Shown here: one piece after another, positions 1-64,000 of the stretch
Layout of the letters: each line of letters opens with the position of its first letter
Position numbering within the stretch: the first letter of the stretch is position 1
Virus record (IMG/VR): IMGVR_UViG_3300021185_002806
DNA length: 64,000 nt
Strand: one strand, 5' to 3'
From: a virus
Position numbers and translations under genes: made by a program
Notes under the pieces: generated by a model
Database searches by the model: none
Told to the model about the DNA's origin: nothing
What the model saw: only the letters and a program-made list of their open reading frames with translations

Positions 1-51
1 CCTAAATAACTATTTCCTCGGGCATTATAAAATTGTAGTGCCCTATGCTTT

Positions 52-59
52 TATTTATC
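52..59 (-). promoter_or_regulatory. Late promoter motif GATAAATA (drives a gene left of the window)
   Basis: tatttatc on +; same motif precedes many virion genes; resembles T4 late TATAAATA. Confidence 0.55.
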
Positions 60-81
60 TTTTTTTGCAAAAAAGTGGGTT

Positions 82-858
82 TTATTTACCTCTGGATCCG
101 TATTTCCCACCAATATTTCTTCCAGTTTGATAAGATGTCTTGCCCATTGCTTTTCCTAGCTTGCCTGCACCGTATATTACGCCTACAGCCGCCGCGGCCT
201 TAGTAATTGGACTGTCCCAAATCTTCTTTTTGGTGTCTTTTTCGTCATTTACAACATAATTTCCACGCTTCTGGAACTTCTGTAATGCTGGAAATAACTC
301 ACTACGCATTGCTTTTCTACGTAGATATTGCATCATTCTGGTTGTTACTAATGCTTTCTGATTTTGATTTAGATTATCCCAATCACCTACAAGTCTTCTC
401 ATAGATTTAAGCATTCCATCTTGTATATTCAAATCACGCTGAAATCTTAACAGCATTCTTTGTTCAAATCCAGGTTCTGATTTACTTGCTGATATATGAC
501 CTAGATATCTTATAACTTCTTGTCTTTTTAAATTAATACGCTTTAGTGCTATTTCATCACGTTCATCATCTGCACTAACTTCTTTACCTATTATACGATT
601 AAGCATGATATACAAGTCAGTACCGCTTGTTCTAAAGTAATCGAAATTACGGTATGCGATTGTTCTCCCAGCATATTCTGATGCCAATGGTGCAAACTCA
701 TAGTCTTTATTAAACATATTTAAAATCATCATATATGCAAATGTTAACTCTGCCGCATCATCTACATTTGTTTTATTCTGATTTTGTTTTGTTCTAAACA
801 GTCTACTTTCTGTGAACGTATTAACTAATTGTAATTTGCCTTTATATTGTTCCATCAT
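82..858 (-). CDS. Hypothetical protein, possibly head-packaged
   Basis: Long ORF; start moved to ATG 858 behind GAGG RBS; Gly/Ala-rich basic C-terminus. Confidence 0.75.
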   Translation of the reverse strand: MMEQYKGKLQLVNTFTESRLFRTKQNQNKTNVDDAAELTFAYMMILNMFNKDYEFAPLASEYAGRTIAYRNFDYFRTSGTDLYIMLNRIIGKEVSADDERDEIALKRINLKRQEVIRYLGHISASKSEPGFEQRMLLRFQRDLNIQDGMLKSMRRLVGDWDNLNQNQKALVTTRMMQYLRRKAMRSELFPALQKFQKRGNYVVNDEKDTKKKIWDSPITKAAAAVGVIYGAGKLGKAMGKTSYQTGRNIGGKYGSRGK

Positions 859-1055
859 TTTGTATTCCTCGATTGCAATACTTGACTGCATTTATCACTA
901 GCATAAGTTGTAAACCATCTTGGAGCAAACGCATGTATCATACACGCATATGCGGCCTTTTCTAGTTGCCACGAAACCCACATTGCATGTTTAAAATGTT
1001 CCCAGCGTGTTTCGCCTACTTCTTCTAAGTGTAATTTACATTTCTTACTTAACAT
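855..1055 (-). CDS. DUF6356-like small protein
   Basis: HLEEVGETRWEH...CMIHAFAPRWFTTYASD pattern; abuts both neighbours. Confidence 0.6.
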   Translation of the reverse strand: MLSKKCKLHLEEVGETRWEHFKHAMWVSWQLEKAAYACMIHAFAPRWFTTYASDKCSQVLQSRNTK

Positions 1056-1059
1056 CTAA

Positions 1060-2409
1060 CTAATCCCTTGGTGCGAAATTTGCCGCACTAAACTCTAATC
1101 TATCTACAATCTTCATTGCTCTACCAACATGGTCAACAATAACAAATCCTTCTGGATCTGTGACTTTAAATGAACCGTCTGGTTGTTCAATGAAACTGTC
1201 TATTGCTTTAATGTTCTTCATCTTTTGCTGAAACATCATTTTTACTGCTTCAACTTTAAGATATGCACGATACATTTCTGCAATTTGTGTCTCGTATGTA
1301 TTTATGATATTAGCTAACGCATCTTTTGTTTGTAATCTAGCCTGTCCTGCTTTGCCTTCAGGTCCTGTAGCTAAACCGCTAATTTCTTTATCTAATTTAT
1401 TATTTAAACCCTGTAAAAACTCTTTAACAAATTTAGTTACATCTGATTCTAATGCTTGTCCAGAACGTATTGGTAAGTTTGCGTGTGCCTTAATAGCTTG
1501 TACTAAGTCAATAGACCCTATCTTTTGATTAATTGCTTTGAAAGTATCTGCATCAATTTTCATTGAAGATAATTCTTTAATTGCTTGTTTAATCTTTGCA
1601 ACATTTTCTTGCTTTAGTTGTACCTGTCCTGATACATCTTTAATACGTGCATCAGTAAACCAAACTTTAGATGAAGACTTAAGTTTACTTGAATCATAAC
1701 CAAATGATGCTTTCATGTCTGCTAGACTATCGCCTGCATAACTTGTATGAAACACAATTCCTATTTCAGCCGACTGCATTTCTTTTGCTGTTTTGCTATC
1801 TGCTGGTACAACGTATGTGATTGTATTTGGTTTAAATGCAATATGAGATTTGCCATCTATATTAACAGTTTTCAAATCACCTTTAGTAAACAATAAGTCA
1901 CCTTGTATAACACCCTCAATACCTAAGTCTTTTAGGTACTCTAATGATGCCGATAGCTTATTTCTCAAACCTGCTTTACTTACTTCTTCACCGTTCTTAG
2001 TAGTATCTTGGTGATTGTTTTCAATGTCAGCTTGTGATTTATTTAATTTTGGTGTTTTTGCAAATACGCCTTTTGTGCCTACAAAGAATTGTCCATCTGA
2101 TGGATCTGTTCCGCAAAATACTGCCGGAGAACCATCCCATTTCGTAGTGATAGCGTCTCCGCCACCTTGTCCATCAAGTGTACTTAATAATTTAGTGAAA
2201 GTGTCTACGACTCTTTTTAATCCAGACGTACCATGCATAAACACAAGTTCTTCTGCGTGGTCTAAGTGCGTATTCTTATCTTCCTGTAATTCAGAATCTA
2301 GCAGACCTTTCATTTTATTATGAAAGCCTACTTGCTTAAGACGAGGTTTGCGTGGTCCTCTAAACCTACGTTCTCTGCCTTTGCTTAATGTAATCTCTCT
2401 TATTTTCAT
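1060..2409 (-). CDS. DUF6267-like protein, ligase-type nucleotidyltransferase fold
   Basis: KNTHLDH, TTKWDGSP (KxDG motif I), QGDLLF, PEGFV and KIVDRLEFS resemble ATP-dependent ligase motifs. Confidence 0.65.
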   Translation of the reverse strand: MKIREITLSKGRERRFRGPRKPRLKQVGFHNKMKGLLDSELQEDKNTHLDHAEELVFMHGTSGLKRVVDTFTKLLSTLDGQGGGDAITTKWDGSPAVFCGTDPSDGQFFVGTKGVFAKTPKLNKSQADIENNHQDTTKNGEEVSKAGLRNKLSASLEYLKDLGIEGVIQGDLLFTKGDLKTVNIDGKSHIAFKPNTITYVVPADSKTAKEMQSAEIGIVFHTSYAGDSLADMKASFGYDSSKLKSSSKVWFTDARIKDVSGQVQLKQENVAKIKQAIKELSSMKIDADTFKAINQKIGSIDLVQAIKAHANLPIRSGQALESDVTKFVKEFLQGLNNKLDKEISGLATGPEGKAGQARLQTKDALANIINTYETQIAEMYRAYLKVEAVKMMFQQKMKNIKAIDSFIEQPDGSFKVTDPEGFVIVDHVGRAMKIVDRLEFSAANFAPRD

Positions 2410-2624
2410 TTCTTATCCCCATACGGGCTTTCGCCTGTTAGATGTGGTCTAGCAAACCATAATTTAAACCATTCATCTGTTCCTGGCTTAACATCATGCT
2501 TTTTCATATATTGAGATTTTTCAGTACCCGAATAAGATATGTTTTCTTGGGTGGCTTGCTGTTGGTATGGTTTGTATATACCTGCAAGTTTTCTTAATTG
2601 ATTTAACTGTTCTTCAAAATCCAT
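2406..2624 (-). CDS. Hypothetical protein with LRKLAG motif
   Basis: 72-aa ORF packed between neighbours (4-nt overlap). Confidence 0.7.
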   Translation of the reverse strand: MDFEEQLNQLRKLAGIYKPYQQQATQENISYSGTEKSQYMKKHDVKPGTDEWFKLWFARPHLTGESPYGDKK

Positions 2625-2873
2625 CTATGTTTTAGCCTTGACACTTTTTATTCCACGTTTAAACTTCCTAGGGTCTTGTGACCTAATACTATTAACTAGA
2701 CGCTTGGTCAAGTCATTTGCAGTATCCTCATCAAACTCTCTGCTAATAAATTCAATAAGATTTATAGCACCAGATATGATATGTTCGCCTTTTTGCTCAA
2801 CCAAACGTTCTTTTTCTTTATCAAAAGCTAAAGAATTTAATTCATCAAATAGGCTTCTACGAGGTTTATCCAT
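2625..2873 (-). CDS. Hypothetical protein
   Basis: 82-aa ORF, GGAG RBS, late promoter just upstream. Confidence 0.8.
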   Translation of the reverse strand: MDKPRRSLFDELNSLAFDKEKERLVEQKGEHIISGAINLIEFISREFDEDTANDLTKRLVNSIRSQDPRKFKRGIKSVKAKT

Positions 2874-2894
2874 GATATTTCTCCGTTCTAACTG

Positions 2895-2902
2895 TATTTA
2901 TC
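2895..2902 (-). promoter_or_regulatory. Late promoter GATAAATA
   Basis: Overlaps the TGA stop of the helicase gene. Confidence 0.65.
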
Positions 2903-4298
2903 AGTTTTCATCAAAAGGAGAACGTGTCTTGGTCTTTAACATTGCTCTCAGATTCATTGCAACATCCGTTTTTTCTTCTGTTTGCGTTTCTTGTGTATTT
3001 ACTGTAGTTTTCTTACGTAAATTTTCCATCAAGTCTGTAGCACTTGATGATGTTTGTCCATCATCTTCTGATGTATCATCTGAAATTCTTAAGCTATCTC
3101 TATCAAAAACTAGATTAACTTTACTTCCTACACCACTAGATGAACGAGTTTTTAATAACTGCAACTGATATTGTCCACGCTCACGCATTGTGTGACTTGT
3201 AAAAATACCAATAACGTTATCCGCTGTTTGAATTTTAGATATACCACCTGCAATATGAGAATGGTCAAATTCGATTTCTTCTACCGCACTTCTATTTAAC
3301 TGTGATGCAGTAACCATAACTGTTTGAGTTTCCATAGCAAAGTTACGAATTTCTTCTGTAACATATTTGTCTTTGATAAACAAATCACTTGCTGATACTT
3401 TCTTTGTTGCAGGCATTAACAAATCTAAGTAGTCAATACACATACAATCTATAGATTTGCCTGTCTGTATTTGCAGTTCTTTGATGTATGACCTTACATC
3501 ATTAATTGTAGAACCAGAAGGCATATACTTAACTCTTAACATGCCTGACTTCTTACTTTTAGTTTTAACTTGAAGTTCTACATCATCTAATTCTTTAAAG
3601 ATACGTTTTGTACTTCTATCTGTTTGCATCGCATACATACGCATACTTGACAATGCTTCCGAAAGTTCCAGTGTTATGTAAACACAGTTCAATCCTGCTT
3701 CTGCCCAATTCAAACTCATGTTCTGCATGAACAAAGATTTACCTGCACCTGAACCACCTGCAAAAATAGTTATCTCGCCTCGGTTGATGCCACCATATAA
3801 TTTGTCATCAAGCACCTTCCAACCAGTAGTCATTTGCCCATTGTTATCTTTGAGACCTTCAAGTACGCTTCTAGGATCTGCATAATAATCTGTACCCAAT
3901 GAACGGGCAAGACCAGTCTGTACTGCTTCTTTAATTCTAAGTTCTACTTCACCATATTGACCTTGTTCAAGTAAATCTGCACTATCAATAATTGCACGTT
4001 CAATCGCTTTATGTCTACTAAATGTTTCAAACTCATCAATAAACCAATCTGTGTGTTGTTCAATATTATCTATTAATTCAATTTCTTGCCCTGTCTGTGC
4101 TTTAATTATAGCAGGAGTTGGTACAGTCGAGTATTCTTCGCTATGCTCAACTAAAGTTTCAACAACTTTTCTTAGATTTCTATCAAAAAATTTAGGTTCA
4201 ACAATAGCACGTACCCGTGAATAAAGTTCAGGATCGCTTATCATAAATTGAACAAATAGTTTTTGTAAATCTACGCTATAATCTTTTACATCAGCCAT
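2901..4298 (-). CDS. gp41: Replicative DnaB-like helicase (T4 gp41-like)
   Basis: Walker A GGSGAGKS, CIDYLDL, TASQLNR, KTRSS. Confidence 0.92.
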   Translation of the reverse strand: MADVKDYSVDLQKLFVQFMISDPELYSRVRAIVEPKFFDRNLRKVVETLVEHSEEYSTVPTPAIIKAQTGQEIELIDNIEQHTDWFIDEFETFSRHKAIERAIIDSADLLEQGQYGEVELRIKEAVQTGLARSLGTDYYADPRSVLEGLKDNNGQMTTGWKVLDDKLYGGINRGEITIFAGGSGAGKSLFMQNMSLNWAEAGLNCVYITLELSEALSSMRMYAMQTDRSTKRIFKELDDVELQVKTKSKKSGMLRVKYMPSGSTINDVRSYIKELQIQTGKSIDCMCIDYLDLLMPATKKVSASDLFIKDKYVTEEIRNFAMETQTVMVTASQLNRSAVEEIEFDHSHIAGGISKIQTADNVIGIFTSHTMRERGQYQLQLLKTRSSSGVGSKVNLVFDRDSLRISDDTSEDDGQTSSSATDLMENLRKKTTVNTQETQTEEKTDVAMNLRAMLKTKTRSPFDEN

Positions 4299-4307
4299 AT
4301 GTATATT

Positions 4308-5069
4308 CTACTCTCTCTCAGTATTAATGTCAACTGTTTTCTGCTCTTTCATGTAACAATCGTACACCCTATCAAAATTCTTATCTTCCCATTCATAATT
4401 ATCTGTAAGAAATTTTCTTAACTTTTCTTTATCATATATGTATTCTAATTCAAGAACCTTATCTTCCTTACGTTTTTCTTTAGATATAATATGAGACTCA
4501 TTCACATGTTTACTTAAATTAAATGGTACATCTGACTTATTTTTACGTAATTTATTACTATTAAGAATATCCAAACTCTTTTGTGTATTAATACAAATAA
4601 ACAAAGTTTCATTAATTTTATAATACTTAGATAGTGCCTGATATTCCTTTAGTCCACCAAACTTATCAATTATATAAAATCCATCATGGAATGTCGTAAT
4701 AGATGATTGTAAAGACCATCTGTCAGATGGAACCATATTTAATTTATACGAATGTACATCAATCATATTGATATATTGTTTTATACTACCCGGCTTATGT
4801 ATCTCATTGCAAAATGTTCTGGAAAAATCAGCAATATGATTGCACATCTTAATTGGTCTGATTGCTCCTACATCATCAATATGACAAAAGTCCTCAAACC
4901 ATATATCCTTCGTATTGACATAAATTGAAAATTTGTTATCATCTGTAATTCTTACCAAATCAACATTAGGATCTCCTACTGTTAGTAGAAGCCTAATAAA
5001 GTCACCACATGCACCACCGTGATATGTTATTGCACGATGGGTGCATCCGTTTGGCACTAATGGTATCAC
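4308..5069 (-). CDS. Hypothetical protein, possibly sulfotransferase/P-loop-like
   Basis: 253-aa AT-rich ORF; N-terminal YHGGACGDF loop; function is inference. Confidence 0.65.
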
Positions 5070-6013
5070 GAATTCAGTCTCGATTTAAATAAACTACTTA
5101 CACTTTCTTCATTACTAACTCTACGAATTGCTTCACCAAATAATTTTGAAACACTGGCTTGTCGTGTCTTCTTGCAAGTTTTAGGGCAACGATTAGAAAT
5201 GCTATCAGTTACTACTAATTCTTCTAACACACTAGCTTCTACTTTCTCACATGCTTCTCCTGTAAGAACTCCGTGTGTAATATATGCTCGTACACTTAGG
5301 GCGCCAGCATCCATAATTGCCTGTGCGGCATTGCACAATGTTCCGCCACTGTCAACAATATCATCTACTAAAATAGCATGTTGTCCGTTAACTTCACCAA
5401 TAATATTCATTACTTCGCTTACACCTGCTTTAGGTCTACGCTTGTCAACAATCGCAATGTCTCCGTGAAACATATCAGCAAATTTTCTAGCACGTACAGT
5501 ACCACCAGCATCGGGTGAAACAAATACACATCCTTCAGTAGTGTCAACATTTCGTTCAATATCTTTTGCAAATGCAATACGACTTGTTAAATCATCTACG
5601 GGAATATCAAAGAAGCCTTGAATTTGGCCTGCGTGTAAATCCATTGTAAGTATTCTATCTGCACCTGCTTCTGTCAACAAGTTTGCAACAAGTTTAGCTG
5701 TAATAGGAGTGCGACTAGCACTCTTTCTATCTTGTCTAGCATAACCAAAATAAGGGATTACTGCGGTGATACGCCTAGCACTACTACGCTTAGCCGCATC
5801 AATCATAATCATAAGTTCCATTAAATTATCATTAACTGGTGTGCTTGTGCTTTGTACAATAAACACATCTTCGCCTCGAATATTTTCATGAAATTCTACA
5901 GAACACTCACCATCAGCAAATGTTTTAATTTCGGCTGGAACAATATCAGTAAAACAATGTTCAGCTATCTTCTCTGCTAGTTCAATATTACTATTGCCTG
6001 CAATAATTTTCAT
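5066..6013 (-). CDS. prs: Ribose-phosphate pyrophosphokinase
   Basis: [43 protein letters not shown]; start MKII at 6013 behind AAGGTGG. Confidence 0.96.
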
Positions 6014-6050
6014 GTGTACCACCTTTACAAATTGTTATTATTATAATAGT

Positions 6051-6079
6051 AGAATAGCACTTTTCTAATAAAAAGTCAA
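6051..6079 (-). promoter_or_regulatory. sigma70-like promoter of prs
   Basis: TTGACT-N17-TATTCT with extended -10 TG. Confidence 0.65.
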
Positions 6080-6089
6080 CAGAAATATG

Positions 6090-6731
6090 CTAGTAAGTAG
6101 CAATCACTTCATCCGCAATACCATGCTTAACTGCCTCCTCCGGAGTTAACCAGTGGTCTGTTTTGGGTGCTAACATATGTTTACGAATGTACGTTTTAGT
6201 TTTTCCTGTACACTTAAGGTAATGTTCCATTAGTTTCTCATTAGTCCAGTCCATGTGTTTACGACTTTCAACCATATCATGGTATTGTCCTTTTGTGCCA
6301 CCTGAAAATTCATGTGACATGACTGCGGTATTTTGTGTAAGATAACGATGTCCTTTAACACCACTCATCATTAGCATAACACCACAACTTGCAATAGAAC
6401 CCATTCCATATGTATATACTGGAATACGTGATTGTTTAATTGTATCGATTAGATGCATACAACTATCTACATAACCACCTGGTGAATTGATATACAAGTG
6501 AATAACTTCTGGTGCTTTATCTTTTGGCATCAAGTTATATTCAACAATCATTTTCACAAGAGGCATACAGTTGTCTTGGTTAAATTCTTTATCCATAAAT
6601 AGTACACCATTTTCTCTTAAGAATTCTCCCGGCTGTTTAGGTGGGACAGGAGGTGTCGGCATCGGAGGGGGTGGGGGTGGTGCCGGTTGTTCTTTAGGTT
6701 CTGGTATTACTGTACTCTTTAATTTTTTCAT
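6090..6731 (-). CDS. clpP: ClpP-like serine protease with proline-rich N-terminus
   Basis: YINSPGG, IASCG (Ser), MSHEFSGG (His), DHWLTPEEA (Asp). Confidence 0.88.
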   Translation of the reverse strand: MKKLKSTVIPEPKEQPAPPPPPPMPTPPVPPKQPGEFLRENGVLFMDKEFNQDNCMPLVKMIVEYNLMPKDKAPEVIHLYINSPGGYVDSCMHLIDTIKQSRIPVYTYGMGSIASCGVMLMMSGVKGHRYLTQNTAVMSHEFSGGTKGQYHDMVESRKHMDWTNEKLMEHYLKCTGKTKTYIRKHMLAPKTDHWLTPEEAVKHGIADEVIATY

Positions 6732-6739
6732 AGTTTAGT

Positions 6740-7741
6740 TTATCCTATTCTCATTTTCACACTTATCTTAGTGTTGTTACTTATACGTGCATCTATAATA
6801 CTTTGTAGGGCATATAGTTTTCCATAACGTTGAATTGCATCTGCGGCATCTTTTATATCATCTTCCCACATAGGGAAAGATACACTCCAACCATTTTCTT
6901 GTGCTTGTTTGATTAATTTCTCTCCTGCTTTATCTCTATCAGGACAAACAATCACTTCTCCTTTAAACTGATTAATATAATCAATTTGGTCTTGTGAAGC
7001 CTCATTACTTGTAATCGCAATACAATCTAATGCAAGTGCATCAATTATACCTTCACATACGATTAAGTATTTATTATTAGATTTTACCTTGTCTACATTA
7101 TGCAAAAACTTTTTAGGTGCTTTTGTCATGTATTTAGACGTTGACTTTCCTGTTATGTCACGACCAGTATATCCAACTATTCTATCTCCTTGATAAAAGG
7201 GAAATATAACTCTATTCTTAAATAATTTATCAGGAGACCAATAACAATTATCTATATCATCGTATACTCCTCTATCAATTAAATATTTAACTGCATAGAT
7301 GGCACCTTCGGGAGGATTATCTTTTGCTAATAAAACTTCTAAATCTTCTGAGCCTTCTGGCAGAATGCAGTCAGGGAAACTTGGCACCCGTGTAACTTGT
7401 GTCTTTGAAGTGAATAGGTATGGACCTTCAGACAATTCTTTCTGACGGATTGCTTCTAACTGTAAACGCTTAATCTCGCTTTCAGAAACATTCATATTAC
7501 GCATGAGTTTTAGAAATTTCTTATTCAGTATTCTACCGTGACGATGGCTTGCAGTGAATCCACAGTTAAAACAGTGGTATGATATGGAATCACCGTCGCT
7601 ACGAATACCCCCACGCATTCTGTTATCCAATCGAGATTCGCCTTCCTCGATACAACATGGGCAGTTGAAACTAGTCCAGCCGCCACTAGATTGTCTGTTC
7701 TTTCCAGGGATATGTGTGAATATTACTTGTTGAAGGTCCAT
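6740..7741 (-). CDS. gp61: DNA primase (T4 gp61-like)
   Basis: Zn ribbon CPCC...HCFNCG; TOPRIM CEGIIDAL and DRDKAG. Confidence 0.88.
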   Translation of the reverse strand: MDLQQVIFTHIPGKNRQSSGGWTSFNCPCCIEEGESRLDNRMRGGIRSDGDSISYHCFNCGFTASHRHGRILNKKFLKLMRNMNVSESEIKRLQLEAIRQKELSEGPYLFTSKTQVTRVPSFPDCILPEGSEDLEVLLAKDNPPEGAIYAVKYLIDRGVYDDIDNCYWSPDKLFKNRVIFPFYQGDRIVGYTGRDITGKSTSKYMTKAPKKFLHNVDKVKSNNKYLIVCEGIIDALALDCIAITSNEASQDQIDYINQFKGEVIVCPDRDKAGEKLIKQAQENGWSVSFPMWEDDIKDAADAIQRYGKLYALQSIIDARISNNTKISVKMRIG

Positions 7742-7747
7742 ACTAGT

Positions 7748-7776
7748 ATAATAACAAACTAGGACCAGAAAGTCAA
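7748..7776 (-). promoter_or_regulatory. sigma70-like promoter of primase
   Basis: TTGACT-N17-TATTAT with extended -10 TG. Confidence 0.7.
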
Positions 7777-7783
7777 GTGATTA

Positions 7784-8584
7784 TTAGTTTCTTAATAGAA
7801 CTTTTTTTATGGATCCGTTAGTCGCAGTGTAACGAATTCTTATCCAATTTACGTTTGCTTCAAGTACATATGCTTGTACGCCAGTCTCATTATTAACCGT
7901 GATATCTGGATTTGAAAATAGCTTTGGATTGATATTAAACCAATCTGTTTGTGCCGAACTAGGTTGTTCACTTAAATCGCCTTGTAAATTAACAGTTCCA
8001 GAAAAATTGTCAAAATATAAGGCTATAGTATGAATTGATTTTGATTTTGATGTTTTGGATGAGCCATCAAAAGCAGTTGAAATAAAGTAAGAGCCATCAT
8101 TAAAAAATATTTCAGATTCCTGTGAGTCAACAAATTCTGGATATACATCATCCACTACTTCAATAACGCCTTTAGCATTATCGTAAGTATCGGTATATAT
8201 AATTTGTTCTACGCCATTCTCTACTGTGTACATAGCAAATTGATAATAGCCCTGAGGTAGCATAATCGTATCCGCTGTATGTATAACTAAGGATGCCATA
8301 CCTTTGGTAGCATTGGTAACTGTAAGGTATTTGAATAGTACGTTCTCTCTCGATTCTCTATCGTACATTTTCCATATTATAGTTTTATTAGTTAAGTCGA
8401 TAGATTTTCTATCGGTATCTTTTATCGTAAATCTAAGAGTATTATCAATACCCTTATGTAGTTTGTGTTGTCCATCATACATTGGCATATTCCTCAGGTA
8501 AGTTGTCATATTACCTGTGTTGTTACCATCTGCACAAGTAATTTCTATATCTCTATCGTATTGAAACAGGTTAAAGTTCATCAT
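7784..8584 (-). CDS. Probable virion structural protein (BppU-like Ig fold at N-terminus)
   Basis: TLRFTIKDTDRKSIDLT...NATKGMASLVI beta pattern; late promoter 6 nt upstream; start 8584 or 8581. Confidence 0.55.
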   Translation of the reverse strand: MMNFNLFQYDRDIEITCADGNNTGNMTTYLRNMPMYDGQHKLHKGIDNTLRFTIKDTDRKSIDLTNKTIIWKMYDRESRENVLFKYLTVTNATKGMASLVIHTADTIMLPQGYYQFAMYTVENGVEQIIYTDTYDNAKGVIEVVDDVYPEFVDSQESEIFFNDGSYFISTAFDGSSKTSKSKSIHTIALYFDNFSGTVNLQGDLSEQPSSAQTDWFNINPKLFSNPDITVNNETGVQAYVLEANVNWIRIRYTATNGSIKKVLLRN

Positions 8585-8589
8585 GTATG

Positions 8590-8597
8590 TATTTATC
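8590..8597 (-). promoter_or_regulatory. Late promoter GATAAATA
   Basis: Immediately upstream of ATG 8584; a divergent TAAATA at 8625-8630 precedes the + gene. Confidence 0.6.
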
Positions 8598-8633
8598 ACC
8601 CAGAAGTCATTTTCCTAACTTTGCTAAATATAT

Positions 8634-9026
8634 GTGATGGACAATGAAAAACAACAATGGATGCAAGAAAATTATCCTTTTTTCTCATATGTACGATATG
8701 GAAATAAAAAAGAATATAAAGAGTATCTTGGAATAATTATAAATTCAGACCAGGTCATAACTTCGATGTACAATTTCGAGGCGATACCAACACCTGAATT
8801 AAGAAAGAAGTTCGTAGAATTAGGAGAACAATGGTGGTGGGAGTCAAATAGACTTATGCCGATTAATTTATTTTTAGGCACTCAAATTGCAACTTACAAG
8901 AATTGGATTTTAAATTGTAATTCAAAAGACGTTACTGTTTTGTGGGGACCAGAAACTAGCTTGTCAAATATTATACAGAAACGTATTAAGAGGCGTTCTG
9001 TTCAACTTGTTCGCAAAATAGATTAA
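8634..9026 (+). CDS. Hypothetical protein
   Basis: 130-aa ORF with protein-like composition (WWWESNR) and its own TAAATA motif. Confidence 0.72.
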   Translation: MMDNEKQQWMQENYPFFSYVRYGNKKEYKEYLGIIINSDQVITSMYNFEAIPTPELRKKFVELGEQWWWESNRLMPINLFLGTQIATYKNWILNCNSKDVTVLWGPETSLSNIIQKRIKRRSVQLVRKID

Positions 9027-9600
9027 GCTGAACCACAATACTTACTGCATATGCAATCGCATGTGCTTTTTTAAAATAGTAAGTACCATCTTCTGGCTTT
9101 TGCCAAACTAATTCAGAAATCTTGGACTTACTTTCGTTGAGCAAGTGCCTCTTAGCGGGTCTAATTACAGCTAGAACTTCTGCTAGTTCCATTATAGTTT
9201 GAGGCTTCATCACTTTTAAAACATCTATATGATTATGAACGTGTGCTAAGTTCTTAACAACATCCGCATGTTGTAACAAATCCCACAAAGGCTCCTTATC
9301 AATAAGACTGTCAAGGTGTGCTTCATCACGTATACCATCATACAAACTATTGTTAAGAAAATCTAACTTAAAATATCCACGTTTTTCAGCTTCTTTATAT
9401 TCTAAACTAGATAACCCAGAAATAGGATCATATGGAATAGGTTGTAGATATACACCACTATTATGCTTTGTCCAGTTATCACCTTTTTTGATACTAGCCG
9501 TTATGTGTCGAAAATGTGTAAGGACTGTGTCACGGTCAATTACATCAATATCTATATCTGTTTCTACCTTATTCATATTTTTAGTATACACTATTTCCAT
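8986..9600 (-). CDS. Miniature DNA polymerase III alpha (family C) catalytic core
   Basis: DIDID, KHNSG, YFKLDFL, IRPA, YFKKAHAIAY in DnaE order; start 9600 or 9576. Confidence 0.75.
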   Translation of the reverse strand: MEIVYTKNMNKVETDIDIDVIDRDTVLTHFRHITASIKKGDNWTKHNSGVYLQPIPYDPISGLSSLEYKEAEKRGYFKLDFLNNSLYDGIRDEAHLDSLIDKEPLWDLLQHADVVKNLAHVHNHIDVLKVMKPQTIMELAEVLAVIRPAKRHLLNESKSKISELVWQKPEDGTYYFKKAHAIAYAVSIVVQLNLFCEQVEQNAS

Positions 9601-9911
9601 ACCATTGTAAAGTATGCCGCATCAGTATCATTTTTAAAATACAATTTTCCTTGATAAGCAACATAAAAATCCTTGCAATGCGTATTGCACCAATCTACTA
9701 ATTGTGTCACGTGTCCAGCACCTTCAACTAATAATTTATCATAATTTATATCATCATGAGACATAGCAGTCCATTCTAAAAACTCTTTGTTTTCAAAATC
9801 ACTATGGAACCTTCTTAAGTTCTTTACTTTATTCTGCAATTTTCTAAGTCTTTCAAGTCGTTTCTTGACATTAGAATGTCGCATAAGTTCGCCATATTCT
9901 GCCATAGGCAT
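9591..9911 (-). CDS. Hypothetical protein
   Basis: 106-aa ORF, AGGAG RBS, consensus promoter upstream. Confidence 0.72.
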   Translation of the reverse strand: MPMAEYGELMRHSNVKKRLERLRKLQNKVKNLRRFHSDFENKEFLEWTAMSHDDINYDKLLVEGAGHVTQLVDWCNTHCKDFYVAYQGKLYFKNDTDAAYFTMVWK

Positions 9912-9931
9912 TTCTCCTAGATATATATCTG

Positions 9932-9960
9932 ATTATATACGATTATATACGATTTGTCAA
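9932..9960 (-). promoter_or_regulatory. Consensus sigma70 promoter
   Basis: TTGACA-N17-TATAAT; contains tandem gattatatac x2. Confidence 0.85.
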
Positions 9961-9962
9961 TA

Positions 9963-9970
9963 GATAAATA
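9963..9970 (+). promoter_or_regulatory. Late promoter GATAAATA (divergent)
   Basis: 26 nt before ATG 9997. Confidence 0.6.
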
Positions 9971-9996
9971 CGTATATAATATTATGAAAGTTTACA

Positions 9997-11028
9997 ATGA
10001 AAATTAAGTTATTAGATTTAGATATCGATTTAAATAATGAAATAGACCTTCACTTCTTGCATGAAAAGATATTGTATATAAAATATCTAAATTTACGCAA
10101 TATAGAAAGTAGTGATATTTATACCAAAATATATAGAAAAGAGGTAGAAGAACTATGGCTTGAAAAGGCGCTAACAGGAAGTTGGCATTCAAACTCTAAA
10201 AAAGTATATAGATATGATGATGATAAGTACGAAAATGTGAGTGAAGACTTTACAATGTGCTGGAAGAAAACAGACAAAGACTTCGATAAACTTATTATCA
10301 ATCTAACAAGCTATGCCGGACATGATGGCAGACTTACAAGTTCATTAACAAATGTGAGTGATAAAATATATAACCTCGATACAGATTTATTAATTGTAAA
10401 TGAGGATCCATTACGGTTTCCTGAATCTTTATACCCTAGTGCAATGGTGTTAGGATGTAGTGATAAAAATAATACACAAGAAAAAATGTGTAATCAAATA
10501 AGAGAGTATATCAAAAAGAAATACAGACATGTTATAATATATGCAGATTCAAAACATGCCGGTAGTGCCGTAAGTATAGCATATGAATTAAGTGATATTG
10601 TAACAAATGTACTAACTACAGGCGGACAAACAACATATTCATGGGAGCATTCTCCTTGGATTAAATCATATATGAAATGGCATAATAGACCAGAACATCT
10701 TAAGGACCAAAACTTAATAATGTTAGATGTTGCAATGATGCATTTAGTAAAATGTTGGGGGTTTAAAAAGTTAGATATTAATAATAAGACACTAGACCCA
10801 TATAGATATCTAGGCGGATATCCTAATATAAAAGTAGATTACCTATATGGAAAATATGATACCGATTACAGTGGGTTTACAGATTATGTAAAACAGTTTG
10901 ATTTTGAAAATTTGTGTGTTACAGAAATCGATTATAAGATATCAGACCATCAAAATCATAACATAAGACCGTATGTAGATAGAAAAATACTTAAAGATTT
11001 TATATATAATCTTCCAGACTCTTTATAA
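9997..11028 (+). CDS. Hypothetical protein, possibly alpha/beta-hydrolase-like
   Basis: 343-aa very AT-rich ORF; IIYADSKHAGSAVSIA resembles a nucleophile elbow (weak). Confidence 0.65.
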   Translation: MKIKLLDLDIDLNNEIDLHFLHEKILYIKYLNLRNIESSDIYTKIYRKEVEELWLEKALTGSWHSNSKKVYRYDDDKYENVSEDFTMCWKKTDKDFDKLIINLTSYAGHDGRLTSSLTNVSDKIYNLDTDLLIVNEDPLRFPESLYPSAMVLGCSDKNNTQEKMCNQIREYIKKKYRHVIIYADSKHAGSAVSIAYELSDIVTNVLTTGGQTTYSWEHSPWIKSYMKWHNRPEHLKDQNLIMLDVAMMHLVKCWGFKKLDINNKTLDPYRYLGGYPNIKVDYLYGKYDTDYSGFTDYVKQFDFENLCVTEIDYKISDHQNHNIRPYVDRKILKDFIYNLPDSL

Positions 11029-11785
11029 AATCTGGTCTGCTAATACGTGTCTTCTTTAGTAAACGTTGAGTATACCAATTCAATAAATCCATTTTATGCA
11101 GATTATATAAATCTTGGTAATGTATAAATCTTTCTCTATCAACATCACCGTATATAGATATATCTTTAGGTGATAAATTATCAATATCATTTACTACGAA
11201 AAGTTTATCTTTTGGGATACATATTAACGCACCCTTTTGCTTGTCTACTTGCGCCTTGAAGACGCCATAAAACGCCCTGAGAGCATCATCGTCTTCTTCG
11301 TGCATCCTACTAGTATAATATTCATTACATGCAACTTTAAACATAGAATTAAAATCTAAAGAAATAGACAGAAACTTGGTATGTGTACTATTAAATTTAT
11401 TCGTTATTGTTCTATAGATTTCAGGGTTATCATAAGGTGAATCTAGTATCAATCTAGGATGTGTATTAAACAATACCTTAGTTGGTGAAAGTGAATCAAA
11501 ATGAGGTTGAAAATCTAACCATATTTTATGCGATAGCATATAGTCTGTATAGTTTTCAACATGTTCATATCCGTTTCCTCTTAGGCCTAACGCATATCTA
11601 TTTCTTCTTACTATTGCTTTATCTGTTTCCCAATATCTATCATGTTCATCCATAGTGGCATAGTTATCATAATAACCTTTAACAGAGTAAGAAATTATAC
11701 CAGATAAGTAATCACCATAAGTTCCAGCGAAATATTCTAATAAGTGTGTTTGTTGATTTAATTTTTTTGGTATATGGTGTTTCAT
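11000..11785 (-). CDS. Hypothetical protein, putative paralogue of 4308-5069
   Basis: N-terminal YFAGTYGDY loop; start MKHH via ATGA overlap with the PRTase stop. Confidence 0.68.
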   Translation of the reverse strand: MKHHIPKKLNQQTHLLEYFAGTYGDYLSGIISYSVKGYYDNYATMDEHDRYWETDKAIVRRNRYALGLRGNGYEHVENYTDYMLSHKIWLDFQPHFDSLSPTKVLFNTHPRLILDSPYDNPEIYRTITNKFNSTHTKFLSISLDFNSMFKVACNEYYTSRMHEEDDDALRAFYGVFKAQVDKQKGALICIPKDKLFVVNDIDNLSPKDISIYGDVDRERFIHYQDLYNLHKMDLLNWYTQRLLKKTRISRPDFIKSLEDYI

Positions 11786-12288
11786 GTTTCCCAAGGAAAT
11801 GTTATCCAATTGTCATCTTCTGAGTATAGTTCTTCATAATAATAATCAGTATCTACAATAGAATTTGGATCCATAATAAGTGATGCAAACTTAACATTAT
11901 CGTGCCAAATGTTTTCCCAAGTTAACGTATCGTTAGGTAAGCAACCAGCTTTCCAATCATTCATGAGCCATGCAAGAGCATCACCGCCACGATTGATATC
12001 GTCAATAACTAATATGTTTTTTTGCTTATCTTTGTAACCAAAGGCATCTTCTGCCATCCAGCAATTACTTTCTGTATTTTCTTCAAGTCCATCTGCACCA
12101 AGTTGTATTGAAAGTGTATGCATTGGAATGTTAGTCATATGAGATAACATAACCGCTGGTACTAACCCACCACGTGTTATACCAACAATATAATCAGGTC
12201 TCCATTCACTTTCATACATTTGCATTGCAATGTGTTGAATGCCTTTTTCTACTTTAGACCAATCATAATTAATCTTCTTCATCTTCAT
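11782..12288 (-). CDS. Type I phosphoribosyltransferase (purine salvage-like)
   Basis: IVGITRGGLVPA, ILVIDDINRGG, WITFPWE. Confidence 0.85.
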   Translation of the reverse strand: MKMKKINYDWSKVEKGIQHIAMQMYESEWRPDYIVGITRGGLVPAVMLSHMTNIPMHTLSIQLGADGLEENTESNCWMAEDAFGYKDKQKNILVIDDINRGGDALAWLMNDWKAGCLPNDTLTWENIWHDNVKFASLIMDPNSIVDTDYYYEELYSEDDNWITFPWET

Positions 12289-12781
12289 CCTCCGGTCCTG
12301 GTGAATTCAAAAATGCATCTGCGATTTTATATTGCTCATATATATCTGCAAGTACTTTATATTTTTCTAAAGTCTTTTCATCAGGCTTTTGTAAAACTTT
12401 TAATCTTTTTGAAATATCATCTACTTGTTCAATGACTTCGCTCATTTTTCTTTCTTTGCCATTAACTGTCACATGCAAATCTGGATCTACATCTTCAAAC
12501 GTGTACCCACTTCCGCCTAGTGTCAAACTAGAAGGTGAACTACTATATGTATAATCTGGCAACGTGACAGTAGTTGGAGAAGTCGATGTAACTGTCAAAT
12601 CAAAAGTAGAATCGCTTAATATAAAATCTTCATCGACTCTTTGTCTTTCTAATTCTTCTTTTTTCCAAGTTTGTATTTCGTCAAATTCTTCCAGTAATTC
12701 TTTTTCCATACTTCCACTAATTCTTCTAGTCACAGTTTTGCCTCCATCTGGACTTTCATAAATATATTTTTTATCATTCAT
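12269..12781 (-). CDS. Hypothetical protein
   Basis: 170-aa ORF overlapping neighbours; YIYESPDGGKTV N-terminus, Ser/Thr-rich linker. Confidence 0.7.
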   Translation of the reverse strand: MNDKKYIYESPDGGKTVTRRISGSMEKELLEEFDEIQTWKKEELERQRVDEDFILSDSTFDLTVTSTSPTTVTLPDYTYSSSPSSLTLGGSGYTFEDVDPDLHVTVNGKERKMSEVIEQVDDISKRLKVLQKPDEKTLEKYKVLADIYEQYKIADAFLNSPGPEDEDEED

Positions 12782-12971
12782 TTTTTTCCTCGACTTTTCT
12801 TAACGACCAACTGCCATCAGAATTTTCTATCCATTCCAACTCATCTTCATCGCTCCAGCCTAAACTTTTGATAACATCTTGTGGTAATACAAAATAACAT
12901 TCTTTTGTGTCAGGGTCTTCTTGTATTTCTACCACTCTTGATGTTGCATGTGATACTTTTTTAGTTGCCAT
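12774..12971 (-). CDS. AbrB/SpoVT-like small DNA-binding protein
   Basis: FVLPQDVIKSLGWSDEDELEW pattern. Confidence 0.6.
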   Translation of the reverse strand: MATKKVSHATSRVVEIQEDPDTKECYFVLPQDVIKSLGWSDEDELEWIENSDGSWSLRKVEEKNE

Positions 12972-13135
12972 TACCGTTTCCCTTCTAAAAACTTTAAACG
13001 CTTTTCATAACGTTTGTTTTGTTCTAATAGATCCATCACTTGCGACTGCAAGACCTTTAGTGTCCTATTAGTTTGGTCTAAGGTATCTTTCAAACTATCT
13101 ATTTTTTTAAATAGTAATTCATCTTTTGGGTTCAT
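12971..13135 (-). CDS. Small coiled-coil hypothetical protein (54 aa)
   Basis: Manually translated MNPKDELLFKKIDSLK...LKFLEGKR*; fills the gap with 4-nt and 1-nt overlaps. Confidence 0.62.
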   Translation of the reverse strand: MNPKDELLFKKIDSLKDTLDQTNRTLKVLQSQVMDLLEQNKRYEKRLKFLEGKR

Positions 13136-13806
13136 ATTTTTGCTGTCTCCAAAACTTGTTTTACAAAAAGAACATCTTCGTTCCTAACTTGAAATTTTCT
13201 TGACCAAAATGTAGGTTCAAGATATTCATTAATCAAATTCAACTCATGGTCATTAAAACTATTTAAAAGTTCAGAACCAGAAGCAGAATTAAAAATAATC
13301 CAAGGGCTAATGCGTCCTGATTTGATCCAGTGTATAGCACGTGGCTTACTAATCTCCCTAAAGAATACATTATACGGTCTATCATTTTCCATTCCCCATT
13401 GTTGCATCAATAAAATGCCTCTTTCAACTGCACGTTCGGCAGTCTCTTTCTTATTTAGTTCTCTAATGTATGTCTCATACACTGCATCAGAGCACCATTT
13501 ATCTAACTTGACTCCACTTGTTATAACAAAATCTATAAACTTTTCTGGGTCTATTGCATTTACGTCTATAATATATTTACCAAATTTTGTAAATGCAGTA
13601 TAGTAACTACTCTTTGCAAAAGATTCATATGTTCTTTTCTTGCTACCCACAGCCTGTGATATTTCGTAAAATCTGTTATAAGCTAAAAATCCTAATCTAA
13701 CATACTTAGAATCCTTATTTGTAAATCTTCTTTTTTGTTCGCACATATGAGCGATAAGAGTTTTCTCCCTCTTAAAACTTCTATTACAAAATTTACATTC
13801 AAACAT
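13132..13806 (-). CDS. Zn-finger protein, possibly gp59-like helicase loader
   Basis: CKFC...H.C N-terminus; helical body with PRAIHWIKSGRISPW; gp59 link is inference. Confidence 0.55.
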   Translation of the reverse strand: MFECKFCNRSFKREKTLIAHMCEQKRRFTNKDSKYVRLGFLAYNRFYEISQAVGSKKRTYESFAKSSYYTAFTKFGKYIIDVNAIDPEKFIDFVITSGVKLDKWCSDAVYETYIRELNKKETAERAVERGILLMQQWGMENDRPYNVFFREISKPRAIHWIKSGRISPWIIFNSASGSELLNSFNDHELNLINEYLEPTFWSRKFQVRNEDVLFVKQVLETAKI

Positions 13807-13822
13807 CTATCATTACTCTTTC

Positions 13823-13899
13823 TGGCGGACCCGAGAGGATTCGAACCTCTGACCTCCTGTTTCGTAGACAGGCATTCTATCCAGCTGAACTACGGGTCC
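13823..13899 (-). tRNA. tRNA-Arg(ACG)
   Basis: 77-nt cloverleaf: acceptor GGACCCG/CGGGTCC, anticodon loop CTACGAA, GGTTCGAATCC, A20, encoded CCA. Confidence 0.97.
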
Positions 13900-13906
13900 G
13901 TTCGGT

Positions 13907-14395
13907 TTAATAGCTATTGGCTTCTCCGTCTGCTTCAACGGCTTGCACACCGCCATGGATTTGCCAATTGCAACCCTGTGACTCATAACCTTTTTCTTCT
14001 AAAAACTCATATCGGGATTGCCATTCTTCGCTTTCCAATTGAGCATCATAGTCTTCTTCTAGTTTTTCTTTATCTTCATCAGACCATGCGTTATCGCCAC
14101 TTCCATAAAAAACAAAGTCTTCTGCACAACCATCAAATGAGTCAATCATTTCGATATTTTCATAATCTTCGAAATCCCATATCTCACCATCTTCGCCTAA
14201 AGACGATTGTAAGTATTCGCATTCTTCTTCGTTTGTTATAGTAATTCTAAATGTACCATTACGCCACAATATTTCTGTGTTAAGTGCTTTTCCACTTTCA
14301 TGTCTAAACATTTCAATCTCTGTTAGACTTTTCTTAAAATAAGCATTAATATCATATGAGCCGCCTACTTTAATTTCAGTTACTTCTTCACTCAT
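13907..14395 (-). CDS. Acidic hypothetical protein
   Basis: 162-aa ORF. Confidence 0.72.
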   Translation of the reverse strand: MSEEVTEIKVGGSYDINAYFKKSLTEIEMFRHESGKALNTEILWRNGTFRITITNEEECEYLQSSLGEDGEIWDFEDYENIEMIDSFDGCAEDFVFYGSGDNAWSDEDKEKLEEDYDAQLESEEWQSRYEFLEEKGYESQGCNWQIHGGVQAVEADGEANSY

Positions 14396-14558
14396 CGCTC
14401 ACGCCTTTCACTGCATTTACAAGTTCTTCTACTCTATCTTCTAATACACCAATAGTAGTATGTAGATGTCCGGTCGCTGTTGGTTGAATTCTTTCTTGCA
14501 GTATGCCAATTTCTTTTTGTAATACTCTAATTGTGTTTACTAATTCATCATTTGTCAT
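14388..14558 (-). CDS. Small hypothetical protein (56 aa)
   Basis: Manually translated MTNDELVNTIRVLQKEI...TGHLHTTIGVLEDRVEEL...; ATGA overlap with upstream gene. Confidence 0.65.
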   Translation of the reverse strand: MTNDELVNTIRVLQKEIGILQERIQPTATGHLHTTIGVLEDRVEELVNAVKGVSDE

Positions 14559-15037
14559 TTCTTTTTCCTTTTTTTAGTTTTACCAAAAATGTCTTCAAAC
14601 TCTTTATCGCTCATTCCAGTATCTCTTGCCATTTGTTTTATATCATCATCAGAATTCAACTGTCTAAACAATTCAATTTCATCGCCTTTCATATGAGGGT
14701 ATGTTTGTGCTATAAACTGGGTAACTGTATCTTTCTTAATACGAGAATTTGGTGGTTTGATATATTCATGAAATTGTTTTTTGCCAGTTGATGTTAAACA
14801 AAATAACTTCCACATCAAATCTTCATGCTTATATAAATCTGTGTAATTCTTATTTACAAATTCATTTGTATTAAGTAACACTTCATCTTTGTCTTTTCCT
14901 TTGGCACTACTTGCATATCTAAGAAACAACCAGCTTGAAAACGTCTTCTTTTGTTCATCCGCAAGGTTGGAATACCAATCAAAGTCTCTGCGATCCATCG
15001 CACTGAGCATATCCTTTAGTGGTATTTTGTCTGCCAT
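14555..15037 (-). CDS. Probable clamp-loader small subunit (T4 gp62-like)
   Basis: LSAMDRRD..WY...KKTFSSWLFLRYASS pattern; replication-cluster context. Confidence 0.55.
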   Translation of the reverse strand: MADKIPLKDMLSAMDRRDFDWYSNLADEQKKTFSSWLFLRYASSAKGKDKDEVLLNTNEFVNKNYTDLYKHEDLMWKLFCLTSTGKKQFHEYIKPPNSRIKKDTVTQFIAQTYPHMKGDEIELFRQLNSDDDIKQMARDTGMSDKEFEDIFGKTKKRKKK

Positions 15038-15046
15038 TTTTACTCC

Positions 15047-15550
15047 TTAGAAAAAATCATAACTGTTTAATACGTCTGGAATTCTATTTAAGTCTTTAAC
15101 GAAATATGCACACTTTGGTTTAGGACCATGCTCTAATGGTATAACTAATATATGTCCATATTTTAGTTTTGGAAAAAACCATTTTACATCTGCAAATACG
15201 TTGTTAACTTTAATGTCTTCCCACCCCATTGTAAAGCCTGCGAGAGGATTTGTCAAGATAGTTTGAAAGGATCTTTCATTAATACTTGTCAATGGAATAA
15301 ATTCTAATTGTCCTAAGTCAGGATCTCCAATTAAAATATTCCAATCTATTGGCATTTCTATTGTCCAAGGGCCGATACTTAAGTTAATACTAGGTGCGTT
15401 AAATGTTTCAATAAACACTAATGGAATAAAAAAGAAGTCTGGTTCATTCTTATCTGTTACATCCATTACGCAATATCTTATGTCTTCAATTTCATTTTCT
15501 GGTAGACTGTTCATTTCATAACAGTGATTTTCTGGTGTTAAAATTTTCAT
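15047..15550 (-). CDS. Hypothetical all-beta protein coupled to uvsW
   Basis: 167 aa; TAATG overlap with the uvsW stop. Confidence 0.75.
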   Translation of the reverse strand: MKILTPENHCYEMNSLPENEIEDIRYCVMDVTDKNEPDFFFIPLVFIETFNAPSINLSIGPWTIEMPIDWNILIGDPDLGQLEFIPLTSINERSFQTILTNPLAGFTMGWEDIKVNNVFADVKWFFPKLKYGHILVIPLEHGPKPKCAYFVKDLNRIPDVLNSYDFF

Positions 15551-16995
15551 TAATAATTTACCTTATCTATTGTAAAAGGATACTCTGCATCCTTATAATA
15601 TTTTTTACGTTCTGTTAAATGGCGTCTACTGAATTTACATCTACTTGTTACATCCCAAACATTCACAAAGTCTTTATCTTTTGCAATACGCACGCCTCGT
15701 CCTATAGACTGTATTACACGTACAAAACTTTTGCCTGGTTCAAGCAATACCAGATTGAATATTCTTGGAATATTAATTCCCACCGCGGCGACACCGTAAG
15801 TCGCAATAGTTATTGAATTTGTTGCTTGATTAATTTCATCATATGCATCTTTTCTATCAACTACTTTCATTGATCCCTGAACGAATTCAGAACCATCTAA
15901 TAGTTCTTGTAACATATTTCCGTTACTAATTCTACCAGTTAAAACTAATGTATTGCCTGATTTAGATATATCCTTAATCATATTTGCCACATACTGCATA
16001 CGTTTTTTATCTTCTAATAAAAACTTTAGTTCGCTTTGATAGTCACCATACTCTGCTGTTTCGCACGTTTGTACAATATTAACATGACACTTAGCAAGTA
16101 CCCCTTGGTCTTGTAACTCTTTGGCCGCTAGTTTATTGATAACTTGTCCCAATGAACTTCTCAATGAAGCTGATTCCCAATCACTCTTTGGTATAGTTCC
16201 AGTCAAGCCCCAACGAATAGGAACATTCGAAAATACACCAGTTAGTAATTCTTTGAGTACATCTGCCTTTGCCTGATGAACCTCATCGACCATAACACAG
16301 ATTACGTCTTCAATAAATTCCTGTATATTCGCTTCACCTTTTTTAGATTTTTTCAATAGCGAATTCAAACTTTGCCAAGTACAGATTGTGTGCGTTTTTC
16401 CTATATCTTTCTTATCACCAAAATACACACCCACGTCCAATCCACAGTTTTCATAATCTTCAAATGTTTGCCTTACCAAATCCTTATTTGGTACAATCAC
16501 AATACTACGACCATAAATTTCTACTATCTTAGATAAAGTGGCTGTTATAATAGTCTTTCCTGCGCCTGTGGCGACCTCTTGTAAGCATTGTGGATACTCT
16601 ATGAACTTATTGACAATATCTACCTGATAGTCTCTTAAAATGATGTTTTCGCCCTCTGCTACATGTCCAGTTGGCCATACAGTATCACCCCAATAATCTT
16701 CCGATACTTTTGTGAATTCCAAAGAGTGCGTTTCTCTGTTATCTTCAATTTTTACTTCATACCCATTGTCCATTATAACTGGCAATACATCATCAAGTAA
16801 ATTTAAAAATGTTCTACCACCAACATCGCAGAACCTCACTGTACCATCCCAACGTCCTAATTTAAATGCTGGCATATGATACGCATGTGGCAAGAAAAAC
16901 TTTAACTTGTCAGAACACTTCCTACGAGTAGCCGGGTCGAGTCCTTCTAATTTAATGTTTACTTCATCCTTGATTTTAATGATACATTCTTTCAT
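15550..16995 (-). CDS. uvsW: UvsW-like SF2 DNA helicase
   Basis: ATGAGKT, VDEVH, GLTGT, QSIGRGVR. Confidence 0.9.
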   Translation of the reverse strand: MKECIIKIKDEVNIKLEGLDPATRRKCSDKLKFFLPHAYHMPAFKLGRWDGTVRFCDVGGRTFLNLLDDVLPVIMDNGYEVKIEDNRETHSLEFTKVSEDYWGDTVWPTGHVAEGENIILRDYQVDIVNKFIEYPQCLQEVATGAGKTIITATLSKIVEIYGRSIVIVPNKDLVRQTFEDYENCGLDVGVYFGDKKDIGKTHTICTWQSLNSLLKKSKKGEANIQEFIEDVICVMVDEVHQAKADVLKELLTGVFSNVPIRWGLTGTIPKSDWESASLRSSLGQVINKLAAKELQDQGVLAKCHVNIVQTCETAEYGDYQSELKFLLEDKKRMQYVANMIKDISKSGNTLVLTGRISNGNMLQELLDGSEFVQGSMKVVDRKDAYDEINQATNSITIATYGVAAVGINIPRIFNLVLLEPGKSFVRVIQSIGRGVRIAKDKDFVNVWDVTSRCKFSRRHLTERKKYYKDAEYPFTIDKVNY

Positions 16996-16998
16996 CTA

Positions 16999-17325
16999 TT
17001 AATCCATATAATCCGAATACATATAATTTAAATATGCATGGCCATCTTCTGTTAATCTTTCTGGCGTCCAAGCTGGATTAAATGTGACTTCTACTTTACA
17101 GTCATTAATACCATCTACCGCCGTTGCCGCATCCTTCACATCTTGTACAATGATATCTGCCGCTGGACAGAATGCACTTGTCAAACTCATAGTGATATCG
17201 CAGTAACCTGTTCCTACTACTACATCATATATCAGTCCTAGATTATATACATCACACCCCATTTCAGGGTCATGCACACCTTTGAGATTTTCTATAATCT
17301 TATTTTTTGTTTCTTCTACATTCAT
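16999..17325 (-). CDS. sufT: SufT/DUF59 Fe-S cluster maturation protein
   Basis: DPEMG..VYNLGLIY, MSLTSAFCP, FNPAWTPE. Confidence 0.85.
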   Translation of the reverse strand: MNVEETKNKIIENLKGVHDPEMGCDVYNLGLIYDVVVGTGYCDITMSLTSAFCPAADIIVQDVKDAATAVDGINDCKVEVTFNPAWTPERLTEDGHAYLNYMYSDYMD

Positions 17326-17334
17326 TATGATTTG

Positions 17335-17363
17335 ATTATAGCATGTTTCGAAAGAAAATGCAA
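17335..17363 (-). promoter_or_regulatory. sigma70-like promoter of sufT-uvsW operon
   Basis: TTGCAT-N17-TATAAT with extended -10 TG. Confidence 0.72.
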
Positions 17364-17374
17364 TAGTATAAATG

Positions 17375-17417
17375 AAAAAAGACGATACTAGGCGAGTGAG
17401 AGAAACCTAGTACCGTC
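17375..17417 (-). terminator. Intrinsic terminator after the AAA ATPase gene
   Basis: Stem gacgatactagg/cctagtaccgtc followed by T6 on the minus strand. Confidence 0.7.
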
Positions 17418-17457
17418 TCGGTATAACTAAGATGGCTCTTAGTTAACTGTTGTAGCT

Positions 17458-18465
17458 TTATGCCGCTCGTTTCATACAAGTGGTCTCAGCTAAACTCTTC
17501 CATCTGTCTCCTGACTTAGACATATTTCTAAGGTCTGCAATTTTCTGAGCCATTCTCAAAGAAACTTCTCTCAATTTCTTTTGATTTTCAACCATGAAGT
17601 CAATAATTTCAACTTCCTGTTCCTTGCTCAAACCTTTAGTATCAAATAGACCACCGTCTCTCGCAATCTGTTTAATTCTCAAGATTTTATCTCTTGCAGT
17701 GTCCATAGTCAAATCAAGATAGTGACACCTTGAAAGAATTGCTTCCAAGTGGTCTTTGATTTTGTTACCTTTAACTTTATCAAATTTCAAGTTAGTGATA
17801 AAGATAACTGAACCTTTGAATTCGAAAGTATCAGGAACACCTTCCCTTCTTAAGAAATGTGAGTCAGAGTTCCAAGAAATCTTCCTCTTCTTACCGCTAT
17901 CAAGTGCGGCCTTAAGAATGTTTAGTGCATCCTCATTAAAAAGAATACTATCACAATCGTCTAGTACTACGATACTCTTTGGATCAGAGTATTTGTAAAG
18001 TGTAGAGTAAAGACCAATCGCAGACATTGTACCTTTTACAAAAGTATGTCTAAGAGGCTTATCAGCCATCATGTCAAAGATTGAATCCTTTTCAAGTACT
18101 TGCTCAACACCAAATGTTTTACCAACACCAGGAGGTCCTGAAACTACCATACCTCTAACAACACCATCGATTGTTGCCTCGGTCATTTCATCTAAAATAG
18201 AGAAACGTTCAGCAATCCGATTCATCGCCTCTTCATCTGTTTCATTAACAGACGCAACAGAACCTTCAGAAACTTTTACATTTTCTGGGTCAACTTTAAC
18301 CCTAATCTTAGGATTATTAAATTTACTTTCCTCAGCATTAACAGTAATAAACCAAGACCCGTCTTTAGCTTGTTTCAGACTTGAAACAACCGGAAACGCA
18401 CCTTCTACTGATTCATTTCTATATGTACCTTTTTCGATTTGTGCTACTTGCATGTTCTCACTCAT
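17458..18465 (-). CDS. AAA+ ATPase
   Basis: Walker A GPPGVGKT, Walker B VLDDCD, FITN; start MSEN behind AGGAG. Confidence 0.82.
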   Translation of the reverse strand: MSENMQVAQIEKGTYRNESVEGAFPVVSSLKQAKDGSWFITVNAEESKFNNPKIRVKVDPENVKVSEGSVASVNETDEEAMNRIAERFSILDEMTEATIDGVVRGMVVSGPPGVGKTFGVEQVLEKDSIFDMMADKPLRHTFVKGTMSAIGLYSTLYKYSDPKSIVVLDDCDSILFNEDALNILKAALDSGKKRKISWNSDSHFLRREGVPDTFEFKGSVIFITNLKFDKVKGNKIKDHLEAILSRCHYLDLTMDTARDKILRIKQIARDGGLFDTKGLSKEQEVEIIDFMVENQKKLREVSLRMAQKIADLRNMSKSGDRWKSLAETTCMKRAA

Positions 18466-18507
18466 GTATTCACTCCTATGTTGTGTTTTAATTTTCATTA
18501 TGTATAT

Positions 18508-18535
18508 ACTATAACACGATTCGCTATATTGTCAA
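18508..18535 (-). promoter_or_regulatory. Early sigma70 promoter containing GANTC (CGATTCG)
   Basis: TTGACA-N16-TATAGT with TG extension. Confidence 0.72.
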
Positions 18536-18545
18536 GTTTTTGTAC

Positions 18546-19154
18546 CTATTTAATTTCATTATTATTTGCGGCTTCTTTAAGTTGTTTACGGCCGGCTGTC
18601 TGGGAGTCTCCAGATTTCCATGTTTTATATGTATGACAACATGCACATAATGTCTGAAAATTAGAACCATCAGTTGGTTCATTATATGGATTGCCGTCCA
18701 TATGGTCTACTTGTAACATCGGTTGAGGGAATCCATAATCTCTTAACCATTCTATTGATTTAGGCAATGGCGGGTCATAATATATATTGGTGGTGCATTT
18801 AAATCCCAAACGACCATCTATATTTTCACAGTAAGGTTTTCGCCATTGTAAATGATAAGGGGTGCCGCCATGCTGTTCACAGTATTCAGAAAACTTAAGT
18901 TCTCCTTCGTGATTTGTTCCTAACAATGTTGCTTTTTTTCTACAATTCTTAATTGTACATGTCGGATATTGGCGCTTTGTTAAATTCGATGATAAATTTT
19001 GAAAATTCTTTCGTCTTAAATTGTGACACTTTCCGCAGTATTTTCGCCAAACAGGCTTGTCTGCTGATGCCGTATTATGTGCTAAATCTTCACATCCTTC
19101 TGTTTGACATACCGGTCGTGGTACAGAATAATCATTCCTTTGGGCTTTAGCCAT
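18546..19154 (-). CDS. HNH endonuclease with Cys/His-rich repeats
   Basis: LQVDHMDGN...NFQTLCACCH; start MAKA behind GGAGG. Confidence 0.75.
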   Translation of the reverse strand: MAKAQRNDYSVPRPVCQTEGCEDLAHNTASADKPVWRKYCGKCHNLRRKNFQNLSSNLTKRQYPTCTIKNCRKKATLLGTNHEGELKFSEYCEQHGGTPYHLQWRKPYCENIDGRLGFKCTTNIYYDPPLPKSIEWLRDYGFPQPMLQVDHMDGNPYNEPTDGSNFQTLCACCHTYKTWKSGDSQTAGRKQLKEAANNNEIK

Positions 19155-19155
19155 A

Positions 19156-19413
19156 TCATAACCTCCGTTCAATCTCTTCCAGTTGTTTAAGATGTTTATT
19201 ATGCTTATCACGTATTAGTACATACTTGTCCCAAGTTGCATAATTATGACTTTCCGGTCCATGCATACTATTACGCATTCCAGCACTAGATTTTGCCAAT
19301 GCTTCACCAAATGGCCACCACTCTAATATTTCTTTTGTATCTTCCTTATATACCAAATATACCGGTATATTTTTAGAAATAGCATCTTCCAGTGTGTTGT
19401 TTTTCAAATTCAT
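19156..19413 (-). CDS. Hypothetical protein
   Basis: 85-aa ORF with GAGG RBS. Confidence 0.68.
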   Translation of the reverse strand: MNLKNNTLEDAISKNIPVYLVYKEDTKEILEWWPFGEALAKSSAGMRNSMHGPESHNYATWDKYVLIRDKHNKHLKQLEEIERRL

Positions 19414-19416
19414 TCT

Positions 19417-19584
19417 TTATTCCTCAAACTTGTCTACAATCTGTACAGTTTCTTCATTCACTGCTGTTTCGATTACATATTCTACACCATCAAGTTTTTG
19501 AGAGTGAAAATATGCTTTTGCGTCTTTCCACTCGGAGCAATATGCCACAACTTTATTAGTGCCTTTAATTTTTACAGTATACAA
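19417..19584 (-). CDS. Small hypothetical protein (55 aa, TTG start)
   Basis: Manually translated MYTVKIKGTNKVVAYCSEWKDAKAY...KFEE*; fills the gap exactly. Confidence 0.55.
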   Translation of the reverse strand: MYTVKIKGTNKVVAYCSEWKDAKAYFHSQKLDGVEYVIETAVNEETVQIVDKFEE

Positions 19585-19586
19585 TA

Positions 19587-20012
19587 TTATGCCGCCTTTT
19601 TAATATAAGGTTTATCCCATTTACCGACATTGATGTTTACATAAAATGCGGTATCAAAATAATCAATCATTGCATCTGAGTTGTCATAATATGCTCGTCC
19701 GCCTTCGGCTTTAGCAGGAGCAGTATGACAAATTTCTTTGATATCGTCAAATAACGATTCATATTTCCCATACATATGTGTGTGATAATGATTAATCTGT
19801 GCATGACCAGTGAACGGATAAAACTTATCGTTGTTATAACGGTCAGTATGACCCATGTCCTTATCACCATAAAAGTCCATTACGCCTTCCATAATTGAAA
19901 CGCTAATGCCTGTATAATGGTCACGTGTTACTGAGAACTTGATGTTTTTACCGAACTTCTCTTTGAGTGCTTTACGAACTTCTTTTACTTCGTTAGTTGA
20001 AATATAAGCCAT
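19587..20012 (-). CDS. LPD29-like early protein
   Basis: MAYIST.EVKEVRKALKEKF...KFSV...Y.DNSDAMIDYFD..FY pattern. Confidence 0.58.
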   Translation of the reverse strand: MAYISTNEVKEVRKALKEKFGKNIKFSVTRDHYTGISVSIMEGVMDFYGDKDMGHTDRYNNDKFYPFTGHAQINHYHTHMYGKYESLFDDIKEICHTAPAKAEGGRAYYDNSDAMIDYFDTAFYVNINVGKWDKPYIKKAA

Positions 20013-20045
20013 ATTGTTTACCCTCTTTCTATTGATTATGTAAAC

Positions 20046-20073
20046 ATTATAGCATGATTCGTGATTCTGTCAA
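20046..20073 (-). promoter_or_regulatory. Early sigma70 promoter containing two GANTC sites
   Basis: TTGACA-N16-TATAAT with TG extension; TGATTCG at 20055-20061. Confidence 0.78.
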
Positions 20074-20086
20074 GTTTTTGGGTATT

Positions 20087-20278
20087 TTAGTCTTTATTTT
20101 TAGGTATTTTTGCCCATCTGTCAATTTTTGTGCCTTTTCTGTTAGTATATTCTACTCTTAAATGAGTAAGGCCATCGGGCGCTTTGATTGATTTGAATAG
20201 TTTTTTAAGTCCTAAACCTTCTTTTTCTTCTATAAATTCTTTATCATCAGTGAATTTCACTTTGATTTTTCTCGTCAT
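20087..20278 (-). CDS. Small basic hypothetical protein
   Basis: 63-aa ORF. Confidence 0.62.
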   Translation of the reverse strand: MTRKIKVKFTDDKEFIEEKEGLGLKKLFKSIKAPDGLTHLRVEYTNRKGTKIDRWAKIPKNKD

Positions 20279-20338
20279 AAATCATCTTTGGTTGATTGTT
20301 TGGCCCTGGCTTTAGAGGCCAGGGCATTATATTATGTT

Positions 20339-20641
20339 TTACCCAAACACTTTTTCGTCTGCTAAGGCTCTGTAACCAGCGGCTACAACCCTTCTTAGGG
20401 GAGCTCCTAGTCTGTATACAGTTTTACCATGTTTGCTTTTATTAGCATATACGGCGTAACCTTTCATTCTCAAAGCACTGATAGTTGCTCTCGGATTTGC
20501 AACTCCATACCTATTTTTCATAGTAGCTTCTGTCAATGCTTCTCCGTCTTTTAATGCATTGATTATTTTCTCTTGTTTTGATGTTTTCATCATTTCTCCT
20601 TTAGGTGTTAGTGTATCTTTACGGTTTAACCAATTAAACAT
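20339..20641 (-). CDS. Winged helix-turn-helix protein
   Basis: IINALKDGEALT...YGVANPRATISALRMKGY; in-frame starts at 20641 and 20593/20590, both with a strong RBS. Confidence 0.7.
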   Translation of the reverse strand: MFNWLNRKDTLTPKGEMMKTSKQEKIINALKDGEALTEATMKNRYGVANPRATISALRMKGYAVYANKSKHGKTVYRLGAPLRRVVAAGYRALADEKVFG

Positions 20642-20666
20642 AAAGTACCTCCTTTTCTTATGGATT

Positions 20667-20695
20667 AGAATATCATAAGTTGCATAGTATGTCAA
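20667..20695 (-). promoter_or_regulatory. sigma70-like promoter
   Basis: TTGACA-N17-TATTCT with TG extension. Confidence 0.72.
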
Positions 20696-20743
20696 GGAAA
20701 AAAATAGGCAAAAAAGCCGCAGTTTTATTAGCTTTTTATAAAA

Positions 20744-21394
20744 TTATTTGTCTGAAATTGTATCTGCGTTAGCTAGTTGGATGTTTCTACGCTTGTTTAA
20801 AGCAAAGAAAACATGCCTCTCACTTTTGCCATCTGAATTTAATTCATAATAGTCATATTGTACTATTTCAAATCCTGCACGAATCATAAACAATCTGTAG
20901 TTATCCGGATGTAATGTAGCATAATATTTGTGTTCGTTTGTTGAATGCGGAACTTCAATATAAGCCCAACCATTGATTTTCATCATTCTATTGAGTTCTA
21001 AAAGCGTAAAAAATGGCATATGAGAAAACTGCAATGATTGACGCATCCATACCACATGAAAATAGTTGTTCATTACTTGATTAAAATTGTAATCCATAAG
21101 ATGTACTTTTAAGTCTTTTGCTTTACATTTGTCCCATTCTTCTTTTTCAATAGTAATTCCCTGAACGTTAGTGTATCCCAACTCGGAAAATTTTTCCATA
21201 GCATAACCTTCATTACAGCCAATATCTAAGATATTGATATCTTTCTTATCTGGATATGAGTTCTGTATAAATGGTATTAATTGTCTATCAATTATTTTTC
21301 TGTCTAATTCAGTTTCTGGTAGTCTTGCTACCTCATTTTGCATAGAAAACTTAAAGTTATTAAGCCTAATCCATTCTTCCGTAAATTCAGTCAT
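20744..21394 (-). CDS. Class I SAM-dependent methyltransferase
   Basis: ILDIGCNEG motif I; LLELNRMMKINGWAYIEVP. Confidence 0.82.
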   Translation of the reverse strand: MTEFTEEWIRLNNFKFSMQNEVARLPETELDRKIIDRQLIPFIQNSYPDKKDINILDIGCNEGYAMEKFSELGYTNVQGITIEKEEWDKCKAKDLKVHLMDYNFNQVMNNYFHVVWMRQSLQFSHMPFFTLLELNRMMKINGWAYIEVPHSTNEHKYYATLHPDNYRLFMIRAGFEIVQYDYYELNSDGKSERHVFFALNKRRNIQLANADTISDK

Positions 21395-21649
21395 TTAGTC
21401 CTCTTTGTTGATAAACATTTCTACTATTGGATGTTTATCTATAAATCGCATTGTTATTTCATAGGTATCACAATTCTCTAATCTGATATTATGATTACCA
21501 ATATCCATCATTATCTTCTGTAGCTTTAAGATAAGATTTTGGTCTACTTGTTTAGGTATTAAACAATAATGTGCATTATTATTTGGTTCTAGTGCTATAT
21601 GGTCTTGAACATCATAAACTACAGTACCCATTGCAGTTGCATCAATCAT
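21395..21649 (-). CDS. Hypothetical protein
   Basis: 84-aa ORF, ATGA overlap with nrdB. Confidence 0.65.
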   Translation of the reverse strand: MIDATAMGTVVYDVQDHIALEPNNNAHYCLIPKQVDQNLILKLQKIMMDIGNHNIRLENCDTYEITMRFIDKHPIVEMFINKED

Positions 21650-22776
21650 AGAGACATTCCGCCAAATGTTTCTTTATCAACGTCTTGTTTTACACCACCA
21701 ATAACATAAGATGAAATTTCTGTTTCTTGAGGTGCAACTTGTACATCTGCGCCAGCAATCCATTTTTGTGTCCAAGGTAATGGGTTTGCTTGTGACGTTT
21801 TGTATGGACATTTTAGTCCAACGGCTGTCATACGTTTGCAACAAATCCACTCAATATAGTCATCAAGTAATTTTGCATTCAAACCAATCATTGAACCATC
21901 TTTAAATAGATACTGTGCCCATTCTTTTTCTTGTTCTACTGCATCTACAAACATTTGGATACATTCTTCTTCTGTCTCTTTAGCAATCTGAATGAAGTCT
22001 GGATCATCTTTTGGTAGAAGTTTTAGAAGTGTTTGTGTAGATGCCAAGTGTAGATTTTCATCACGTGCAATTAGCTTAATAATCTTAGCATTGCCTTCCA
22101 TCTTTTTAAGTTCTGCAAATGCCCATGAACAAGCAAATGAGACATAGAAACGAACACCTTCTAAAATATTAACACTCATAAGTGTTTTATATAGAGATTT
22201 TTTAATTTCATATTCACTGATTGGTACTTTCTTACCATTGACTGTATGTGTGCCTTCGCCCAACAAGTTATAGAAACCTGTCATTTCAATTAGTTCATCA
22301 TAGTTTTTAGAAATATCATCTGCACAATCCATGATTTCATTGATATCCATCATTTCATCAAATACTTTTGATGGGTCTGAATAAACATTTCTAATAATGT
22401 GTGTATATGAACGTGAGTGAATTGTTTCTGAAAATGTCCAAGTTTGGATCCATGCTTCTAGTTCTGGAATAGATACTAGTGGGCCAAATGCTTCTACTGG
22501 TGCACGACCTTGTACACTATCTAGTAGAATTTGACGCTTTAGATTTGATGTAAAGATATGACGCTCATGGTCTGTAAGATTTTTAAAATCATTTGAATCT
22601 TTAGTTACATCTACTTCTTCTGGACGCCAAAAGAAACCTAGTTGCTTGTCAGTAAGTTTATCAAACTGTTTGTATTTTAACATATCAAAACGTTGAATTG
22701 CTACTCCGCCTGATGGGTCTAAGAAAGCCAATGCTTTCGTATGGTCTGCTTTATTATCTGAATTGAATACTGACAT
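21646..22776 (-). CDS. nrdB: Ribonucleotide reductase class Ia beta subunit
   Basis: FFWRPEEVD, ETIHSRSY, LEGVRFYVSF, DENLH. Confidence 0.96.
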   Translation of the reverse strand: MSVFNSDNKADHTKALAFLDPSGGVAIQRFDMLKYKQFDKLTDKQLGFFWRPEEVDVTKDSNDFKNLTDHERHIFTSNLKRQILLDSVQGRAPVEAFGPLVSIPELEAWIQTWTFSETIHSRSYTHIIRNVYSDPSKVFDEMMDINEIMDCADDISKNYDELIEMTGFYNLLGEGTHTVNGKKVPISEYEIKKSLYKTLMSVNILEGVRFYVSFACSWAFAELKKMEGNAKIIKLIARDENLHLASTQTLLKLLPKDDPDFIQIAKETEEECIQMFVDAVEQEKEWAQYLFKDGSMIGLNAKLLDDYIEWICCKRMTAVGLKCPYKTSQANPLPWTQKWIAGADVQVAPQETEISSYVIGGVKQDVDKETFGGMSL

Positions 22777-22808
22777 TTATATCTCTCTACTTTCTAGTTC
22801 TAATGTGA

Positions 22809-22816
22809 TATTTATC
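22809..22816 (-). promoter_or_regulatory. Late-type promoter GATAAATA before nrdB
   Basis: tatttatc on +. Confidence 0.5.
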
Positions 22817-22842
22817 TTTTTTGTTACTTTGTCATTCGATAT

Positions 22843-25155
22843 TTAGATAGCACAACTATCACAATATTCTTCATACTCTATGTCGCTGTTAAACTCTTCC
22901 CTTGACTTCAAATCCTCTGGAATATCTTTACTTACATCAATTTCCCCTTGTCCATCAAATGTATTAAAGTAATAAAGTTGTTTACCACCGTATTTGTAGA
23001 ACATAATAAGATGTTGCAACATCACTGACATTGGTATCTTTTCATCTTCAAAGAATATAGGGTTGTATGAAGTATTAACTGATATACCTTGGTCAATATA
23101 TTTTTGTAATACAGCCATAATTTTTAGATATCCCTCTGGCGACTCTTGGTCCCATAACAACTCATACTTGTTTTTTAACTTGTGAATACCGGGTACAACT
23201 TGCTTTAACACACCATGTTTGGACTGCTTAACACTAACCATACTTCTCGGTGGTTCTATACCATTAGTTGAATTTGATATTTGTGCAGACGTTTCAGCAG
23301 GCATAAGTGCCATCAGTGTTGAGTTACGAATGCCGTGTTTTTTTAAATCTTTTCTTAGACCTTTCCAGTCTTGTGTATATTTTCTTTTTACTAATTCATC
23401 AACCTCAGGTTTATATGTATCAATTGGCAAAATTCCGTTTCCGTACTTAGTTTGTGATGATAACGGACATGCATTGTATTCTTGTGCTAAAGTATTAGAT
23501 GCTTTGATAAGATGATACGACCACGCTTCTGCCCATTCATCAACAAGTTTTAAATCAGGGTCAGAATAGTTTGTATCATTCTTAGCTAACCAGTATGCAA
23601 AATTAATAATACCAACACCAAGAGGTCTTCTATTATTAGTTGAAATTTCAGCCGCAAGTACAGGATATCTTTGATAATCTAATAGAGCATCCAAGCCACG
23701 CACTGCTAACTCACAAGGTTTAGCAAAGTCTTCTGGTGTTTTAATATTTCCCCAATTAATCGCACTAAGAGTACAAAGAGCAATTTCACCTTCTTCATCA
23801 TGTAAATGTTTTAAAGGCTTCGTTGGTAGATTAATTTCGCAACATAAGTTTGACTGTCGTATAGGTGCCATATCTGAAATGAATGAACTATGCTCATTTG
23901 CATGGTCTACATTCATCAAATATATACGACCTGTATTTTTACGTTCATTCATAAATGCTGAAAATAAGTCTAATGCAGGAACTGTTCTTTTACGAATTTT
24001 AGTAGAACGTTCTGCTTTTTCATACAATTCACGAAATTTATCTTGGTCATCAAAGAATGCTTCATATAGACCAGGAACATCAGATGGAGAGAATAATGTA
24101 ATATCTCCTCCACTCATTAGACGTTCATACATTAATTTATTAAATTGTACACCATAATCCATATGACGTACTCTATTATCTTCTGTGCCTTTGTTATTCT
24201 TTAATACTAATAAGTCTTCTACTTCGTAATGCCATAACGGATAATATAAAGTTGCCGCTCCGCCACGGACGCCGCCTTGCGAACATGATTTTACACTTGC
24301 TTGAAATAATTTATAAAAAGGAATAACTCCTGTATGACTTGCATCTCCATTTCGTATTGGTGAATTTATAGCACGGATGCTACCGGCACCAATACCTATG
24401 CCTGCTTTCTGAGAAACATACTTGACCACTGCACTAGAGGTAGCATTTATAGAATCTAGTGAATCGTCTGTTTCAATCAGAACACAGGATGAAAACTGTC
24501 GCTGTGGCGTACGTACGCCAGCCATAACAGGAGTAGGCAGAGAGATATCAAAATTACTAATTGAATCATAGTATTCTCTGACATATTTCATTCTTGTTTC
24601 TTTTGGATAGTTACCAAATAAAGATGCAGAAATTAGAGCGTATGTAATCTGCGGTGTTTCAAAATGGTGCCCAGTTACCCTATTTTGAACTAAGTATTTG
24701 CCACGAAACTGTTCCATACCAACATATGCAATATTGAAATCTCTTTCGTGTTTGATAAAACTATTAATTTCTTCCCAATCTTCTTCTGAATAATCTTCAA
24801 GTAGTGATGGATCATAGAAACCTTTTTCTGTATTTAATTTAATAATATCACGAATATGCCATGGTTCAAAACTGTTATATACCATTTTTCTCAAATGATA
24901 GTTCACAAGATTACCCGCTACCCATTGATAGTTTGGAGTTTCTTCTGATATTAAATCTGCCGCGGCTTTAATCAATGTTTCTTGTATTTCTACACTAGTA
25001 ATACCATCAAAAAATTGAATATGTGATTTTAATTCTACTTCACTTGCACTTACACCTGCAATGCCTTCACATGCAAACATCACAACTTTGTGCATTTTTT
25101 CTAAGTCTAGTGGCTCTGGGATGCCGTCTCTTTTGATTACTTTAATTTCGCTCAT
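22843..25155 (-). CDS. nrdA: Ribonucleotide reductase class Ia alpha subunit
   Basis: ATP cone, QFSSCVL, QSNLCCEI, MPAETS, C-terminal CDSC. Confidence 0.97.
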   Translation of the reverse strand: MSEIKVIKRDGIPEPLDLEKMHKVVMFACEGIAGVSASEVELKSHIQFFDGITSVEIQETLIKAAADLISEETPNYQWVAGNLVNYHLRKMVYNSFEPWHIRDIIKLNTEKGFYDPSLLEDYSEEDWEEINSFIKHERDFNIAYVGMEQFRGKYLVQNRVTGHHFETPQITYALISASLFGNYPKETRMKYVREYYDSISNFDISLPTPVMAGVRTPQRQFSSCVLIETDDSLDSINATSSAVVKYVSQKAGIGIGAGSIRAINSPIRNGDASHTGVIPFYKLFQASVKSCSQGGVRGGAATLYYPLWHYEVEDLLVLKNNKGTEDNRVRHMDYGVQFNKLMYERLMSGGDITLFSPSDVPGLYEAFFDDQDKFRELYEKAERSTKIRKRTVPALDLFSAFMNERKNTGRIYLMNVDHANEHSSFISDMAPIRQSNLCCEINLPTKPLKHLHDEEGEIALCTLSAINWGNIKTPEDFAKPCELAVRGLDALLDYQRYPVLAAEISTNNRRPLGVGIINFAYWLAKNDTNYSDPDLKLVDEWAEAWSYHLIKASNTLAQEYNACPLSSQTKYGNGILPIDTYKPEVDELVKRKYTQDWKGLRKDLKKHGIRNSTLMALMPAETSAQISNSTNGIEPPRSMVSVKQSKHGVLKQVVPGIHKLKNKYELLWDQESPEGYLKIMAVLQKYIDQGISVNTSYNPIFFEDEKIPMSVMLQHLIMFYKYGGKQLYYFNTFDGQGEIDVSKDIPEDLKSREEFNSDIEYEEYCDSCAI

Positions 25156-25202
25156 GTTTTATCTCTCTAACTGGTAATGTATTTACTCATTACCGGTGTT
25201 CA

Positions 25203-25673
25203 TTAATGTCTGTTGTTTATTTCTGCATCTTCCATTCCTGCTACTCGTAACTTAATTATATTGGTTAACTGAAAGTGTTTAATCTCAAAACCTTTTGTTA
25301 TACCTAAATACTGATTACGGGTGTATGCTACTTGATTTATTAGTTCACTAATAGCAACAACCTCAGCTTCGCCATCTGCATACTTTTCTGCATCACGGGA
25401 ACTAAGTGCCTTGTTGTAGTTCTCTAAATATTTTCGTAAATATTCACTACGTTTTTTACGTAACTGTATATTTAGATGTTCTAGGATTGCTTCAAGTTCT
25501 TGTAATTGAGCAAAACGCAATTCAACGTAAGATGGCAAATGTGTAGCATTTTTCTCCACATTGCCATAAATTCTTACTTCTGAACGTGCATCCGATAATT
25601 CATTGGTGAAGTAATCAACGCAATCAGGAATTTTAGCCCAATCCTTAACTACCTTACTATACCAATTTTCCAT
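25203..25673 (-). CDS. uvsY: UvsY-like recombination mediator
   Basis: Helical 156 aa with YLENYNKALSSRDAEKYADGE; downstream of uvsX. Confidence 0.68.
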   Translation of the reverse strand: MENWYSKVVKDWAKIPDCVDYFTNELSDARSEVRIYGNVEKNATHLPSYVELRFAQLQELEAILEHLNIQLRKKRSEYLRKYLENYNKALSSRDAEKYADGEAEVVAISELINQVAYTRNQYLGITKGFEIKHFQLTNIIKLRVAGMEDAEINNRH

Positions 25674-25897
25674 TACCAGTCTTCCTCTTCATCTTCAAAT
25701 TCTTCGAAATACCTGTCTACCGCCGTTTCAAGTATCTTGTCTCCTTCAGCAAATTCATCTATCTCATTTTGTTCGATTCCACTATCATCGCACACTTTAA
25801 TAAATGTTTCTGCCGCTTCTAATTTATCTTTTGCTGGGATAAAAGGTAAAACTTTTTCCCATAACTCAAATACTGTTTCTAACTCTACTGCCGCCAT
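25673..25897 (-). CDS. Acidic hypothetical protein
   Basis: Start moved to MAAV behind GAGG RBS. Confidence 0.68.
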   Translation of the reverse strand: MAAVELETVFELWEKVLPFIPAKDKLEAAETFIKVCDDSGIEQNEIDEFAEGDKILETAVDRYFEEFEDEEEDW

Positions 25898-25904
25898 TTG
25901 GTCC

Positions 25905-26369
25905 TCATAAACGATGAGGCATGTATGCCTCATAAATTGCCGAATTTGCGCCATGTTCCGCACATTCTACTCTTACACAAAAACACCTACCATTTGAAGA
26001 TTCTCTTACGAGTTTATCCGCAAAACGCCAAGCGTGTTCTGAAAATTTTTCGACCCCTACACCATCTAATAGTGTAAGTTCTGCTAGACCAGATGATTCT
26101 AATTCAGTCAACTTATACAACAGAGGGTCATTTCTATCACAAACTACTTTATGGTCGAAACTATCCTCTAGCCATTTCTTTAGTGGTTTTAATCCACCAA
26201 AATCTACTACCCAATTACGTTCATCTAGTTCATTACATCCAAATGTAAATTTGAATGATAAACTATATCCATGTAATAAACTACAATGTGAATCTGCATG
26301 GGGCTGTCTAAACACTGCACTTAGTCCAATGTTATGCCCATAGCACTTGGTCGAAAAATATTTAGCCAT
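25905..26369 (-). CDS. queD: QueD / 6-pyruvoyl-tetrahydropterin synthase-like
   Basis: HCSLLHGY, WVVDFGGLK, FDHK, VECAE. Confidence 0.85.
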   Translation of the reverse strand: MAKYFSTKCYGHNIGLSAVFRQPHADSHCSLLHGYSLSFKFTFGCNELDERNWVVDFGGLKPLKKWLEDSFDHKVVCDRNDPLLYKLTELESSGLAELTLLDGVGVEKFSEHAWRFADKLVRESSNGRCFCVRVECAEHGANSAIYEAYMPHRL

Positions 26370-27460
26370 TATGCTTCCTCGTTTACTTCGATGTTATCTA
26401 ATTCTGGAGCTTCTAGTTCTTCTGATTCATCATCAAAATTTCTATCATTCCATTCTTCCATTACTACGTTAAGTTTTTCATCAGTCCAGTTTTTACGGAA
26501 CTCAATCATTTCTTCGCCTGCTTTAGTCATATATTTCAAACGATTGCCTTGCTTGACTAGTACACCTTTTGCTTCAAAGAAATCCAAAAGACCACTGTAA
26601 GGACTCATACCTGTTTCGTATGGAATTTCTACTTGTACGCTTTCAAATGGTTTTGCATAACGTGTTTTCATTACTTTACAAGCCGCTCGAATACCGTGTA
26701 CTTGTGATGTTTTATTACCGTCTGCGTCAACTTTTAGTTTAAGTTTTTTCATTGCAACAACAATACTTGATGCATAGATAAACCCTTGTCCACCTGAAAT
26801 CTTATCATCCGGGTCAAACATATCTTGTGATGCATATGTGTGATTAGTACATACTAGTCCTACATTGTAATCACCAAACATATTAACTGAGTTACGAACT
26901 AGTGATGCTAGTGCTTTAGGTTTACGACCCATGTCACCTTTCATATCACCTTTTTGAAACTGGTCAACGTCAGTTGGTGTCAACATCATTCCTAAACTAT
27001 CAATAACAAACATTACTTTAGGACGTTCTGAGTCTTCTGCATCAGCATACTCCGCCTTGTAATCTTTCATAAAGTCATTAATAATTTTAGCAACATCGTC
27101 AATCATTGCCACATTTAATTTCAACAGTTTGTCTTCGGCAGTATCTACTTGCAATGCATGTAGCCATTTCTCATCTAATGCATTTTCTGAGTCTATCAGA
27201 ACTACAAAGATACCTTGGTCTTGTGCCGCCTTGACAATGTTGCCTGCCGCAACATATGATTTACCTGCACCGCTTTCGCCTGCAAATACTGTTACTTTTC
27301 CTAGTGGAATACCTTTATAAAAGTCTCCACTGATTAACTTGTTTAGACAGTAGTTACCTGTTGAGATCCAAGTATCAGGGTCACGAAAACCAGAACTAAC
27401 GCCTGGAACTGCTTTTGTGATACTTTTTCTAAATTTACTTACGTCAAATGCTCTTGGCAT
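26369..27460 (-). CDS. uvsX: RecA-like recombinase UvsX
   Basis: GESGAGKS, IDSENA, IDSLGM, SGGQG, KTRYAKP. Confidence 0.92.
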   Translation of the reverse strand: MPRAFDVSKFRKSITKAVPGVSSGFRDPDTWISTGNYCLNKLISGDFYKGIPLGKVTVFAGESGAGKSYVAAGNIVKAAQDQGIFVVLIDSENALDEKWLHALQVDTAEDKLLKLNVAMIDDVAKIINDFMKDYKAEYADAEDSERPKVMFVIDSLGMMLTPTDVDQFQKGDMKGDMGRKPKALASLVRNSVNMFGDYNVGLVCTNHTYASQDMFDPDDKISGGQGFIYASSIVVAMKKLKLKVDADGNKTSQVHGIRAACKVMKTRYAKPFESVQVEIPYETGMSPYSGLLDFFEAKGVLVKQGNRLKYMTKAGEEMIEFRKNWTDEKLNVVMEEWNDRNFDDESEELEAPELDNIEVNEEA

Positions 27461-27477
27461 ATTCTACTCCTTTGATA

Positions 27478-27502
27478 TGGAGGGAGACACAAAGTCTCCC
27501 TC
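27478..27502 (-). other. Intercistronic hairpin without U-tract
   Basis: gagggagac-acaaa-gtctccctc between gp32 and uvsX. Confidence 0.55.
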
Positions 27503-27517
27503 ACTAGTTGTTAATGA

Positions 27518-28537
27518 TTAATCAGATTTACGACTTCTAATCATTTTCAGGATATCAGCGGCATCAGTTCCCTGACCACCACTTGCTGGCGCACTCGCCT
27601 CTGCCATTGCTGGTTGAGGTGTTGCTTCTGCTTGTACAGGAGCCGGTGTTTCAGCTGGAGTTGAAGTTTGTGCTACTGGAGCCTCCGCAACCTTCGGTGT
27701 TACTGCTGATGCAGTTGGTGCCGATGATGCTGGCTTAGTATTACCTACATCCAATCCATATGGTTTATAGTAAGAACCCCATTTTTCTGGGTCATAAAGA
27801 TGCCCATCAACTGATGCTTCGAACATTTCCATAATGATACGAACTTCTTCATCACTAGGACGCTTCGGCATAAAATCACCCAAGTCATATAGACCATGAG
27901 TTTCAACCGCCTGACGTTCTTCTTCATTTAGAGAACGCTCTTTACGTGCCCAATTTGAAGTTGAATAGTCTGCATACTGACCTTTTTGCGTTTTAGTAAG
28001 ACGGAAGTCTGTACCTGCATCATAGTCAGTTGGAAGATTTTCCATATCTGGATCCATTAGAGCCGCCTTCAATAGTTTGAAGATTTGTGGCCCAATTACG
28101 AATCTACGAATTGGATTTTCTGGAGTTGCTTCGTTCATTGGATCTTGAACAACAAATCCTTGGAAGATGTAAGAACGTTTCTTCCAATACTTACGTCCAA
28201 TATCTTCCATAGAAGGGTCTTTGAACCAAGGACGAATTTCTGCATGTACGGGACATGTATCACCCCACATTTCAATACAAGGAACTTGTACTGTTACTGG
28301 TTTCGATTCGTCACCCCCTTTGACACCTGGAAAAGGCATCTTGATGATTTGTCTCTCACGCCAGAAAAAAGTATTTGAATTGTCTGAATCCGGAAGAAAA
28401 CGAATAACTGATGTAGAATCAGTGTCCATATTCCAGAAAGGATAGATGGCATCTGTGCCTCTATTTGCGTTGGCATTATCTGCCGATTTGTTATCTTGTG
28501 CAAGAAGTTTTGCACGGATTTCTGCTAAAGTAGCCAT
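27518..28537 (-). CDS. gp32: Single-stranded DNA-binding protein (T4 gp32-like)
   Basis: IRFLPD, CIEMWGDTCPV, YWKKRSY, Ala/Pro linker before the C-terminal tail. Confidence 0.88.
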   Translation of the reverse strand: MATLAEIRAKLLAQDNKSADNANANRGTDAIYPFWNMDTDSTSVIRFLPDSDNSNTFFWRERQIIKMPFPGVKGGDESKPVTVQVPCIEMWGDTCPVHAEIRPWFKDPSMEDIGRKYWKKRSYIFQGFVVQDPMNEATPENPIRRFVIGPQIFKLLKAALMDPDMENLPTDYDAGTDFRLTKTQKGQYADYSTSNWARKERSLNEEERQAVETHGLYDLGDFMPKRPSDEEVRIIMEMFEASVDGHLYDPEKWGSYYKPYGLDVGNTKPASSAPTASAVTPKVAEAPVAQTSTPAETPAPVQAEATPQPAMAEASAPASGGQGTDAADILKMIRSRKSD

Positions 28538-28622
28538 ATTTTATTCTCCTATATTAGCCTGTATTAGTTTGTTTTGTTTTATTAGCCTAAGTGTAAACAG
28601 TTTACTCTCAAACATGTTTACT

Positions 28623-28651
28623 ATTATACTTATCTTCGGGAGCAAAGTCAA
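28623..28651 (-). promoter_or_regulatory. sigma70-like promoter of gp32-uvsX operon
   Basis: TTGACT-N17-TATAAT. Confidence 0.8.
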
Positions 28652-28685
28652 GCGTTAAATACGTGTTTTTTGTATTTTTTTCCAC

Positions 28686-28713
28686 AAAAAAAAGGGACCC
28701 TAATAGGATCCCT
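28686..28713 (-). terminator. Intrinsic terminator
   Basis: agggaccct/aggatccct stem with T8 on the minus strand. Confidence 0.65.
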
Positions 28714-28737
28714 GATTTTATTGGTTTTTTTGGTATA

Positions 28738-30702
28738 TTATCTGTTTGCGGCGCCGCCAACCATGTCATTTGACATAGTTCTTAACTGTACAAAGTCTAC
28801 AATATCGCTATCAAATTCGCCTGTCCAACCTTGAGCAACATTATCGCCATCAAAATTAGCATCTGTTGGCCAATCACCATACAATACTACTGTGTTTCCA
28901 TTAACAAGTTTAGCTGATTTAATTCTTTTATCAAACTTGTCAGCCATTTTTAAAACAGAATTAACTTTTTCTTTTGCATTCATGTCACTTAAATCATCTG
29001 CACCATCAACTACTAACTTTTGTAGATTCGGTGATAAGTCACCTACTGCATTAATTTGTTTAGCATCCATACCTGCATCTTGCATTACAGATGTAACTGC
29101 TTGAGTGTCAGACATATCAGGCGTAGATCCGCCACCGCCACCTACTACTCCGGCACCGATTGCGGCAATAAGTCCTAGACCTATCAACATTTTGCCAATC
29201 TTGCCTTCTTCTAATTGCATAATTTCTTCATACAATAATTGCTTTCGAACATCTTCATCTATGCCTGCAATATTGAATTTAGCAAATGCTTCTGAAAGCA
29301 TTCTATCAAACTGTTCATTCACAGGAGTACCTGCAGTTTCTACTGCTTCGTTCTGTGTTGCTAGTTTTCTCAAGTATCCAGTAATTTGAATCTTTTCTTT
29401 TGTAAGACCTTTGCCTGAACGAATCGAGTTACCCATATCCATTAAGAACATTGACAATTCAGCCGCTCTGTCGTGGCCTTTATTTTTACGCTTATTGTCA
29501 TCAGTAGTGTCAACGTCTACTCTGTCTGCTAAATCATCGATTGATAATGCTAACTTAAGTTTCTTTTGTTCTTCTGCTTCTTGTGGAGTACGAGGTTCTG
29601 CATATTGTTTCTTAATTGCATCGTAATCGTATTCTGCGCCTGGCTTTCTAGGAAAAGTAATTTTGTTTTTCTTTTCACCAGTTTTCTTATCTTTTGCTAG
29701 AATAATTTCTTTAACACGTGCAATTTGGTCAGCACGGTTATCTTCCATTTCTTCTTCATTTACACGATGAATTAACGGCAAAACATCCCTTAAAGATTCT
29801 TCAAATGTTGATTTTGTAAATTTAGAAACATAGCTGTTTACGGTATCTTCTGTAATTTCAGCATTTTGTTTTGCTTCTGTTGTTGCCATTTTTTCAACAA
29901 AACTTGCGTATCCTTTTGCACCTTGTACACGCTTAATAGATTCTTTAATTGATTCCATTCTACGCTTAACATTAAGTACAACTGAACGATTGCTTTCATT
30001 GATTAGTGATTGCTTATTAACAACATTCATAAACTCTTTTAATTTTGCTAGGTTTGATGAAAGTTCTACAATAGCCTCACCCACCATGTCGCTAGGTACA
30101 CCACCATGTGAAACGTGTCTCGCCATTGCTCTTGCGCCGTTCAAGTGTTTGAATGGATACTTGAAACGTTCACCTTCAGCATTTTCAACAAATATTGCTG
30201 AAATATTACGAGAACGTGCACCACGTGATTCTTCGTTTACTGCGTTGCGGTGTTTGACGATTAGTCTTACATTTTCTAGTGTTTGGCGACTGGTACGTGA
30301 TGATCCTTCTAAAGGCGATAAGCCCTCTTTCATTACGTCACTCATAGTCTGCTCCTTGTCTTTGTCTAATTTATATGTATAATTCTTAGGTTCAATATGT
30401 TTACCAAATGAACGCATATCAAAATCTAACATGTATTCACGTGATAACTGTCTCAAGCTATCCATTAATATTTTGGCTAGAGGTTTATCTATATCAACTC
30501 CTTCACCAAAATGAAGTTTGACTTCATTAGTACTTTCATCAATAGACACCATCATATTTGGTTCGTCTATATAGAAAAATCTAGCTTCCTCTGGATTAGA
30601 TACACTTTTTCCATTCTCAGCATTGAACATCTTCAAAGAAATACCATTTCCTTGAATAATTCTCATCACTTTTTCTGCGATTGTTGATATATTTACAGCC
30701 AT
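28738..30702 (-). CDS. Large hypothetical late protein, probably virion-associated
   Basis: 654 aa; late promoter; hydrophobic LIGLGLIAAIGAGVVGGGGG segment. Confidence 0.75.
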   Translation of the reverse strand: MAVNISTIAEKVMRIIQGNGISLKMFNAENGKSVSNPEEARFFYIDEPNMMVSIDESTNEVKLHFGEGVDIDKPLAKILMDSLRQLSREYMLDFDMRSFGKHIEPKNYTYKLDKDKEQTMSDVMKEGLSPLEGSSRTSRQTLENVRLIVKHRNAVNEESRGARSRNISAIFVENAEGERFKYPFKHLNGARAMARHVSHGGVPSDMVGEAIVELSSNLAKLKEFMNVVNKQSLINESNRSVVLNVKRRMESIKESIKRVQGAKGYASFVEKMATTEAKQNAEITEDTVNSYVSKFTKSTFEESLRDVLPLIHRVNEEEMEDNRADQIARVKEIILAKDKKTGEKKNKITFPRKPGAEYDYDAIKKQYAEPRTPQEAEEQKKLKLALSIDDLADRVDVDTTDDNKRKNKGHDRAAELSMFLMDMGNSIRSGKGLTKEKIQITGYLRKLATQNEAVETAGTPVNEQFDRMLSEAFAKFNIAGIDEDVRKQLLYEEIMQLEEGKIGKMLIGLGLIAAIGAGVVGGGGGSTPDMSDTQAVTSVMQDAGMDAKQINAVGDLSPNLQKLVVDGADDLSDMNAKEKVNSVLKMADKFDKRIKSAKLVNGNTVVLYGDWPTDANFDGDNVAQGWTGEFDSDIVDFVQLRTMSNDMVGGAANR

Positions 30703-30723
30703 ATTGTTTTTTCCTTATAGATG

Positions 30724-30731
30724 TATTTATC
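30724..30731 (-). promoter_or_regulatory. Late promoter GATAAATA
   Basis: Overlaps the terminase TGA stop. Confidence 0.65.
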
Positions 30732-32289
30732 AAAATAGTACAGGAAGAGGGTCGTTAAAATCGTCTCCGGCTTCTAAAGATTCTCCTAACGTTTCCATAA
30801 ATTCTTCATCAAATCTTGATATTACTTGTATCTGCCTAATACAAAGTAAAGTAGCTGAAACTAAATCATCTGTTTCACCAGATTTTGCTTCGTAACTTTT
30901 ACCTTTTGCAATAAATGTTTTAAATTCTCTAATTAAGTTTCTACTCAGCGGTACCATTTTATCGCTCTCAATCCAAGATTTCAGCTTCATACATGCTGTT
31001 ATTTTAGTTTTGTAAGATGTAGTGAAACCTTTTCTAATTGCTTTTTGTATTCCTTTTTTCTTAGGCTCATGTAAGAATTCTCCTGGGAATTTGTCTTCAT
31101 CCATTTCTTCTATAACTATAAGAGCCGCTTCTCCCAGTGAATTGTTTTCAACAGACCAATAAATTTCCGGTCGTTGATTTCCCATTTCTTTCATTTCGTC
31201 ATTTAGTATTGTAAGAATATCGTGCATAGTTTTTACTTGGCCTCTGATATCAGTACGATTGCTTTGCCATTCTGCTACTTGTACTAGTTCAGGCAAAGAC
31301 CATACTTCAATAGCAGAATTATCCCCACCAGTACCCATAGCAGGATCAAGACCAATAACGTAAGTAGAATTTTTGTTAATTTTTTCATACCATCTTATTT
31401 GTCCAGTTTTCATAAGTGGCTCTTTGCCTTCTAAATGTGACAACTTAATACTATCTACAAGTGTTTCATCAAATGCAATAAATTCGCATTCATGTTCACG
31501 TAAAAAACGTTCTTCACCTACACGTGTTCTTTCTTCTTTTGACCACTGTTCATCTCTATCTGGATGCTCATACCAGACAGCCTTGAATGGTTTAAATCCG
31601 TTGATGCCTGTTTCTTTTTCATTGCCATGGTCATCGATATTTTTATTTGCGCCGCTCCATATCAATGCAAATTGGTCATCGTCTAAGTTTGGTGTTGAGG
31701 TAATAATAGCTTTACCACCTGTTGCTAGAGTAGGAGATATTGAAGTCCAAAACTCTTTTGCAATATTAGGTCTAACGAATGCAAACTCATCACAGTATAG
31801 TAAAGAGATTGAAAGACCACGACCTGTATTTTCTGTAGTTGCTTGTGCTATGATACGTGAACCATTATCAAACTCCATACTGCCTTTGTTATAACTCGTA
31901 ACACCTGCTCTAATATGGTCGGGACATAATTCATAGGCATGTCTAATTCTATGCATAATTTCTTGGGCACCTGAATATTTGTGTGCCGCAATTAGAATAG
32001 TTTGGTCTGGCATAAACATAGCATACCATAATAGATATCCTGCCGCAGTAGTAGATTTTCCCATCTGTCTACCTAACATAGAAATAGAAAATCTATAATC
32101 ATGATAAGAATGAAGTAATCCCCTTTGGTATCCATATGCATCATATATCATACTACCCTTAGTTGGGTGTTGTATTTTGAAATAATTATTCAAAAAGTAA
32201 AAAGGATCACTAGCACATCTACTAAATTCTAATAGTTGTGCATTACTAAACTTCGTTTTTTGATATGCTTTTTTAGTTAAATCTGCCAT
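30730..32289 (-). CDS. terL: Terminase large subunit (T4 gp17-like)
   Basis: GRQMGKST, YCDEFAFV, GLDPAMG, DDLV. Confidence 0.95.
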   Translation of the reverse strand: MADLTKKAYQKTKFSNAQLLEFSRCASDPFYFLNNYFKIQHPTKGSMIYDAYGYQRGLLHSYHDYRFSISMLGRQMGKSTTAAGYLLWYAMFMPDQTILIAAHKYSGAQEIMHRIRHAYELCPDHIRAGVTSYNKGSMEFDNGSRIIAQATTENTGRGLSISLLYCDEFAFVRPNIAKEFWTSISPTLATGGKAIITSTPNLDDDQFALIWSGANKNIDDHGNEKETGINGFKPFKAVWYEHPDRDEQWSKEERTRVGEERFLREHECEFIAFDETLVDSIKLSHLEGKEPLMKTGQIRWYEKINKNSTYVIGLDPAMGTGGDNSAIEVWSLPELVQVAEWQSNRTDIRGQVKTMHDILTILNDEMKEMGNQRPEIYWSVENNSLGEAALIVIEEMDEDKFPGEFLHEPKKKGIQKAIRKGFTTSYKTKITACMKLKSWIESDKMVPLSRNLIREFKTFIAKGKSYEAKSGETDDLVSATLLCIRQIQVISRFDEEFMETLGESLEAGDDFNDPLPVLF

Positions 32290-32292
32290 ATG

Positions 32293-33066
32293 CTATTCTA
32301 TTTTTCCTACTTTACCGTCTGCTTTAATTTCTGTATCAGCAAGTCTCTTAACTCTGTCTCTCCAACCCACTTCACCTATTGCTCCGGTGAGTGTTACTCT
32401 TATGTTATCACCTGCATCCGGGTCAACACGTGTTATACCATGTATTGAATTTTTCTGTATTAATATTAATCTATTTGGTTTAGGACTTACAAATGTACCT
32501 AAGCCAACATCCATAATAGGTTTAAATTGTCTTTGTTGTTCAAACATTTCTAATGGACTATTTAATTCTTTATAACTATCATGATGCACAGTGCCTTCTT
32601 TTAATTCTAACCACTGCGAATATTCTTGTGCAGACCCTAAAGGCAAAATACACAATGTAGAATCCCAGTTTATTTGCCATTTCTTATGCAAATAATAAGT
32701 GTATGTTGTAAAGCCAAAATCACAATGCCAAGGGTTTTTAGAATTAGCAGGATAGGCATGACAACGCATTGCATAATCTTCAAATTTGCCTCCTGTAACA
32801 TACTCATCGATATGTTCATATTCATTTAAAAATTTATTAAAATATTCAAACCACAAATCAGAGTTATCGCCTCTAGGATATCCACCTTGCCAACGTTTTT
32901 TATTTTTATAATTTGCACCATCAGTATAGTGCCAAAACTTATCATCACCTTGCGTCTGTTCCCATTCATCGACTTGAACTTGATTTAAAATCTTATCTTG
33001 TACTTCTTCTGGTAAGAAGTCATCAACAATCAAACACTCTGGTGTTCTCATAACAACATTATACAT
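32293..33066 (-). CDS. 2OG-Fe(II) oxygenase (prolyl-hydroxylase-like)
   Basis: WHCD...PKPNRLIL...HGITRV...RVTLTG (HxD...H...R). Confidence 0.8.
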   Translation of the reverse strand: MYNVVMRTPECLIVDDFLPEEVQDKILNQVQVDEWEQTQGDDKFWHYTDGANYKNKKRWQGGYPRGDNSDLWFEYFNKFLNEYEHIDEYVTGGKFEDYAMRCHAYPANSKNPWHCDFGFTTYTYYLHKKWQINWDSTLCILPLGSAQEYSQWLELKEGTVHHDSYKELNSPLEMFEQQRQFKPIMDVGLGTFVSPKPNRLILIQKNSIHGITRVDPDAGDNIRVTLTGAIGEVGWRDRVKRLADTEIKADGKVGKIE

Positions 33067-34093
33067 AGCTTTGTCTTTCTCCTTGTCTACTCAAATCTAA
33101 AGTGACACAATGTAAGCCACTGTCCCAGAAATATTTATGTCTAAAATCAAAAGGTATCATTTCAACTCCGTATTTCTTTAATTCTTTTTCAATTCTTGTA
33201 TCATGCCCATTTGTAATCAATGTATTTTCGTCAATACTTACTACATTCAAATCAAATACTGTTTCATCTACATACCCAATCCAATGTGATAGCCAATTTT
33301 CTACTTTGTCTTTATAGAAGTGTTGTATTCTCATTTCGTGAAACCACTCAGGTAAATCCCATGGTGTTAAAATAATCTTATCCCAATGTTTTAATTCTTC
33401 GGGAATATATTCTTCTTTCCATGTCATTAGTAATCCTGGTTTGATAATTGCTAACATACCATCAGCATGACCGCACTCAGGGATTTCTATCCATTTAGTT
33501 TCACAACCTATATTTCTTTTTACCCAATCTAACCCTGTTCTTGTTCCTCTTGCCCCAAAATCTCTGCCTTCTGGATCATGATACGGTCTTGAATGAATTA
33601 AAGTATCACCGCATTTTATAATATTTGCGGCATGATACATTATCTGAGGTTCCATTGTCTCATAATGCTGATACTGAGACTGCAATAAAGGTCTAGGCAT
33701 TGCAACATAGTTTCTTCCTTGTTTATGTTTTTCTAACATTATATCTAAGAAGTAATCACTTTCAGTATATCTATTACAATCACCACCTATAGTATTGATA
33801 ATAGTATCTCCATAAACTATATGATGGTCACGAGGACATATAGCAGGATATGGAAACTCTGATTTCCATTGTCTTGTGCTTTCAGCCTGCAAAGGTATAT
33901 TCTTTGGTCTATGAACTTTAACACTTGCTGATTTAAATATATCTGATAATTTTTGAAAATCTTGTTCTGTTTCTTCTAGTATCTTTGACATACTATCAAC
34001 AAATTGTGTATCATTGAATTGTTCTAAAGACTTTGTATCATAAGTGGAACCAACAATAATCTCTGTTAGTTTATCCCATTCTGTCCATATCAT
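33059..34093 (-). CDS. Amidinotransferase (pentein family, glycine/inosamine amidinotransferase-like)
   Basis: WTEWDKLTEIIVG, CPRD, GHADG, SGLHCVTLDL catalytic Cys. Confidence 0.85.
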   Translation of the reverse strand: MIWTEWDKLTEIIVGSTYDTKSLEQFNDTQFVDSMSKILEETEQDFQKLSDIFKSASVKVHRPKNIPLQAESTRQWKSEFPYPAICPRDHHIVYGDTIINTIGGDCNRYTESDYFLDIMLEKHKQGRNYVAMPRPLLQSQYQHYETMEPQIMYHAANIIKCGDTLIHSRPYHDPEGRDFGARGTRTGLDWVKRNIGCETKWIEIPECGHADGMLAIIKPGLLMTWKEEYIPEELKHWDKIILTPWDLPEWFHEMRIQHFYKDKVENWLSHWIGYVDETVFDLNVVSIDENTLITNGHDTRIEKELKKYGVEMIPFDFRHKYFWDSGLHCVTLDLSRQGERQSYV

Positions 34094-34124
34094 GTATTAT
34101 CCTAATTAACTTCTAATATAATAC

Positions 34125-34132
34125 TATTTATG
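34125..34132 (-). promoter_or_regulatory. Late promoter CATAAATA of amidinotransferase-oxygenase-terL operon
   Basis: Directly after the upstream terminator. Confidence 0.58.
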
Positions 34133-34135
34133 CAT

Positions 34136-34162
34136 AAAAAAAAGGGAGCCTAACTCCCTTTT
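34136..34162. terminator. Bidirectional intrinsic terminator
   Basis: A8-gggag-cctaa-ctccc-T4. Confidence 0.75.
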
Positions 34163-34185
34163 AATTTTAGATAAGTTGAAAATTA

Positions 34186-35037
34186 TTAATATACTTGTGT
34201 TGTGCCGTTATATTCGAACTGGTCAGAGTAACCATTTGTACTTCTTCTATGATGAGAAAACTCATATTTATAGCCATCAGCATCGTAAAAAGTAAGCCAT
34301 GCAGTATTTTCATAATTTGAAATTACTTGTCCTTCAAACAATTGGTCAAGTACTGTTGCTCTTGCACCGAATTGCGAACCGTCATAATCAATGTTCCATC
34401 TTGTATAACTTGACTGAGCATCTTTTGTAAATCCTGATATATGATATCCATTTGGTGCATGAATGCTTGAGTATGCAGAATCATCCAATCCCCAAGTATG
34501 ATATGCACTGTTGCCCGACAAGGTAAACGTATTAGACGGTATTGTATCGCCTAATTCCAGTGTTGTACTTGATGGAGCATGTACTACTTTAACAAGTGTA
34601 ACGTCAGTAGTCATACCAGTTGAAGTCCAATCAGGGTGGTCACTATCCATATCAACATGGTCATTTATGTAAGATGATATATTAGTATTATAACTAGCAC
34701 CTGTAACACGTAGATAATGAGTACGTGCCTGTGTTGGCGTTCCAGTTGATGTTTGAGTTGGCCATGCAGTCGTAACCGCTGTATCTGTTATTAGTCCATG
34801 GTCTTGTGTATCGACTACTACCAAATCATTTACTGTAGATAAATCTACGAATTCTCTTGTACCTGATTTAGATCCCCCAAATGATGCTCTGTGTACCGCT
34901 CCCGATGTTGGCAAATCAACCGCATCATCTGTAATTGAACCGAAATCTTCTAGTTCTGCTAACCAAATAGAACGTCTAACTATTACTTTTGGGCCAGCAC
35001 CTGCGTTTTGCCAAGTAACCCCACGATATTTTGCCAT
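34186..35037 (-). CDS. Hypothetical Thr/Ser-rich late protein, probably tail-associated
   Basis: 283 aa; DFGSITD/DHGLITD motifs shared with the 56490 fibre; late promoter at 35083. Confidence 0.72.
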   Translation of the reverse strand: MAKYRGVTWQNAGAGPKVIVRRSIWLAELEDFGSITDDAVDLPTSGAVHRASFGGSKSGTREFVDLSTVNDLVVVDTQDHGLITDTAVTTAWPTQTSTGTPTQARTHYLRVTGASYNTNISSYINDHVDMDSDHPDWTSTGMTTDVTLVKVVHAPSSTTLELGDTIPSNTFTLSGNSAYHTWGLDDSAYSSIHAPNGYHISGFTKDAQSSYTRWNIDYDGSQFGARATVLDQLFEGQVISNYENTAWLTFYDADGYKYEFSHHRRSTNGYSDQFEYNGTTQVY

Positions 35038-35082
35038 TATACCATCTCCTAAAAAAATATATCAGTTAATCTTTATTGTATA

Positions 35083-35090
35083 TATTTATC
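35083..35090 (-). promoter_or_regulatory. Late promoter GATAAATA
   Basis: tatttatc on +. Confidence 0.62.
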
Positions 35091-35140
35091 ATAAAGGTGG
35101 AAAAGTAATACACTTATATAAAGCGTATTACAAATACTTA

Positions 35141-36313
35141 TTATTGAGGATTTTTATTAGAAAGTGCCTTGCTTGCCACTGCACTTGCTCCAGCACGTGC
35201 CGCCATGCCTTTGATGCCTTTCTTAAGCAATGCACCACCTACTGCTTTCGCTACTGGTGCCAACACTGCTAATGGTGCCAATTCGTCAACTTTCTCAGTA
35301 CCTGCAAGTTTTCTTAGTCTTGCTAATTCTGGGCTTTCTTCTTTTTTAATTTTTGACCAGCCTTCTTGGTCAGCCATTTCATCATCCATGCCTTGGAAGT
35401 TATTATCTTGTGGTTCAAAATATGTAAATTCACTTGCTGGCATCATGTGTGTAAACTTGTGAAGTTCGTCTTTGCCACAATATCCAAAAGCACCTGTATC
35501 AGTATTAATACAAGCAAATTCATTGTCAGTGGATTCACCCATTGGTTCTGATTCATTAGTTGGAGCACCCATTTTTGCTTGACGAACTAGCATCTCTAAT
35601 CCTTCTTGGTCCATAGTTTGCTCTATTTCATCACCTGAATAGTTATCTTGTTCATCACCCATGGCACCCACTTCTGCTTTGTGTTCTTCGCCATTTTCGT
35701 CTTTAACAATATATGTATATTCGCCTACTCTCTTGTATGATAGTGGGCCACCTTCTGGTGATTTAAACTCGCCTTCTAGTTCTGATTCATTTACTTTATG
35801 ATGAGACTTACCACATTCTTCACATGGGTCTTTTCCACAATCACAATCACATTTTGCTTCATTGATTGATTCATCGGCTTTTTCTTTTTTATCTTTAGCC
35901 GCTTTTTTCATTGTTTCTTTTTTGTCACCATCACCATCGATATCAGCAAAGTCAGGCTTTGCTTTCTTTTCTTCTACTTTTTCTATTTCAGCCATTAGTG
36001 ATTCATAAATTTCACTTTCGTCTAGTGAATACTCTAATGGGTTATCACCTCTTGAAGGTTGTAACTTTTTGGATTGTTTTGAAATGCTTTCTGGAGATTT
36101 CTTTGAGTAGTCATCTAAATCTAACTTATCGTTAGCTGGTGTTGGTTGATATTCGTTTTCTTCGATTGACTCATCGCACCCACATGACGAATCTTGCATA
36201 CCTGCTAATTGCATCATACGTAAAACTTCTTCTGAATGTTCTGTACTTGTGTTTGATGTAGTAACTGATTTTCCGTTATCATCAGTAACAGTTAAATTAT
36301 AATGTTTGCTCAT
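35141..36313 (-). CDS. Acidic modular protein, probably internal head protein
   Basis: 390 aa; repeated xxE sites, DIDGDGD loop, Cys cluster, LRKLAG. Confidence 0.75.
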   Translation of the reverse strand: MSKHYNLTVTDDNGKSVTTSNTSTEHSEEVLRMMQLAGMQDSSCGCDESIEENEYQPTPANDKLDLDDYSKKSPESISKQSKKLQPSRGDNPLEYSLDESEIYESLMAEIEKVEEKKAKPDFADIDGDGDKKETMKKAAKDKKEKADESINEAKCDCDCGKDPCEECGKSHHKVNESELEGEFKSPEGGPLSYKRVGEYTYIVKDENGEEHKAEVGAMGDEQDNYSGDEIEQTMDQEGLEMLVRQAKMGAPTNESEPMGESTDNEFACINTDTGAFGYCGKDELHKFTHMMPASEFTYFEPQDNNFQGMDDEMADQEGWSKIKKEESPELARLRKLAGTEKVDELAPLAVLAPVAKAVGGALLKKGIKGMAARAGASAVASKALSNKNPQ

Positions 36314-36876
36314 TTTTTATCTCCTGAGATAACAGATGGACTAGACTTTTCTTCTGTATCCATTTGTTCTGGTGCTTGGTCTCGTACTTCTTTCGGACTT
36401 AATTCATTTTCTACTGTGTCATTTTCTTTTGGTGTTAATGACTTTAGAAAATCGTCTACAAAAGTACGACCATAGTTTTCACCATTGTCTGATTTTGATT
36501 CTTCTTCGGAAGTAAGTAATGCTTCTTTATCTTCTGCTTCTACTTCCTCTTTTGGTTCCCATCCTTCTGGATGTACTGCAACATGTGTTAGATGCATACC
36601 TAATAAATCTGAAAGTTGCTGACGTAAGATGTCGGCTGATACCGGATAACCAGTAACAATGTCAATTTTAGATACTTCTGAATTTTCTACTTCTTTAAAA
36701 AACATTGGGTTCTTTGCGATTGGAGTAGTAGATGTTTTTGATATGCTTCTAAGGTCATATTTGCCTAGAAACTTTTCAATTCTATCTTCTGCATTCGCAT
36801 CTAACTCACAGCAAAAACGCAATGTGTGTTTATGTTCTTTTTCTGACTCTATTAAAAATTCTTTAAATTTTTTCAT
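36310..36876 (-). CDS. Hypothetical late protein with T4 capsid-targeting-like N-terminus
   Basis: Start MKKFKEFLIESE behind GGAG; late promoter at 36900-36907. Confidence 0.72.
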   Translation of the reverse strand: MKKFKEFLIESEKEHKHTLRFCCELDANAEDRIEKFLGKYDLRSISKTSTTPIAKNPMFFKEVENSEVSKIDIVTGYPVSADILRQQLSDLLGMHLTHVAVHPEGWEPKEEVEAEDKEALLTSEEESKSDNGENYGRTFVDDFLKSLTPKENDTVENELSPKEVRDQAPEQMDTEEKSSPSVISGDKK

Positions 36877-36898
36877 GTTGCTCTCCAACGTACTACTC

Positions 36899-37471
36899 TT
36901 ATTTATCATTTTTGTTATTTTTTTCTGATTTTTTACCGGTTGCTTCATCGGCAACTGCTTGTGCAGAAGCAATTCTTTTTAATAATTCGTTTCTATCCAT
37001 ATTTAAAGAGCCTTCAGCTTCAATTTCGTCATCATCTTTAAGTAAATCTCTATCTTTCTGATGGTCTAGCTTTGCTTTTTGTAATTGCAAATTAATCATT
37101 TTTAATTTTCTGTCTACTTTGCTATCTTTAGCCTCTTTTGCTGTTTTTAATAGCTGATTTGCAGTTTCTAATATCTTTGCACCAGCGTGTACTTCCACAT
37201 TCATGCCTAATTGCAATAAATCTTCAAATGTCTGCATAGCCTTGCCATGAATATCATCCATTTCTCTATCGTGTTCATTTAAATCTGATACCATAGGCAA
37301 AGAAGCATCAATTTTCTCTGCATTCTTCATTTCAGTATTAATTATTTTGGATATTTCAGTAGATTCTTCTATAGTAGGCACACCTTCATCAATATCATCT
37401 TCATTTGCGATAATTTTTTCAATTTCATCACTACTAGAGATATTAAATGTTTCTTCTAATTTCTTTGTCAT
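36899..37471 (-). CDS. Helical late protein, candidate small terminase
   Basis: 190 aa; helical core and C-terminal DRNELLKRI; terS call is tentative. Confidence 0.5.
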   Translation of the reverse strand: MTKKLEETFNISSSDEIEKIIANEDDIDEGVPTIEESTEISKIINTEMKNAEKIDASLPMVSDLNEHDREMDDIHGKAMQTFEDLLQLGMNVEVHAGAKILETANQLLKTAKEAKDSKVDRKLKMINLQLQKAKLDHQKDRDLLKDDDEIEAEGSLNMDRNELLKRIASAQAVADEATGKKSEKNNKNDK

Positions 37472-37502
37472 TTGTTGCTCCTATTATATCAGTAGTTAAT
37501 AG

Positions 37503-37510
37503 TATTTATC
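37503..37510 (-). promoter_or_regulatory. Late promoter GATAAATA
   Basis: tatttatc on +. Confidence 0.62.
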
Positions 37511-37525
37511 AATCTATTTTAACTA

Positions 37526-38014
37526 TTACTTTTTTCTTTTAATAGGTTTAGGTTTTTTAACTTTAGCCTTTACTGGTTTTGGTTTTTTAGTATTTTGATA
37601 TATATCACCTTCATTCAAAACACGAAAACGCATGCCTCGTTTCTTTGCCCATTGAGTTGCGGCATCCCATTTAGCAAAATTAACTACAACTGCCGATTTA
37701 TCTGTTTTTCTTCTTGCTAATTCTGGGTTAGATTGTGTTGCAGGTTTAATTTCGACTAACTCTGCATTCTTATTTCCTTTTTTATCCATATATACGATAA
37801 TAAAGTCAGGAACATACCCAGTAACTTTTCCAGTCATTGGATTTTGATAGGTTATTTTGCAAGGTTCACTTGCCCACGCAACAACACTTGGATTATCATC
37901 ACAGAAATTCATAAAAGTTTGCTCCCAACTGCTTCTAAAGGTAGGTTCTCCCTTACCAGAATATTTCTGTGGGTTTCTTATTGTATATTTTCCTTGATGA
38001 TACTTTTGCTTCAT
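37526..38014 (-). CDS. gp4: Head completion protein (T4 gp4-like, TnsA-type nuclease fold)
   Basis: RSSWE, WASEP, YVPDF, VEIKP, AKWDAA. Confidence 0.85.
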   Translation of the reverse strand: MKQKYHQGKYTIRNPQKYSGKGEPTFRSSWEQTFMNFCDDNPSVVAWASEPCKITYQNPMTGKVTGYVPDFIIVYMDKKGNKNAELVEIKPATQSNPELARRKTDKSAVVVNFAKWDAATQWAKKRGMRFRVLNEGDIYQNTKKPKPVKAKVKKPKPIKRKK

Positions 38015-38280
38015 TTAATAATTGCTCTTTGAACCAGTGTGTTAGGTTTAGATGGTTTTATTTTACCAGTCTGGTACCCAAATCTCAAAGAACTATTAAT
38101 TACGAATGCGCCTAAATCATTTAAGTCAAAGTTAGGGCCAATTTCATCAACTAGTGCATAAGGACTAACTCCATAACTTCTAGCTACGTTAGTTATTTCT
38201 CTAGCAAACGAATCTGCCTTGGCTTCTGTGAAGCCTTTCTTTCGGAATTTTGCTTTTAGTACATCTATGTCAAATGCCAT
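38011..38280 (-). CDS. Hypothetical protein
   Basis: 89-aa ORF in the late operon. Confidence 0.7.
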   Translation of the reverse strand: MAFDIDVLKAKFRKKGFTEAKADSFAREITNVARSYGVSPYALVDEIGPNFDLNDLGAFVINSSLRFGYQTGKIKPSKPNTLVQRAIIK

Positions 38281-38281
38281 C

Positions 38282-39844
38282 TTACTGACCTCTCGTTAAA
38301 TTCTTCAATACATTTATAGAAGATTGTGAATTATTAAGAGCAGTAGTTGTAGCATTAATATTATTAGAAGGAACTGTGGTTGTTTGGACTTGTCCGCCGC
38401 TGGTCCTACTTGAATTATTAATACCGTCTCTAACTAAATCGCCCAATATCCCATATTTACTCTGACTAGTTTTGCTTAGATTCTGTAAAGAGCCTATACC
38501 AGAGTTTCCTATTATTCCTTGAGCCGCTGAGTTTTTAATATTGCCCCAATTAATACTTCTTCCGTTAAAAAACGCATTTACTAATTCATTTTTTATTGCT
38601 CCACCGAAATTGCTTGAGCCGTATGATCCGGTACCACCATCATATGTATTGCCAATATTGGCAAAATCTGCTACTTGTGGATATTTTGTTTCTGGAGTAA
38701 ATGGGTCGCTAAATCTAGCTTCTGTTGAAACTGCTTCAACAAACTGGTGTCTTGATTTTGCTTCTTCGAATTTTGCTTGTGCAATATCATTCTGTGCTTG
38801 TAGAACATTTGAAAATTGTACTGGATCAATATCCTGACCATTGAATTCATTCATGTTAACAGACTTAGATTGCTCTACTGCATTATTTAATCTTGTTAAT
38901 TCGTCTAATTTTTGTTTATTAATTAGTGCGGCTTGTTCTGCTGTTTGATTAGCAAGTTGATTTGTATTAATCTTCCAAGGTGTGTCATCAGGTGCTGGGT
39001 TTGTTGCACTATTTACATCACTTGGATCTTTTTTCATTTGTGTTAATAAATCATTAAGTTTATCATTCCATTGGTCATGTTGTAAAATATCACTTGTGCC
39101 TGATTGAGAAAATAAAGACTCTAATATATATGGCTGACCGTCTGTCATCCATGTAGGGAATGTTATCTCATCTGCAACTGTTTCGAATGTGATATTTTCT
39201 GGTTGCAAATTAAAATCAATCATTTTTAAGTTACTATCTGCATAGTCACTTGCTGAAAAATTAATAGATGTTACAATTGGATTGACTAACGTAATCTTTT
39301 GTATTTTACCAGTTCCGCCAGTCTCTCTGTCTAGGTTTCCGAAAAAATGAAATATAACAACTTTTTCAAAGTTCTGATGATATGCTTTTCCACTATCTGG
39401 AAATTTTCTACCTTGATTAATATCTTTAATACTATTTTCTATATTTGCACTATCAGTTGGTATAGCGCCATTCTTAAAAAATCTATTATAGATATTATTC
39501 ATTAAATGAAAACCATCACCATTGATAGTATCATACATGCTAATTGCCACTTCACCAAAATCTACACGTGTGGGAATATGTACTCTTTTACCGTACCTAT
39601 CTATTGGTACAGTAGAAGTAGAAATGTTAATCCCACCTACTGATTTTACGAATTTGTTGTTTGGAAGTGTCTGTCCTACTCCTCGGTTGACTTGGTGGAA
39701 TTCAACATACCACATGTCTCCCAATTTTGGAGCGGATGTAATGGGTCCGACACCGTCGAACCCAAATCTTTTTCTGGCGTTACTGCTATCCTGGACTACA
39801 ATATTGCCTGGTTTATTTTTACCGCCTTGTCTATCTGTAGCCAT
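38282..39844 (-). CDS. Tail-tube-fold baseplate protein (gp54/gp48-like) with long extension
   Basis: Tube-like N-domain (DFGEVAISMYD...ITSINFSASDY); follows the tube gene. Confidence 0.6.
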   Translation of the reverse strand: MATDRQGGKNKPGNIVVQDSSNARKRFGFDGVGPITSAPKLGDMWYVEFHQVNRGVGQTLPNNKFVKSVGGINISTSTVPIDRYGKRVHIPTRVDFGEVAISMYDTINGDGFHLMNNIYNRFFKNGAIPTDSANIENSIKDINQGRKFPDSGKAYHQNFEKVVIFHFFGNLDRETGGTGKIQKITLVNPIVTSINFSASDYADSNLKMIDFNLQPENITFETVADEITFPTWMTDGQPYILESLFSQSGTSDILQHDQWNDKLNDLLTQMKKDPSDVNSATNPAPDDTPWKINTNQLANQTAEQAALINKQKLDELTRLNNAVEQSKSVNMNEFNGQDIDPVQFSNVLQAQNDIAQAKFEEAKSRHQFVEAVSTEARFSDPFTPETKYPQVADFANIGNTYDGGTGSYGSSNFGGAIKNELVNAFFNGRSINWGNIKNSAAQGIIGNSGIGSLQNLSKTSQSKYGILGDLVRDGINNSSRTSGGQVQTTTVPSNNINATTTALNNSQSSINVLKNLTRGQ

Positions 39845-39861
39845 AATAGCCTACCTCAAGA

Positions 39862-40461
39862 TTAACCAAGAATGCTTGAATTATTTGTAAATGTCGTATC
39901 AGGCATAATTTCAGTATCAGTGAACACAGCATTATCGTACTGTAATGTAAGTGCGATAGTTACTGGATCTGAAACTGAGTAATCTGACTGAGAATAATCT
40001 GCATTCTGAACAAAACAACCTTCTAGTTGCCATTGTTCGTTTGGATTGCCTGAGTTACCGTCAAGTATTTCAATTAATGTAGAAAACTTGTAGTTAGTAC
40101 CTGCCGCTGGACCAGATTGATTTCTGTGGTTCAACTGTGACTGTACTTGTCTACCTACTAGTTTAGTTAAATTGTTTGCAATATCATCACGTAGAGTAAT
40201 TGTGATAGGTTCCCATGTGTGTTTACCCATCATGTACATACGAGAGTTATATGAATCTACAGGAATTGATTCGTGTGTAATCTTTGGACGAGTTACGTTC
40301 ATAACCTGTCTTGTGAATTCGGTTGTATTCGTAGTTACACCACCGAAGCCTGCTACTTGAACACGGAAACGATAGTTTAATTTAGGCTGTAGAATACCTG
40401 AGCCAGTTACGCCATCGCCACTGTCTGTAGGTACACCGAAAGTATTTAATGTTCTTGCCAT
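39862..40461 (-). CDS. gp19: Tail tube protein (T4 gp19-like)
   Basis: PKLNYRFRV, WEPITITLRD, WQLEGCF, LTLQYD. Confidence 0.9.
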   Translation of the reverse strand: MARTLNTFGVPTDSGDGVTGSGILQPKLNYRFRVQVAGFGGVTTNTTEFTRQVMNVTRPKITHESIPVDSYNSRMYMMGKHTWEPITITLRDDIANNLTKLVGRQVQSQLNHRNQSGPAAGTNYKFSTLIEILDGNSGNPNEQWQLEGCFVQNADYSQSDYSVSDPVTIALTLQYDNAVFTDTEIMPDTTFTNNSSILG

Positions 40462-40506
40462 GTTTTTGTCTCCTAAAAAGTTTCGAAACTTTACTTTATA
40501 TAAGAG

Positions 40507-40514
40507 TATTTATC
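40507..40514 (-). promoter_or_regulatory. Late promoter GATAAATA of tube gene
   Basis: tatttatc on +. Confidence 0.65.
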
Positions 40515-40545
40515 TAATATGAATATAATTAAAGTTGTAGTTAAT

Positions 40546-40572
40546 AAAAACCCGACATAACTGCCGGGTTTT
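40546..40572. terminator. Intrinsic terminator after sheath gene
   Basis: aaaaacccg...cgggtttt. Confidence 0.68.
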
Positions 40573-40598
40573 CATGATTTTTATTGGTTTATCTCAGC

Positions 40599-43280
40599 TT
40601 ATGCTAGAGATTCGCCTGTATTTCTGATACGTAGTGGGATATAGATGAATTCTACAGCTTTCACTGGTTGAATTGCAACATCTACCCATAACTCATTCTT
40701 ATCGATACGAGCCGGTGTATTGTTTGATTCATCACATACTACTAAGAAGTCATATAAACCTCTATTAGTAACTAATTCACCACAGAAACGTTCTACTGCA
40801 TCACGCATGTTATCACGTGTGATTTTATCATTCTGTTCGAATAAGAAACCACGTGAAAGTTGATCCAATTGAAAACGCATGTAGTTAATAAGTCTTGCAA
40901 CGTTAACACGGTCAAGTGCTGATGCAAATGCCTGTGTTGTTTTCTGCCCATAAACTACTAGACCTTGGTTTGGAAGGTCTGCGATTGGATTAACACGTGA
41001 AGTGTATAGTACGTCACGTTGCCCATTGCTTAAACGAACTTGTGCAAATTCGTTTTCATCGTTTACATAACCTACTTTACTTGCATTCGTTACAACACCA
41101 CGTGTCAAGCCCGCTGGAGCAAACCATGGGAATGATACTTGGTCTGAGAATGCAATAGTACGTAGTGCGATTGCTGATGATGGAATAACAACATCATTAC
41201 CTGATAAGTCTGTTGAAAGACCATGTGGGTAATAAACTGCCGCATACGATTCTGCTGGAACATTGTCTGTTGCCCATGTTTTCAAAGATGTAGAATCTGA
41301 TTTCAAGTCCATTGGTGTATCACCAATAACGAAAGCAACTTCTTTCTTATCTTTGTTTAGAGCAATCATTTCGTCCATTAACTCTGGGTATCCAGGAGAT
41401 GCAATCAAGTTAAAGTAAACGCCTTCTGAACGAATACCATCGTTACCTGCAACTGCCGCCTGCATAGCTTCTACAACCATATGACGTTGTGCTGGTTTAC
41501 CGAATTTGCCTGAACCATCTAGGTTAATACCTGATGCCCATTCCCACTTACCGTTAGTATATCTTTTAACATTGTAAGTAGAGTAATCCATGTTTACCAT
41601 GTACATACCTTCTGGTGCTAATTCTGGATTAGTAGTCTTAGCATGTACTGTACGAGACATTACGTTGCCGTCTTCATCACGTGGAGGGAGGTCTGAATAA
41701 TGTGAGAATATCACACCATTGCTAGATGATTGGTCAGCATTGTCTAGCTTGACCCATTCTGATCCACTCCAACGATAGATATGTGGATAAGGCATAGCAT
41801 CACTATCAACCCATACATCACCAGTGTAAAGATTTGTTGTACCATCTTTACGTTTTGTTGGCATGCCTGAACGTAGTTGTAATTCATTGCCCATAACACC
41901 GTTAGTGTCTTCGGACCATGCATGTTGTTGCCATTTCTGAACACCACCGACATATGCGTTTTTAAGAATCTCTATTTTTAGGTCTGCGTCAAACCATAAA
42001 GTGCCTTCTGCTACTGCGCCTTTTGGTGTTGAGTTTGATGCTTCGTATGATAAATCAGACCAAGCTGAATCTACTAAAGTTGATTCTGTAAAGCCCATAG
42101 CACCGAAGCCAGAAGTGAATACAATATTTAATTCTAATCCGTCTGATTTGGTCCATCTAACTTTGTCTGCACCTACTTTTTCAACTGAAACATTAGCTGT
42201 ATTCAAAGCCGCACTATTTTGCATTTTAATTACAAGTGCGTCTAATGTTGTTGCTGTTTCATTGAATTGCGTTCCTTCTACTGTGAAGTTTGCAGTGATT
42301 GATGCTGTATCTGGAATTGCTCCAGATGTAATTGTTGTCGCAGTTTTACCTGTATTTCTACGTAACTCGACAAAACCTTTTGTATCGTTATGTCGTGCAT
42401 ATATATCGCCTGCATCAATTAATGTTGTGCCTGCTATATCATCTGATGTATATAATGGTGCTTGAACTGTAGTCCATAGACCAGATGTTGAACTGTAAAC
42501 AGCCGCAGATAAATCCATACCTCCGCCTTGTTTTGTTTTTCTAATATAAATATTACCATTTGCAACTGGCGTTACGTTATCTGACTGGTGTGTTGGAGCA
42601 AATAGGGACCATTGAAAATCTGATCCGCCTACATCGCCTGCAACTACCCAAGATACGCCGACTTTTTCCCAAATTGTAATTTTAACTGTTGACGTAACTA
42701 CTGCGATGTCGCCTGCTGAACCAAAAGTATTTGATGGTGCCGCAAAACCGTCTGCATTGATAGCCTCAACATTACCTGTTCCAGGTGCATCTGTCAATAT
42801 TTTTGGTGCAACTGAATTCCATGTTGTACCGTCGTATTGAAAAATACCGAAATCAGATGATGCTGTGTCATGCCAATATGTTCCGTTTGTTATTGCGCCA
42901 GCTGGTTCTGTTGAAGTCGCTTCTAGTTGTGACATGTCTACGTCCGCACGTATTACATAGGCGTTATTTGAAACTCCTAAGTATTGATACGCCGCTAATA
43001 GGCCATATTCACTTGTCTCTGATCCTTGCACAACTGAACCACCAACTTCGTAGAACACTGGTTCGCCGAAAGTTTCAACTAATTCTCGTTGTGAAGAAAC
43101 CAGATATGCAACACCGGCGTTAGCCTGTAGTGTTCCAGATGCGATTGCTGAACCAGATGCGTCTGTTTTGTTTGTTGCCGTAGCAACGACTAGTAGTGGA
43201 AGTGTACCTTGTGTAGCGGCCGCATATTGCGACTCATCACTAACAACAACTGACACGCCCGGTGATACTAATGTAGGCAT
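40599..43280 (-). CDS. gp18: Tail sheath protein (T4 gp18-like)
   Basis: MPTLVSPGVSV, PWFAPAGLTRG, RVNVARL, VVCDESNNT, EFIYIP. Confidence 0.94.
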   Translation of the reverse strand: MPTLVSPGVSVVVSDESQYAAATQGTLPLLVVATATNKTDASGSAIASGTLQANAGVAYLVSSQRELVETFGEPVFYEVGGSVVQGSETSEYGLLAAYQYLGVSNNAYVIRADVDMSQLEATSTEPAGAITNGTYWHDTASSDFGIFQYDGTTWNSVAPKILTDAPGTGNVEAINADGFAAPSNTFGSAGDIAVVTSTVKITIWEKVGVSWVVAGDVGGSDFQWSLFAPTHQSDNVTPVANGNIYIRKTKQGGGMDLSAAVYSSTSGLWTTVQAPLYTSDDIAGTTLIDAGDIYARHNDTKGFVELRRNTGKTATTITSGAIPDTASITANFTVEGTQFNETATTLDALVIKMQNSAALNTANVSVEKVGADKVRWTKSDGLELNIVFTSGFGAMGFTESTLVDSAWSDLSYEASNSTPKGAVAEGTLWFDADLKIEILKNAYVGGVQKWQQHAWSEDTNGVMGNELQLRSGMPTKRKDGTTNLYTGDVWVDSDAMPYPHIYRWSGSEWVKLDNADQSSSNGVIFSHYSDLPPRDEDGNVMSRTVHAKTTNPELAPEGMYMVNMDYSTYNVKRYTNGKWEWASGINLDGSGKFGKPAQRHMVVEAMQAAVAGNDGIRSEGVYFNLIASPGYPELMDEMIALNKDKKEVAFVIGDTPMDLKSDSTSLKTWATDNVPAESYAAVYYPHGLSTDLSGNDVVIPSSAIALRTIAFSDQVSFPWFAPAGLTRGVVTNASKVGYVNDENEFAQVRLSNGQRDVLYTSRVNPIADLPNQGLVVYGQKTTQAFASALDRVNVARLINYMRFQLDQLSRGFLFEQNDKITRDNMRDAVERFCGELVTNRGLYDFLVVCDESNNTPARIDKNELWVDVAIQPVKAVEFIYIPLRIRNTGESLA

Positions 43281-43348
43281 TCTGTTTCTCCTTAATTATA
43301 CTTAATTATATAAATTGCTTTATAGCAAAATTCTTTTATTGCTACAAG

Positions 43349-43377
43349 TATTTATCGAAAAATGCAAAAAAGTGGGT
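43349..43377 (-). promoter_or_regulatory. Late promoter of sheath gene with conserved upstream 15-mer
   Basis: ACCCACTTTTTTGCA-N6-GATAAATA; identical arrangement at 52-80. Confidence 0.65.
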
Positions 43378-43390
43378 GTTTTTGAATTAA

Positions 43391-44008
43391 CTACGTAGAC
43401 AATACATCTGAAACTTGGCTATATAGATGTTCCAAGTCTTTTGAGTTGTCAAACTCTATGTCAAAGTCCCAGCCTGCCCAACTATACTCACTTTTATGTA
43501 CATCTGGATATCTAGTCATTAAATCTATTTGATTTTTTGTGTTAGACCTAACAGCGTAATCCCACCATTGGGGTTTTTCTTTACGCCATACTACTGTAGT
43601 TTTACCGCCTAAACGTTTAATTACATCTAACTCATTATAAAATCTGCAATCAGAAATGACTACATTTTTATCTGTCAATTCGACTTGTCTTTCACAAGCC
43701 GCTACCCAAATATCTGGGTGAAAATGTGTTCTGAATACATCAGTGCCTACATGTTGCAAAGCCCATCTTGGTGTAAAGTTAGGAATACCTAATCTTTTTG
43801 CCCACCATTCGTCTACTTGTTCTCTGAATACTCTACTCTCTGGTGTATTGCCTTCTAATAGAATTCTATCCCAACCAAATATATTTGCACATGCATCTTT
43901 TAGCACACCTGCAAAACTAATACGTTGAAACCCTTGTTCAATTAAATTACCTGCTACTGTATCTTTTCCATGTCCTATTAACCCACAAATGCCTATTATT
44001 TTCTTCAT
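43391..44008 (-). CDS. Deoxynucleoside monophosphate kinase (T4 gp1-like)
   Basis: GLIGHGKDT, SFAGVLKD, PRWALQ..GTD, ISDCRF. Confidence 0.88.
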   Translation of the reverse strand: MKKIIGICGLIGHGKDTVAGNLIEQGFQRISFAGVLKDACANIFGWDRILLEGNTPESRVFREQVDEWWAKRLGIPNFTPRWALQHVGTDVFRTHFHPDIWVAACERQVELTDKNVVISDCRFYNELDVIKRLGGKTTVVWRKEKPQWWDYAVRSNTKNQIDLMTRYPDVHKSEYSWAGWDFDIEFDNSKDLEHLYSQVSDVLST

Positions 44009-44328
44009 ATAATCCTCAGTATTATGTTATACAGTATTATGGTAACTATTGCGCCTATTGATGCTGAAAACCAAAAGCCATAAGTTTGAACCAGTAACCC
44101 AAATATAACAAAAAACGAGAGACTTGTCAAGACAAAATATATAGTTTGTATAGAAAATTTTGAAAACGTTGCAGTATCAACGCCTCCGAACCACATAAAA
44201 ATCATTGCCAGAAATGCAGTGAATGGTATGCCCATCAATAAAGCCGCCATAGTAACGCTACGATTAGCCATCATACTTACTGATGCAACAATTATACCAG
44301 ATATTATAGCTTTTAAAATGAATTCCAT
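44005..44328 (-). CDS. Small multi-pass membrane protein (DUF3147-like)
   Basis: Four hydrophobic segments; LKAIISGIIVA...LMGIPF. Confidence 0.6.
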   Translation of the reverse strand: MEFILKAIISGIIVASVSMMANRSVTMAALLMGIPFTAFLAMIFMWFGGVDTATFSKFSIQTIYFVLTSLSFFVIFGLLVQTYGFWFSASIGAIVTIILYNIILRII

Positions 44329-45437
44329 ACTTCTCTTAATCCTATCTTATCTATCTTAGTATTTACTAAGATATCATTTTCTTTTTCTTTATCTATAATT
44401 TGGTCGAGAGTGTATGAATGTGTAGTTGGTTGATTTATAAATTCTATTAATAATTGTAATTCTTCTTGTCCATCAAATGCATGTTTAAGTACATTAGATA
44501 GTTTAATCTTTAAACTACTTTCTAAATTTTTTAATGACATATGATCCGGGTAGTCCAACATATCAACATCAGGCATCTTTCCAAAATGACTGTATGAAAA
44601 CTCTACTATATCCTTTAATAGGTGTATGTTAAAGACGTTTATCACAGTATGCATACCTAACGTCATATTATCTGATTTATGCTCTGTAAAGTGATTTATG
44701 GCGCTCTGAATAGTATCCCAGGTGTGCGGTGGTCTAAGCACTTCGTTTGCTTCACCTATTGCATCAATGCTAAAGACTACTTCTACTTCTTTTATTTTAG
44801 ACCAAGCATCAAATATTTCCTGCTTTGGTATTATTGTACCATTAGTGTTATAAAACAATCTTACGTTACTAGGAGCATCTGATTTGTTTATGATTTGATT
44901 TAAAAAGTTTGAATGCTTCTTATCCAATAATGGTTCGCCGCCAATAAATTTAACAAAATCTAGTTTAGACAAGTCAGTATTATAATGTTCTAAATCAAAT
45001 GAATCTACAGATACATCAACCGACATACCTGGATTTTTTATTAATTTCCATTTACTACTAAAAGTATCATTGCACATTCTACAAGATAAATTACAATGTG
45101 TCGATAACGCAGTCTCTATATATCTTATCTTTGGCTCTTGTCCTATGAATTTATCGTACTGATTAAATTGTTGCCTGAATGATTGTGTATTATTATCTTC
45201 TGCACGCCAACACTTGTCGCACATTGAAAGTTTTTCACCTTTCAACATTTTACTTCTTATATCATTGAAGAATTTAGAATTAAATGCGTTATGCAACCCA
45301 TCTTTTAATTTTGGGGCTTCGTCTATGTTTGGGATATTGCTTTCTTCTACAAAGCAACAAGGCAATACAGTACCATCTACCTTTAATCTCGCATGAGACC
45401 ACAGTAAGGAACAAGCAGTTTTGGGTATATTATCCAA
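44313..45437 (-). CDS. Radical SAM protein with N-terminal SPASM/twitch domain
   Basis: CNLSCRMC, FIGGEPL, N-terminal C...GTVLPCC...CDKC; TTG start. Confidence 0.85.
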   Translation of the reverse strand: MDNIPKTACSLLWSHARLKVDGTVLPCCFVEESNIPNIDEAPKLKDGLHNAFNSKFFNDIRSKMLKGEKLSMCDKCWRAEDNNTQSFRQQFNQYDKFIGQEPKIRYIETALSTHCNLSCRMCNDTFSSKWKLIKNPGMSVDVSVDSFDLEHYNTDLSKLDFVKFIGGEPLLDKKHSNFLNQIINKSDAPSNVRLFYNTNGTIIPKQEIFDAWSKIKEVEVVFSIDAIGEANEVLRPPHTWDTIQSAINHFTEHKSDNMTLGMHTVINVFNIHLLKDIVEFSYSHFGKMPDVDMLDYPDHMSLKNLESSLKIKLSNVLKHAFDGQEELQLLIEFINQPTTHSYTLDQIIDKEKENDILVNTKIDKIGLREVWNSF

Positions 45438-46179
45438 TTACAAATCCAAGTGGAGAAGAACCATCTATGTAAGTTGATAGGTCTTGTTCCAACTTGTCAA
45501 TTAAAACATCTGCCTCATTTTTCATTTCTGCACCATTAAGTGATACTCCACCTTGGGCGCCAGGTAATGAAGAAAATTTACTTCGTGCTTCGCCTAACAT
45601 TTTTTTACAATATGCTAATGTATAATCTCTCATCCAAGATTTAAGATATGGGTCTACTAGAAGTTGTTCTTCTGGTCTTTCTAAATGGACATGCATAAGA
45701 ACCATTTCGTCGGCTCTCATTCTACGTAATAGTTTTATTTTATTAGTTGTTGGATTCCAAATATATTGAATATCAGTTGCGGCAACTCTATTTAAAGATT
45801 CACGATATTGAGCAAATGCTTCAAACGTAGCAAGCCCACCTATATGATTGTTTAAGAAAAAATAAGAGTTGGCATATGCTAGTTCAAACGGATCCATATC
45901 TACACCGCCCGATATACCGTGACCAAATGAACGATGATGTATCTTCTTAACTTCAACAATTTCTGCCGGCAACGTGTATTCGTCTACATCTTTTTTCAAT
46001 TCCATAGCATAGAAATCTTCTTCTACTGCATTTTCAGAACGTTGTCTTATTTTTGATAAAGCAACATCTACTGCTAAATCATAGTGGTCAGGATCAAGTT
46101 CGATATCGACCATGCCGTCACCTAGCAATAATCGTACTTCCTTAATTACATCGTTTCTAACTTTTGTGTTCTTAGCCAT
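45430..46179 (-). CDS. Neck / head-tail adaptor protein (gp13-like)
   Basis: LGEARSKF..LPG..GGVSLNG motif; late promoter at 46204-46211. Confidence 0.75.
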   Translation of the reverse strand: MAKNTKVRNDVIKEVRLLLGDGMVDIELDPDHYDLAVDVALSKIRQRSENAVEEDFYAMELKKDVDEYTLPAEIVEVKKIHHRSFGHGISGGVDMDPFELAYANSYFFLNNHIGGLATFEAFAQYRESLNRVAATDIQYIWNPTTNKIKLLRRMRADEMVLMHVHLERPEEQLLVDPYLKSWMRDYTLAYCKKMLGEARSKFSSLPGAQGGVSLNGAEMKNEADVLIDKLEQDLSTYIDGSSPLGFVIG

Positions 46180-46203
46180 TGACTATACTCCAACTATATA
46201 CAG

Positions 46204-46211
46204 TATTTATC
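46204..46211 (-). promoter_or_regulatory. Late promoter GATAAATA
   Basis: tatttatc on +. Confidence 0.65.
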
Positions 46212-46226
46212 ATTTACTGGAGATAT

Positions 46227-46257
46227 AAAAAAAGCCCATTAACGAATGGGCTCTTTT
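46227..46257. terminator. Bidirectional intrinsic terminator
   Basis: A7-gcccatt-aacg-aatgggc-tctttt. Confidence 0.75.
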
Positions 46258-46276
46258 ATTTACAATTTGTATAATA

Positions 46277-46765
46277 TTATGTAGAATAACCTCGGTCTGT
46301 TGGGATATTTTCTAATATTTCATTCCTTGTAGCTTCTGCATATGTATGATTGAACCCGTCTTCATCCTTAACTGGTTCACCTGCACCTGAAACTCCTGAA
46401 TCTGCAATTTCATAAGGTACATCAGTTTTAACTTCATATGTATATGATACATTATGTGTATCTTCCATCCATTGTCTAAAAGGAGTTGTATACGCCTGAT
46501 AGTTATCGTAGTGTCTTGAATTAATAAATGTCAGACCGTATGCAAATTTATTAGCGTCTTCTGGGTGCCAACCATATAATCTAGTATTTTCAAAAATAAA
46601 ATCTCTTAATGCTTTGGCATATTTTGTACCATCTGCGGCAATATATTCATCAAGTAAGTTCTTAATCATTTTGCCACCATCTACTTCTGCGCCACCTTGA
46701 GCAGTAATAACCGCATCGGGTACAGTTACTTCCGCGAAGTAATATCGTTTTTTGTTGTTTGCCAT
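46277..46765 (-). CDS. Hypothetical late protein
   Basis: 162 aa; late promoter at 46830-46837. Confidence 0.7.
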   Translation of the reverse strand: MANNKKRYYFAEVTVPDAVITAQGGAEVDGGKMIKNLLDEYIAADGTKYAKALRDFIFENTRLYGWHPEDANKFAYGLTFINSRHYDNYQAYTTPFRQWMEDTHNVSYTYEVKTDVPYEIADSGVSGAGEPVKDEDGFNHTYAEATRNEILENIPTDRGYST

Positions 46766-46835
46766 ATCTATCTCTCCCGGGATATAAATTAGTAATGTTA
46801 ATTTAGTATGCTCGTCAGCATCTACATACTATTTA

Positions 46836-48110
46836 TCAAAATACCTTGAGAAGCAGGGTATGTTCATTAATTCTGCCATTCATCTTTGTAGGGACACTCT
46901 TAATTGCTTCAAATTGCTTGTTAAGAGAACGTTTATTGATATCTTTAAATATCTTTAATTGCTCTTGAGGCTTACGTAGGGTCTTCTGTACACTAGTTTC
47001 CTCGTTAAATCGTATCATGGTAGTACCTTTAACACTAAGGCCGCTTCCTTCACGTTTTTGGTTCATTGGATCTACATTACTCGTATGATATATACCTAGC
47101 TTACGTGATTTTGTATTATAAAGAACTAGTATATTACTCCCAACTATCTCAATAGGATTAATACTAACTAATCCAGTATCAACATGTTCTTTCATAAACT
47201 TCATTTTAGATACAAGTTTTTCAGAACTAACAGGTTTCTTTTTACGAGGCTTTCGGTCAAATTTTGCATTAGCAATTACCATATCACAAGCCTGTACAAT
47301 ACTCTTATACATTTCGTACATTGCTTTAATTTCAGACTTTTCTAAATGAGAATAGCCTTCAATAAGTTGTTCGTGCCAATCAAGTTCCTTTTCAGACATT
47401 CCTTTTGTCTTAGGAGGATTAATTAGTTCATCATACTCATTAAAATTTGCAACGTACAACTCCCTAATAACTTTAGCGTGATTGGCTTTTGCTTCCTGCT
47501 TACGCAAAATATTAATAGGCTTGAAATTTTTCAATGAGTTTGTATCCATATCAAATTCATCAATAAAGTCTTCTAATTCATCTGTCATAGACAATGCTTT
47601 TAAACGTAGAAGTTCTTGTATAGAAGGACGATATTTATTTTTCTTTTGTTCTTCTTTTTCTACTTCTTCTTTTGCCTCACGCATTTCTTTTCCACGTGCG
47701 ATTGCAGTAGTAACTTGTTTGCGAATAAATTCACTAATTGGAGTTATGTGTCCGCCAGTGCCCGGAAGAGTTTGCCAGTAATCATCTTCCTTTTGATTAA
47801 AGTCAGGCATACCATCCAGTAGTAACCTTGAACATATTGCACATGTTACACTCAATGACGATTCTGGTGGGATCTTTGCTAACTTTATTTCTTCGTTTGT
47901 ATATCCGTTCTTTCCCATCCATGAAAATATGTATGCATATAAATCTTTTGGTTGATAATTTTCATAGTAGAAACTACGGGCATGTTCTTTCTTACGATGA
48001 TATTCTGCTCCGGACAAAGTTTCCCAACCATCCCATTTCGGTGATTCTAGTTTTGCTCCTCGTTTGGATGGGGCTCTCTTTATTGCTTTTTTCTTTTTCG
48101 CCAATGCCAT
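46836..48110 (-). CDS. Hypothetical protein of a type seen in T4-like phages
   Basis: 424 aa; C-terminal YNTKSRKLG...VKGTT...KTLRKP...NGRIN. Confidence 0.75.
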   Translation of the reverse strand: MALAKKKKAIKRAPSKRGAKLESPKWDGWETLSGAEYHRKKEHARSFYYENYQPKDLYAYIFSWMGKNGYTNEEIKLAKIPPESSLSVTCAICSRLLLDGMPDFNQKEDDYWQTLPGTGGHITPISEFIRKQVTTAIARGKEMREAKEEVEKEEQKKNKYRPSIQELLRLKALSMTDELEDFIDEFDMDTNSLKNFKPINILRKQEAKANHAKVIRELYVANFNEYDELINPPKTKGMSEKELDWHEQLIEGYSHLEKSEIKAMYEMYKSIVQACDMVIANAKFDRKPRKKKPVSSEKLVSKMKFMKEHVDTGLVSINPIEIVGSNILVLYNTKSRKLGIYHTSNVDPMNQKREGSGLSVKGTTMIRFNEETSVQKTLRKPQEQLKIFKDINKRSLNKQFEAIKSVPTKMNGRINEHTLLLKVF

Positions 48111-48181
48111 TTAATTTTCGCTCCGTGATAATTCGAATCATTTAATCTCAGTTTCTATTTAACTACAAATAGTGTTTTTTG

Positions 48182-48880
48182 TCAAGTTTTAAGTCTATCC
48201 GTGTTATTATCTAACAAATTAGCATCCTCAAGTACATCATTGCGTAGTGCGTTTATAAGCAATGCACTTCTATATAAATTAGATTTATTAGGCATTGTAC
48301 TATGCAATGTTCTACCATCATACATTAGCACATCACCTGCTTTTGCTAAAAATTGGTGACCTTCATTAACTAATCTATCATTGTAATGCTCTTGGTTGTC
48401 CTGAATATCTTTATAATATATCTTTTCCAAATGCGAACCAGGAAGATACGCAGTGCCGCCATTCTCTAAAGTGAAATCATTAAGAGGTATAATTATTTGT
48501 ACACCCAATGTAGCATCTACTTTGGCATATTTTTCAAATCGATAAGGCGTATCTATGTGTGCATAAATTTTACTTGATTTAGGTGCAGTGGTAATACAGT
48601 CAACCGCATGTATATTCCACTCCTTGGATCCAAATAACGTATCAATATACTTGTTTAATGGTACAACAACTGGTAACCACATTTCTCTAGGAGGTGCTTT
48701 TGTCCACCAAACATCATATGTACGTTTTCCGTCATGTTCATTATAGTAAATACCGTCTGATCCATTGCCTCTGTGTGCATTATCAGGGTTCATTGCCCAT
48801 AATCTAAATTGTTCTATTGCAATTCTAGGTAAATAATCACGTGCAATAATATATCCTGCACTAGTTAATCGGTCATCCAT
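48182..48880 (-). CDS. PhyH-family Fe(II)/2OG dioxygenase
   Basis: AHID, ENGGT, GDVLMYDGRTLHST...RSA. Confidence 0.82.
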   Translation of the reverse strand: MDDRLTSAGYIIARDYLPRIAIEQFRLWAMNPDNAHRGNGSDGIYYNEHDGKRTYDVWWTKAPPREMWLPVVVPLNKYIDTLFGSKEWNIHAVDCITTAPKSSKIYAHIDTPYRFEKYAKVDATLGVQIIIPLNDFTLENGGTAYLPGSHLEKIYYKDIQDNQEHYNDRLVNEGHQFLAKAGDVLMYDGRTLHSTMPNKSNLYRSALLINALRNDVLEDANLLDNNTDRLKT

Positions 48881-48906
48881 GTGTTATGCTCCTACATATA
48901 TTCCTT

Positions 48907-48935
48907 ATTATATGATAAATACGTATAGAAGTCAA
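48907..48935 (-). promoter_or_regulatory. sigma70 promoter with a divergent late promoter inside its spacer
   Basis: TTGACT-N17-TATAAT on -, GATAAATA at 48914-48921 on +. Confidence 0.75.
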
Positions 48936-48946
48936 GGAAAAAAAAT

Positions 48947-49942
48947 ATGCCAAGATTAAGTTTATGGAATCCTCGTAAGGGAAATGATTACAAATTCATC
49001 GATAAGATGGTGAAGGGGCACTTCGACCACGGCGGTACCTCACTACTTGTTCACAAATATTTAGGTTCACAAGACACAACTGATCCTGACTATGACCCTA
49101 CCAAACCAGCAATACAAGATTTGCTATTCATGGAGAACCGTGACAGAAAATATGATGATAACATCTATGACCTACGTGGCGTATATACAGTTACAGACCA
49201 AGATATGGACTTATCTCAGTTTGGTATGTTCCTAGGCAATGACCAGATTATCTTTACTTGTCATATAAATGATATGGTAGAAAAATTAGGAAGAAAAATA
49301 ATGACAGGAGATGTCATTGAACTTCCACATATGAGAGAAGACCTATTACTTGATGAAGAGGCTTCGGCAGTAAATCAATATTGGGTCGTACAAGATGCAT
49401 CAAAAGCCGCAGAAGGATTTGATCCAGGTTGGTGGCCTCACATATGGCGTTTCCGTTGTAAACAATTACAAGATACACAAGAATACTCAGATATACTTGG
49501 AACAGGCGAAGAAGCAGATGATTTGAAAAATCTTCTGTCTACATACAATAAAGAATTACAAGTCAATGATGCCATTGTAGAAGAAGCCCAAGAAAATGTT
49601 CCAGGAAAGTATTGGGATTATAGAACAAACAGTTTACAGTATGTAAAGGGTGGCGAACATCCAGAAGATTTAGATATGGCAACTGTTGCAAATGGTAAGA
49701 GTTTTCCAAATGAACCAGCAGAGAATACTTATTTCTTAAGAACTGATTATTCTCCAAATAGACTGTTTCAATACCGTGTTAATAAATGGTACAAGATAGA
49801 AGACAGTGACGGTGGTTGGGAAGTTGGTAATCACTTGCATCATAAATTTATCAATAACGATGGCGTAGTCAAACTAGAAGACGGCACAGTTGTTGCAGGA
49901 AAGGTTAATTTGTCAAAAGCAGTTAAACCAAAGGTAGATTAA
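48947..49942 (+). CDS. Neck protein / head closure (gp14-like)
   Basis: DLSQFGMFL, GDVIELPH, WWPHIWR. Confidence 0.68.
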   Translation: MPRLSLWNPRKGNDYKFIDKMVKGHFDHGGTSLLVHKYLGSQDTTDPDYDPTKPAIQDLLFMENRDRKYDDNIYDLRGVYTVTDQDMDLSQFGMFLGNDQIIFTCHINDMVEKLGRKIMTGDVIELPHMREDLLLDEEASAVNQYWVVQDASKAAEGFDPGWWPHIWRFRCKQLQDTQEYSDILGTGEEADDLKNLLSTYNKELQVNDAIVEEAQENVPGKYWDYRTNSLQYVKGGEHPEDLDMATVANGKSFPNEPAENTYFLRTDYSPNRLFQYRVNKWYKIEDSDGGWEVGNHLHHKFINNDGVVKLEDGTVVAGKVNLSKAVKPKVD

Positions 49943-49943
49943 T

Positions 49944-51323
49944 ATGGCGACAGTAAAGCAAACACATTTTTACGATGAACAAATAAGACGATATATTCTA
50001 CAGTTTATTAGGATATTCAGTGGGTTCACAGTAAAAACTGGTAAGAAAATGAACGACGGTGTAACTGATTATTATATAAGAACACCAGCAAGATATGGTG
50101 ACGTATCTCGAATGGCGGCTACTATTATGAAAGGTAATAGTGAAAATATTATCAATTCAGCTCCATTTATTAGTTGTTGGATACAAAGTTTACAACCAGA
50201 TAGGTCAAGAGTACAAGAACCATTCTTCAATGATGCTGTAGCAGTCACAGAACGTAAGTTTGATGAGAACACACAAAAGTACACAAATGCAGAAGGCAAT
50301 AGGTATAATGTTAAAAGACTTATGCCAGTTCCTTATCTACTAAACATGCAAGTTGATGTTTGGACTAGTAATACAGACCAAAAATTACAACTAATGGAAC
50401 AAATATTAGTGTTATTCAATCCAGCGTTAGAGATACAACACAATGACAACCCTGTTGATTGGACTACAATTACTACTGTAGAACTAACTGATATTCAGTG
50501 GTCAAGTAGAGGTATTCCTGCAGGCATTGAAGACCAAATCGATATTGCTACTATGTTCTTTCAAATACCTATTTGGATTAATCCTCCAGCACAAGTAACA
50601 AGACAAAATGTTATAAGAAACATTATACACAACTTATACACATACTCAGATTTAGATACATTAGATTATGATCCTGATGCATTTGAATTCTTTAGAGATT
50701 TACAAAAAGAAGCAAGTGTGGTAGTAACACCCGAAAATTATGCATTACAAATTACTGAAAATAATGGTCAGTATGTCGCACAGCCTCTGGCAAACGGCAA
50801 TTATGCCGATGGCATAAAGTGGGAAGATGTTTTCAAAAATTATGGAAATTTAGATGATGGGATATCAAGATTAAGACTTAAATTTCATGGAAATCTTGAA
50901 GATGATGGGTCTGATATTATCGGTACAATATCTTCAACACCAAATCCTGAAATAATTGAATTCGCTGTAGATACTGCAACATTGCCAACTAATACAATTG
51001 GCGCAGTAGATAGGGTCATAGATGCAGGCAATGTTAAGCCTGGATTTAATAACTTTCCAAATCCTGCACTAGGTCAAAGGTATCTTTCATTGACTGATGC
51101 TAATTCTCAAAGCATATGGGGAATAGATATAAATGAAAATGATATAATTGAGTATAACGGCAGTGGCTGGATTAAATCTTTTGATTCCAAAACATATACT
51201 TTACGTGCATATGTAACAAATGCAAAAACTGGACAACAGTTTAAGTTTGAAGATGGAACATGGAATGACACATTCCAAGGAATTTATGATGGTGGATATT
51301 GGCGACTAGAGTTACTACAATAG
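49944..51323 (+). CDS. Tail terminator / sheath stabiliser (gp15-like) with C-terminal extension
   Basis: HFYDEQIRRY, MPVPY, QLMEQILVLFNP. Confidence 0.75.
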   Translation: MATVKQTHFYDEQIRRYILQFIRIFSGFTVKTGKKMNDGVTDYYIRTPARYGDVSRMAATIMKGNSENIINSAPFISCWIQSLQPDRSRVQEPFFNDAVAVTERKFDENTQKYTNAEGNRYNVKRLMPVPYLLNMQVDVWTSNTDQKLQLMEQILVLFNPALEIQHNDNPVDWTTITTVELTDIQWSSRGIPAGIEDQIDIATMFFQIPIWINPPAQVTRQNVIRNIIHNLYTYSDLDTLDYDPDAFEFFRDLQKEASVVVTPENYALQITENNGQYVAQPLANGNYADGIKWEDVFKNYGNLDDGISRLRLKFHGNLEDDGSDIIGTISSTPNPEIIEFAVDTATLPTNTIGAVDRVIDAGNVKPGFNNFPNPALGQRYLSLTDANSQSIWGIDINENDIIEYNGSGWIKSFDSKTYTLRAYVTNAKTGQQFKFEDGTWNDTFQGIYDGGYWRLELLQ

Positions 51324-51337
51324 GAAAGTTGTAAAAA

Positions 51338-51763
51338 ATGTTAAAAGCCGCGGGCGCATGTATAATTGCTAAAGACACAAAAAGAATTATTCTTCAACAA
51401 AGAGACAAATCAGGTTCACATCCACGAAATTGGGGATTTTGGGGTGGCAAAGTTGAAGAAAACGAAAATATTGCACAAGCGTTACTAAGAGAAGTATGTG
51501 AAGAACTTGGACTTGATATCAAAGATGATATAAACAAAATTTATCCTCTAGACCAATATCATTCAAGAAACAAAGATTTCAGTTATTATTCGTTTGTGAT
51601 AATTGTAGAGAAAGAATTTATACCAACACTCAACCATGAGAGTGGAGGATATGCTTGGATAGAGCATGATTATTTCCCAAAACCACTACACCCTGGTACA
51701 CGTAGAACATTATTTAAAAAACATAAATTAAGAGTGATTAGAGACATTATATCGTCACTATAA
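51338..51763 (+). CDS. NUDIX hydrolase
   Basis: Nudix box GGKVEENENIAQALLREVCEELG. Confidence 0.9.
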   Translation: MLKAAGACIIAKDTKRIILQQRDKSGSHPRNWGFWGGKVEENENIAQALLREVCEELGLDIKDDINKIYPLDQYHSRNKDFSYYSFVIIVEKEFIPTLNHESGGYAWIEHDYFPKPLHPGTRRTLFKKHKLRVIRDIISSL

Positions 51764-51802
51764 TATTTGTAGATTCTATTAAATACTGTATGGGAGAAGT
51801 GA

Positions 51803-52504
51803 GTGGAAACAGGCATAATAGATTTTAAAAAACAAAAGTTCATTAGGGACTGTATTGAGTACCTAAAGACCGGGAATGCTGAGGTTGAACTCCGAGCCAT
51901 CATTAATAGTGCCACACCAGAATATATAGAATATATTAAAAAAGATATAGAATACGATACTATTATAGTAATAGACGCTGTAATAAAAAAGATTAGAACA
52001 TCATCACAAAAGAAAATAACATCTAATCGTCAAAAAATTAATATAATTGCATTAGCAACATTAGAAAGATTAGCGACCGATGATGTAAGATTTGAAATTA
52101 AAGAAGTCACAGAAAGATATAGAGAAACTATAAATCCAGTAAAAGCATTATATTATGATTTACAAGAGATTATGTTTCTTTATGACGGCAAACCTAAAAA
52201 TAAACACCACAAGTTTTTAATAGAAAAATTCTCTAACAAAGAATCATTTAATGATATCATCGTAGCAGTTGATAAAGATTTGCTAGATTTACAAGAATGT
52301 AGAGAAAGAATTATACAAATAAGAGAAGAACTTGGATTTGCAAATAAGAGCGAATATTACAAGAAAATAATAGACTTGTATAATGAAATGCTACAATGGA
52401 AAAGACTATTCGAAACGTTTCCCGTTTGGGTGGATGAGCATTCTAATGCTCAGGGTGGCGGATTATATCAAACACTTAAAAATTTCTTCTGCGGAGAAGA
52501 ATAA
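51803..52504 (+). CDS. Hypothetical helical protein
   Basis: 233 aa, GTG start, TAAATA upstream. Confidence 0.65.
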   Translation: METGIIDFKKQKFIRDCIEYLKTGNAEVELRAIINSATPEYIEYIKKDIEYDTIIVIDAVIKKIRTSSQKKITSNRQKINIIALATLERLATDDVRFEIKEVTERYRETINPVKALYYDLQEIMFLYDGKPKNKHHKFLIEKFSNKESFNDIIVAVDKDLLDLQECRERIIQIREELGFANKSEYYKKIIDLYNEMLQWKRLFETFPVWVDEHSNAQGGGLYQTLKNFFCGEE

Positions 52505-52524
52505 AGGGCGCCGTAGCGCCCTTC
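52505..52524. terminator. Hairpin between convergent genes
   Basis: aagggcgc-cgta-gcgccctt. Confidence 0.6.
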
Positions 52525-52548
52525 ATGTATCTTTATATTATTAAATTG

Positions 52549-52653
52549 CTATACTGCATTAGCAGGTACGTGACCGCCAAACATGTACCAAGCAACAATT
52601 ACTACAACTGCTACTGCAATCCATACTTTTTTATTCTTCATTAGTTTCTTCAT
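52549..52653 (-). CDS. Small membrane-anchored peptide (34 aa)
   Basis: Manually translated MKKLMKNKKVWIAVAVVVIVAWYMFGGHVPANAV*; strong AGGAGG RBS. Confidence 0.65.
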   Translation of the reverse strand: MKKLMKNKKVWIAVAVVVIVAWYMFGGHVPANAV

Positions 52654-52728
52654 AACTTTCTCCTCCTTAAAAAAAAGAAGGCCGACTATGATGCCGACCT
52701 TCCCTATATTGTAAAATTATTAAGTTAC

Positions 52729-53919
52729 TTACTTACCTACTTTAACTTCTACCATACCTTCGCCTTCTTCAAGTTTATCCTTGATAGCGATACCGATATA
52801 TGCAGTCATTTTAGGATCGTGGTCTTCTTTCCATGCTGTAGCATGACCTTTGTTATCAGCCGCTACCATGATGTCGCCTTTTTTGACTGACCCCATAGTT
52901 TTAACTGGAACACGACCTTGTAGTGCGATAGCTGGGTGTGACGCATCATCACCTGCTTCGCCATTCATTAGATAAGCTGGTTTCATTGAAACAACACCTG
53001 CTAGTCTGTCACAACCGTGACCTTCTGCCGCTGTTACTTCTTTTTCGCCACCAAACATCATTACTGTGCCTTCTTCGTATTCTGCATCTGCTTCATAACG
53101 TTCTGCAAGGTCGGCATATTTTGCCGTTGTTGCTTCACCGTTGAAACGTGTTGCTGTCACGTCACCACCATTAGCAGTGATATCACCCGATACTGTAAAG
53201 TTACCAGTATATGAACCGTCCATTGCGATTGTTCTGTCTGCACTTAAGTCACCACCGCCTGAAAGACCGTTACCCGCAGTAATAGTTCTTGCGTGTGCGG
53301 CTTTTGTTGCGATTGAGTCAGTGATTGTTGTGCTAAAGTTCGCATCATCACCAAGAGCCGCCGCTAGTTCGTTTAGTGTATCTAATGAACCAGGTGCCGC
53401 ATTCACTACTGCATTCGCGGCATCTGTTGCCGCCGTGTCTGCATAAGATTTTGTCGCTATTGTTGACGTATCAACATTGATTTGATTGTTCGCATCATCG
53501 TATGATAGACCTGTGTTAGCCATACCACCGATTAAGTCTTGAACAACTTCTTGTGCAGTTGCACCAAGAGTTAGACCTGCTTGTACATCTAGTGTACCTG
53601 CAACATCGGCGCCGCCGTCTAAATTAGCAGTTCCATCAACTTCAATTTGATTTTTGAATTTGATTTTACCACTCATAGTTTTGGCGATTGTTGCACCACC
53701 ATCACCTTTATCTTGCGATGCAAGAATAGATACGTTACGTTCTAGGTCTGAAATACGTCTTAAATTTGATTTTGTACCAGTGAAGATAATATCATCAGTG
53801 GTCATATCGACTGTGCCTGTAATCTCTGCAATGTTACCAGTACTGTCATACTTATAACGCTTACCACGTTGAATTTTTGTATTCGTGGAACCGTTGTGTC
53901 TAAATTTTCTTCCCATCAT
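52729..53919 (-). CDS. Tail fibre-like protein with C-terminal intramolecular chaperone (peptidase G2/IMC-like)
   Basis: APGSLDTLNELAAALGDD; YADLAERYEAD...IALQGRVPVK...VKKGD. Confidence 0.75.
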   Translation of the reverse strand: MMGRKFRHNGSTNTKIQRGKRYKYDSTGNIAEITGTVDMTTDDIIFTGTKSNLRRISDLERNVSILASQDKGDGGATIAKTMSGKIKFKNQIEVDGTANLDGGADVAGTLDVQAGLTLGATAQEVVQDLIGGMANTGLSYDDANNQINVDTSTIATKSYADTAATDAANAVVNAAPGSLDTLNELAAALGDDANFSTTITDSIATKAAHARTITAGNGLSGGGDLSADRTIAMDGSYTGNFTVSGDITANGGDVTATRFNGEATTAKYADLAERYEADAEYEEGTVMMFGGEKEVTAAEGHGCDRLAGVVSMKPAYLMNGEAGDDASHPAIALQGRVPVKTMGSVKKGDIMVAADNKGHATAWKEDHDPKMTAYIGIAIKDKLEEGEGMVEVKVGK

Positions 53920-53971
53920 TGTCTCCTTAAATCGAAAGGTCTTTAGATGACCTCATGTTCATAATTGAACT

Positions 53972-53994
53972 GTAGGGGAGATAAACTCCCCTAC
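53972..53994 (-). other. Intercistronic 9-bp hairpin without U-tract
   Basis: gtaggggag-ataaa-ctcccctac. Confidence 0.6.
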
Positions 53995-54005
53995 GTTGTT
54001 AAGTT

Positions 54006-56372
54006 TTATTGCTCGTCCATGTAAACTACTTCTACTTCATCGTCTTCTGCAAGAACGTCTGAGGCAAAAGTTAGTCCACTTGAAGTAATTGTTACTTCAT
54101 TTGGTCTCGCCATAATTCTGTTGATATAAACAACAGCATATGGTGAATCATTTATTTCTGATGCAAAATCTACGGCGTTTGAGCCTAAAGAAATTTTACC
54201 AGAAGTTAAATTTGCCCATGTGATTGAGTGCGATGAACCAGTGTTATCTGTTTCGTCTTGTGCAGTTGTCTCATAAGCATGTGTGTGTTTTTTAGAAGTG
54301 TTACCTAACTGTACATAACGACCATCTAGTGATACTGTAACATCTGACTGTGTACCAACTGATAAAGTTAGTGTACCACTTGAGAATGAAGCACCATCTA
54401 CATAGTCATTGACTTCTGTTTGTGTGTTAGTAACAGTTAAAGTACCTGCCGCATCATCATATGATATGCCAATACCTGTTCCTGCTGAAACATTAGCCAT
54501 TACCGCATCTTGGGCTCTTTCATCAGTGAAGAACAAGTTTGATGATCCCTCAGTAATTTCGTCTGAGTTATCAACACCTTGAACTGCCGCTGTTACGTAA
54601 GCCTGTGTTGCGTATGAGTTAGTTGTTAGATAAGAACTTACACGTGCATCTGTGTAATAAAGATTAGTTGAACCTTCAGATACATCATCACTGTCCATAC
54701 TTGCATTGATATAAGCATCAACTCTTGCATCTGTATAGTACAAGTTTGTACCTTCAGATACGTCAGTTGTTGATTTATTACCAAGTCTTGTATCAAATAG
54801 TGCGTTCACTCTAGCATCTGTATGATAAAGATTATTTGAACCTTCAGAAAGGCTATCTGTATCTTTAATAGCTAGTCTTGTATCAAATAGTGTGTTCACT
54901 CTAGCATCTGTATGGTATTTGTTATTTGTACCTTCAGTCAAATCATCTGTATCAGAAGCGGATAAGTTTAAGTTAGCACCAGTTGCCGCGGCAACTCTTG
55001 CATCTGCTCTCGCATCTGTAAAGTACAGATTAGTTGAACCTTCTGCTAAATTATCAGTATTCTTAGTTGATAATCTTGTATCCCAACGTGCGTCTGTGTA
55101 ATAAAGATTAGTTGAACCTTCAGATACATCGTCTGTATCTTTAGTGCCTAATCTTGTATCAAAACGTGCGTTAGTATAATAAAGGTTAGTTGTACCTTCT
55201 GCTAAATCATCTGTGTCGCTTGATGCTAAACCTTGTGTTGAGATAACACCAGTTGATGAATTATATGTCAAGTCACCTGAAACTGAAATTGCCGCTCTTG
55301 CTCTTGCATCAGTGAAATACTGATTTGAACCTTCAGACAAGTTAGTTGTTGAGTGATTTGAAATGCTAGATACTGTACCTGTTACATCACCTGTTACGTC
55401 ACCTGTTACGTCACCAATAAATGTTGCCGCTGTTACGTCACCAGAAGAATAAAAATCTTCTGCGCCGATTGACCAACGGTCGTTAGTTTCGTCCCATAAT
55501 AGTTGTACGTTTAGGTCATCACCACGTTCAATTTCGATACCGCCTGAAATTGATGCTGTACCAGTTGCATCTGAATTTAATAGTAGAATATTATCTGCTA
55601 AGTCAATTTGTGATGTATTGATTGTAGTTGTTGTACCATTAACTGTTAAGTTACCTGTAACTGTTACGTTGCTTGAGAAAGTACCAGTTGTACCTGAAAC
55701 AGCGTTTGAACCTGAACCAATGCCTGTGCTTATTGCATTATCAACATAAGTCTTGTTCGCCGCGTCACTTCCAGTTGTTGGAGTTCCAACTTCTTTGATA
55801 ACATTTGAATTCATGTCAATGTGGTCACCCACTTGAATATCACCAGATGAAGTCTTAAGTTCACCTGTAAACTGAATTCCGTTGCTTGATTCAATTTGCA
55901 AAGTACCAGTACCAGTAGTCATCAGTTTCAACGTTTCGTTAGCGTCCGTTTTAACTGTGATAGTGCCACTATCGTCTTCTAGAATCTTTTTGTTGTTGAT
56001 GTATAGTGATCCTGGCCCTAAGTAAAGGTCACGCCATCTTTTTGTTGTTGAGCCTAAGTCGTATGTATCATCCGTACCAGGTAGGATATCACCGGTGTAT
56101 TCTGAATTACCTGTGACATTTACGCCTGCTGAGAATGTAGCTGTATTTGTTACTGCTAGTGTACCGCCAACTGTTACATTACTTGTAAATGCACCAGTAG
56201 TAGAAGAAGACGTTCCGCCTTCTCTCATAAGTGGGTAACCGCCAGTTGTTGCGCCATCGTGTACTACAAGAGTTTTCTTGTCTGTATCGACCGTAACTTC
56301 ACCTACTAGGCCAGTAAATGATGAGTGTTGTGTCGTTGTACCACGACGGAACTGTATTGCATATGCCGCCAT
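54006..56372 (-). CDS. Long tail fibre with Mtd_N-like N-terminus and repeated shaft
   Basis: IQFRRGTT...GEVTVDTD...VHDG; nine TDD(L/V)xEGxxNLY(Y/F)TDAR repeats. Confidence 0.8.
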   Translation of the reverse strand: MAAYAIQFRRGTTTQHSSFTGLVGEVTVDTDKKTLVVHDGATTGGYPLMREGGTSSSTTGAFTSNVTVGGTLAVTNTATFSAGVNVTGNSEYTGDILPGTDDTYDLGSTTKRWRDLYLGPGSLYINNKKILEDDSGTITVKTDANETLKLMTTGTGTLQIESSNGIQFTGELKTSSGDIQVGDHIDMNSNVIKEVGTPTTGSDAANKTYVDNAISTGIGSGSNAVSGTTGTFSSNVTVTGNLTVNGTTTTINTSQIDLADNILLLNSDATGTASISGGIEIERGDDLNVQLLWDETNDRWSIGAEDFYSSGDVTAATFIGDVTGDVTGDVTGTVSSISNHSTTNLSEGSNQYFTDARARAAISVSGDLTYNSSTGVISTQGLASSDTDDLAEGTTNLYYTNARFDTRLGTKDTDDVSEGSTNLYYTDARWDTRLSTKNTDNLAEGSTNLYFTDARADARVAAATGANLNLSASDTDDLTEGTNNKYHTDARVNTLFDTRLAIKDTDSLSEGSNNLYHTDARVNALFDTRLGNKSTTDVSEGTNLYYTDARVDAYINASMDSDDVSEGSTNLYYTDARVSSYLTTNSYATQAYVTAAVQGVDNSDEITEGSSNLFFTDERAQDAVMANVSAGTGIGISYDDAAGTLTVTNTQTEVNDYVDGASFSSGTLTLSVGTQSDVTVSLDGRYVQLGNTSKKHTHAYETTAQDETDNTGSSHSITWANLTSGKISLGSNAVDFASEINDSPYAVVYINRIMARPNEVTITSSGLTFASDVLAEDDEVEVVYMDEQ
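54516..55350 (-). repeat. Array of nine degenerate coding repeats (approximate bounds)
   Basis: Peptide repeat above; two adjacent 90-bp units near 54780-54950 are nearly identical. Confidence 0.8.
55380..55416 (-). repeat. 12-bp tandem repeat encoding GDVT x3
   Basis: ctgttac(a/g)tcac units. Confidence 0.75.
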
Positions 56373-56445
56373 ATTATATTCTCCCGTCTATAAAAAATCG
56401 ATTTATTATAAACTACACTGAATTGGGTTAAGTGTAATCTACTCT

Positions 56446-56453
56446 TATTTATC
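56446..56453 (-). promoter_or_regulatory. Late promoter GATAAATA
   Basis: tatttatc on +. Confidence 0.6.
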
Positions 56454-56489
56454 TAAGATAGTGGATATTTGACTGTATGTATTTAATTA

Positions 56490-58226
56490 TTAAAGTATTA
56501 CTACTTCAATAATTTTAGAGCCTTCAGAGGACTCCGTCGTTAAGGATTTGGCAAAAACTGCACGTCCCATATCAACACCAGCAACACTTTTTGCATGACC
56601 TTTGACACTAGACGTTACCATTAAATCACCTTTTTTAACTGGTCCAATTACTTGACATGGTACTCTACCACGCAATGCAATGTAAGGGTGTGTATCATCT
56701 GTGCCTGCTTCTGCATTCATTCTATAAGCTGGATTAGTACTTACAACGCCTGCCACTCTGTAATCTGCGGGCACATCGGTCTTAGTGACTTCTTTATCTC
56801 CGCCAAATATAAGGACAGTTCCTGGTTCGTAAATAGCATCAGCTTCGTAACGTTCTGCAAGGTCGGCATAAGTGGCTTCAATCGTTTCGCCGTGAACAAA
56901 TTCCCATCTTTTTGATGGACTGCCCAAACTATATGTTGCATCAGTTAATGGTGTTATAGAGCCTGCTACTGTATTATTGGCATCATTTACCATATGGTTC
57001 GTTGGTAAATCTCCGGAAGTCAAATAACCGCTATCATTTGGTAAATCACTTATAGCTGTAGGGACATTCGGTTTATCTATTAAATTATTATAACTACCCG
57101 ATGTAGCCACTGTTGCCAAATTACTTGCTACTGCTAACGTGCTTATCTGTGTTTGCAGTGTTCCGTTGTAATCATCATCATTGTTTATTGATGCCGCTAT
57201 CTTTTTTAATGTGTTTAATTGATTTGGTGCAACATCTACCACATCATTTATACGGCCTTCTGTATACGTATTTGCCGCATTCAAATTTGTAACATCATCT
57301 GCTTGCCAATCTGCGGCAAAGCCTTGATAACTCTGTGTGACATACCCTGCATCATTGTAAAAAGAACCAACATTAGTCGGTAGACTAGTGCCTGTTGAGC
57401 CTCCAGTGCTTCCTGAAATAACAGTTGTGTCTGTCAATAGACCAAAGTCTGTAGGAGCATCATAACTAATAACACCAGTTGTATTGTCATAACCTATTTC
57501 ATTACCTGTTACACTGATTGCCTGTCTAGCATCTGAATCTTGGTAATAATTTCCTGAAAAAGATATTACACCAGTTGCTGGATCATACGTCAATTCACTA
57601 CCAGCATTCATACTGATAGCCGCTCTTGCTCTTGCATCTGTATAATAAAGATTTGTACCTTCAGTCAAATCATCTGTATCATAATTTGTTAGAACATTTG
57701 TAATCGCAGTACCATCACCAGTTATAGTAGTGAATGTTGCTTGTGCTGGTGCAGTTGCACCAATAACAGTGCCATCAATATTACCCGAGTTAATATCTAC
57801 TGTGCCGTTTCCAGTTACATCAATTATTACATCACCGTTTTCTGAATTTATATCACCTACTAATGCACCCGTAAGTGCAATATCAGTTCCTTCAATAGCG
57901 CCTGTTTTAAAATCATCACTGAACGTTGAAAATTTACCAGAGGTTTCGTCCCAACCAAACTTCTTGTTGTCATCTGTTCCTCTATTAATCTCAATACCAA
58001 CATCTTCGGTAGCAGAACCTGTTAAGTCTCCATTCAATAGCATAAATGGATCAGCAACACTTACTGTTTCTGAATCTACTGTAGTTGTGGCTCCTAATAC
58101 ACGTAAATCACCATCAATTTCTAGTACACCATTTTTAGGTTTAATTACTGCGTTTGCAACAGAATCTAAAATCAGTTTTTCACCTTTTAGAAATAATCTG
58201 TCACCGAATTTAATTTGCTCTGCCAT
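56490..58226 (-). CDS. Tail fibre-like protein with C-terminal intramolecular chaperone
   Basis: AGIEI-type block VGIEINRG, one TDDLTEG repeat, YADLAERYEAD...IALRGRVPC. Confidence 0.75.
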   Translation of the reverse strand: MAEQIKFGDRLFLKGEKLILDSVANAVIKPKNGVLEIDGDLRVLGATTTVDSETVSVADPFMLLNGDLTGSATEDVGIEINRGTDDNKKFGWDETSGKFSTFSDDFKTGAIEGTDIALTGALVGDINSENGDVIIDVTGNGTVDINSGNIDGTVIGATAPAQATFTTITGDGTAITNVLTNYDTDDLTEGTNLYYTDARARAAISMNAGSELTYDPATGVISFSGNYYQDSDARQAISVTGNEIGYDNTTGVISYDAPTDFGLLTDTTVISGSTGGSTGTSLPTNVGSFYNDAGYVTQSYQGFAADWQADDVTNLNAANTYTEGRINDVVDVAPNQLNTLKKIAASINNDDDYNGTLQTQISTLAVASNLATVATSGSYNNLIDKPNVPTAISDLPNDSGYLTSGDLPTNHMVNDANNTVAGSITPLTDATYSLGSPSKRWEFVHGETIEATYADLAERYEADAIYEPGTVLIFGGDKEVTKTDVPADYRVAGVVSTNPAYRMNAEAGTDDTHPYIALRGRVPCQVIGPVKKGDLMVTSSVKGHAKSVAGVDMGRAVFAKSLTTESSEGSKIIEVVIL

Positions 58227-58266
58227 ATGAATTCTCTCTCAAACGATTAGGTTTCTTATCTAATTG

Positions 58267-58274
58267 TATTTATC
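58267..58274 (-). promoter_or_regulatory. Late promoter GATAAATA
   Basis: tatttatc on +. Confidence 0.65.
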
Positions 58275-58297
58275 AGAATTCATGGTTTTTTAGCCAT

Positions 58298-58329
58298 AAA
58301 AAAAGCCGGGAATAAATCCCGGCTTTCTT
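58298..58329. terminator. Intrinsic terminator after the major capsid gene
   Basis: A7-gccggga-ataaa-tcccggc-tttctt. Confidence 0.8.
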
Positions 58330-58351
58330 GTAATCTAATTTGTATAAAAAA

Positions 58352-59506
58352 TTATACGAATGCTAGATTTGAGACTGCGATTTTAGAAACGTAGTCTGCC
58401 GCATTACCTAGAGATGATGCAGTGTTTGTTAGTTCAACATAACCGTAACGAGTCATAAATGACACTACTGGTTCGAATGAACTTGGATCTACCACAACGC
58501 CTGATGACATTAACGGTACGTATGGGCAATAGAACGCCGCCGCATCGATTTCGCCTTGACCTTTGTAGCCTAGTAATACGTCATCGTTTGATGCATATGT
58601 GTTTACATATACTCTCATAGTACTGTTTAGAGTACCTACGAACTTAGTATTAGTTGGTGCTTCAAAAGTACCTTCAGTTGTACGTGCAAATGCTGATGTA
58701 GTTGCAGATTGTAGAACTGTTAGTGCTGATGGTGAGATAACTGCCCAGTTAGCCGCGCCACGTCTTGTACGCTGTGCTACTAGGTTAGCTTGTTGGTTGA
58801 TTAATGTCGCAAGTACGGCATGTCTGTCACCGATAAACGTTGGTGTACCTGTGAATGATGCTGACATGTCATATGTAGCGCCAGTAGATGCTAAGTTAGA
58901 TAGTGAACCTAGAATTTCTTGGTCGATTTCAGCAGTGATTTCCATTGCTAATGCCGCCATGATTTCAGCTTCGATATCTAAACCGTGCATTGAGTTAGCG
59001 TCTTGTGCCGCTTCGAAAGTCCAACGTGCAGACAGTTTACGAGTTTTCGCTTCAACTGTTTGCTTTAGAACTTGAATTGACATTTTTGATCCTGCTTCAC
59101 CTTCTAGTGATGCTGTAGAAGCCGGAGCCCCTGCCGCGTCACCTGAATATGCGTTAGCAATATCAAATGGGCTTAGTGCTTCATCACCTGCCGCCACGCC
59201 AGCTTTTGCTTCTGCGTAACGTACTCTTAGAGTGTGAATTTGGCCTACTGGGCCTGTCATTGGCTGTACGCCGATGATTTCGTTTGCAATTACTGTTGGC
59301 ATTACACGACGGATAACTGGTAGGATCACTTTGTTAAGAGTAGCGATGTTACCAGCCTGTGTTGCACCAGCAGTTGCACTTTCATTAAGTGCTACTTTAG
59401 TGTTTTCTAAAACTGCGGACATTGTATCACGTTTTGTGCCTTCTAGACCTTCTAGTAGTGCATCACGTGTACCGTCCCAGTTATTTCCTTCAAAAAGATT
59501 TTCCAT
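58352..59506 (-). CDS. gp23: Major capsid protein (T4 gp23-like)
   Basis: GVQPMTGPVGQI, AKTRKLSARWT, FYCPYVPL, SFMTRYG. Confidence 0.96.
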   Translation of the reverse strand: MENLFEGNNWDGTRDALLEGLEGTKRDTMSAVLENTKVALNESATAGATQAGNIATLNKVILPVIRRVMPTVIANEIIGVQPMTGPVGQIHTLRVRYAEAKAGVAAGDEALSPFDIANAYSGDAAGAPASTASLEGEAGSKMSIQVLKQTVEAKTRKLSARWTFEAAQDANSMHGLDIEAEIMAALAMEITAEIDQEILGSLSNLASTGATYDMSASFTGTPTFIGDRHAVLATLINQQANLVAQRTRRGAANWAVISPSALTVLQSATTSAFARTTEGTFEAPTNTKFVGTLNSTMRVYVNTYASNDDVLLGYKGQGEIDAAAFYCPYVPLMSSGVVVDPSSFEPVVSFMTRYGYVELTNTASSLGNAADYVSKIAVSNLAFV

Positions 59507-59532
59507 CTTTTATTCTCCTGATATTATCCTGG

Positions 59533-60648
59533 TTAATTCAATCCAGCCAATTTCTTAAGCTGAATTATTTCGGCATCGCTTCCTGACGACTGTGGTTCTA
59601 CGTGTGTTGCTACCCCACGGTCACCAGTTCTTTCAGTCACTTTGCCTTCTGTTAATGTTTTTGTTTCTTTTGTAGAAACGTTTTTCTCATCCAAAACAGC
59701 TGGTAGATATTTTTTAAATGCTGTTTGTAGATTTGAAGTTTTTACTGACTCTAATAAATCAGACATTACTGTTGCTTTTTCTTTACCTAACGGTGCTAGT
59801 AAACCAGATAGAACTTCTTTTCTGTTCATCTTGTCTTCTAGTATACGTTGAGTTTTCTTAGCGCCTTCAATGTCCGCATCTTTATCAGCTATCACTTTTT
59901 CAAGTTCTGCAACCTTGTTAGCAGATTCGTTAAGTTTCTTGTTCACTTTAGCTACTTCTGTGCCTTCATTTAATTGTGAAGCCATAAATTCGCCTGAGAA
60001 CGCTTCAAAGACCTTACGTCCAAACTCATTTTCTTTAGCTTGTACGATATCTTCTTTTAACGCTTTCATTTCTGAACGTAAAGAATTCTTAATTGTATTT
60101 TCAACAAGTTCCGCTGAACGTTTAATAAACGATTCTTTAGTCTTGTTAAGAATATTTTTGCCTTCTGCTACCAAACGTACTTTAGTGTTAACTAATTCAC
60201 GTTTATCATTATGGAACTCAGATAGTTCACGGCTTAGTTGTTTAACAACGAATTTCTTAGTTTCCTGTAGATTTTCGTTAACTTTAGCCCTGTCTGCCTG
60301 TAGTTCTTTAACTTCGGTCGCTAAACGAGAAGTAATGAATTTTTCAAGGAGTTTTGCATGTTCAGAAATTGCTTTCTTATATGCAACTCGTTCTGCGATA
60401 AGTTGTTCACGGTCTGTTTTAAACTCTGCCATTTCAGCTTTAATTGATGTATTAAGCATGTTATCCATAGCTTCTACAATCACTGATTTGTCGTGTTCAA
60501 ACTTTTGTGCGAACTCCTCACGCAACTCGGCTGTAATCTCCTCTCTTGCTTCATTTAGTTTTGTCTCAAGAGCCTCTTTAATTTGTGCGCCAGCCTCTTC
60601 GGATAGGGCACCTGACTCTAAAAGATTAGCAAGGATTTCTGTTGCCAT
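59533..60648 (-). CDS. Prohead scaffold protein (gp22-like)
   Basis: Long coiled coil directly upstream of MCP; many LxE sites. Confidence 0.82.
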   Translation of the reverse strand: MATEILANLLESGALSEEAGAQIKEALETKLNEAREEITAELREEFAQKFEHDKSVIVEAMDNMLNTSIKAEMAEFKTDREQLIAERVAYKKAISEHAKLLEKFITSRLATEVKELQADRAKVNENLQETKKFVVKQLSRELSEFHNDKRELVNTKVRLVAEGKNILNKTKESFIKRSAELVENTIKNSLRSEMKALKEDIVQAKENEFGRKVFEAFSGEFMASQLNEGTEVAKVNKKLNESANKVAELEKVIADKDADIEGAKKTQRILEDKMNRKEVLSGLLAPLGKEKATVMSDLLESVKTSNLQTAFKKYLPAVLDEKNVSTKETKTLTEGKVTERTGDRGVATHVEPQSSGSDAEIIQLKKLAGLN

Positions 60649-60662
60649 TGTTGCTTCTCCTG

Positions 60663-61292
60663 TTATAGTTTAAGTTCATTAATGAACTTAACGATTTGTT
60701 CTGACAAGTATTTTTGAGCGACCTTGTCTGTTTGTACATTCTGTGCTAGTTGCCAAGTTTGGTAACCACCACGCATGTTCATTAAACCTTCGTAGATTGC
60801 CTTCGGGTAGGCATCTGGAGCACTTGGTTGTGCTACGATGTCTACAGTGACAATCTCAAAATTCTTCACATTCCCATCGTGACCAACTTCACCTGAACCA
60901 CGAGATGAGACACCTAGCGTGGCACCTGATTCGATTAATGTTCTGATAATGTTACCCATGGGTGTAGGAACAATTTTAAGTTTACCATATCCGTTCGGCC
61001 CATCCATCCACATATTCTCAATAATATGTGATACTCTGTCTACATTGACAGTTAATTCTGGCGGATGGTCACATTCACCTAATACTGGGAAACCTTCGCT
61101 GATTTTAGATTGTACAGATTCAACTGCCCTAGTAATTTCAGCTACAGGATATACCCTTTGGTTAGCATTCTTAACGTTACCTTGAACGAAAATGCCTTCC
61201 ATGAACATGTTTTTTCCGCCGTCCTCACCTTCCACGATACGTGATTTCACATTCGCTTGTTTGTGGGATAGTCTTTCAATAAGAACGGTCAT
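60663..61292 (-). CDS. gp21: Prohead protease (T4 gp21-like)
   Basis: NANQRVYP, LGECDHP, GVSSRGSG, DIVAQPSAPDA. Confidence 0.94.
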   Translation of the reverse strand: MTVLIERLSHKQANVKSRIVEGEDGGKNMFMEGIFVQGNVKNANQRVYPVAEITRAVESVQSKISEGFPVLGECDHPPELTVNVDRVSHIIENMWMDGPNGYGKLKIVPTPMGNIIRTLIESGATLGVSSRGSGEVGHDGNVKNFEIVTVDIVAQPSAPDAYPKAIYEGLMNMRGGYQTWQLAQNVQTDKVAQKYLSEQIVKFINELKL

Positions 61293-61309
61293 TGGTTATC
61301 TCCAAAGTT

Positions 61310-62194
61310 TTAGCTACTAACTGATTTAGTGTTAGCGCCGTTATCACCTTCAGAAGCCGATTTCGGGCTCATTGCAGGTGCTTTACTGTTTCCAGATACG
61401 TTTACGTTACCTGTTGACATATCTTTTGGTGCATCACCTTTGCCGCCTGATGTGTTACCATCGTTTTGGCCTACTGGTTTTGCATTTGAATCGTCACCAG
61501 GACGCTTTGCATTTGCATTGACTGTTGATGCTGTGTTGTCACCATTGTCGCCTGTTGACGCTGTTGCCGGAGTAACATACTCGTCCAACTTGTCTTCATC
61601 TGCTTCTGCTTCGTCTTCTGATTCTTCTAAATCAAGTTCTAGTTCATCTGATTCATCTACTGCTTCTTCTTCAACAGCTTCAATTTCAGTTGCTTCTTCC
61701 ATGTCATCTTCCACATCCATTTCTTCGTCTGCTTCATCTTCCATGTCATCGCCTTCACCTGACATAATTTTTTCGAATTCCGCTTCAAGATCCGCTAGAT
61801 TTGACTCTAGGTCATCTACACGTGCTTCCATATCCTCAGCTGGAGCCTCTTCATCACCCATTTCTAGGTCTTCTTCTGCTTCATCTTCTGATGATTCGTC
61901 TGCATCATAGAATTCTTCATTTTCTATTTCGGATGCGTCATCTTCGATAGCTTCGCCATCTTCCAATGATACTTCCTCTAGTTCTTCGTTTTCCTCAACT
62001 TGGTCAGTCTCGGCCTCAGATTCGTCTATATCCTCAAGGTCTTCTTCTACAACTTCGTCACTATCGTTAAGAAGTTCTTCATGGATCCTACGAGCCTCTG
62101 CTACAATAAAGTCATGCAACATGTTTTCTGCGGCGTCTTTTTCCTCGTTGATTAGAAGTTCTAGTACGTTCTCTAATGTACTTTTGTCTGACAT
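61310..62194 (-). CDS. Highly acidic prohead core protein
   Basis: D/E-rich low complexity; between portal and protease. Confidence 0.75.
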   Translation of the reverse strand: MSDKSTLENVLELLINEEKDAAENMLHDFIVAEARRIHEELLNDSDEVVEEDLEDIDESEAETDQVEENEELEEVSLEDGEAIEDDASEIENEEFYDADESSEDEAEEDLEMGDEEAPAEDMEARVDDLESNLADLEAEFEKIMSGEGDDMEDEADEEMDVEDDMEEATEIEAVEEEAVDESDELELDLEESEDEAEADEDKLDEYVTPATASTGDNGDNTASTVNANAKRPGDDSNAKPVGQNDGNTSGGKGDAPKDMSTGNVNVSGNSKAPAMSPKSASEGDNGANTKSVSS

Positions 62195-62285
62195 AATATT
62201 ATATCTCCTTATCTTCTATAATCGCCACGTTTGCAAAGTCGCTTGATGTGGCAAGGTTGTAGAAACACTTCTATTGTTTCAAATG

Positions 62286-62293
62286 TATTTATA
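62286..62293 (-). promoter_or_regulatory. Late promoter TATAAATA of head operon
   Basis: Exact T4 late consensus. Confidence 0.7.
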
Positions 62294-62436
62294 GAGGTTT
62301 TGAGGGTTTATTAAGGAAATGCAACAAAACGGCTATTTTTTCAAGCCATTTTGTGATATAAGTTATTTAACAAAGTATGTCAATCACTTATGTACTCATT
62401 TAACTGTCTTTTCAGACATTTATTGACACTTAAATA

Positions 62437-62655
62437 TTATAGTTCAGGCTCAGCAGATGCATCAGAACTACCACCATATTGAGTGCTTAGTCGTTCTTTT
62501 GCTTCTGAATTCTGTACTTTTCTATATTCACGCATCTTACGTAGGTCATTAAGGTGAGTAAGTGTTAGACGATTTTTTCTTGTATCATCTAATTCTATGC
62601 TATTATGTTCATCCCTATCAGGTGAATAATTTTCATTGATATCACTATACTTCAT
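62437..62655 (-). CDS. Small hypothetical head-associated protein
   Basis: 72 aa, directly downstream of portal; TATAAATA at 62680-62687. Confidence 0.7.
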   Translation of the reverse strand: MKYSDINENYSPDRDEHNSIELDDTRKNRLTLTHLNDLRKMREYRKVQNSEAKERLSTQYGGSSDASAEPEL

Positions 62656-62681
62656 TTAAAAACTCCGTTGACTATATCTAT

Positions 62682-64000
62682 TTATACGTTTGGATCGATT
62701 TCGTCTGTTTCTTCGGAATTTTCCGCGCCACTTATTGGTGAACCTTCTTCATCTGTCTCTGCATCCGTTTCATCAAACTCTGGATCGCCGCCTTCAAACT
62801 CACCGCCGGGAACACTTGCCCCTACTGATTTAAGTCCGTCTGCTTCTTGTGGGTCGCCAGTGCCTTTTTCTTCATGCCATAACTTTTCGTTTTCCATGAT
62901 TTCTTCATCAGATAATCCCAAGAAACGTTTCATTGCAAAACGCTTACTTACATACTCTGCGCCTTCGATTGCAGTAAATACATTCATCATAACTTGGTCT
63001 ACTTCTGCTTGACGATACTTACCAAAGTTTTGTGGAGGATTAAATTTCAAGTCAAACAAAGAACTTTCAATAACCACACCTCTGTGCTTCATGAACATCT
63101 TAAACTCTCTGTCCAAGTCTTCACATACTAATGCTTGTAAACGTTCACAGAACTTAGTAAATCTAAATTCTTGAATGAATGCAGTACCTACACGACCATC
63201 ATTGTAGCCGTTACCGTCACTGTCTAAGCTACCTAGATAGCTTGGTGGAACTCTAAGTCCACGCATCATCTTATCATTGAAGTATTTCAAATCATCAATC
63301 TGTCCTAAGTTTTCACCACCAGGTAGTGTCTCAACTTTAGAACCACGACCTTCAGCCGTCTGAGCAAAGAAGTAATCTTCCATAATAGATAGTGGATTGT
63401 ATGCACTATCTGTGATATTCTGACCGCCACCTGTTTTACTTGGAATACGTCTTTGATGAATTTCACTTTTGATACGTTCTAAGTGGGCTCTTGCTTTGTG
63501 TGTTGGCATGTTACCAACATCGATATAGAATACTCTACGTTCTGGTGCTCTTTGAACACGATAAATCAGAATAGCATCTTCTAATAATTCTTTTTGTTTA
63601 TAAACTTTGAACACTGGTTCAAGTATTGAGTTGCCAAAAGGCCAGAAGCCATCGATACCTTCACTTAATGAAATATGAACAATATGCTTTGCATCAACTG
63701 GCGTTGATGTTTGGTCTGACACAAATCTACTACCACCAGCGCCGCCGGCTGTATAGCCTTGTGTAGTGTTCGCATTAATATTAGGTGCTCCTGTAAGACC
63801 TGTTTGTGTTTGTAATAGTTTAGTTGTATCGGCAGTAATATTAAGGCTCTGTAGATTAATATCTAAATCTTTAATATAGTATGCTTCAATTTTTTTGCCT
63901 TTGCCTTCGTTAACAATAACTTTTTCGATTTTAGCTGGATCTACCCAAAAAAGTTTATATGTTTCCGGGTCACGAACAAATATTTGGTCTCCGAATTTGA
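62682..64000 (-). CDS. gp20: Portal protein (T4 gp20-like), 5' part outside the window
   Basis: Frame stays open from the window edge (KFGDQIFVRD...); YRVQRAPERRVFYIDVGNMP, EDYFF, TLPGGENLG. Confidence 0.95.
   Translation of the reverse strand, partial: KFGDQIFVRDPETYKLFWVDPAKIEKVIVNEGKGKKIEAYYIKDLDINLQSLNITADTTKLLQTQTGLTGAPNINANTTQGYTAGGAGGSRFVSDQTSTPVDAKHIVHISLSEGIDGFWPFGNSILEPVFKVYKQKELLEDAILIYRVQRAPERRVFYIDVGNMPTHKARAHLERIKSEIHQRRIPSKTGGGQNITDSAYNPLSIMEDYFFAQTAEGRGSKVETLPGGENLGQIDDLKYFNDKMMRGLRVPPSYLGSLDSDGNGYNDGRVGTAFIQEFRFTKFCERLQALVCEDLDREFKMFMKHRGVVIESSLFDLKFNPPQNFGKYRQAEVDQVMMNVFTAIEGAEYVSKRFAMKRFLGLSDEEIMENEKLWHEEKGTGDPQEADGLKSVGASVPGGEFEGGDPEFDETDAETDEEGSPISGAENSEETDEIDPNV

Follow-up and report, generated by a model that had tools for sequence, protein, structure and literature searches.

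The minus-strand gene at 8986..9600 of the window (the 64,000-nucleotide stretch of DNA analysed here, from the uncultured marine jumbo phage IMGVR_UViG_3300021185_002806) encodes a 204-residue protein that consists of the metal-binding palm strands and reduced fingers of a C-family polymerase, i.e. the C-terminal half of a split minimal Pol III alpha (termed here the C-half). The comparisons described below, for which the partner of the C-half was sought in relatives, establish its identity, the split architecture, the co-occurrence of the two halves, purifying selection and the fold. On this basis we propose, with a probability of about 80%, that the C-half is the C-terminal subunit of a two-polypeptide, ~380-residue minimal C-family nucleotidyltransferase of the 'group 2.2' jumbo phages, most likely a second DNA polymerase beside a family B polymerase (PolB).

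The translation of the C-half contains five DnaE motifs, all on the minus strand and in the DnaE order. The DIDID sequence (residues 15-19; 9544..9558) is the counterpart of DnaE PDFDVDF, which carries the first two catalytic Asp residues, and aligns with MPDIDIDF at residues 413-420 of Mycobacterium tuberculosis (Mtb) DnaE1; D15, D17 and D19 are each invariant across 25 relatives with identities down to 51%, the set to which invariance refers throughout. KHNSG (residues 45-49; 9454..9468) corresponds to DnaE H-x-x-G, with H46 and G49 invariant, and is followed by GYFKLDFLN (residues 75-83; 9352..9378), which contains the third catalytic Asp, D80, aligns with Mtb DnaE1 GLLKMDFL, and is invariant at all nine of its residues. 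The finger motifs comprise RPAK (residues 147-150; 9151..9162), the counterpart of DnaE YRPG, which aligns with ALYRPG and has R147, P148 and K150 invariant (IRPAK spanning residues 146-150), and FKKAHAIAY (residues 176-184; 9049..9075), the counterpart of DnaE FNKSHAAAY, which aligns with FNKSHAAGY and has F176, K177, K178, H180, A181 and Y184 invariant. The first-pass annotation of this DNA, which gave no strand for the gene, had listed DIDID, KHNSG, FKLDFL (KLDFL being residues 78-82), RP and FKKAHAIAY in this order, and each is where it had been placed; the invariance and the match of the C-half to phrog_11778 ('DNA polymerase' in PHROGs; E 3e-70, residues 10-198 on profile positions 3-194 of 197) reveal that the motifs are not a matter of chance. 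The description of these as all the hallmark DnaE motifs holds for the five, but not for the GRGS nucleotide-binding motif which, with the first half of the palm, is absent from the translation of the 204-aa ORF.

The spacing between the DxD and HxxG motifs is 30 residues in the C-half compared with 111 in a full-length DnaE (P0170), and the thumb is therefore deleted. Overall, motif spacing indicates the loss of ~80 residues of thumb and ~80 of fingers relative to full-length DnaE, and neither the length of the C-half nor its motif spacing leaves room for PHP, thumb or OB domains. The annotation had likewise described PHP, clamp-binding and OB parts as absent, in agreement with the length, with the spacing and with the lack of a match to the PHP domain (PF02811) in two relatives, G001 and G002. 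No clamp-binding motif was accepted in the C-half on inspection of its variable C-terminal tail; QLNLF (residues 191-195), near the C terminus, was considered as a beta-clamp motif and rejected, as it lies inside the conserved last finger helix and is QMNLI or HMNLL in relatives.

A Pfam scan of the C-half returned no family, even at E values up to 10 (DNA_pol3_alpha, PF07733, and the finger domain included). A tblastn search against cultured phages gave 96 matching records, all below 60% identity and all from jumbo phages, including PA5oct-like, Atu_ph07, SCTP-2 and Rak2-like phages, in which the gene is a stand-alone ORF of ~200 aa in the same neighbourhood, as the annotation had anticipated in suggesting that related phages may carry similar short genes; the C-half is at most 51% identical to the cultured examples (PA5oct, Atu_ph07). 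With the C-half profile, a search of 1.84 billion representatives yielded 530 clusters (50% identity; E cut-off 0.001), and each half is encoded in no fewer than 592 IMG/VR stretches. The C-half ORF is uniform in length (186-222 aa in all 80 of the stretches that were fetched), and the translation of many C-half relatives opens directly at MPDIDIDF. The dN/dS of the C-half against three relatives is 0.06-0.08, a substitution pattern that indicates an intact gene under strong purifying selection. The start codon is ambiguous, there being an alternative at M9 (ATG at 9576) that gives a 196-aa protein, and members of the identical-protein cluster are called at 196, 201 or 204 aa; M9 may be the true start, because relatives of 94% identity lack a start codon where M1 lies. 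An identical C-half protein is also encoded on a 322-kb contig.

Sequence scores between the C-half and cellular enzymes are weak. A PDB search with the single sequence gave no match, and a profile search of the PDB matched only M. tuberculosis DnaE1, at a weak E of 0.14, with four motif blocks aligned in order; aligning the C-half profile with a single full-length DnaE by hhalign gave a similarly weak result (E 0.019, 28 columns). Given these scores, the assignment of homology to DnaE rests on motif collinearity together with fold. The AF2 model of the C-half alone has a mean pLDDT of 77, with values above 90 for residues 91-204 and of 41-68 for the palm strands. Its structural matches are headed by seven C-family polymerases (Z 5.4-8.3, compared with 4.2 for the next fold), including PolC (Z 8.3) and the E. 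coli alpha subunit (Z 7.0, with model residues 82-202 superposed on chain residues 559-784).

The gene for the N-terminal half (the N-half) was not found within the 64-kb window. It is present in G001, an IMG/VR relative of 342,607 bp that has direct terminal repeats and is rated 100% complete; G001 runs collinear with the window (nucleotide identity 78-88%), and its C-half is 94% identical. The single PF07733 match in G001 (E 5e-10; 39.8 bits, with a cut-off of 23.9) is to a 184-aa ORF at 333.3 kb, ~85 kb from the C-half gene, the product of which also matches phrog_11127 (E 2e-46), contains WGVGRGSSVSSYVLYLLG and has the C terminus ...KYELDINEFLK. In relatives, it is this separate N-half protein that carries the GRGS motif. 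The last 71 residues of the G001 N-half align with DnaE 326-396, stopping at FERFLN (hhalign E 2e-6); in full-length DnaE, DFDIDF lies seven residues beyond FERFLN, which is the point where the C-half begins, i.e. the N-half ends with ...EFLK where DnaE runs on into PDFDVDF. The same arrangement recurs widely: in all 80 stretches fetched of the at least 592, N-half ORFs are 157-202 aa long and end with EF[LM][KR] plus at most six more residues, and in none of the 80 does a C-half lie within 2 kb, the distance between the genes in relatives being ~85-120 kb or more. As judged from these termini, the split point between ERFLN and PDxDxDF is constant. A reading of the two genes as parts of a split intein was considered and rejected, because the DnaE motifs themselves form the end of the N-halves and the start of the C-halves, leaving no space for intein sequences; association of the halves would thus be non-covalent.

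The N-half, the C-half and PolB occur together in all four near-complete relatives searched (G001, G002, G007 and G008), and three partial records (G003, G009 and G010) likewise have the two halves; the records without one of the halves are 33-56% complete. PolB was found in six of six relative records searched, that of G001 being a 929-aa frame with a PF00136 match (E 5e-33), and none was seen among the scanned ORFs of the window. The search for PolB and for a partner that the first-pass annotation had proposed thus found both when it was run in relatives, and its suggestion that the protein might be one half of a split replicase is supported by the separate N-half gene and by the natural fusions described below. 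The same observations count against its heading of a stand-alone core, as does the palm, which is predicted with low confidence in the C-half alone and with high confidence in the fused forms. A full-length DnaE in relatives, which the annotation would have taken as a sign that the gene is a decayed fragment, is not present in the complete genome of G001, where PF07733 detects the 184-aa N-half only. There is no PHP domain match in that genome, nor was a DnaQ-type exonuclease detected in G001 or G002. A 551-aa protein with PHP and PF07733 matches (P0166) was considered as an 'intermediate' form, and is probably a fragment because its cluster holds a 1140-aa full-length DnaE.

A further feature of the family is the existence of rare natural single-chain forms. 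The search of representatives returned P0082, a protein of 375 aa in which the C-half profile matches residues 190-371, and whose layout is an N-half (with GVGRGSS and ending ...KEFIK), a 10-residue linker, and then DFDID and the remainder of a C-half. Five such fused sequences (P0082, P0152, P0153, P0167 and P0168), all metagenome proteins, are 375-376 aa long and 75-81% identical with a conserved junction, which is known from the protein sequences; fused forms are present on at least 10 contigs (ENA, Logan). Only the profile search of representatives brought them to light; when longer relatives of P0001 (358-2000 aa) were looked for, none was found. No locus of a fused form was found in IMG/VR, and one metagenome scan gave a truncated partial match only. 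In the joint alignment (A4) of fused proteins, N-halves and a reduced set of C-halves, all but the last ~nine N-half residues are correctly placed. A maximum-likelihood tree was built from 65 C-half domains, which comprised the A1 set, P0154-P0164, one in four of the full-length representatives (the remainder not being included) and the five fused proteins. In this tree, the fused forms constitute one clade (100/100) inside a 100/100 clade with nine other members, all of them stand-alone and of 206-222 aa. As the fused clade is nested among stand-alone forms, one secondary fusion would be the simplest history, provided that the root lies outside that 100/100 clade.

The AF2 model of the fused protein has a mean pLDDT of 87.5 and a pTM of 0.86, with the palm strands near 90. 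It superposes on the Taq and Mtb Pol III alpha structures with a Z of 21.2 (345 of its 375 residues aligned), on PolC with a Z of 20.4 and on E. coli alpha with a Z of ~15, and the top 17 Foldseek matches are all C-family polymerases (E 1.6e-8). The next fold is at Z 4.9, and comprises other Pol-beta-like nucleotidyltransferases, namely ANT(2''), MenT and CCA-adding enzymes (Z 3.8-4.9). That the palm is poorly defined in models of the C-half alone and well defined in the fused chain fits an active site that would be built from both pieces, and the occurrence of the natural fusion is classical evidence for the two halves acting together. The N-terminal part of the N-half in the fused model (m3686fe8dae09, residues 1-90; L084:1162-1713) has a beta/alpha pattern at pLDDT 64-81 and aligns inside the PHP domain, from chain residues 10-15 of DnaE or 351 of PolC; it may be a vestigial PHP remnant devoid of the metal-binding His motifs, a possibility that we regard only as a lead.

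The C-half gene lies within a conserved replication module. Its 3' end overlaps by 41 nt that of a convergent plus-strand gene (8634..9026) encoding a 130-aa protein that matches phrog_11637 (E 3e-28). Of 82 loci, ranging from marine phages to the PA5oct-like and Rak2-like groups, 79 have this gene beside the C-half and the remaining three are cut by contig ends. This protein could be a partner of the C-half or merely part of a rigid module; an ESM Atlas look-up of it was uninformative. Upstream, a minus-strand ORF of 106 aa (9591..9911), the stop of which overlaps the ATG at 9600 by 10 nt, is present in 43 of the 82 loci and is conserved only in the marine clade. On the other side of the 130-aa gene, and likewise on the minus strand, a gene for a 271-aa protein (phrog_14467) precedes that for a DnaG/gp61-type primase (6740..7741; phrog_47, E 1e-44), two genes downstream of the C-half and syntenic in 77 of 82 loci. 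Between the primase and a gp41/DnaB-type replicative helicase (2901..4298, minus strand; PF03796, E 2e-18; syntenic in 66 of 82 loci) are minus-strand genes for a ClpP-like protease (6090-6731; PF00574, E 6e-34; syntenic in 44 of 82 loci) and a PRPP synthetase (5066-6022; phrog_619, E 5e-49). The same module includes a UvsW-like helicase gene (15550-16995, minus strand), its order being UvsW-like helicase, several genes without an assigned function, a variable insert, the 106-aa ORF, the C-half, the 130-aa gene (plus strand), the 271-aa gene, primase, ClpP-like protease, PRPP synthetase and gp41-like helicase; the order C-half / 130-aa / 271-aa / primase is kept in 76-79 of the 82 loci, PA5oct-like and Rak2-like ones included. 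The window also encodes a gp32-like SSB and UvsX. The T4-type replisome recognised in the first-pass annotation is thus confirmed for the gp41-like helicase, the primase and the gp32-like SSB, with UvsX and the UvsW-like helicase as further components.

We propose that the C-half would supply the beta-strands bearing three metal-binding Asp residues (D15, D17 and D80), the H-x-x-G hairpin and the cut-down fingers (RP..K and FKKxHxxxY), with the ~184-aa N-half supplying the first half of a Pol-beta-like palm and the GRGS nucleotide-binding motif. The two would associate non-covalently to rebuild one active site, and the complex may add dNTPs on a template; templated incorporation is suggested by the invariance of the finger motifs, which are specific to Pol III alpha. 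Such an enzyme would be devoid of thumb, PHP, clamp-binding, OB and tau-binding parts, and would work beside a complete T4-type replisome with PolB as the main replicase. Because it would have no thumb, clamp site or proofreader and is accompanied by PolB, it is most likely a distributive, non-proofreading second polymerase that fills gaps, takes part in repair or serves a specialised step in replication or recombination, rather than a main replicase. With the thumb, clamp-binding site and proofreader lost, the enzyme is unlikely to be a processive replicase, and could also serve as a nucleotidyltransferase other than a polymerase. The bolder proposal, on which we would put even odds, is that the ~380-residue two-gene enzyme does polymerise DNA. 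It would then be the smallest known member of the C-family polymerases, working without thumb, clamp, PHP domain or proofreader and dedicated to a particular step beside PolB.

The alternative that deserves most weight, although we consider it unlikely, is that the two-piece enzyme is a nucleotidyltransferase that does not carry out templated DNA synthesis, e.g. a terminal transferase, a modifier of primers or ends, or an enzyme producing a nucleotide signal or a modified nucleotide for use in phage-host conflict. The absence of thumb, clamp-binding, OB and PHP parts altogether, the complete PolB replicase that relatives already have and the identity of the structural neighbours below the C-family (ANT(2''), MenT and CCA-adding enzymes) would all be in keeping with such a role. 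It does not readily account for the invariance of RP..K and FKKxHxxxY, for the Z of 21 with which the fused model superposes on Pol III alpha through both palm and fingers (at most 5 for other nucleotidyltransferases), or for the location of the C-half within a conserved primase-helicase module. Activity of the 204-aa C-half by itself, as a stand-alone minimal polymerase, might be imagined from the presence of the three catalytic Asp residues and the finger motifs in one polypeptide. We consider it very improbable, as the protein lacks both the GRGS nucleotide-binding helix and the first palm half, the part of the palm that is present is poorly predicted alone (pLDDT 41-68), every near-complete relative searched has an N-half, and the natural fusions join exactly the N-half and C-half.

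Least probable of all is that the C-half is a pseudogene left by the decay of a full-length DnaE, or a structural remnant devoid of activity. The protein covers about a fifth of DnaE and has no Pfam match, as might be expected of such a remnant, but the conservation data effectively refute this reading, with a low dN/dS, invariant active-site residues, a family of 530 clusters and at least 592 IMG/VR stretches in which length is uniform in the 80 kept, and relatives that have no full-length DnaE (G001) and no PHP domain (G001 and G002) from which a fragment might derive. The two-subunit, second-polymerase interpretation accordingly remains the one that we prefer. Biochemical assays of the split enzyme's activity or of the association of its halves were not found in the literature, and the PA5oct omics paper and a 2026 jumbo-phage review do not mention the enzyme. 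The fused forms support the one-enzyme interpretation and provide a simple, one-polypeptide version for use in assays.

Bacterial DnaE and PolC (PDB 2HPI, 5LEW, 2HNH and 3F2B) have the same motif order as the two phage halves taken together (GRGS, PDxDxDF, HxxG, KxDFL, RPG, FxKxHxxxY), and the fused relative superposes on them at Z 14-21. The two halves together amount to ~380 aa, whereas the bacterial proteins have 1100-1450, and the phage enzyme differs both in being without PHP, clamp-binding, HhH, OB and tau-binding parts and in having its chain cut into two genes. In Synechocystis and Nostoc, dnaE-n and dnaE-c are likewise distant genes, each with a part of a split intein, and protein trans-splicing gives a full-length DnaE. 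The phage and cyanobacterial systems therefore have in common that two distant genes encode one C-family polymerase, but many of the phage C-halves start with MPDIDIDF, the N-halves end with EFLK, and no space is left for intein parts.

The closest precedent is computational: section 3.4.1 of Iyer, Anantharaman, Krishnan, Burroughs and Aravind (2021, Viruses 13:63; PMC7824862) describes a phage-specific minimal Pol III alpha of the 'group 2.2' jumbo phages, made up of an NTP-binding N-terminal protein and a C-terminal one that binds Mg and template, the genes of which lie far apart in genomes that also carry a family B polymerase. These authors suggest that it may resemble the ancestral core from which the cellular Pol III alpha grew. 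As far as that section describes the family (phrog_11778 corresponding to the C-half and phrog_11127 to the N-half), the protein reported here has the same length of ~200 aa, DxD motif, third Asp and template-binding fingers, the same distant NTP-binding gene and PolB (both seen in relatives), a T4-like helicase, primase and SSB, and a similar jumbo genome size (342.6 kb in the relative). There is no essential difference from that description, and the C-half, whose source is an uncultured marine lineage, adds a further copy to a family known since 2021; the novelty is smaller than the first-pass annotation had supposed, since the split minimal Pol III alpha with PolB is set out there. The constant split point, the strict co-occurrence of the halves, the strong purifying selection and the natural fused forms are useful additions. 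Single-chain fused forms are not mentioned in that section of the 2021 paper, and are in that respect new here.

C-family polymerases are regarded as large, bacteria-specific replicases, and a ~380-aa version encoded by two genes beside PolB raises the question of what constitutes the minimum Pol III-type active site, as well as of why one phage would keep two unrelated polymerases. If the proposal is correct, very abundant marine and enterobacterial jumbo phages would devote such an enzyme to a dedicated step, e.g. gap filling in recombination-dependent replication.

Several other features of the window merit comment. The region at ~9997-12781 has the appearance of a variable insert in the replication module, its ORFs at 9997-11028, 11000-11809 and 12269-12781 having no PHROG match, and close to it G001 has ~3.3 kb without a counterpart in the window (window 9970-9996 compared with L003:6276-9614). 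A 221-aa ORF on the minus strand (18546-19211) carries an HNH endonuclease domain at its C terminus (several PHROGs, E ~1e-5), and is possibly a homing endonuclease within the replication/recombination module. At 54006-56372, also on the minus strand, the window encodes a 788-aa protein with an N-terminal Mtd_N domain (PF18454, E 3e-16), a domain that forms the N terminus of the major tropism determinant in Bordetella phage BPP-1, and this protein is probably a receptor-binding fibre.

Follow-up and report, generated by a model that had tools for sequence, protein, structure and literature searches.

Two minus-strand promoters of the window—that is, the whole stretch of 64,000 nucleotides of viral DNA analyzed here—carry a GANTC-containing heptamer at the same place between their -35 and -10 hexamers, and an earlier note on this DNA, recognizing in it the YGAKTCG site of the alphaproteobacterial GcrA/CcrM system, had proposed that the early transcription of the phage is connected to the cell-cycle regulation of its host. 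The questions that this locus raises are whether the heptamer is maintained for its own sake and, if so, what might read it.

The Promoters and the Cassette to Which They Belong

P1 and P2 read exactly as first written, including the 16-bp spacer claimed for both (Table 1): CGAATC occupies spacer positions 7–12, followed by TGn and then by TATAGT in P1 or TATAAT in P2. The string AAAACTTGACA has three exact copies in the window (18530–18540, 20068–20078, and 48180–48190), all on the minus strand, and at the third the TGATTCG that had been noticed nearby was confirmed, lying downstream at about +14. The remaining intergenic sigma70-like promoters of the window, whose spacers had been put at 17 bp, do have that length for the most part (starts 9960, 28651, 48935, 7776, and 4333), the exceptions being an 18-bp spacer at 37512 and a 15-bp one at 9954 (plus strand); GANTC occurs in none of those spacers. 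As to P2, the plus-strand TGATTCG of its main box is the best GcrA word.

Table 1. Location in the window of the promoter elements, boxes, and genes (box centers counted from the -10 hexamer; transcription starts predicted).
Feature	Positions	Strand	Remark
P1 cassette	18493–18540	-	Core promoter 18540–18508
P1 AAAAC	18536–18540	-	
P1 -35 TTGACA	18530–18535	-	16-bp spacer downstream
P1 box CGAATCG (coding strand)	18517–18523	-	CGATTCG on plus strand; center -19/-20
P1 TG (extended -10)	18515–18516	-	
P1 -10 TATAGT	18508–18513	-	
P1 conserved initial transcribed block	18495–18507	-	Predicted transcription start ~18501
AAA-type ATPase (phrog_1250), driven by P1	17458–18465	-	
Optional HNH endonuclease ORF	18546–19211	-	Pfam HNH; ends 5 nt before P1 cassette
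P2 cassette	20033–20078	-	Core promoter 20078–20046
P2 AAAAC	20074–20078	-	
P2 -35 TTGACA	20068–20073	-	16-bp spacer downstream
P2 second box TGATTCT (plus strand)	20062–20068	-	GAATC at spacer positions 1–5; center ~-26
P2 main box CGAATCA (coding strand)	20055–20061	-	TGATTCG on plus strand; center -19/-20
P2 TG (extended -10)	20053–20054	-	
P2 -10 TATAAT	20046–20051	-	
P2 conserved block	20033–20045	-	Predicted transcription start ~20039
Genes driven by P2	19156–20012	-	
LPD29-domain protein, driven by P2	19587–20012	-	
Small ORFs, driven by P2	19417–19584, 19156–19413	-	
Small winged-helix protein next to P2	20339–20695		
Third AAAAC-TTGACA promoter	48134–48190	-	AAAAC-TTGACA 48180–48190; spacer without box
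Third-promoter leader box TGATTCG (coding strand)	48140–48134	-	Center ~+14
Gene downstream of third promoter	46836–48110		

The ATPase gene driven by P1 has its likely start at the ATG at 18465, after an AGGAG, the longest ORF starting at 18498, within the P1 cassette itself. The HNH ORF on the other side of that cassette is exactly absent from one relative (L050) and is partly skipped in one RNA-run contig.

P1 and P2 are two instances of an early-promoter cassette, strong and of the host type (sigma70), that recurs throughout a family of marine jumbo phages of ~340 kb. The consensus, built from 91 unique copies, comprises an A-rich upstream block, a perfect -35, the 16-bp spacer, TGn, a near-consensus -10, and a conserved first dozen transcribed bases; this pattern of ~48 bases occurs in 59 IMG/VR stretches, in up to four copies within 2 kb, as well as in a complete relative of 342.6 kb (G001; 342,607 bp, 84–88% identical to the window) and in an unrelated group of ~31-kb phages. 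A merely local duplication of P1 and P2 was discarded on the grounds of that distribution; the promoter duplication that had been offered as an alternative holds true in the form of the wider cassette family, although it leaves unexplained a fixed GA..TC amid drifting neighbors. Cassette BLAST searches against cultured phages returned only chance matches, to Streptococcus phages (E ~0.4). The jumbo phage itself is uncultured and ocean-wide: many sequencing runs of seawater DNA or RNA contain it, its DNA coming up in runs of 17 studies, and an index of public assemblies has one of its proteins in 372 blocks. The contig ends observed at P1 and P2 in those public runs, which consist of contigs, were not taken for RNA ends, mirroring as they do the repeated cassette.

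Conservation of the Box within the Spacer

The strict heptamer YGAKTCG was counted 10 times in the 64 kb, or about once per 6.4 kb, a value lower than the once per 3–4 kb first estimated, and the looser YGAKTCK 29 times. That the identical position in P1 and P2 is unlikely by chance was correct insofar as the two do not constitute a chance pair; the two promoters, however, are not independent, being diverged copies of one cassette family, so that conservation, and not chance co-occurrence, is the meaningful statistic.

To obtain an unbiased set we anchored the search on AAAACTTGACA only, which procedure gave 43 unique sites in ~1 Mb. The spacer measured 16 bp in 34 of those 43, and in 30 of the 34 a GANTC lay at spacer positions 8–12, with a consensus of (C/A/T)GA(A/T)TC(G/A) centered at -19/-20 as counted from the -10 hexamer, though the copies are paralogs, whose counts overstate independence. 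The central base was A or T in all 30 boxes, and the six heptamer variants among them all match the GcrA consensus YGAKTCK on one strand. The proposed examination of GANTC in promoters, carried out on G001, gave a like result: the 17 promoter boxes all fit YGAKTCK (17/17), versus 24% of the non-promoter GANTC sites genome-wide. That genome has 55 strict YGAKTCG sites and 31 promoter anchors; for 14 of the sites the distance to an anchor's predicted start does not exceed 45 nt, and 12 of these stand at precisely -19, the other two at +6 and +15. The density of GANTC outside ORFs was 1.7 times that inside.

The comparison of 15 orthologous promoter pairs resolved the spacer base by base. The per-site divergence amounted to 0.34 at spacer positions 1–6 and 0.27 at the central base of the box, versus 0.03 at GA, 0.07 at TC, 0 at TG, and 0.08 in the -10 hexamer; GA and TC are consequently some 10 times less diverged than the adjoining spacer. 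The central base, in contrast, is free to be either A or T, as in the orthologs of the P2 main box, whose coding strand has TGATTCG in G001 and CGATTCG in G002. When the central base goes from A to T, the alternative 5' flank does likewise, as would be required if an asymmetric word were read on the opposite strand. In the early promoters the box holds a fixed position and is under selection, of the purifying kind at GA..TC.

If, as one possibility, the box had no separate reader, its constancy could result either from a recombination that homogenizes the cassette—as in PeSL, the mobile promoter-early/stem-loop cassettes of the T4-type phages—or from a spacer that itself tunes the contacts of the RNA polymerase at 16 bp. 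The cassette is indeed repeated, with near-identity over ~48 bp, and indels occur at its borders, the optional HNH gene by P1 being an example; in the relatives a hairpin and a T-run precede 24 of 136 copies, as in PeSL; the public-run contigs branch at the cassette edges, at P1 within 18487–18499 and 18539–18540; and PeSL-mediated shuffling is documented (PMC2839356, PMC4122927). In both systems highly conserved early promoters recur in front of numerous small genes, lie at indel borders, and follow a terminator hairpin in part of the copies; unlike PeSL, the phage cassette is common to two unrelated lineages and contains in its spacer a selected word foreign to sigma70, and a stable hairpin is lacking before P1, P2, and the third site (-2.0 to -2.8 kcal/mol). 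Homogenization, moreover, should conserve all the positions of the spacer, whereas 1–7, 10, 13, and 16 vary, with GA, TC, and TG being constant. To our knowledge, no contact of sigma70 or of the core enzyme specifies GA..TC at -21 to -17, and the box is also present in leaders, away from the cassette; hence, we consider an explanation without a reader unlikely.

A site with no role in transcription, for instance one retained as the target or decoy of restriction-modification specific for GANTC, would be consistent with the mild genome-wide depletion of GANTC (O/E 0.66 in G001) and with the strong avoidance of other palindromes in the family (GATC, 0.25; CGCG, 0.27; GCWGC, 0). The depletion is nevertheless weak, with 615 GANTC sites still in G001; and neither the fixed promoter position nor the GcrA-type flanks would be accounted for, so that we regard this alternative as very improbable.

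Correspondence with GcrA-Dependent Promoters

In Caulobacter the GcrA sites center narrowly around -20 or else at +2 to +30 (PMC4647560); PcsM, with its Gm6AATC at -22 to -18, belongs to promoters whose boxes are centered at -20 ± 1 or at +5 to +30 (PMC9976885), and GcrA contacts all seven bases of TGATTCG (PMC5887438). The center of the phage box at -19/-20, as counted from a predicted start, and its top-strand GAATC agree with that geometry, and the box of the third promoter at ~+14 fits the downstream class (+2/+5 to +30); that TGATTCG is kept in both G001 and G002 despite differing flanks, the G001 copy lying at +15. The second box of P2, at ~-26, falls outside the published class at -30 ± 2 and fits neither of the GcrA position classes; some G001 promoters contain a second site resembling it. 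The resemblance extends to the architecture: the GcrA/CcrM promoters of Caulobacter crescentus (PcsM, PmipZ; PMC4647560, PMC5887438, PMC9976885) are likewise of the sigma70 type with one GANTC in YGAKTCK flanks, have the site in either the spacer at -20 ± 1 (with the top-strand GAATC in PcsM) or the leader at +5 to +30, and, like those of the phage, have none over the -10. Unlike them, the phage promoters are repeated as a cassette whose -35 is perfect and whose -10 is extended, and they have only A or T as the central base. The boxes of CRP, LexA, Fur, and NrdR, along with the motifs of alternative sigma factors, were compared by eye and dropped.

The GcrA/CcrM interpretation of the earlier note is supported in part: the word, the position, and the conservation favor it, while against it stand the contents of the phages themselves. 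The suggested search for phage-borne gcrA and ccrM found neither: the GcrA profile (PF07750) matched none of 52 related records, the limit being E ≤ 10 for the five genomes G001–G005 and E ≤ 0.01 for the other 47; a regular-expression search for a GcrA-like Cys/His sigma-binding motif returned only a spurious match; and the CcrM family (PF01555) gave in G001–G005 only weak matches of 16 bits, all in one radical-SAM/SPASM ORF. Both proteins would therefore need to be supplied by the host. The box was also absent from the six cultured phages of Alphaproteobacteria that we examined (HTVC008M, HTVC010P, HTVC111P, HTVC026P, Atu_ph07, and Phosso). Four of those six are SAR11 phages. The SAR11 myophage HTVC008M, moreover, has purged nearly all of its GANTC, unlike G001 with its mild depletion. 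A perfect -35 with an extended -10, furthermore, would be expected to make a promoter strong without an activator, which consideration counts against the GcrA reading.

Alternatively, the box might be the operator of another protein—either a regulator encoded by the phage or injected with the virion, or a host factor from outside the Alphaproteobacteria—with its likeness to the GcrA word being coincidental. The palindromic core CGA-N-TCG, extended in some copies to CACGA-A-TCGTG, recalls dimeric operators; a protein bound at that position would block or touch the RNA polymerase; the gene for a small winged-helix protein adjoins P2; and the core genes of the jumbo phage resemble those of gammaproteobacterial phages, their closest cultured relatives infecting Pseudomonas and enterobacteria, and also Rhizobiales. 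The symmetry, however, is not kept past the 7-mer, with spacer positions 1–6 diverging as stated above; the central base alternates; and flank variation stays within the limits of YGAKTCK, a consensus that about one-fourth of heptamers would fit by chance, yet one that all six variants obey. Where the spacer has no box, the recurrence of the word at +14/+15 conforms better to the two classes of GcrA than to an operator of fixed position, and the presence of the box in two unrelated phage lineages points to a host factor. On balance, an operator of that kind appears rather unlikely. The reading that we favor is that a GcrA-type cofactor, carried by the host sigma70 holoenzyme and preferring methylated GANTC, would land at the box, a proposal drawn from the sequence for which we find belief and doubt evenly balanced.

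The Possible Host

Our best guess for the host of the jumbo phage is SAR11, an alphaproteobacterial group, in view of the cassette that it shares with relatives of HTVC111P-type pelagiphages and of their shared lack of GCWGC. The ~31-kb phages account for 19 of the 59 cassette stretches and have in common with G001 nothing but the cassette, and their structural genes match those of the cultured Pelagibacter phages HTVC111P/026P/112P/202P (TerL, 48%; portal, 45%; capsid, 60%). GCWGC, for its part, is absent across the jumbo family, with 0 sites in G001 versus ~205 expected, and is absent as well from the ~31-kb phages, from HTVC111P, and from HTVC026P, whereas its frequency is normal in four non-SAR11 phages.

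Against this guess stand the gammaproteobacterial affinities of the core genes and the sole match of a cassette scan of bacterial genome bins, a contig of phage origin binned with a Flavobacteriaceae MAG, although we read the latter as misbinning since the phage uses TTGACA/TATAAT promoters and Shine–Dalgarno sites. The lack of psbA makes a cyanophage unlikely. Other clues were of less use. With HTVC008M the jumbo phage shares 36 ORFs, but these are mostly core genes or RNR at no more than 65% identity, so that they do not identify the host. A leaderless late-promoter layout was left unused as a link to SAR11, being sharp in HTVC008M and weak in G001 (TAAATA 5 nt before the ATG in 12 versus 4 genes), and the outcome of a comparison of GAWTC with GASTC depletion as a SAR11 signature varied with the background model. 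The homologs of an Fe–S assembly protein and of a DUF6552 protein were only metagenomic or uninformative, and an exact-protein look-up retrieved only metagenome contigs. According to the literature, SAR11 possesses CcrM, in part GAWTC-specific (PMC3973325, PMC8919816), as well as GcrA (PMC2877005, PMC7987155), and lacks CtrA (PMC2877005).

Proposed Mechanism and Its Significance

Should SAR11 be the host, the CcrM of a SAR11-like alphaproteobacterium would methylate the GAWTC sites of the virion DNA, and after injection a complex of GcrA with the RNA polymerase might load preferentially at the boxed promoters, the GcrA-type cofactor riding on the host sigma70 holoenzyme, preferring N6-adenine-methylated GANTC, and landing on the box. 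In this scheme the earliest transcription of the phage would be coupled to the methylation machinery of its SAR11-like host. One may go further and envisage a methylation timer in which GcrA-sigma70 would read the fully methylated injected DNA and, with host CcrM being limiting, the replicated DNA, hemi-methylated or unmethylated, would lose activation, so that replication would end early transcription; two unrelated lineages of SAR11 phages would then share the device by way of a mobile promoter cassette. This timer and the sharing, taken jointly, we hold to be speculative and probably not correct; under the same reading, the GcrA box could serve as a sequence marker of alphaproteobacterial hosts.

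Promoters coupled to the state of replication or methylation through an adenine-methylation site within them are exemplified by the Dam-sensitive mom of Mu, cre of P1, and pIN of IS10; those, though, involve GATC and Dam in Gammaproteobacteria and no sigma-bound reader protein. The control by CtrA boxes in phages of Alphaproteobacteria (PMC9437464) embodies the idea proposed here, that of phage promoters wired to a cell-cycle regulator of the host, although there the regulator is another, the word is TTAA-N7-TTAA, and the control was demonstrated experimentally. In the literature we found no report of GcrA-type boxes in the early promoters of phages, and for GcrA sites a survey of alphaproteobacterial phages had detected no positional signal (PMC9437464).

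Up to now GcrA boxes have been known only from chromosomal promoters that serve the cell cycle in Caulobacter and its relatives. In a jumbo phage and in an unrelated group of small phages, the GcrA word occupies the positions that it has in GcrA promoters and forms part of the early promoters, where it is under selection and found across the family. Were the GcrA reading false, a strongly conserved promoter element would remain to be explained. If that reading is true, phages of what may be SAR11, the most abundant heterotroph of the sea, would start their infection by exploiting an epigenetic reader of the host, the box would provide a host clue for uncultured phages, and with these promoters GcrA could be tested simply in vitro beyond Caulobacter.

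Anatomy of the boxed promoters

The window (GC 35%, nearly all genes on the minus strand) encodes, among others, a tail sheath, a large terminase, a UvsW-type helicase and a ribonucleotide reductase, whose nearest cultured relatives are found in jumbo myoviruses: PA5oct (40–55%), Rak2-like phages, the Agrobacterium phage Atu_ph07 and the Sinorhizobium phage Phosso, the terminase being about 50% identical to those of the last two. Over 63 kb the window is 78–89% identical to G001, a 342,607-bp IMG/VR record that carries terminal repeats and is rated complete. The phage is cosmopolitan: near-identical DNA occurs in public runs of 17 studies, and an index of public assemblies lists one of its proteins in 372 blocks.

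The window has exactly three copies of the sequence AAAACTTGACA, one each at the early promoters P1 and P2 and at a third promoter. The minus-strand reading of P1 and P2 is identical to the sequences in the earlier note, with CGAATC at spacer positions 7–12 of both, followed by the TGn of an extended −10. That note had also held that the other sigma70 promoters have 17-bp spacers, which is true of most, but not all, of the intergenic sigma70-like promoters; none of these others carries GANTC in its spacer. The TGATTCG that had been seen near the third promoter is indeed there, at about +14, and is kept in G001 and its relative G002 though the flanks differ. Behind P1 the first in-frame ATG (18498) falls inside the conserved cassette described below, and the gene likely starts at ATG 18465, which is preceded by AGGAG. 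Two further promoters have a −10 hexamer whose end is 6 nt ahead of the next gene's ATG, a closeness that suggests leaderless messages.

Features of the window referred to in the text
Feature	Position	Strand	Remark
P1	AAAAC 18540–18536; TTGACA 18535–18530; TATAGT 18513–18508	minus	16-bp spacer
P1 transcribed start	18495–18507	minus	ATATACATAAT-like
P2	AAAAC 20078–20074; TTGACA 20073–20068; TATAAT 20051–20046	minus	16-bp spacer
P2 transcribed start	20033–20045	minus	ATATACATAAT-like
Third promoter	48180–48190		AAAACTTGACA site
Sigma70-like promoter	4305–4333	minus	putative leaderless message
Sigma70-like promoter	7748–7776	minus	putative leaderless message
Back-to-back divergent consensus promoters	9932–9980	both	TTGACA-17-TATAAT minus; TTGTCA-15-TATAAT plus; between genes 9591–9911 and 9997–11028
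tRNA-Arg (ACG) gene	13823–13899	minus	
HNH endonuclease ORF	18546–19211	minus	ends 5 nt before P1 cassette
Segment exactly absent from L050	18543–19207		
Segment left out of an RNA-run contig	18573–19087		within HNH ORF

Conservation of the box

In order to avoid the bias of a search pattern, we used AAAACTTGACA alone as the anchor in the jumbo-family records G001–G005 and the window (about 1 Mb), and obtained 43 unique sites, 34 of which combined a TAnnnT hexamer with a 16-bp spacer. GANTC occupied spacer positions 8–12 in 30 of these 34 promoters; the heptamers centred on it (the box) were CGAATCG (13), AGAATCA (5), AGAATCG (4), CGATTCG (4), CGAATCA (3) and TGATTCG (1), the central base being A or T in every one. 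In 15 orthologous promoter pairs—the same downstream gene in different genomes—the divergence per site was 0.34 at spacer positions 1–6, 0.27 at the 5' flank of the box, 0.03 at its GA, 0.27 at its central base, 0.07 at its TC, 0.20 at its 3' flank, 0 at the TG of the extended −10 and 0.08 at the −10 hexamer. GA..TC is held as tightly as the −10 hexamer, whereas its central base may be either A or T and the neighbours drift; judged from these comparisons, the box is under selection. Absence of any reader, with the box maintained by cassette homogenisation or by direct polymerase contacts, we consider unlikely, since simple hitch-hiking in a homogenised cassette does not predict a fixed GA..TC among drifting neighbours.

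Fit to the GcrA word and position

Haakonsen et al. give the word of GcrA, the sigma70 cofactor of Alphaproteobacteria, as TGATTCG, more broadly YGAKTCK, with regulon sites "narrowly centred around −20" or scattered between +2 and +30 and none over the −10 (PMC4647560); Wu et al., whose complex was solved on PcsM with Gm6AATC at −22 to −18, place the sites at −20 ± 1 and −30 ± 2, or at +5 to +30 (PMC9976885), and GcrA contacts all seven bases (PMC5887438). The centre of the phage box lies at −19 with the predicted start at the A seven bases past the hexamer, and at −20 with a start one base later; the Caulobacter promoter PcsM shares with the phage its top-strand GAATC, the commonest word among the boxes. 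All six heptamers fit YGAKTCK on one strand, the 5' flank being C or A beside a central A and C or T beside a central T, exactly as must be the case for an asymmetric word that is read on the opposite strand. The fit extends to 17 of 17 boxes in G001, versus only 24% of its 598 non-promoter GANTC sites. G001 has 55 strict YGAKTCG sites and 31 promoter anchors; 14 of these sites fall no more than 45 nt from an anchor's predicted start, 12 of them at −19 and the other two at +6 and +15. The small phage G020 has a 17-bp-spacer promoter with a downstream box like that of the window's third promoter.

The likeliest reading, to which we give about even odds, is that the box serves as the landing site for a cofactor of GcrA type that rides on the host sigma70 holoenzyme and prefers methylated DNA. 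The virion DNA would be methylated by the host CcrM, the GANTC methylase, and the holoenzyme-bound cofactor would then land at the box. The related records searched contain no gcrA, and in G001–G005 the sole, weak match to the CcrM family is a radical-SAM protein, so that any writer and reader must come from the host. A weakness of the model is that a perfect −35 with an extended −10 should need no activator; it may be the somewhat short spacer of 16 bp, peculiar to the boxed class, that renders the promoter responsive to a cofactor. The constrained GA..TC could instead belong to an operator for another protein, of phage or host, which we think rather unlikely, and a role in restriction-modification appears highly improbable. 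GANTC is mildly depleted in G001 (615 observed, 931 expected) and its density outside ORFs is 1.7 times that within them, a weak effect in the direction reported for CcrM genomes (PMC3973325).

The cassette as a repeated unit

The positions common to P1 and P2 (25 specified bases), run as a pattern over IMG/VR, matched 59 stretches, with up to 4 copies in 2 kb. The 54 unique copies have about 48 bp in common: in order, the AAAAC block, the −35, the box, TGn, TATAnT and, conserved as well, the first dozen bases of the transcript, ATATACATAAT. This start is conserved across copies almost like the promoter elements, and could have a role in promoter escape, RNA processing or as a translational signal. 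Contigs of public runs branch at precisely the cassette edges, as a repeat would lead one to expect, and in relatives a hairpin with a T-run stands upstream of some copies. These repeat edges, the occasional hairpin and the exact loss of the HNH gene in the relative L050, where that ORF behaves as optional cargo, resemble the promoter-stem-loop (PeSL) cassettes of T4-type phages (PMC2839356, PMC4122927); unlike those, the window's P1, P2 and third promoter lack the hairpin.

The host

An alphaproteobacterial host of the window phage is probable. Phages of about 31 kb (among them G020, G008, G031 and G029) account for 19 of the 59 cassette stretches, and have at most 1% of their DNA in common with G001, namely the cassettes. 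The structural module of G020 (31,352 bp, rated complete) is akin to that of the cultured Pelagibacter (SAR11) phages HTVC111P, 026P, 112P and 202P (31.6–32.5 kb), with identities of 48% for the terminase, 45% for the portal and 60% for the capsid, and with related scaffold and connector proteins as well; after these phages, cultured matches drop to about 23%. A host-type early-promoter cassette common to two unrelated phage lineages is most simply explained by a common host. SAR11 possesses a CcrM, and methylation of its GANTC sites is nearly complete in culture (PMC3973325, PMC8919816, PMC9516812); the partial GAWTC specificity of that CcrM, together with the central A or T of all 30 boxes, speaks for SAR11.

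The avoidance of GCWGC is likewise counted for SAR11, being common to the jumbo family (0 in about 930 kb; 0 in the window versus about 42–49 expected; about 205 expected in G001), the small phages G020 and G031, and HTVC111P and HTVC026P (0 versus 12–33 expected). The word has normal frequency in Vibrio, Pseudomonas, Agrobacterium and Sinorhizobium jumbo phages and in HTVC010P and HTVC008M, and the jumbo family, like G020 and G031, has an excess of GCSGC. The absence of GCWGC points to a putative nuclease specific for that word, carried by the host population or by the phages. G001 and the window also strongly avoid GATC (O/E 0.25) and CGCG (0.27), and moderately GCGC, AGCT and GGCC (about 0.5), the palindrome-avoidance profile of HTVC008M being similar to that of G001.

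Against SAR11 count the absence of the box promoter from all four cultured SAR11 phages examined, as also from Atu_ph07 and Phosso; the resemblance of jumbo-phage core genes, at least as close, to those of gammaproteobacterial phages; and the near-total purge of GANTC in HTVC008M (43 sites in 147 kb). That SAR11 has GcrA is reported in the literature (PMC2877005, PMC7987155). YGAKTCG occurs 0 times in HTVC008M versus 18 for the reversed control word, 138 versus 64 in Atu_ph07 and 268 versus 194 in Phosso, whose promoters have their own conserved spacer word, TTCCTnTGTTA. A 29.8-kb contig (PBJR01000026.1) in the MAG "Flavobacteriaceae bacterium SP29" is a jumbo-family fragment, 76–91% identical to G001 at 167–172 kb; no other contig of the bin has a cassette promoter, and, given also the promoter type and common Shine-Dalgarno sites, its placement there probably reflects misbinning rather than a Flavobacteriaceae host.

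Relation to previous work

Our literature search turned up no paper that brings GANTC, phage and early promoter together, and a survey of alphaproteobacterial phages reported a positional signal for CtrA sites and none for GcrA sites (PMC9437464). New here are the test for selection among orthologous promoters, the cassette common to two lineages and the pelagiphage link. The P1/P2 class would represent putative GcrA-type promoters within a phage cassette, candidates for membership of the GcrA regulon class; the cassette itself is a regulatory unit common to otherwise unrelated phage lineages, the jumbo family and the group of about 31 kb.

What the first reader, a model, noticed from the sequence alone, without database searches (positions are those of the whole stretch)
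30730..34132. Amidinotransferase and Fe/2OG oxygenase co-transcribed with the large terminase: candidate undescribed modification system
The sequence shows terminator, late promoter, amidinotransferase (intact Asp/His/Cys motifs), an 8-nt overlap, 2OG oxygenase (HxD..H..R), a 3-nt gap, then terL. Pentein amidinotransferases move an amidino group from Arg to an amine, as in creatine and streptidine synthesis. I know of no defined role for them in phages. Tight coupling to packaging suggests guanidinylation plus hydroxylation of DNA bases before encapsidation (e.g. on a preQ1-type amine, given queD), or of virion proteins or polyamine counter-ions. The target is pure inference.
Basis: partly seen in the sequence, partly recalled or inferred. 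Interest (0 to 1): 0.75.

Follow-up and report, generated by a model that had tools for sequence, protein, structure and literature searches.

The report
Accessory amidinotransferase-oxygenase cassette before terminase gene
An uncultured marine jumbo phage carries a conserved two-enzyme cassette (an arginine-type amidinotransferase and an iron/2-oxoglutarate hydroxylase) inserted between the terminase gene and its late promoter. Close relatives lack it at the same site, so it is optional cargo of unknown chemical target, not part of DNA packaging.

Summary
On the minus strand lie a terminator, a late-type promoter, a 344-aa amidinotransferase (AT), an 8-nt overlap, a 257-aa Fe/2OG oxygenase (OG), a 3-nt gap, then terL.

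AT groups with StrB1, HsvA, SxtG and AGAT by sequence and fold. However, its catalytic-triad Asp is replaced by His154. OG is a PHD/OGFOD1-like hydroxylase with an intact HxD...H...R site.

The pair is a genuine conserved cassette: AT lies directly upstream of OG in 33 of 38 viral loci. Its link to terL is not functional:
- Twelve relatives with 88-92% identical TerL lack the cassette.
- Two of them, read at the sequence level, carry the same terminator and CATAAATA promoter directly before terL.
- In other phages the pair sits among radical-SAM, PLP and hydroxylase genes.

A complete 342.6-kb relative has no DpdA or QueC, so the preQ1-DNA idea is not supported.

Most likely the cassette adds an arginine-derived guanidino group to an amine and hydroxylates the product or its precursor, as part of the tailoring-enzyme repertoire of aquatic phages. 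The substrate is unknown.

This scan has noted the same enzyme family before on other phage DNA.

The parts
34140..34162 (-). Intrinsic terminator ending the upstream late gene (283-aa ORF 34186-35037)
   Evidence: 10-bp G+C stem, 3-nt loop and T-run. The homologous hairpin precedes terL in the cassette-less relative L161. None of the listed RNA contigs from the four metatranscriptome runs crosses 34118-34174 (weak hint).
34125..34132 (-). Late-type promoter box CATAAATA; this is terL's own promoter, now driving AT-OG-terL
   Evidence: Sequence read. The local late consensus GATAAATA occurs 16 times against 6.8 expected. The identical TGCATAAATA lies directly before the terL ATG in the cassette-less L152 and L161.
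33059..34093 (-). Viral-clade amidinotransferase (AT, 344 aa). Cys329, His209, Asp89, Asp211 and Arg108 are present; the triad Asp is replaced by His154.
   Evidence: phmmer against PDB: SxtG 1.8e-20, StrB1 8.7e-19, HsvA 1.7e-16. Family profile against StrB1: 3.8e-64. AF2 model pLDDT 91; Foldseek gives HsvA/AGAT/SxtG/StrB1 at about 1e-25 against DDAH at 1e-12. No Pfam or NCBIfam hit.
32293..33066 (-). Fe(II)/2-oxoglutarate oxygenase (OG, 257 aa), prolyl-hydroxylase-like; H114-x-D116, H209, R223
   Evidence: PF13640 is weak on this protein (E 0.0058) but is recorded (precomputed) for many of its homologues. The iron and 2OG ligands are invariant. AF2 model pLDDT 90.9. VIA gives OGFOD1 Z 17.0, PPHD Z 16.1, PHD2 Z 15.4 and PolD Z 15.2. 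Foldseek gives PHD2 at 1.5e-8.
30730..32289 (-). Large terminase subunit (TerL), T4-type
   Evidence: Terminase_6N 2.7e-18, Terminase_6C 8.2e-5; phrog_36964 4.7e-139.
30724..30731 (-). GATAAATA late promoter of the next gene (654-aa virion protein); marks the end of the three-gene unit
   Evidence: It overlaps the terL stop codon and lies 29 nt before the ATG at 30702.

Best explanation
AT and OG form a mobile, accessory two-gene enzyme cassette of aquatic phages.

Placement. In this T4-like jumbo-phage lineage the cassette sits in a variable slot between terL and terL's own late promoter. It is therefore made late, on the terL transcript. That placement is an accident of insertion and not a link to DNA packaging.

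Inferred chemistry:
1. AT uses Cys329 to take the amidino group from L-arginine, releasing ornithine.
2. AT passes the amidino group to a primary amine on a still unknown acceptor, making a guanidino group.
3. OG uses Fe(II), 2-oxoglutarate and O2 to hydroxylate that product or its precursor.

The pair probably works with the phage's large set of radical-SAM, PLP-aminotransferase and Asp/Arg-hydroxylase genes. That set builds an uncharacterised, heavily tailored molecule (sugar-, amino-acid- or peptide-type).

Shown: gene structure, enzyme-family membership, pair conservation, presence/absence at the terL site, and presence in RNA libraries. Inferred: the donor, the acceptor, the order of the two steps and the biological purpose.
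For: Enzyme identity:
- AT.
- OG.

Pair conservation:
- OG lies directly downstream of AT (4-8 nt overlap) in 22 of the 85 AT loci compared. All 22 have AT at least about 50% identical to the window's.
- AT lies directly upstream of OG in 33 of 38 OG-centred loci.

The cassette is accessory:
- 16 loci with TerL at least 88% identical carry it.
- 12 loci with TerL 88-92% identical lack it, with the same flanking genes.
- L152 and L161 have the same terminator plus TGCATAAATA directly before the terL ATG.
- Other cargo fills the slot there: ORFs of 151 aa and 262 aa.

Other contexts of the pair or of AT relatives:
- Radical SAM, 2OG-FeII_Oxy_5, Asp_Arg_Hydrox, ATP-grasp, fatty-acid desaturase, a short PLP aminotransferase, an omega-transaminase and a KdoO-like oxygenase.

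The complete relative G008 (342,607 bp, terminal repeats) has:
- 17 radical SAM genes.
- The PLP partner inside a radical-SAM/hydroxylase island.
- A second AT paralogue.

The family is overwhelmingly viral:
- At least 585 IMG/VR stretches encode a relative.
- The nearest Atlas clusters are 96-100% viral.

Expression:
- Six metatranscriptome runs hold 69-92% of the stretch.
- RNA contigs bridge both gene junctions.

Published data:
- Cyanophage S-SCSM2R has an AT homologue (ORF266) overlapped by a 2OG oxygenase gene.
- ORF266 and a nearby 2OG oxygenase (ORF269) were detected in its virion proteome (PMC12801897).
Against: - No substrate is identified.
- The catalytic-triad Asp conserved in all four solved amidinotransferases is His154 here, and it varies (H/E/D/T/S/R/W) across the viral family. 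Transfer chemistry is therefore not assured.
- AT reaches no Pfam or NCBIfam threshold.
- The window itself and a 160-kb relative fragment lack the PLP partner.
- RNA contigs cannot prove a single transcript and may include DNA carry-over.
- Cooperation with the distant radical-SAM island is inferred from co-occurrence in other phages only.
Confidence: 0.55

Rival explanations
1. First reader's idea. The pair modifies phage DNA before or during packaging, by guanidinylation plus hydroxylation of a base such as a preQ1-type 7-deazaguanine amine.
For: - Late co-transcription with terL.
- A QueD/PTPS gene at 25905-26369.
- FolE is present in the complete relative.
Against: - The complete relative G008 has no TGT/DpdA and no QueC, although the control genomes all scored. 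A route to 7-deazaguanine in DNA is therefore missing.
- The cassette is absent from 12 close relatives that keep the same terL and flanking genes.
- In other phages the pair is far from terL.
- OG's nearest folds are protein prolyl hydroxylases, not TET/JBP or AlkB (AlkB Z 11.7 against OGFOD1 Z 17.0).
Confidence: 0.05
2. Protein modification. OG is a true prolyl (or other residue) hydroxylase acting on a virion or host translation protein. AT converts lysine or ornithine side chains to homoarginine or arginine on the same or another protein.
For: - OG's best structural matches all hydroxylate proteins: OGFOD1/Tpa1 on ribosomal uS12, PPHD on EF-Tu, PHD2 on HIF.
- Frequent neighbours are families typical of peptide or protein maturation: SPASM/twitch radical SAM, Asp/Asn beta-hydroxylase, ATP-grasp.
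- Expression is late, among head genes.
- The AT and 2OG homologues were found in the S-SCSM2R virion proteome (PMC12801897).
Against: - No amidinotransferase of this branch is known to me to act on proteins (my own knowledge, not tested here).
- Small-molecule enzymes (PolD Z 15.2, PasI Z 14.0) score nearly as well as the protein hydroxylases.
- No conserved precursor-peptide gene was seen beside the pair.
- The cassette is dispensable in close relatives.
Confidence: 0.15
3. Polyamine amidination. As with Erwinia HsvA, AT amidinates putrescine, spermidine or a related polyamine. This would yield guanidino-polyamines that serve as counter-ions for packaged DNA or alter host physiology, and OG would hydroxylate them.
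For: - HsvA, a polyamine amidinotransferase, is the top Foldseek match (1.9e-25) and the second-best profile match (5.3e-62).
- An ornithine/arginine decarboxylase gene lies 2 kb from the pair in L003.
- Timing is late.
Against: - HsvA is not separable from AGAT, SxtG or StrB1 by score.
- The decarboxylase neighbour occurs in one context only.
- Cassette-less sister phages package DNA with the same terL.
Confidence: 0.1
4. Arginine breakdown. With its altered triad (His for Asp), AT acts mainly as a hydrolase, releasing ornithine plus urea or ammonia to mobilise nitrogen. This would resemble the cyanobacterial ArgZ/AgrE-PutA route, and OG would be functionally separate.
For: - The triad substitution.
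- In the complete relative, a second AT paralogue lies about 2.3 kb (four ORFs) downstream of a full-length PutA and close to an ATE_C-like gene.
- Omega-transaminases lie beside distant AT relatives.
Against: - Sequence and fold place AT with the transferases (about 1e-25), far from ArgZ/AgrE and DDAH (about 1e-11).
- The strict translational coupling and co-inheritance of AT with OG argue for one pathway.
- PutA adjacency concerns a 25%-identical paralogue in a single genome.
Confidence: 0.1

Closest known systems
L-arginine:inosamine-phosphate amidinotransferase StrB1 (streptomycin pathway) and its relatives AGAT, SxtG, CyrA-type enzymes
   Same: Same pentein fold and same family. The family profile scores 3.8e-64 against StrB1 and 5.7e-56 against AGAT. 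The catalytic Cys and His, both guanidino-binding Asp residues and an Arg are conserved. In other phages, AT relatives sit beside aminotransferases, as StrB1 works after StsC.
   Different: The triad Asp is replaced by His154. There is an extra insertion (about residues 245-280) with a W-I-G-Y-V-D-E-T motif, and a family-specific FRHxYFWDxGxHC motif. The clade is almost exclusively viral. The acceptor is unknown, and no cyclitol or sugar-nucleotide gene lies in the window.
HsvA, polyamine amidinotransferase of Erwinia amylovora (PDB 5wpi)
   Same: Best Foldseek match (E 1.9e-25, TM 0.76). Profile match 5.3e-62.
   Different: 22% identity. HsvA keeps the triad Asp ('FDAAD'). It is a bacterial virulence-locus gene with no coupled 2OG oxygenase shown here.
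Prolyl hydroxylases of the PHD/OGFOD1/PPHD group (PF13640, 2OG-FeII_Oxy_3)
   Same: OG shares the double-stranded beta-helix fold: OGFOD1 Z 17.0, PPHD Z 16.1, PHD2 Z 15.4. It has the HxD...H iron triad and the 2OG-binding Arg. Homologues carry PF13640.
   Different: Only 11-17% identity. OG itself is below the Pfam cut-off (18 against 27 bits). It has a conserved N-terminal region of its own (D15, D49-G50, P64). The substrate is unknown, and small-molecule enzymes such as PolD score similarly.
Radical-SAM / amidinotransferase modules of Campylobacter phages CP220 and CPt10 (Timms et al. 2010, PMC2853527), and the hypervariable 'host recognition cluster' islands of pelagimyophages and cyanomyophages (PMC7029224)
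   Same: The same viral AT family: CP220 at 24.5% identity over 98% of the query. The same companions: several radical SAM genes, oxygenases and glycosyltransferases. The function is equally uncharacterised.
   Different: Here only AT and OG travel together, detached from the island and placed behind the terL promoter. The PLP and radical-SAM partners lie about 126 kb away in the complete relative.
Phage morons / accessory cargo inserted into late operons
   Same: A self-contained gene unit present or absent between a promoter and a conserved structural gene, and expressed from the resident promoter.
   Different: The cargo is a pair of biosynthetic enzymes, not a lysogenic-conversion or defence gene. 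The phage is T4-like and presumably virulent.

Membership tests
Amidinotransferase family (pentein/GME superfamily; AGAT, StrB1, SxtG, HsvA) | Significant full-length sequence similarity to characterised members | tested here: met
   phmmer gives SxtG 1.8e-20, StrB1 8.7e-19 and HsvA 1.7e-16 over residues 2-344. The family profile gives 3.8e-64 to 1e-55. No Pfam-A hit.
Amidinotransferase family (pentein/GME superfamily; AGAT, StrB1, SxtG, HsvA) | Pentein (five-fold beta-beta-alpha-beta propeller) fold closest to amidinotransferases rather than to ADI, DDAH or AgD | tested here: met
   AF2 model pLDDT 91. In Foldseek, ranks 1-7 are all amidinotransferases at about 1e-25 to 1e-23. DDAH, ArgZ and ADI score from 1.7e-12 down to about 1e-9.
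Amidinotransferase family (pentein/GME superfamily; AGAT, StrB1, SxtG, HsvA) | Nucleophilic Cys and general-base His (AGAT C407/H303; StrB1 C332/H227) | tested here: met
   C329 lies in GLHCVTLD and H209 in CGHADG; both align to StrB1 C332 and H227. H209 is invariant and C329 is at least 90% conserved.
Amidinotransferase family (pentein/GME superfamily; AGAT, StrB1, SxtG, HsvA) | Third triad residue Asp (AGAT D254; StrB1 D179, 'FDAA') | tested here: not met
   The aligned residue is His154 ('YHAAN'). All four solved enzymes have Asp there. Across the viral family the position varies: H, E, D, T, S, R.
Amidinotransferase family (pentein/GME superfamily; AGAT, StrB1, SxtG, HsvA) | Two Asp residues that hold the guanidino group (AGAT D170/D305; StrB1 D108/D229) | tested here: met
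   D89 (CPRD, invariant) and D211 (H-A-D, at least 90% conserved) align to StrB1 D108 and D229.
Amidinotransferase family (pentein/GME superfamily; AGAT, StrB1, SxtG, HsvA) | Catalysis of amidino transfer from L-arginine to an amine | not testable with these tools
   Needs an enzyme assay.
Fe(II)/2-oxoglutarate oxygenases, prolyl-4-hydroxylase-like group (PF13640) | HxD/E...H iron-binding triad and a basic residue binding the 2OG C5 carboxylate | tested here: met
   H114, D116, H209 and R223 are invariant in 23 family members.
Fe(II)/2-oxoglutarate oxygenases, prolyl-4-hydroxylase-like group (PF13640) | Double-stranded beta-helix fold closest to PHD/OGFOD1/P4H | tested here: met
   AF2 model pLDDT 90.9. 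OGFOD1 Z 17.0 (rmsd 3.1, 186 aligned), PPHD Z 16.1, PHD2 Z 15.4. Foldseek gives PHD2 at 1.5e-8.
Fe(II)/2-oxoglutarate oxygenases, prolyl-4-hydroxylase-like group (PF13640) | Pfam gathering threshold for PF13640 | tested here: inconclusive
   This protein scores 18 bits against a cut-off of 27. Many homologues at 55-60% identity carry PF13640 in precomputed annotation.
Fe(II)/2-oxoglutarate oxygenases, prolyl-4-hydroxylase-like group (PF13640) | Hydroxylation of peptidyl proline | not testable with these tools
   Substrate unknown. Small-molecule oxygenases (PolD, PasI, SnoK) score within 2-3 Z units of the protein hydroxylases.
Phage 7-deazaguanine DNA modification system (FolE-QueD-QueE-QueC + DpdA) | DpdA/TGT-family transglycosylase and QueC in the phage genome | tested here: not met
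   PF01702 and PF06508 give no match in the complete 342.6-kb relative G008 or in three large fragments of the lineage. The controls ring in 14 of 14 genomes. Only QueD/PTPS and FolE are present.
Packaging-linked function (operon partner of terL) | Co-inheritance with terL across relatives | tested here: not met
   12 of 28 loci with TerL at least 88% identical lack AT-OG. All 39 loci with TerL 52-80% identical in that scan lack it too. 20 of 41 OG loci have no TerL within 4 kb.

The most novel reading that the evidence does not exclude
The cassette is a late-expressed virion-finishing module. It would install a hydroxy-guanidino (arginine-like) group on a virion component: a capsid or tail protein residue, a virion-bound glycan, or the polyamine counter-ions packed with the DNA. 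That would be a chemical modification of phage particles not yet described. Its presence or absence among sister phages would then reflect an arms race over particle stability or host recognition.
Probability: 0.15. Interest if true: 0.8.

Novelty: new variant of a known kind. Interest (0 to 1): 0.5.

Why it matters
Amidinotransferases are known from creatine, streptomycin, saxitoxin and cylindrospermopsin pathways.

This work defines a large, almost purely viral clade of them. At least 585 IMG/VR stretches encode a relative. The clade has an altered catalytic triad and a fixed 2OG-oxygenase partner, and its product is unknown.

The work also gives a clean natural experiment. Sister phages with 88-95% identical terminases differ by exactly this cassette at one site. 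Comparing their metabolites, virions and DNA could reveal what guanidino chemistry abundant ocean phages perform.

Finally, it corrects a tempting inference. Sharing a transcript with terL here reflects insertion behind a resident promoter, not a packaging function.

Tried and rejected
- Complex prediction of AT with OG: no verdict, score 0.00. It says nothing either way.
- Pfam and NCBIfam give no family for AT. PHROGs gives only an unnamed family. For OG it gives a family labelled 'DNA endonuclease V', which I take to be a mis-annotation, since the fold is a 2OG oxygenase.
- The PLP partner (profile A3) was sought in the window and in 160 kb of a near-identical relative. No hit. It was later found in the complete relative.
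- The S-SCSM2R 2OG genes ORF267 and ORF269 were compared with OG. No detectable sequence similarity, so that pairing is analogous and not shown to be orthologous.
- The MTase-like neighbour (cluster 10, A4) was tested against PDB as a possible GAMT, to probe a 'creatine pathway' reading (PMC11360552). No significant match, so it is not taken further.
- The ornithine decarboxylase neighbour (L003) and PutA beside the paralogue (G008) were considered as evidence for arginine/ornithine metabolism. Each occurs in a single context.
- T4's own late box TATAAATA is not enriched: 5 matches against 9.7 expected. The local word is GATAAATA.
- No whole genome is held for the window. The closest phage records match by DNA only within terL.
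- RNA contig depth was not used to rank expression. The gap in RNA contigs at 34118-34174 is treated only as a weak hint.

Full report
OBSERVATION

The window is part of a T4-like marine jumbo phage. It carries gp23, gp32, UvsX, UvsW, RNR and a T4-type TerL. The closest DNA matches are PA5oct- and Rak2-like jumbo phages, within terL only.

Three genes lie on the minus strand:
- AT, 33059-34093, 344 aa.
- OG, 32293-33066, 257 aa.
- terL, 30730-32289, 519 aa.

AT and OG overlap by the 8 nt ATGTATAA, with an AAGGAG ribosome-binding site in front. OG and terL are separated by 3 nt, TAG-CAT-ATG.

Upstream of AT there is an intrinsic terminator at 34162-34140. It is followed by ATGCATAAATAG.

The window's late-promoter word is GATAAATA, not T4's TATAAATA. 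GATAAATA occurs 16 times against 6.8 expected, nearly always 25-55 nt before a gene start. TATAAATA is not enriched. The box before AT, CATAAATA, differs from GATAAATA by one base. The next GATAAATA overlaps the terL stop codon and serves the 654-aa virion protein gene. AT-OG-terL is therefore a bounded three-gene unit.

WHAT THE PROTEINS ARE

AT has no Pfam or NCBIfam hit. It is nevertheless clearly an amidinotransferase:
- phmmer against PDB gives SxtG 1.8e-20, StrB1 8.7e-19 and HsvA 1.7e-16 over the full length.
- A profile of 40 family members gives 3.8e-64 for StrB1 and about 1e-55 for AGAT.
- A confident AF2 model (pLDDT 91) matches HsvA, AGAT, SxtG and StrB1 at about 1e-25. DDAH, ArgZ and ADI follow at 1e-12 or weaker.

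Residue mapping onto StrB1:

| AT residue | StrB1 residue |
|---|---|
| D89 | D108 |
| R108 | R127 |
| H209 | H227 |
| D211 | D229 |
| C329 | C332 |

One deviation stands out. The third triad residue is Asp in all four solved enzymes ('FDAA'). Here it is His154 ('YHAAN'), and it varies across the viral family. A change in chemistry, for example more hydrolysis, cannot be excluded.

OG has the invariant H114-x-D116, H209 and R223 of Fe/2OG oxygenases. Many of its homologues carry PF13640. Its model (pLDDT 90.9) is closest to protein prolyl hydroxylases:
- OGFOD1, Z 17.0.
- PPHD, Z 16.1.
- PHD2, Z 15.4.

Small-molecule oxygenases such as PolD (Z 15.2) come close behind. The fold therefore does not fix the substrate class.

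IS THE PAIR CONSERVED?

Yes. AT relatives are abundant and almost exclusively viral:
- 97 protein clusters in the first search.
- 727 representatives at E of 1e-3 or better.
- At least 585 IMG/VR stretches.
- The nearest Atlas clusters are 96-100% viral.

Among AT loci at least about 50% identical, OG follows immediately, with the same 4-8 nt overlap, in nearly all. In all, 22 of the 85 loci compared have this arrangement. Starting from OG instead, AT lies directly upstream in 33 of 38 loci with room to see it.

IS IT TIED TO terL?

No.

TerL follows OG in 21 of 41 loci, all from one lineage with TerL at least 77% identical. Elsewhere the pair sits among other genes:
- Radical SAM, 2OG-FeII_Oxy_5, Asp_Arg_Hydrox, ATP-grasp and desaturase genes (L001).
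- A short PLP aminotransferase and, once, an ornithine/arginine decarboxylase (L003).

A TerL-centred scan settles the question:
- 16 loci with TerL at least 88% identical carry the cassette.
- 12 loci with TerL 88-92% identical lack it, while keeping the same upstream head-protein and downstream virion-protein genes.
- All loci with TerL 52-80% identical in that scan lack it.

In two cassette-less relatives, L152 and L161, the same T-rich terminator and the same TGCATAAATA lie directly in front of the terL ATG. The L161 hairpin is homologous to the window's. In those genomes the slot just upstream of the terminator holds other small ORFs of 151 and 262 aa with no known domain.

The cassette therefore lies between terL and terL's own late promoter. 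Co-transcription is a consequence of where it landed.

EXPRESSION

Six marine metatranscriptome runs hold 69-92% of the stretch.

RNA contigs bridge both junctions:
- terL/OG: 31151-32526 and 31394-32366.
- OG/AT: 32340-33766, 32929-33766 and 32331-33139.

In all four runs laid, no listed contig crosses 34118-34174, the terminator-promoter interval. One contig ends at 34117, about where a transcript from CATAAATA would start. This fits a late AT-OG-terL transcript. It is only a weak hint, because contigs show neither ends nor strands and DNA carry-over is possible.

THE queD/preQ1 IDEA

A QueD/PTPS gene is present at 25905-26369.

G008 is a complete relative: 342,607 bp, terminal repeats, CheckV 100%, AT 94% and TerL 95% identical. 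It has FolE but neither QueC nor a TGT/DpdA. The controls scored in 14 of 14 genomes. Three large fragments of the lineage also lack TGT.

The route to 7-deazaguanine in DNA is therefore missing.

WIDER CONTEXT

More distant AT relatives (28-42% identical) sit inside clusters with up to six radical SAM genes. Those clusters also hold the short PLP enzyme, omega-transaminases, KdoO-like and Asp/Arg hydroxylases and MTase-like genes.

Isolated phages show the same module:
- Campylobacter phages CP220 and CPt10 have five radical SAM genes plus a 'glycine amidinotransferase', function unknown (PMC2853527).
- Cyanophage S-SCSM2R has one AT homologue in a glycosyltransferase/radical-SAM/2OG cluster.
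- S-SCSM2R has another AT homologue, ORF266, overlapped by a 2OG oxygenase gene beside KdsA/KdsB.
- ORF266 and the nearby 2OG oxygenase ORF269 were detected in its virion proteome (PMC12801897).

Pelagimyophage and cyanomyophage 'host recognition cluster' islands are described as carrying glycosyltransferase and radical-SAM cassettes (PMC7029224).

The window itself carries an N-terminal-twitch radical SAM (44313-45437, NF033640 at 5.5e-79) and a PhyH oxygenase (48182-48880).

The complete relative G008 carries:
- 17 radical SAM genes.
- The PLP partner inside a radical-SAM/Asp_Arg_Hydrox island about 126 kb from the cassette.
- A second, 25%-identical AT paralogue close to PutA, about 2.3 kb and four ORFs downstream of it.

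Earlier notes of this scan on other phage genomes describe the same family as a 'guanidino-group cassette' within radical-SAM tailoring islands. I treated these as leads and re-derived the neighbourhoods independently.

MECHANISM

Best-supported reading (confidence 0.55 overall). The structural and evolutionary part is about 0.85. The chemistry is about 0.4.

AT-OG is an accessory, mobile two-enzyme unit:
1. AT forms a Cys329-amidino intermediate from arginine.
2. AT transfers the amidino group to a primary amine.
3. OG hydroxylates that product or its precursor.

The pair draws on, or feeds, the phage's tailoring toolkit. The acceptor is unknown. It could be an aminosugar or cyclitol, an amino acid, a polyamine or a peptide.

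Rivals:
- Protein modification, 0.15.
- Polyamine amidination, 0.10.
- Arginine catabolism by a hydrolase-like variant, 0.10.
- DNA modification coupled to packaging, 0.05.

NOVELTY AND VERDICT

The enzymes belong to known superfamilies, and phage 'amidinotransferases' have been annotated before. No function has been shown in the literature searched.

New here:
- The definition of a viral AT clade with a His-for-Asp triad.
- Its fixed OG partner.
- The demonstration that the cassette is a presence/absence insertion behind the terL promoter.

Interest is moderate (0.5). The chemistry is an open question in very abundant ocean phages, and there is a ready natural control. The packaging and DNA-modification story that made the finding stand out is not supported.

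Noticed in passing
window 52-59, 2895-2902, 8590-8597, 22809-22816, 30724-30731, 35083-35090, 36900-36907, 37503-37510, 40507-40514, 43349-43356, 46204-46211, 46830-46837, 56446-56453, 58267-58274 (minus strand); 9963-9970, 48914-48921 (plus strand): The phage's late-promoter word appears to be GATAAATA rather than T4's TATAAATA. GATAAATA occurs 16 times against 6.8 expected, mostly 25-55 nt upstream of gene starts. TATAAATA is not enriched (5 against 9.7 expected).
   Followed up: partly
L152:3463-3918 and L161:3127-3915 (cassette-less relatives): The slot upstream of terL is a variable cargo site. Where AT-OG is absent, it holds unrelated ORFs of 151 aa or 262 aa with no Pfam family.
   Followed up: partly
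window 44313-45437 (-): A 374-aa radical SAM enzyme with its auxiliary SPASM/twitch domain at the N-terminus (NF033640, 5.5e-79). It starts at a TTG. It belongs to the same radical-SAM cluster that surrounds AT relatives in other phages (33% identity, E 6.5e-63).
   Followed up: partly
window 48182-48880 (-): A PhyH-type (phytanoyl-CoA dioxygenase family) Fe/2OG oxygenase (PF05721, 1.7e-15). It is a further oxygenase in this phage and is unlinked to the cassette.
   Followed up: no
window 25905-26369 (-); L137 (G008:70649-71176): QueD/PTPS in the window and FolE in the complete relative, with no QueC and no DpdA/TGT anywhere in that genome. This looks like a pterin-type rather than a 7-deazaguanine pathway, or one that relies on host enzymes.
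   Followed up: partly
L138:2284-8699 (G008:325283-331698): The complete relative carries a full-length PutA (proline dehydrogenase plus P5C dehydrogenase, 948 aa). After it come a phosphoribosyltransferase, an arginyl-tRNA-protein-transferase-like (ATE_C) 141-aa protein, DUF6614 and a second, 412-aa amidinotransferase paralogue. This is a possible arginine/proline-metabolism block.
   Followed up: partly
L006-L009, L095-L104 versus the window: Among close relatives, OG is much more diverged (78-83% identity) than the flanking AT (94-96%) and TerL (90-95%). Two contigs (L093, L141) have 100% identical OG. This suggests allelic replacement or faster evolution of OG within the cassette.
   Followed up: no
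window 33132-33139 (-): A second CATAAATA lies inside the 3' end of AT (codons for RHKY of the conserved FRHKYFWD motif), 66 nt before the OG start. It could be a chance match or an internal promoter.
   Followed up: no
window 34118-34174: In four marine metatranscriptome assemblies, listed contigs cover both sides of this terminator-promoter interval but none crosses it. One contig ends at 34117.
   Followed up: partly
L139 (G008:94000-108000): A 14-kb island in the complete relative holds at least six radical SAM genes (several with N-terminal SPASM/twitch), two Asp/Arg-hydroxylase genes, the short PLP aminotransferase and MTase-like genes. A second radical-SAM cluster lies at about 138-146 kb.
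   Followed up: partly
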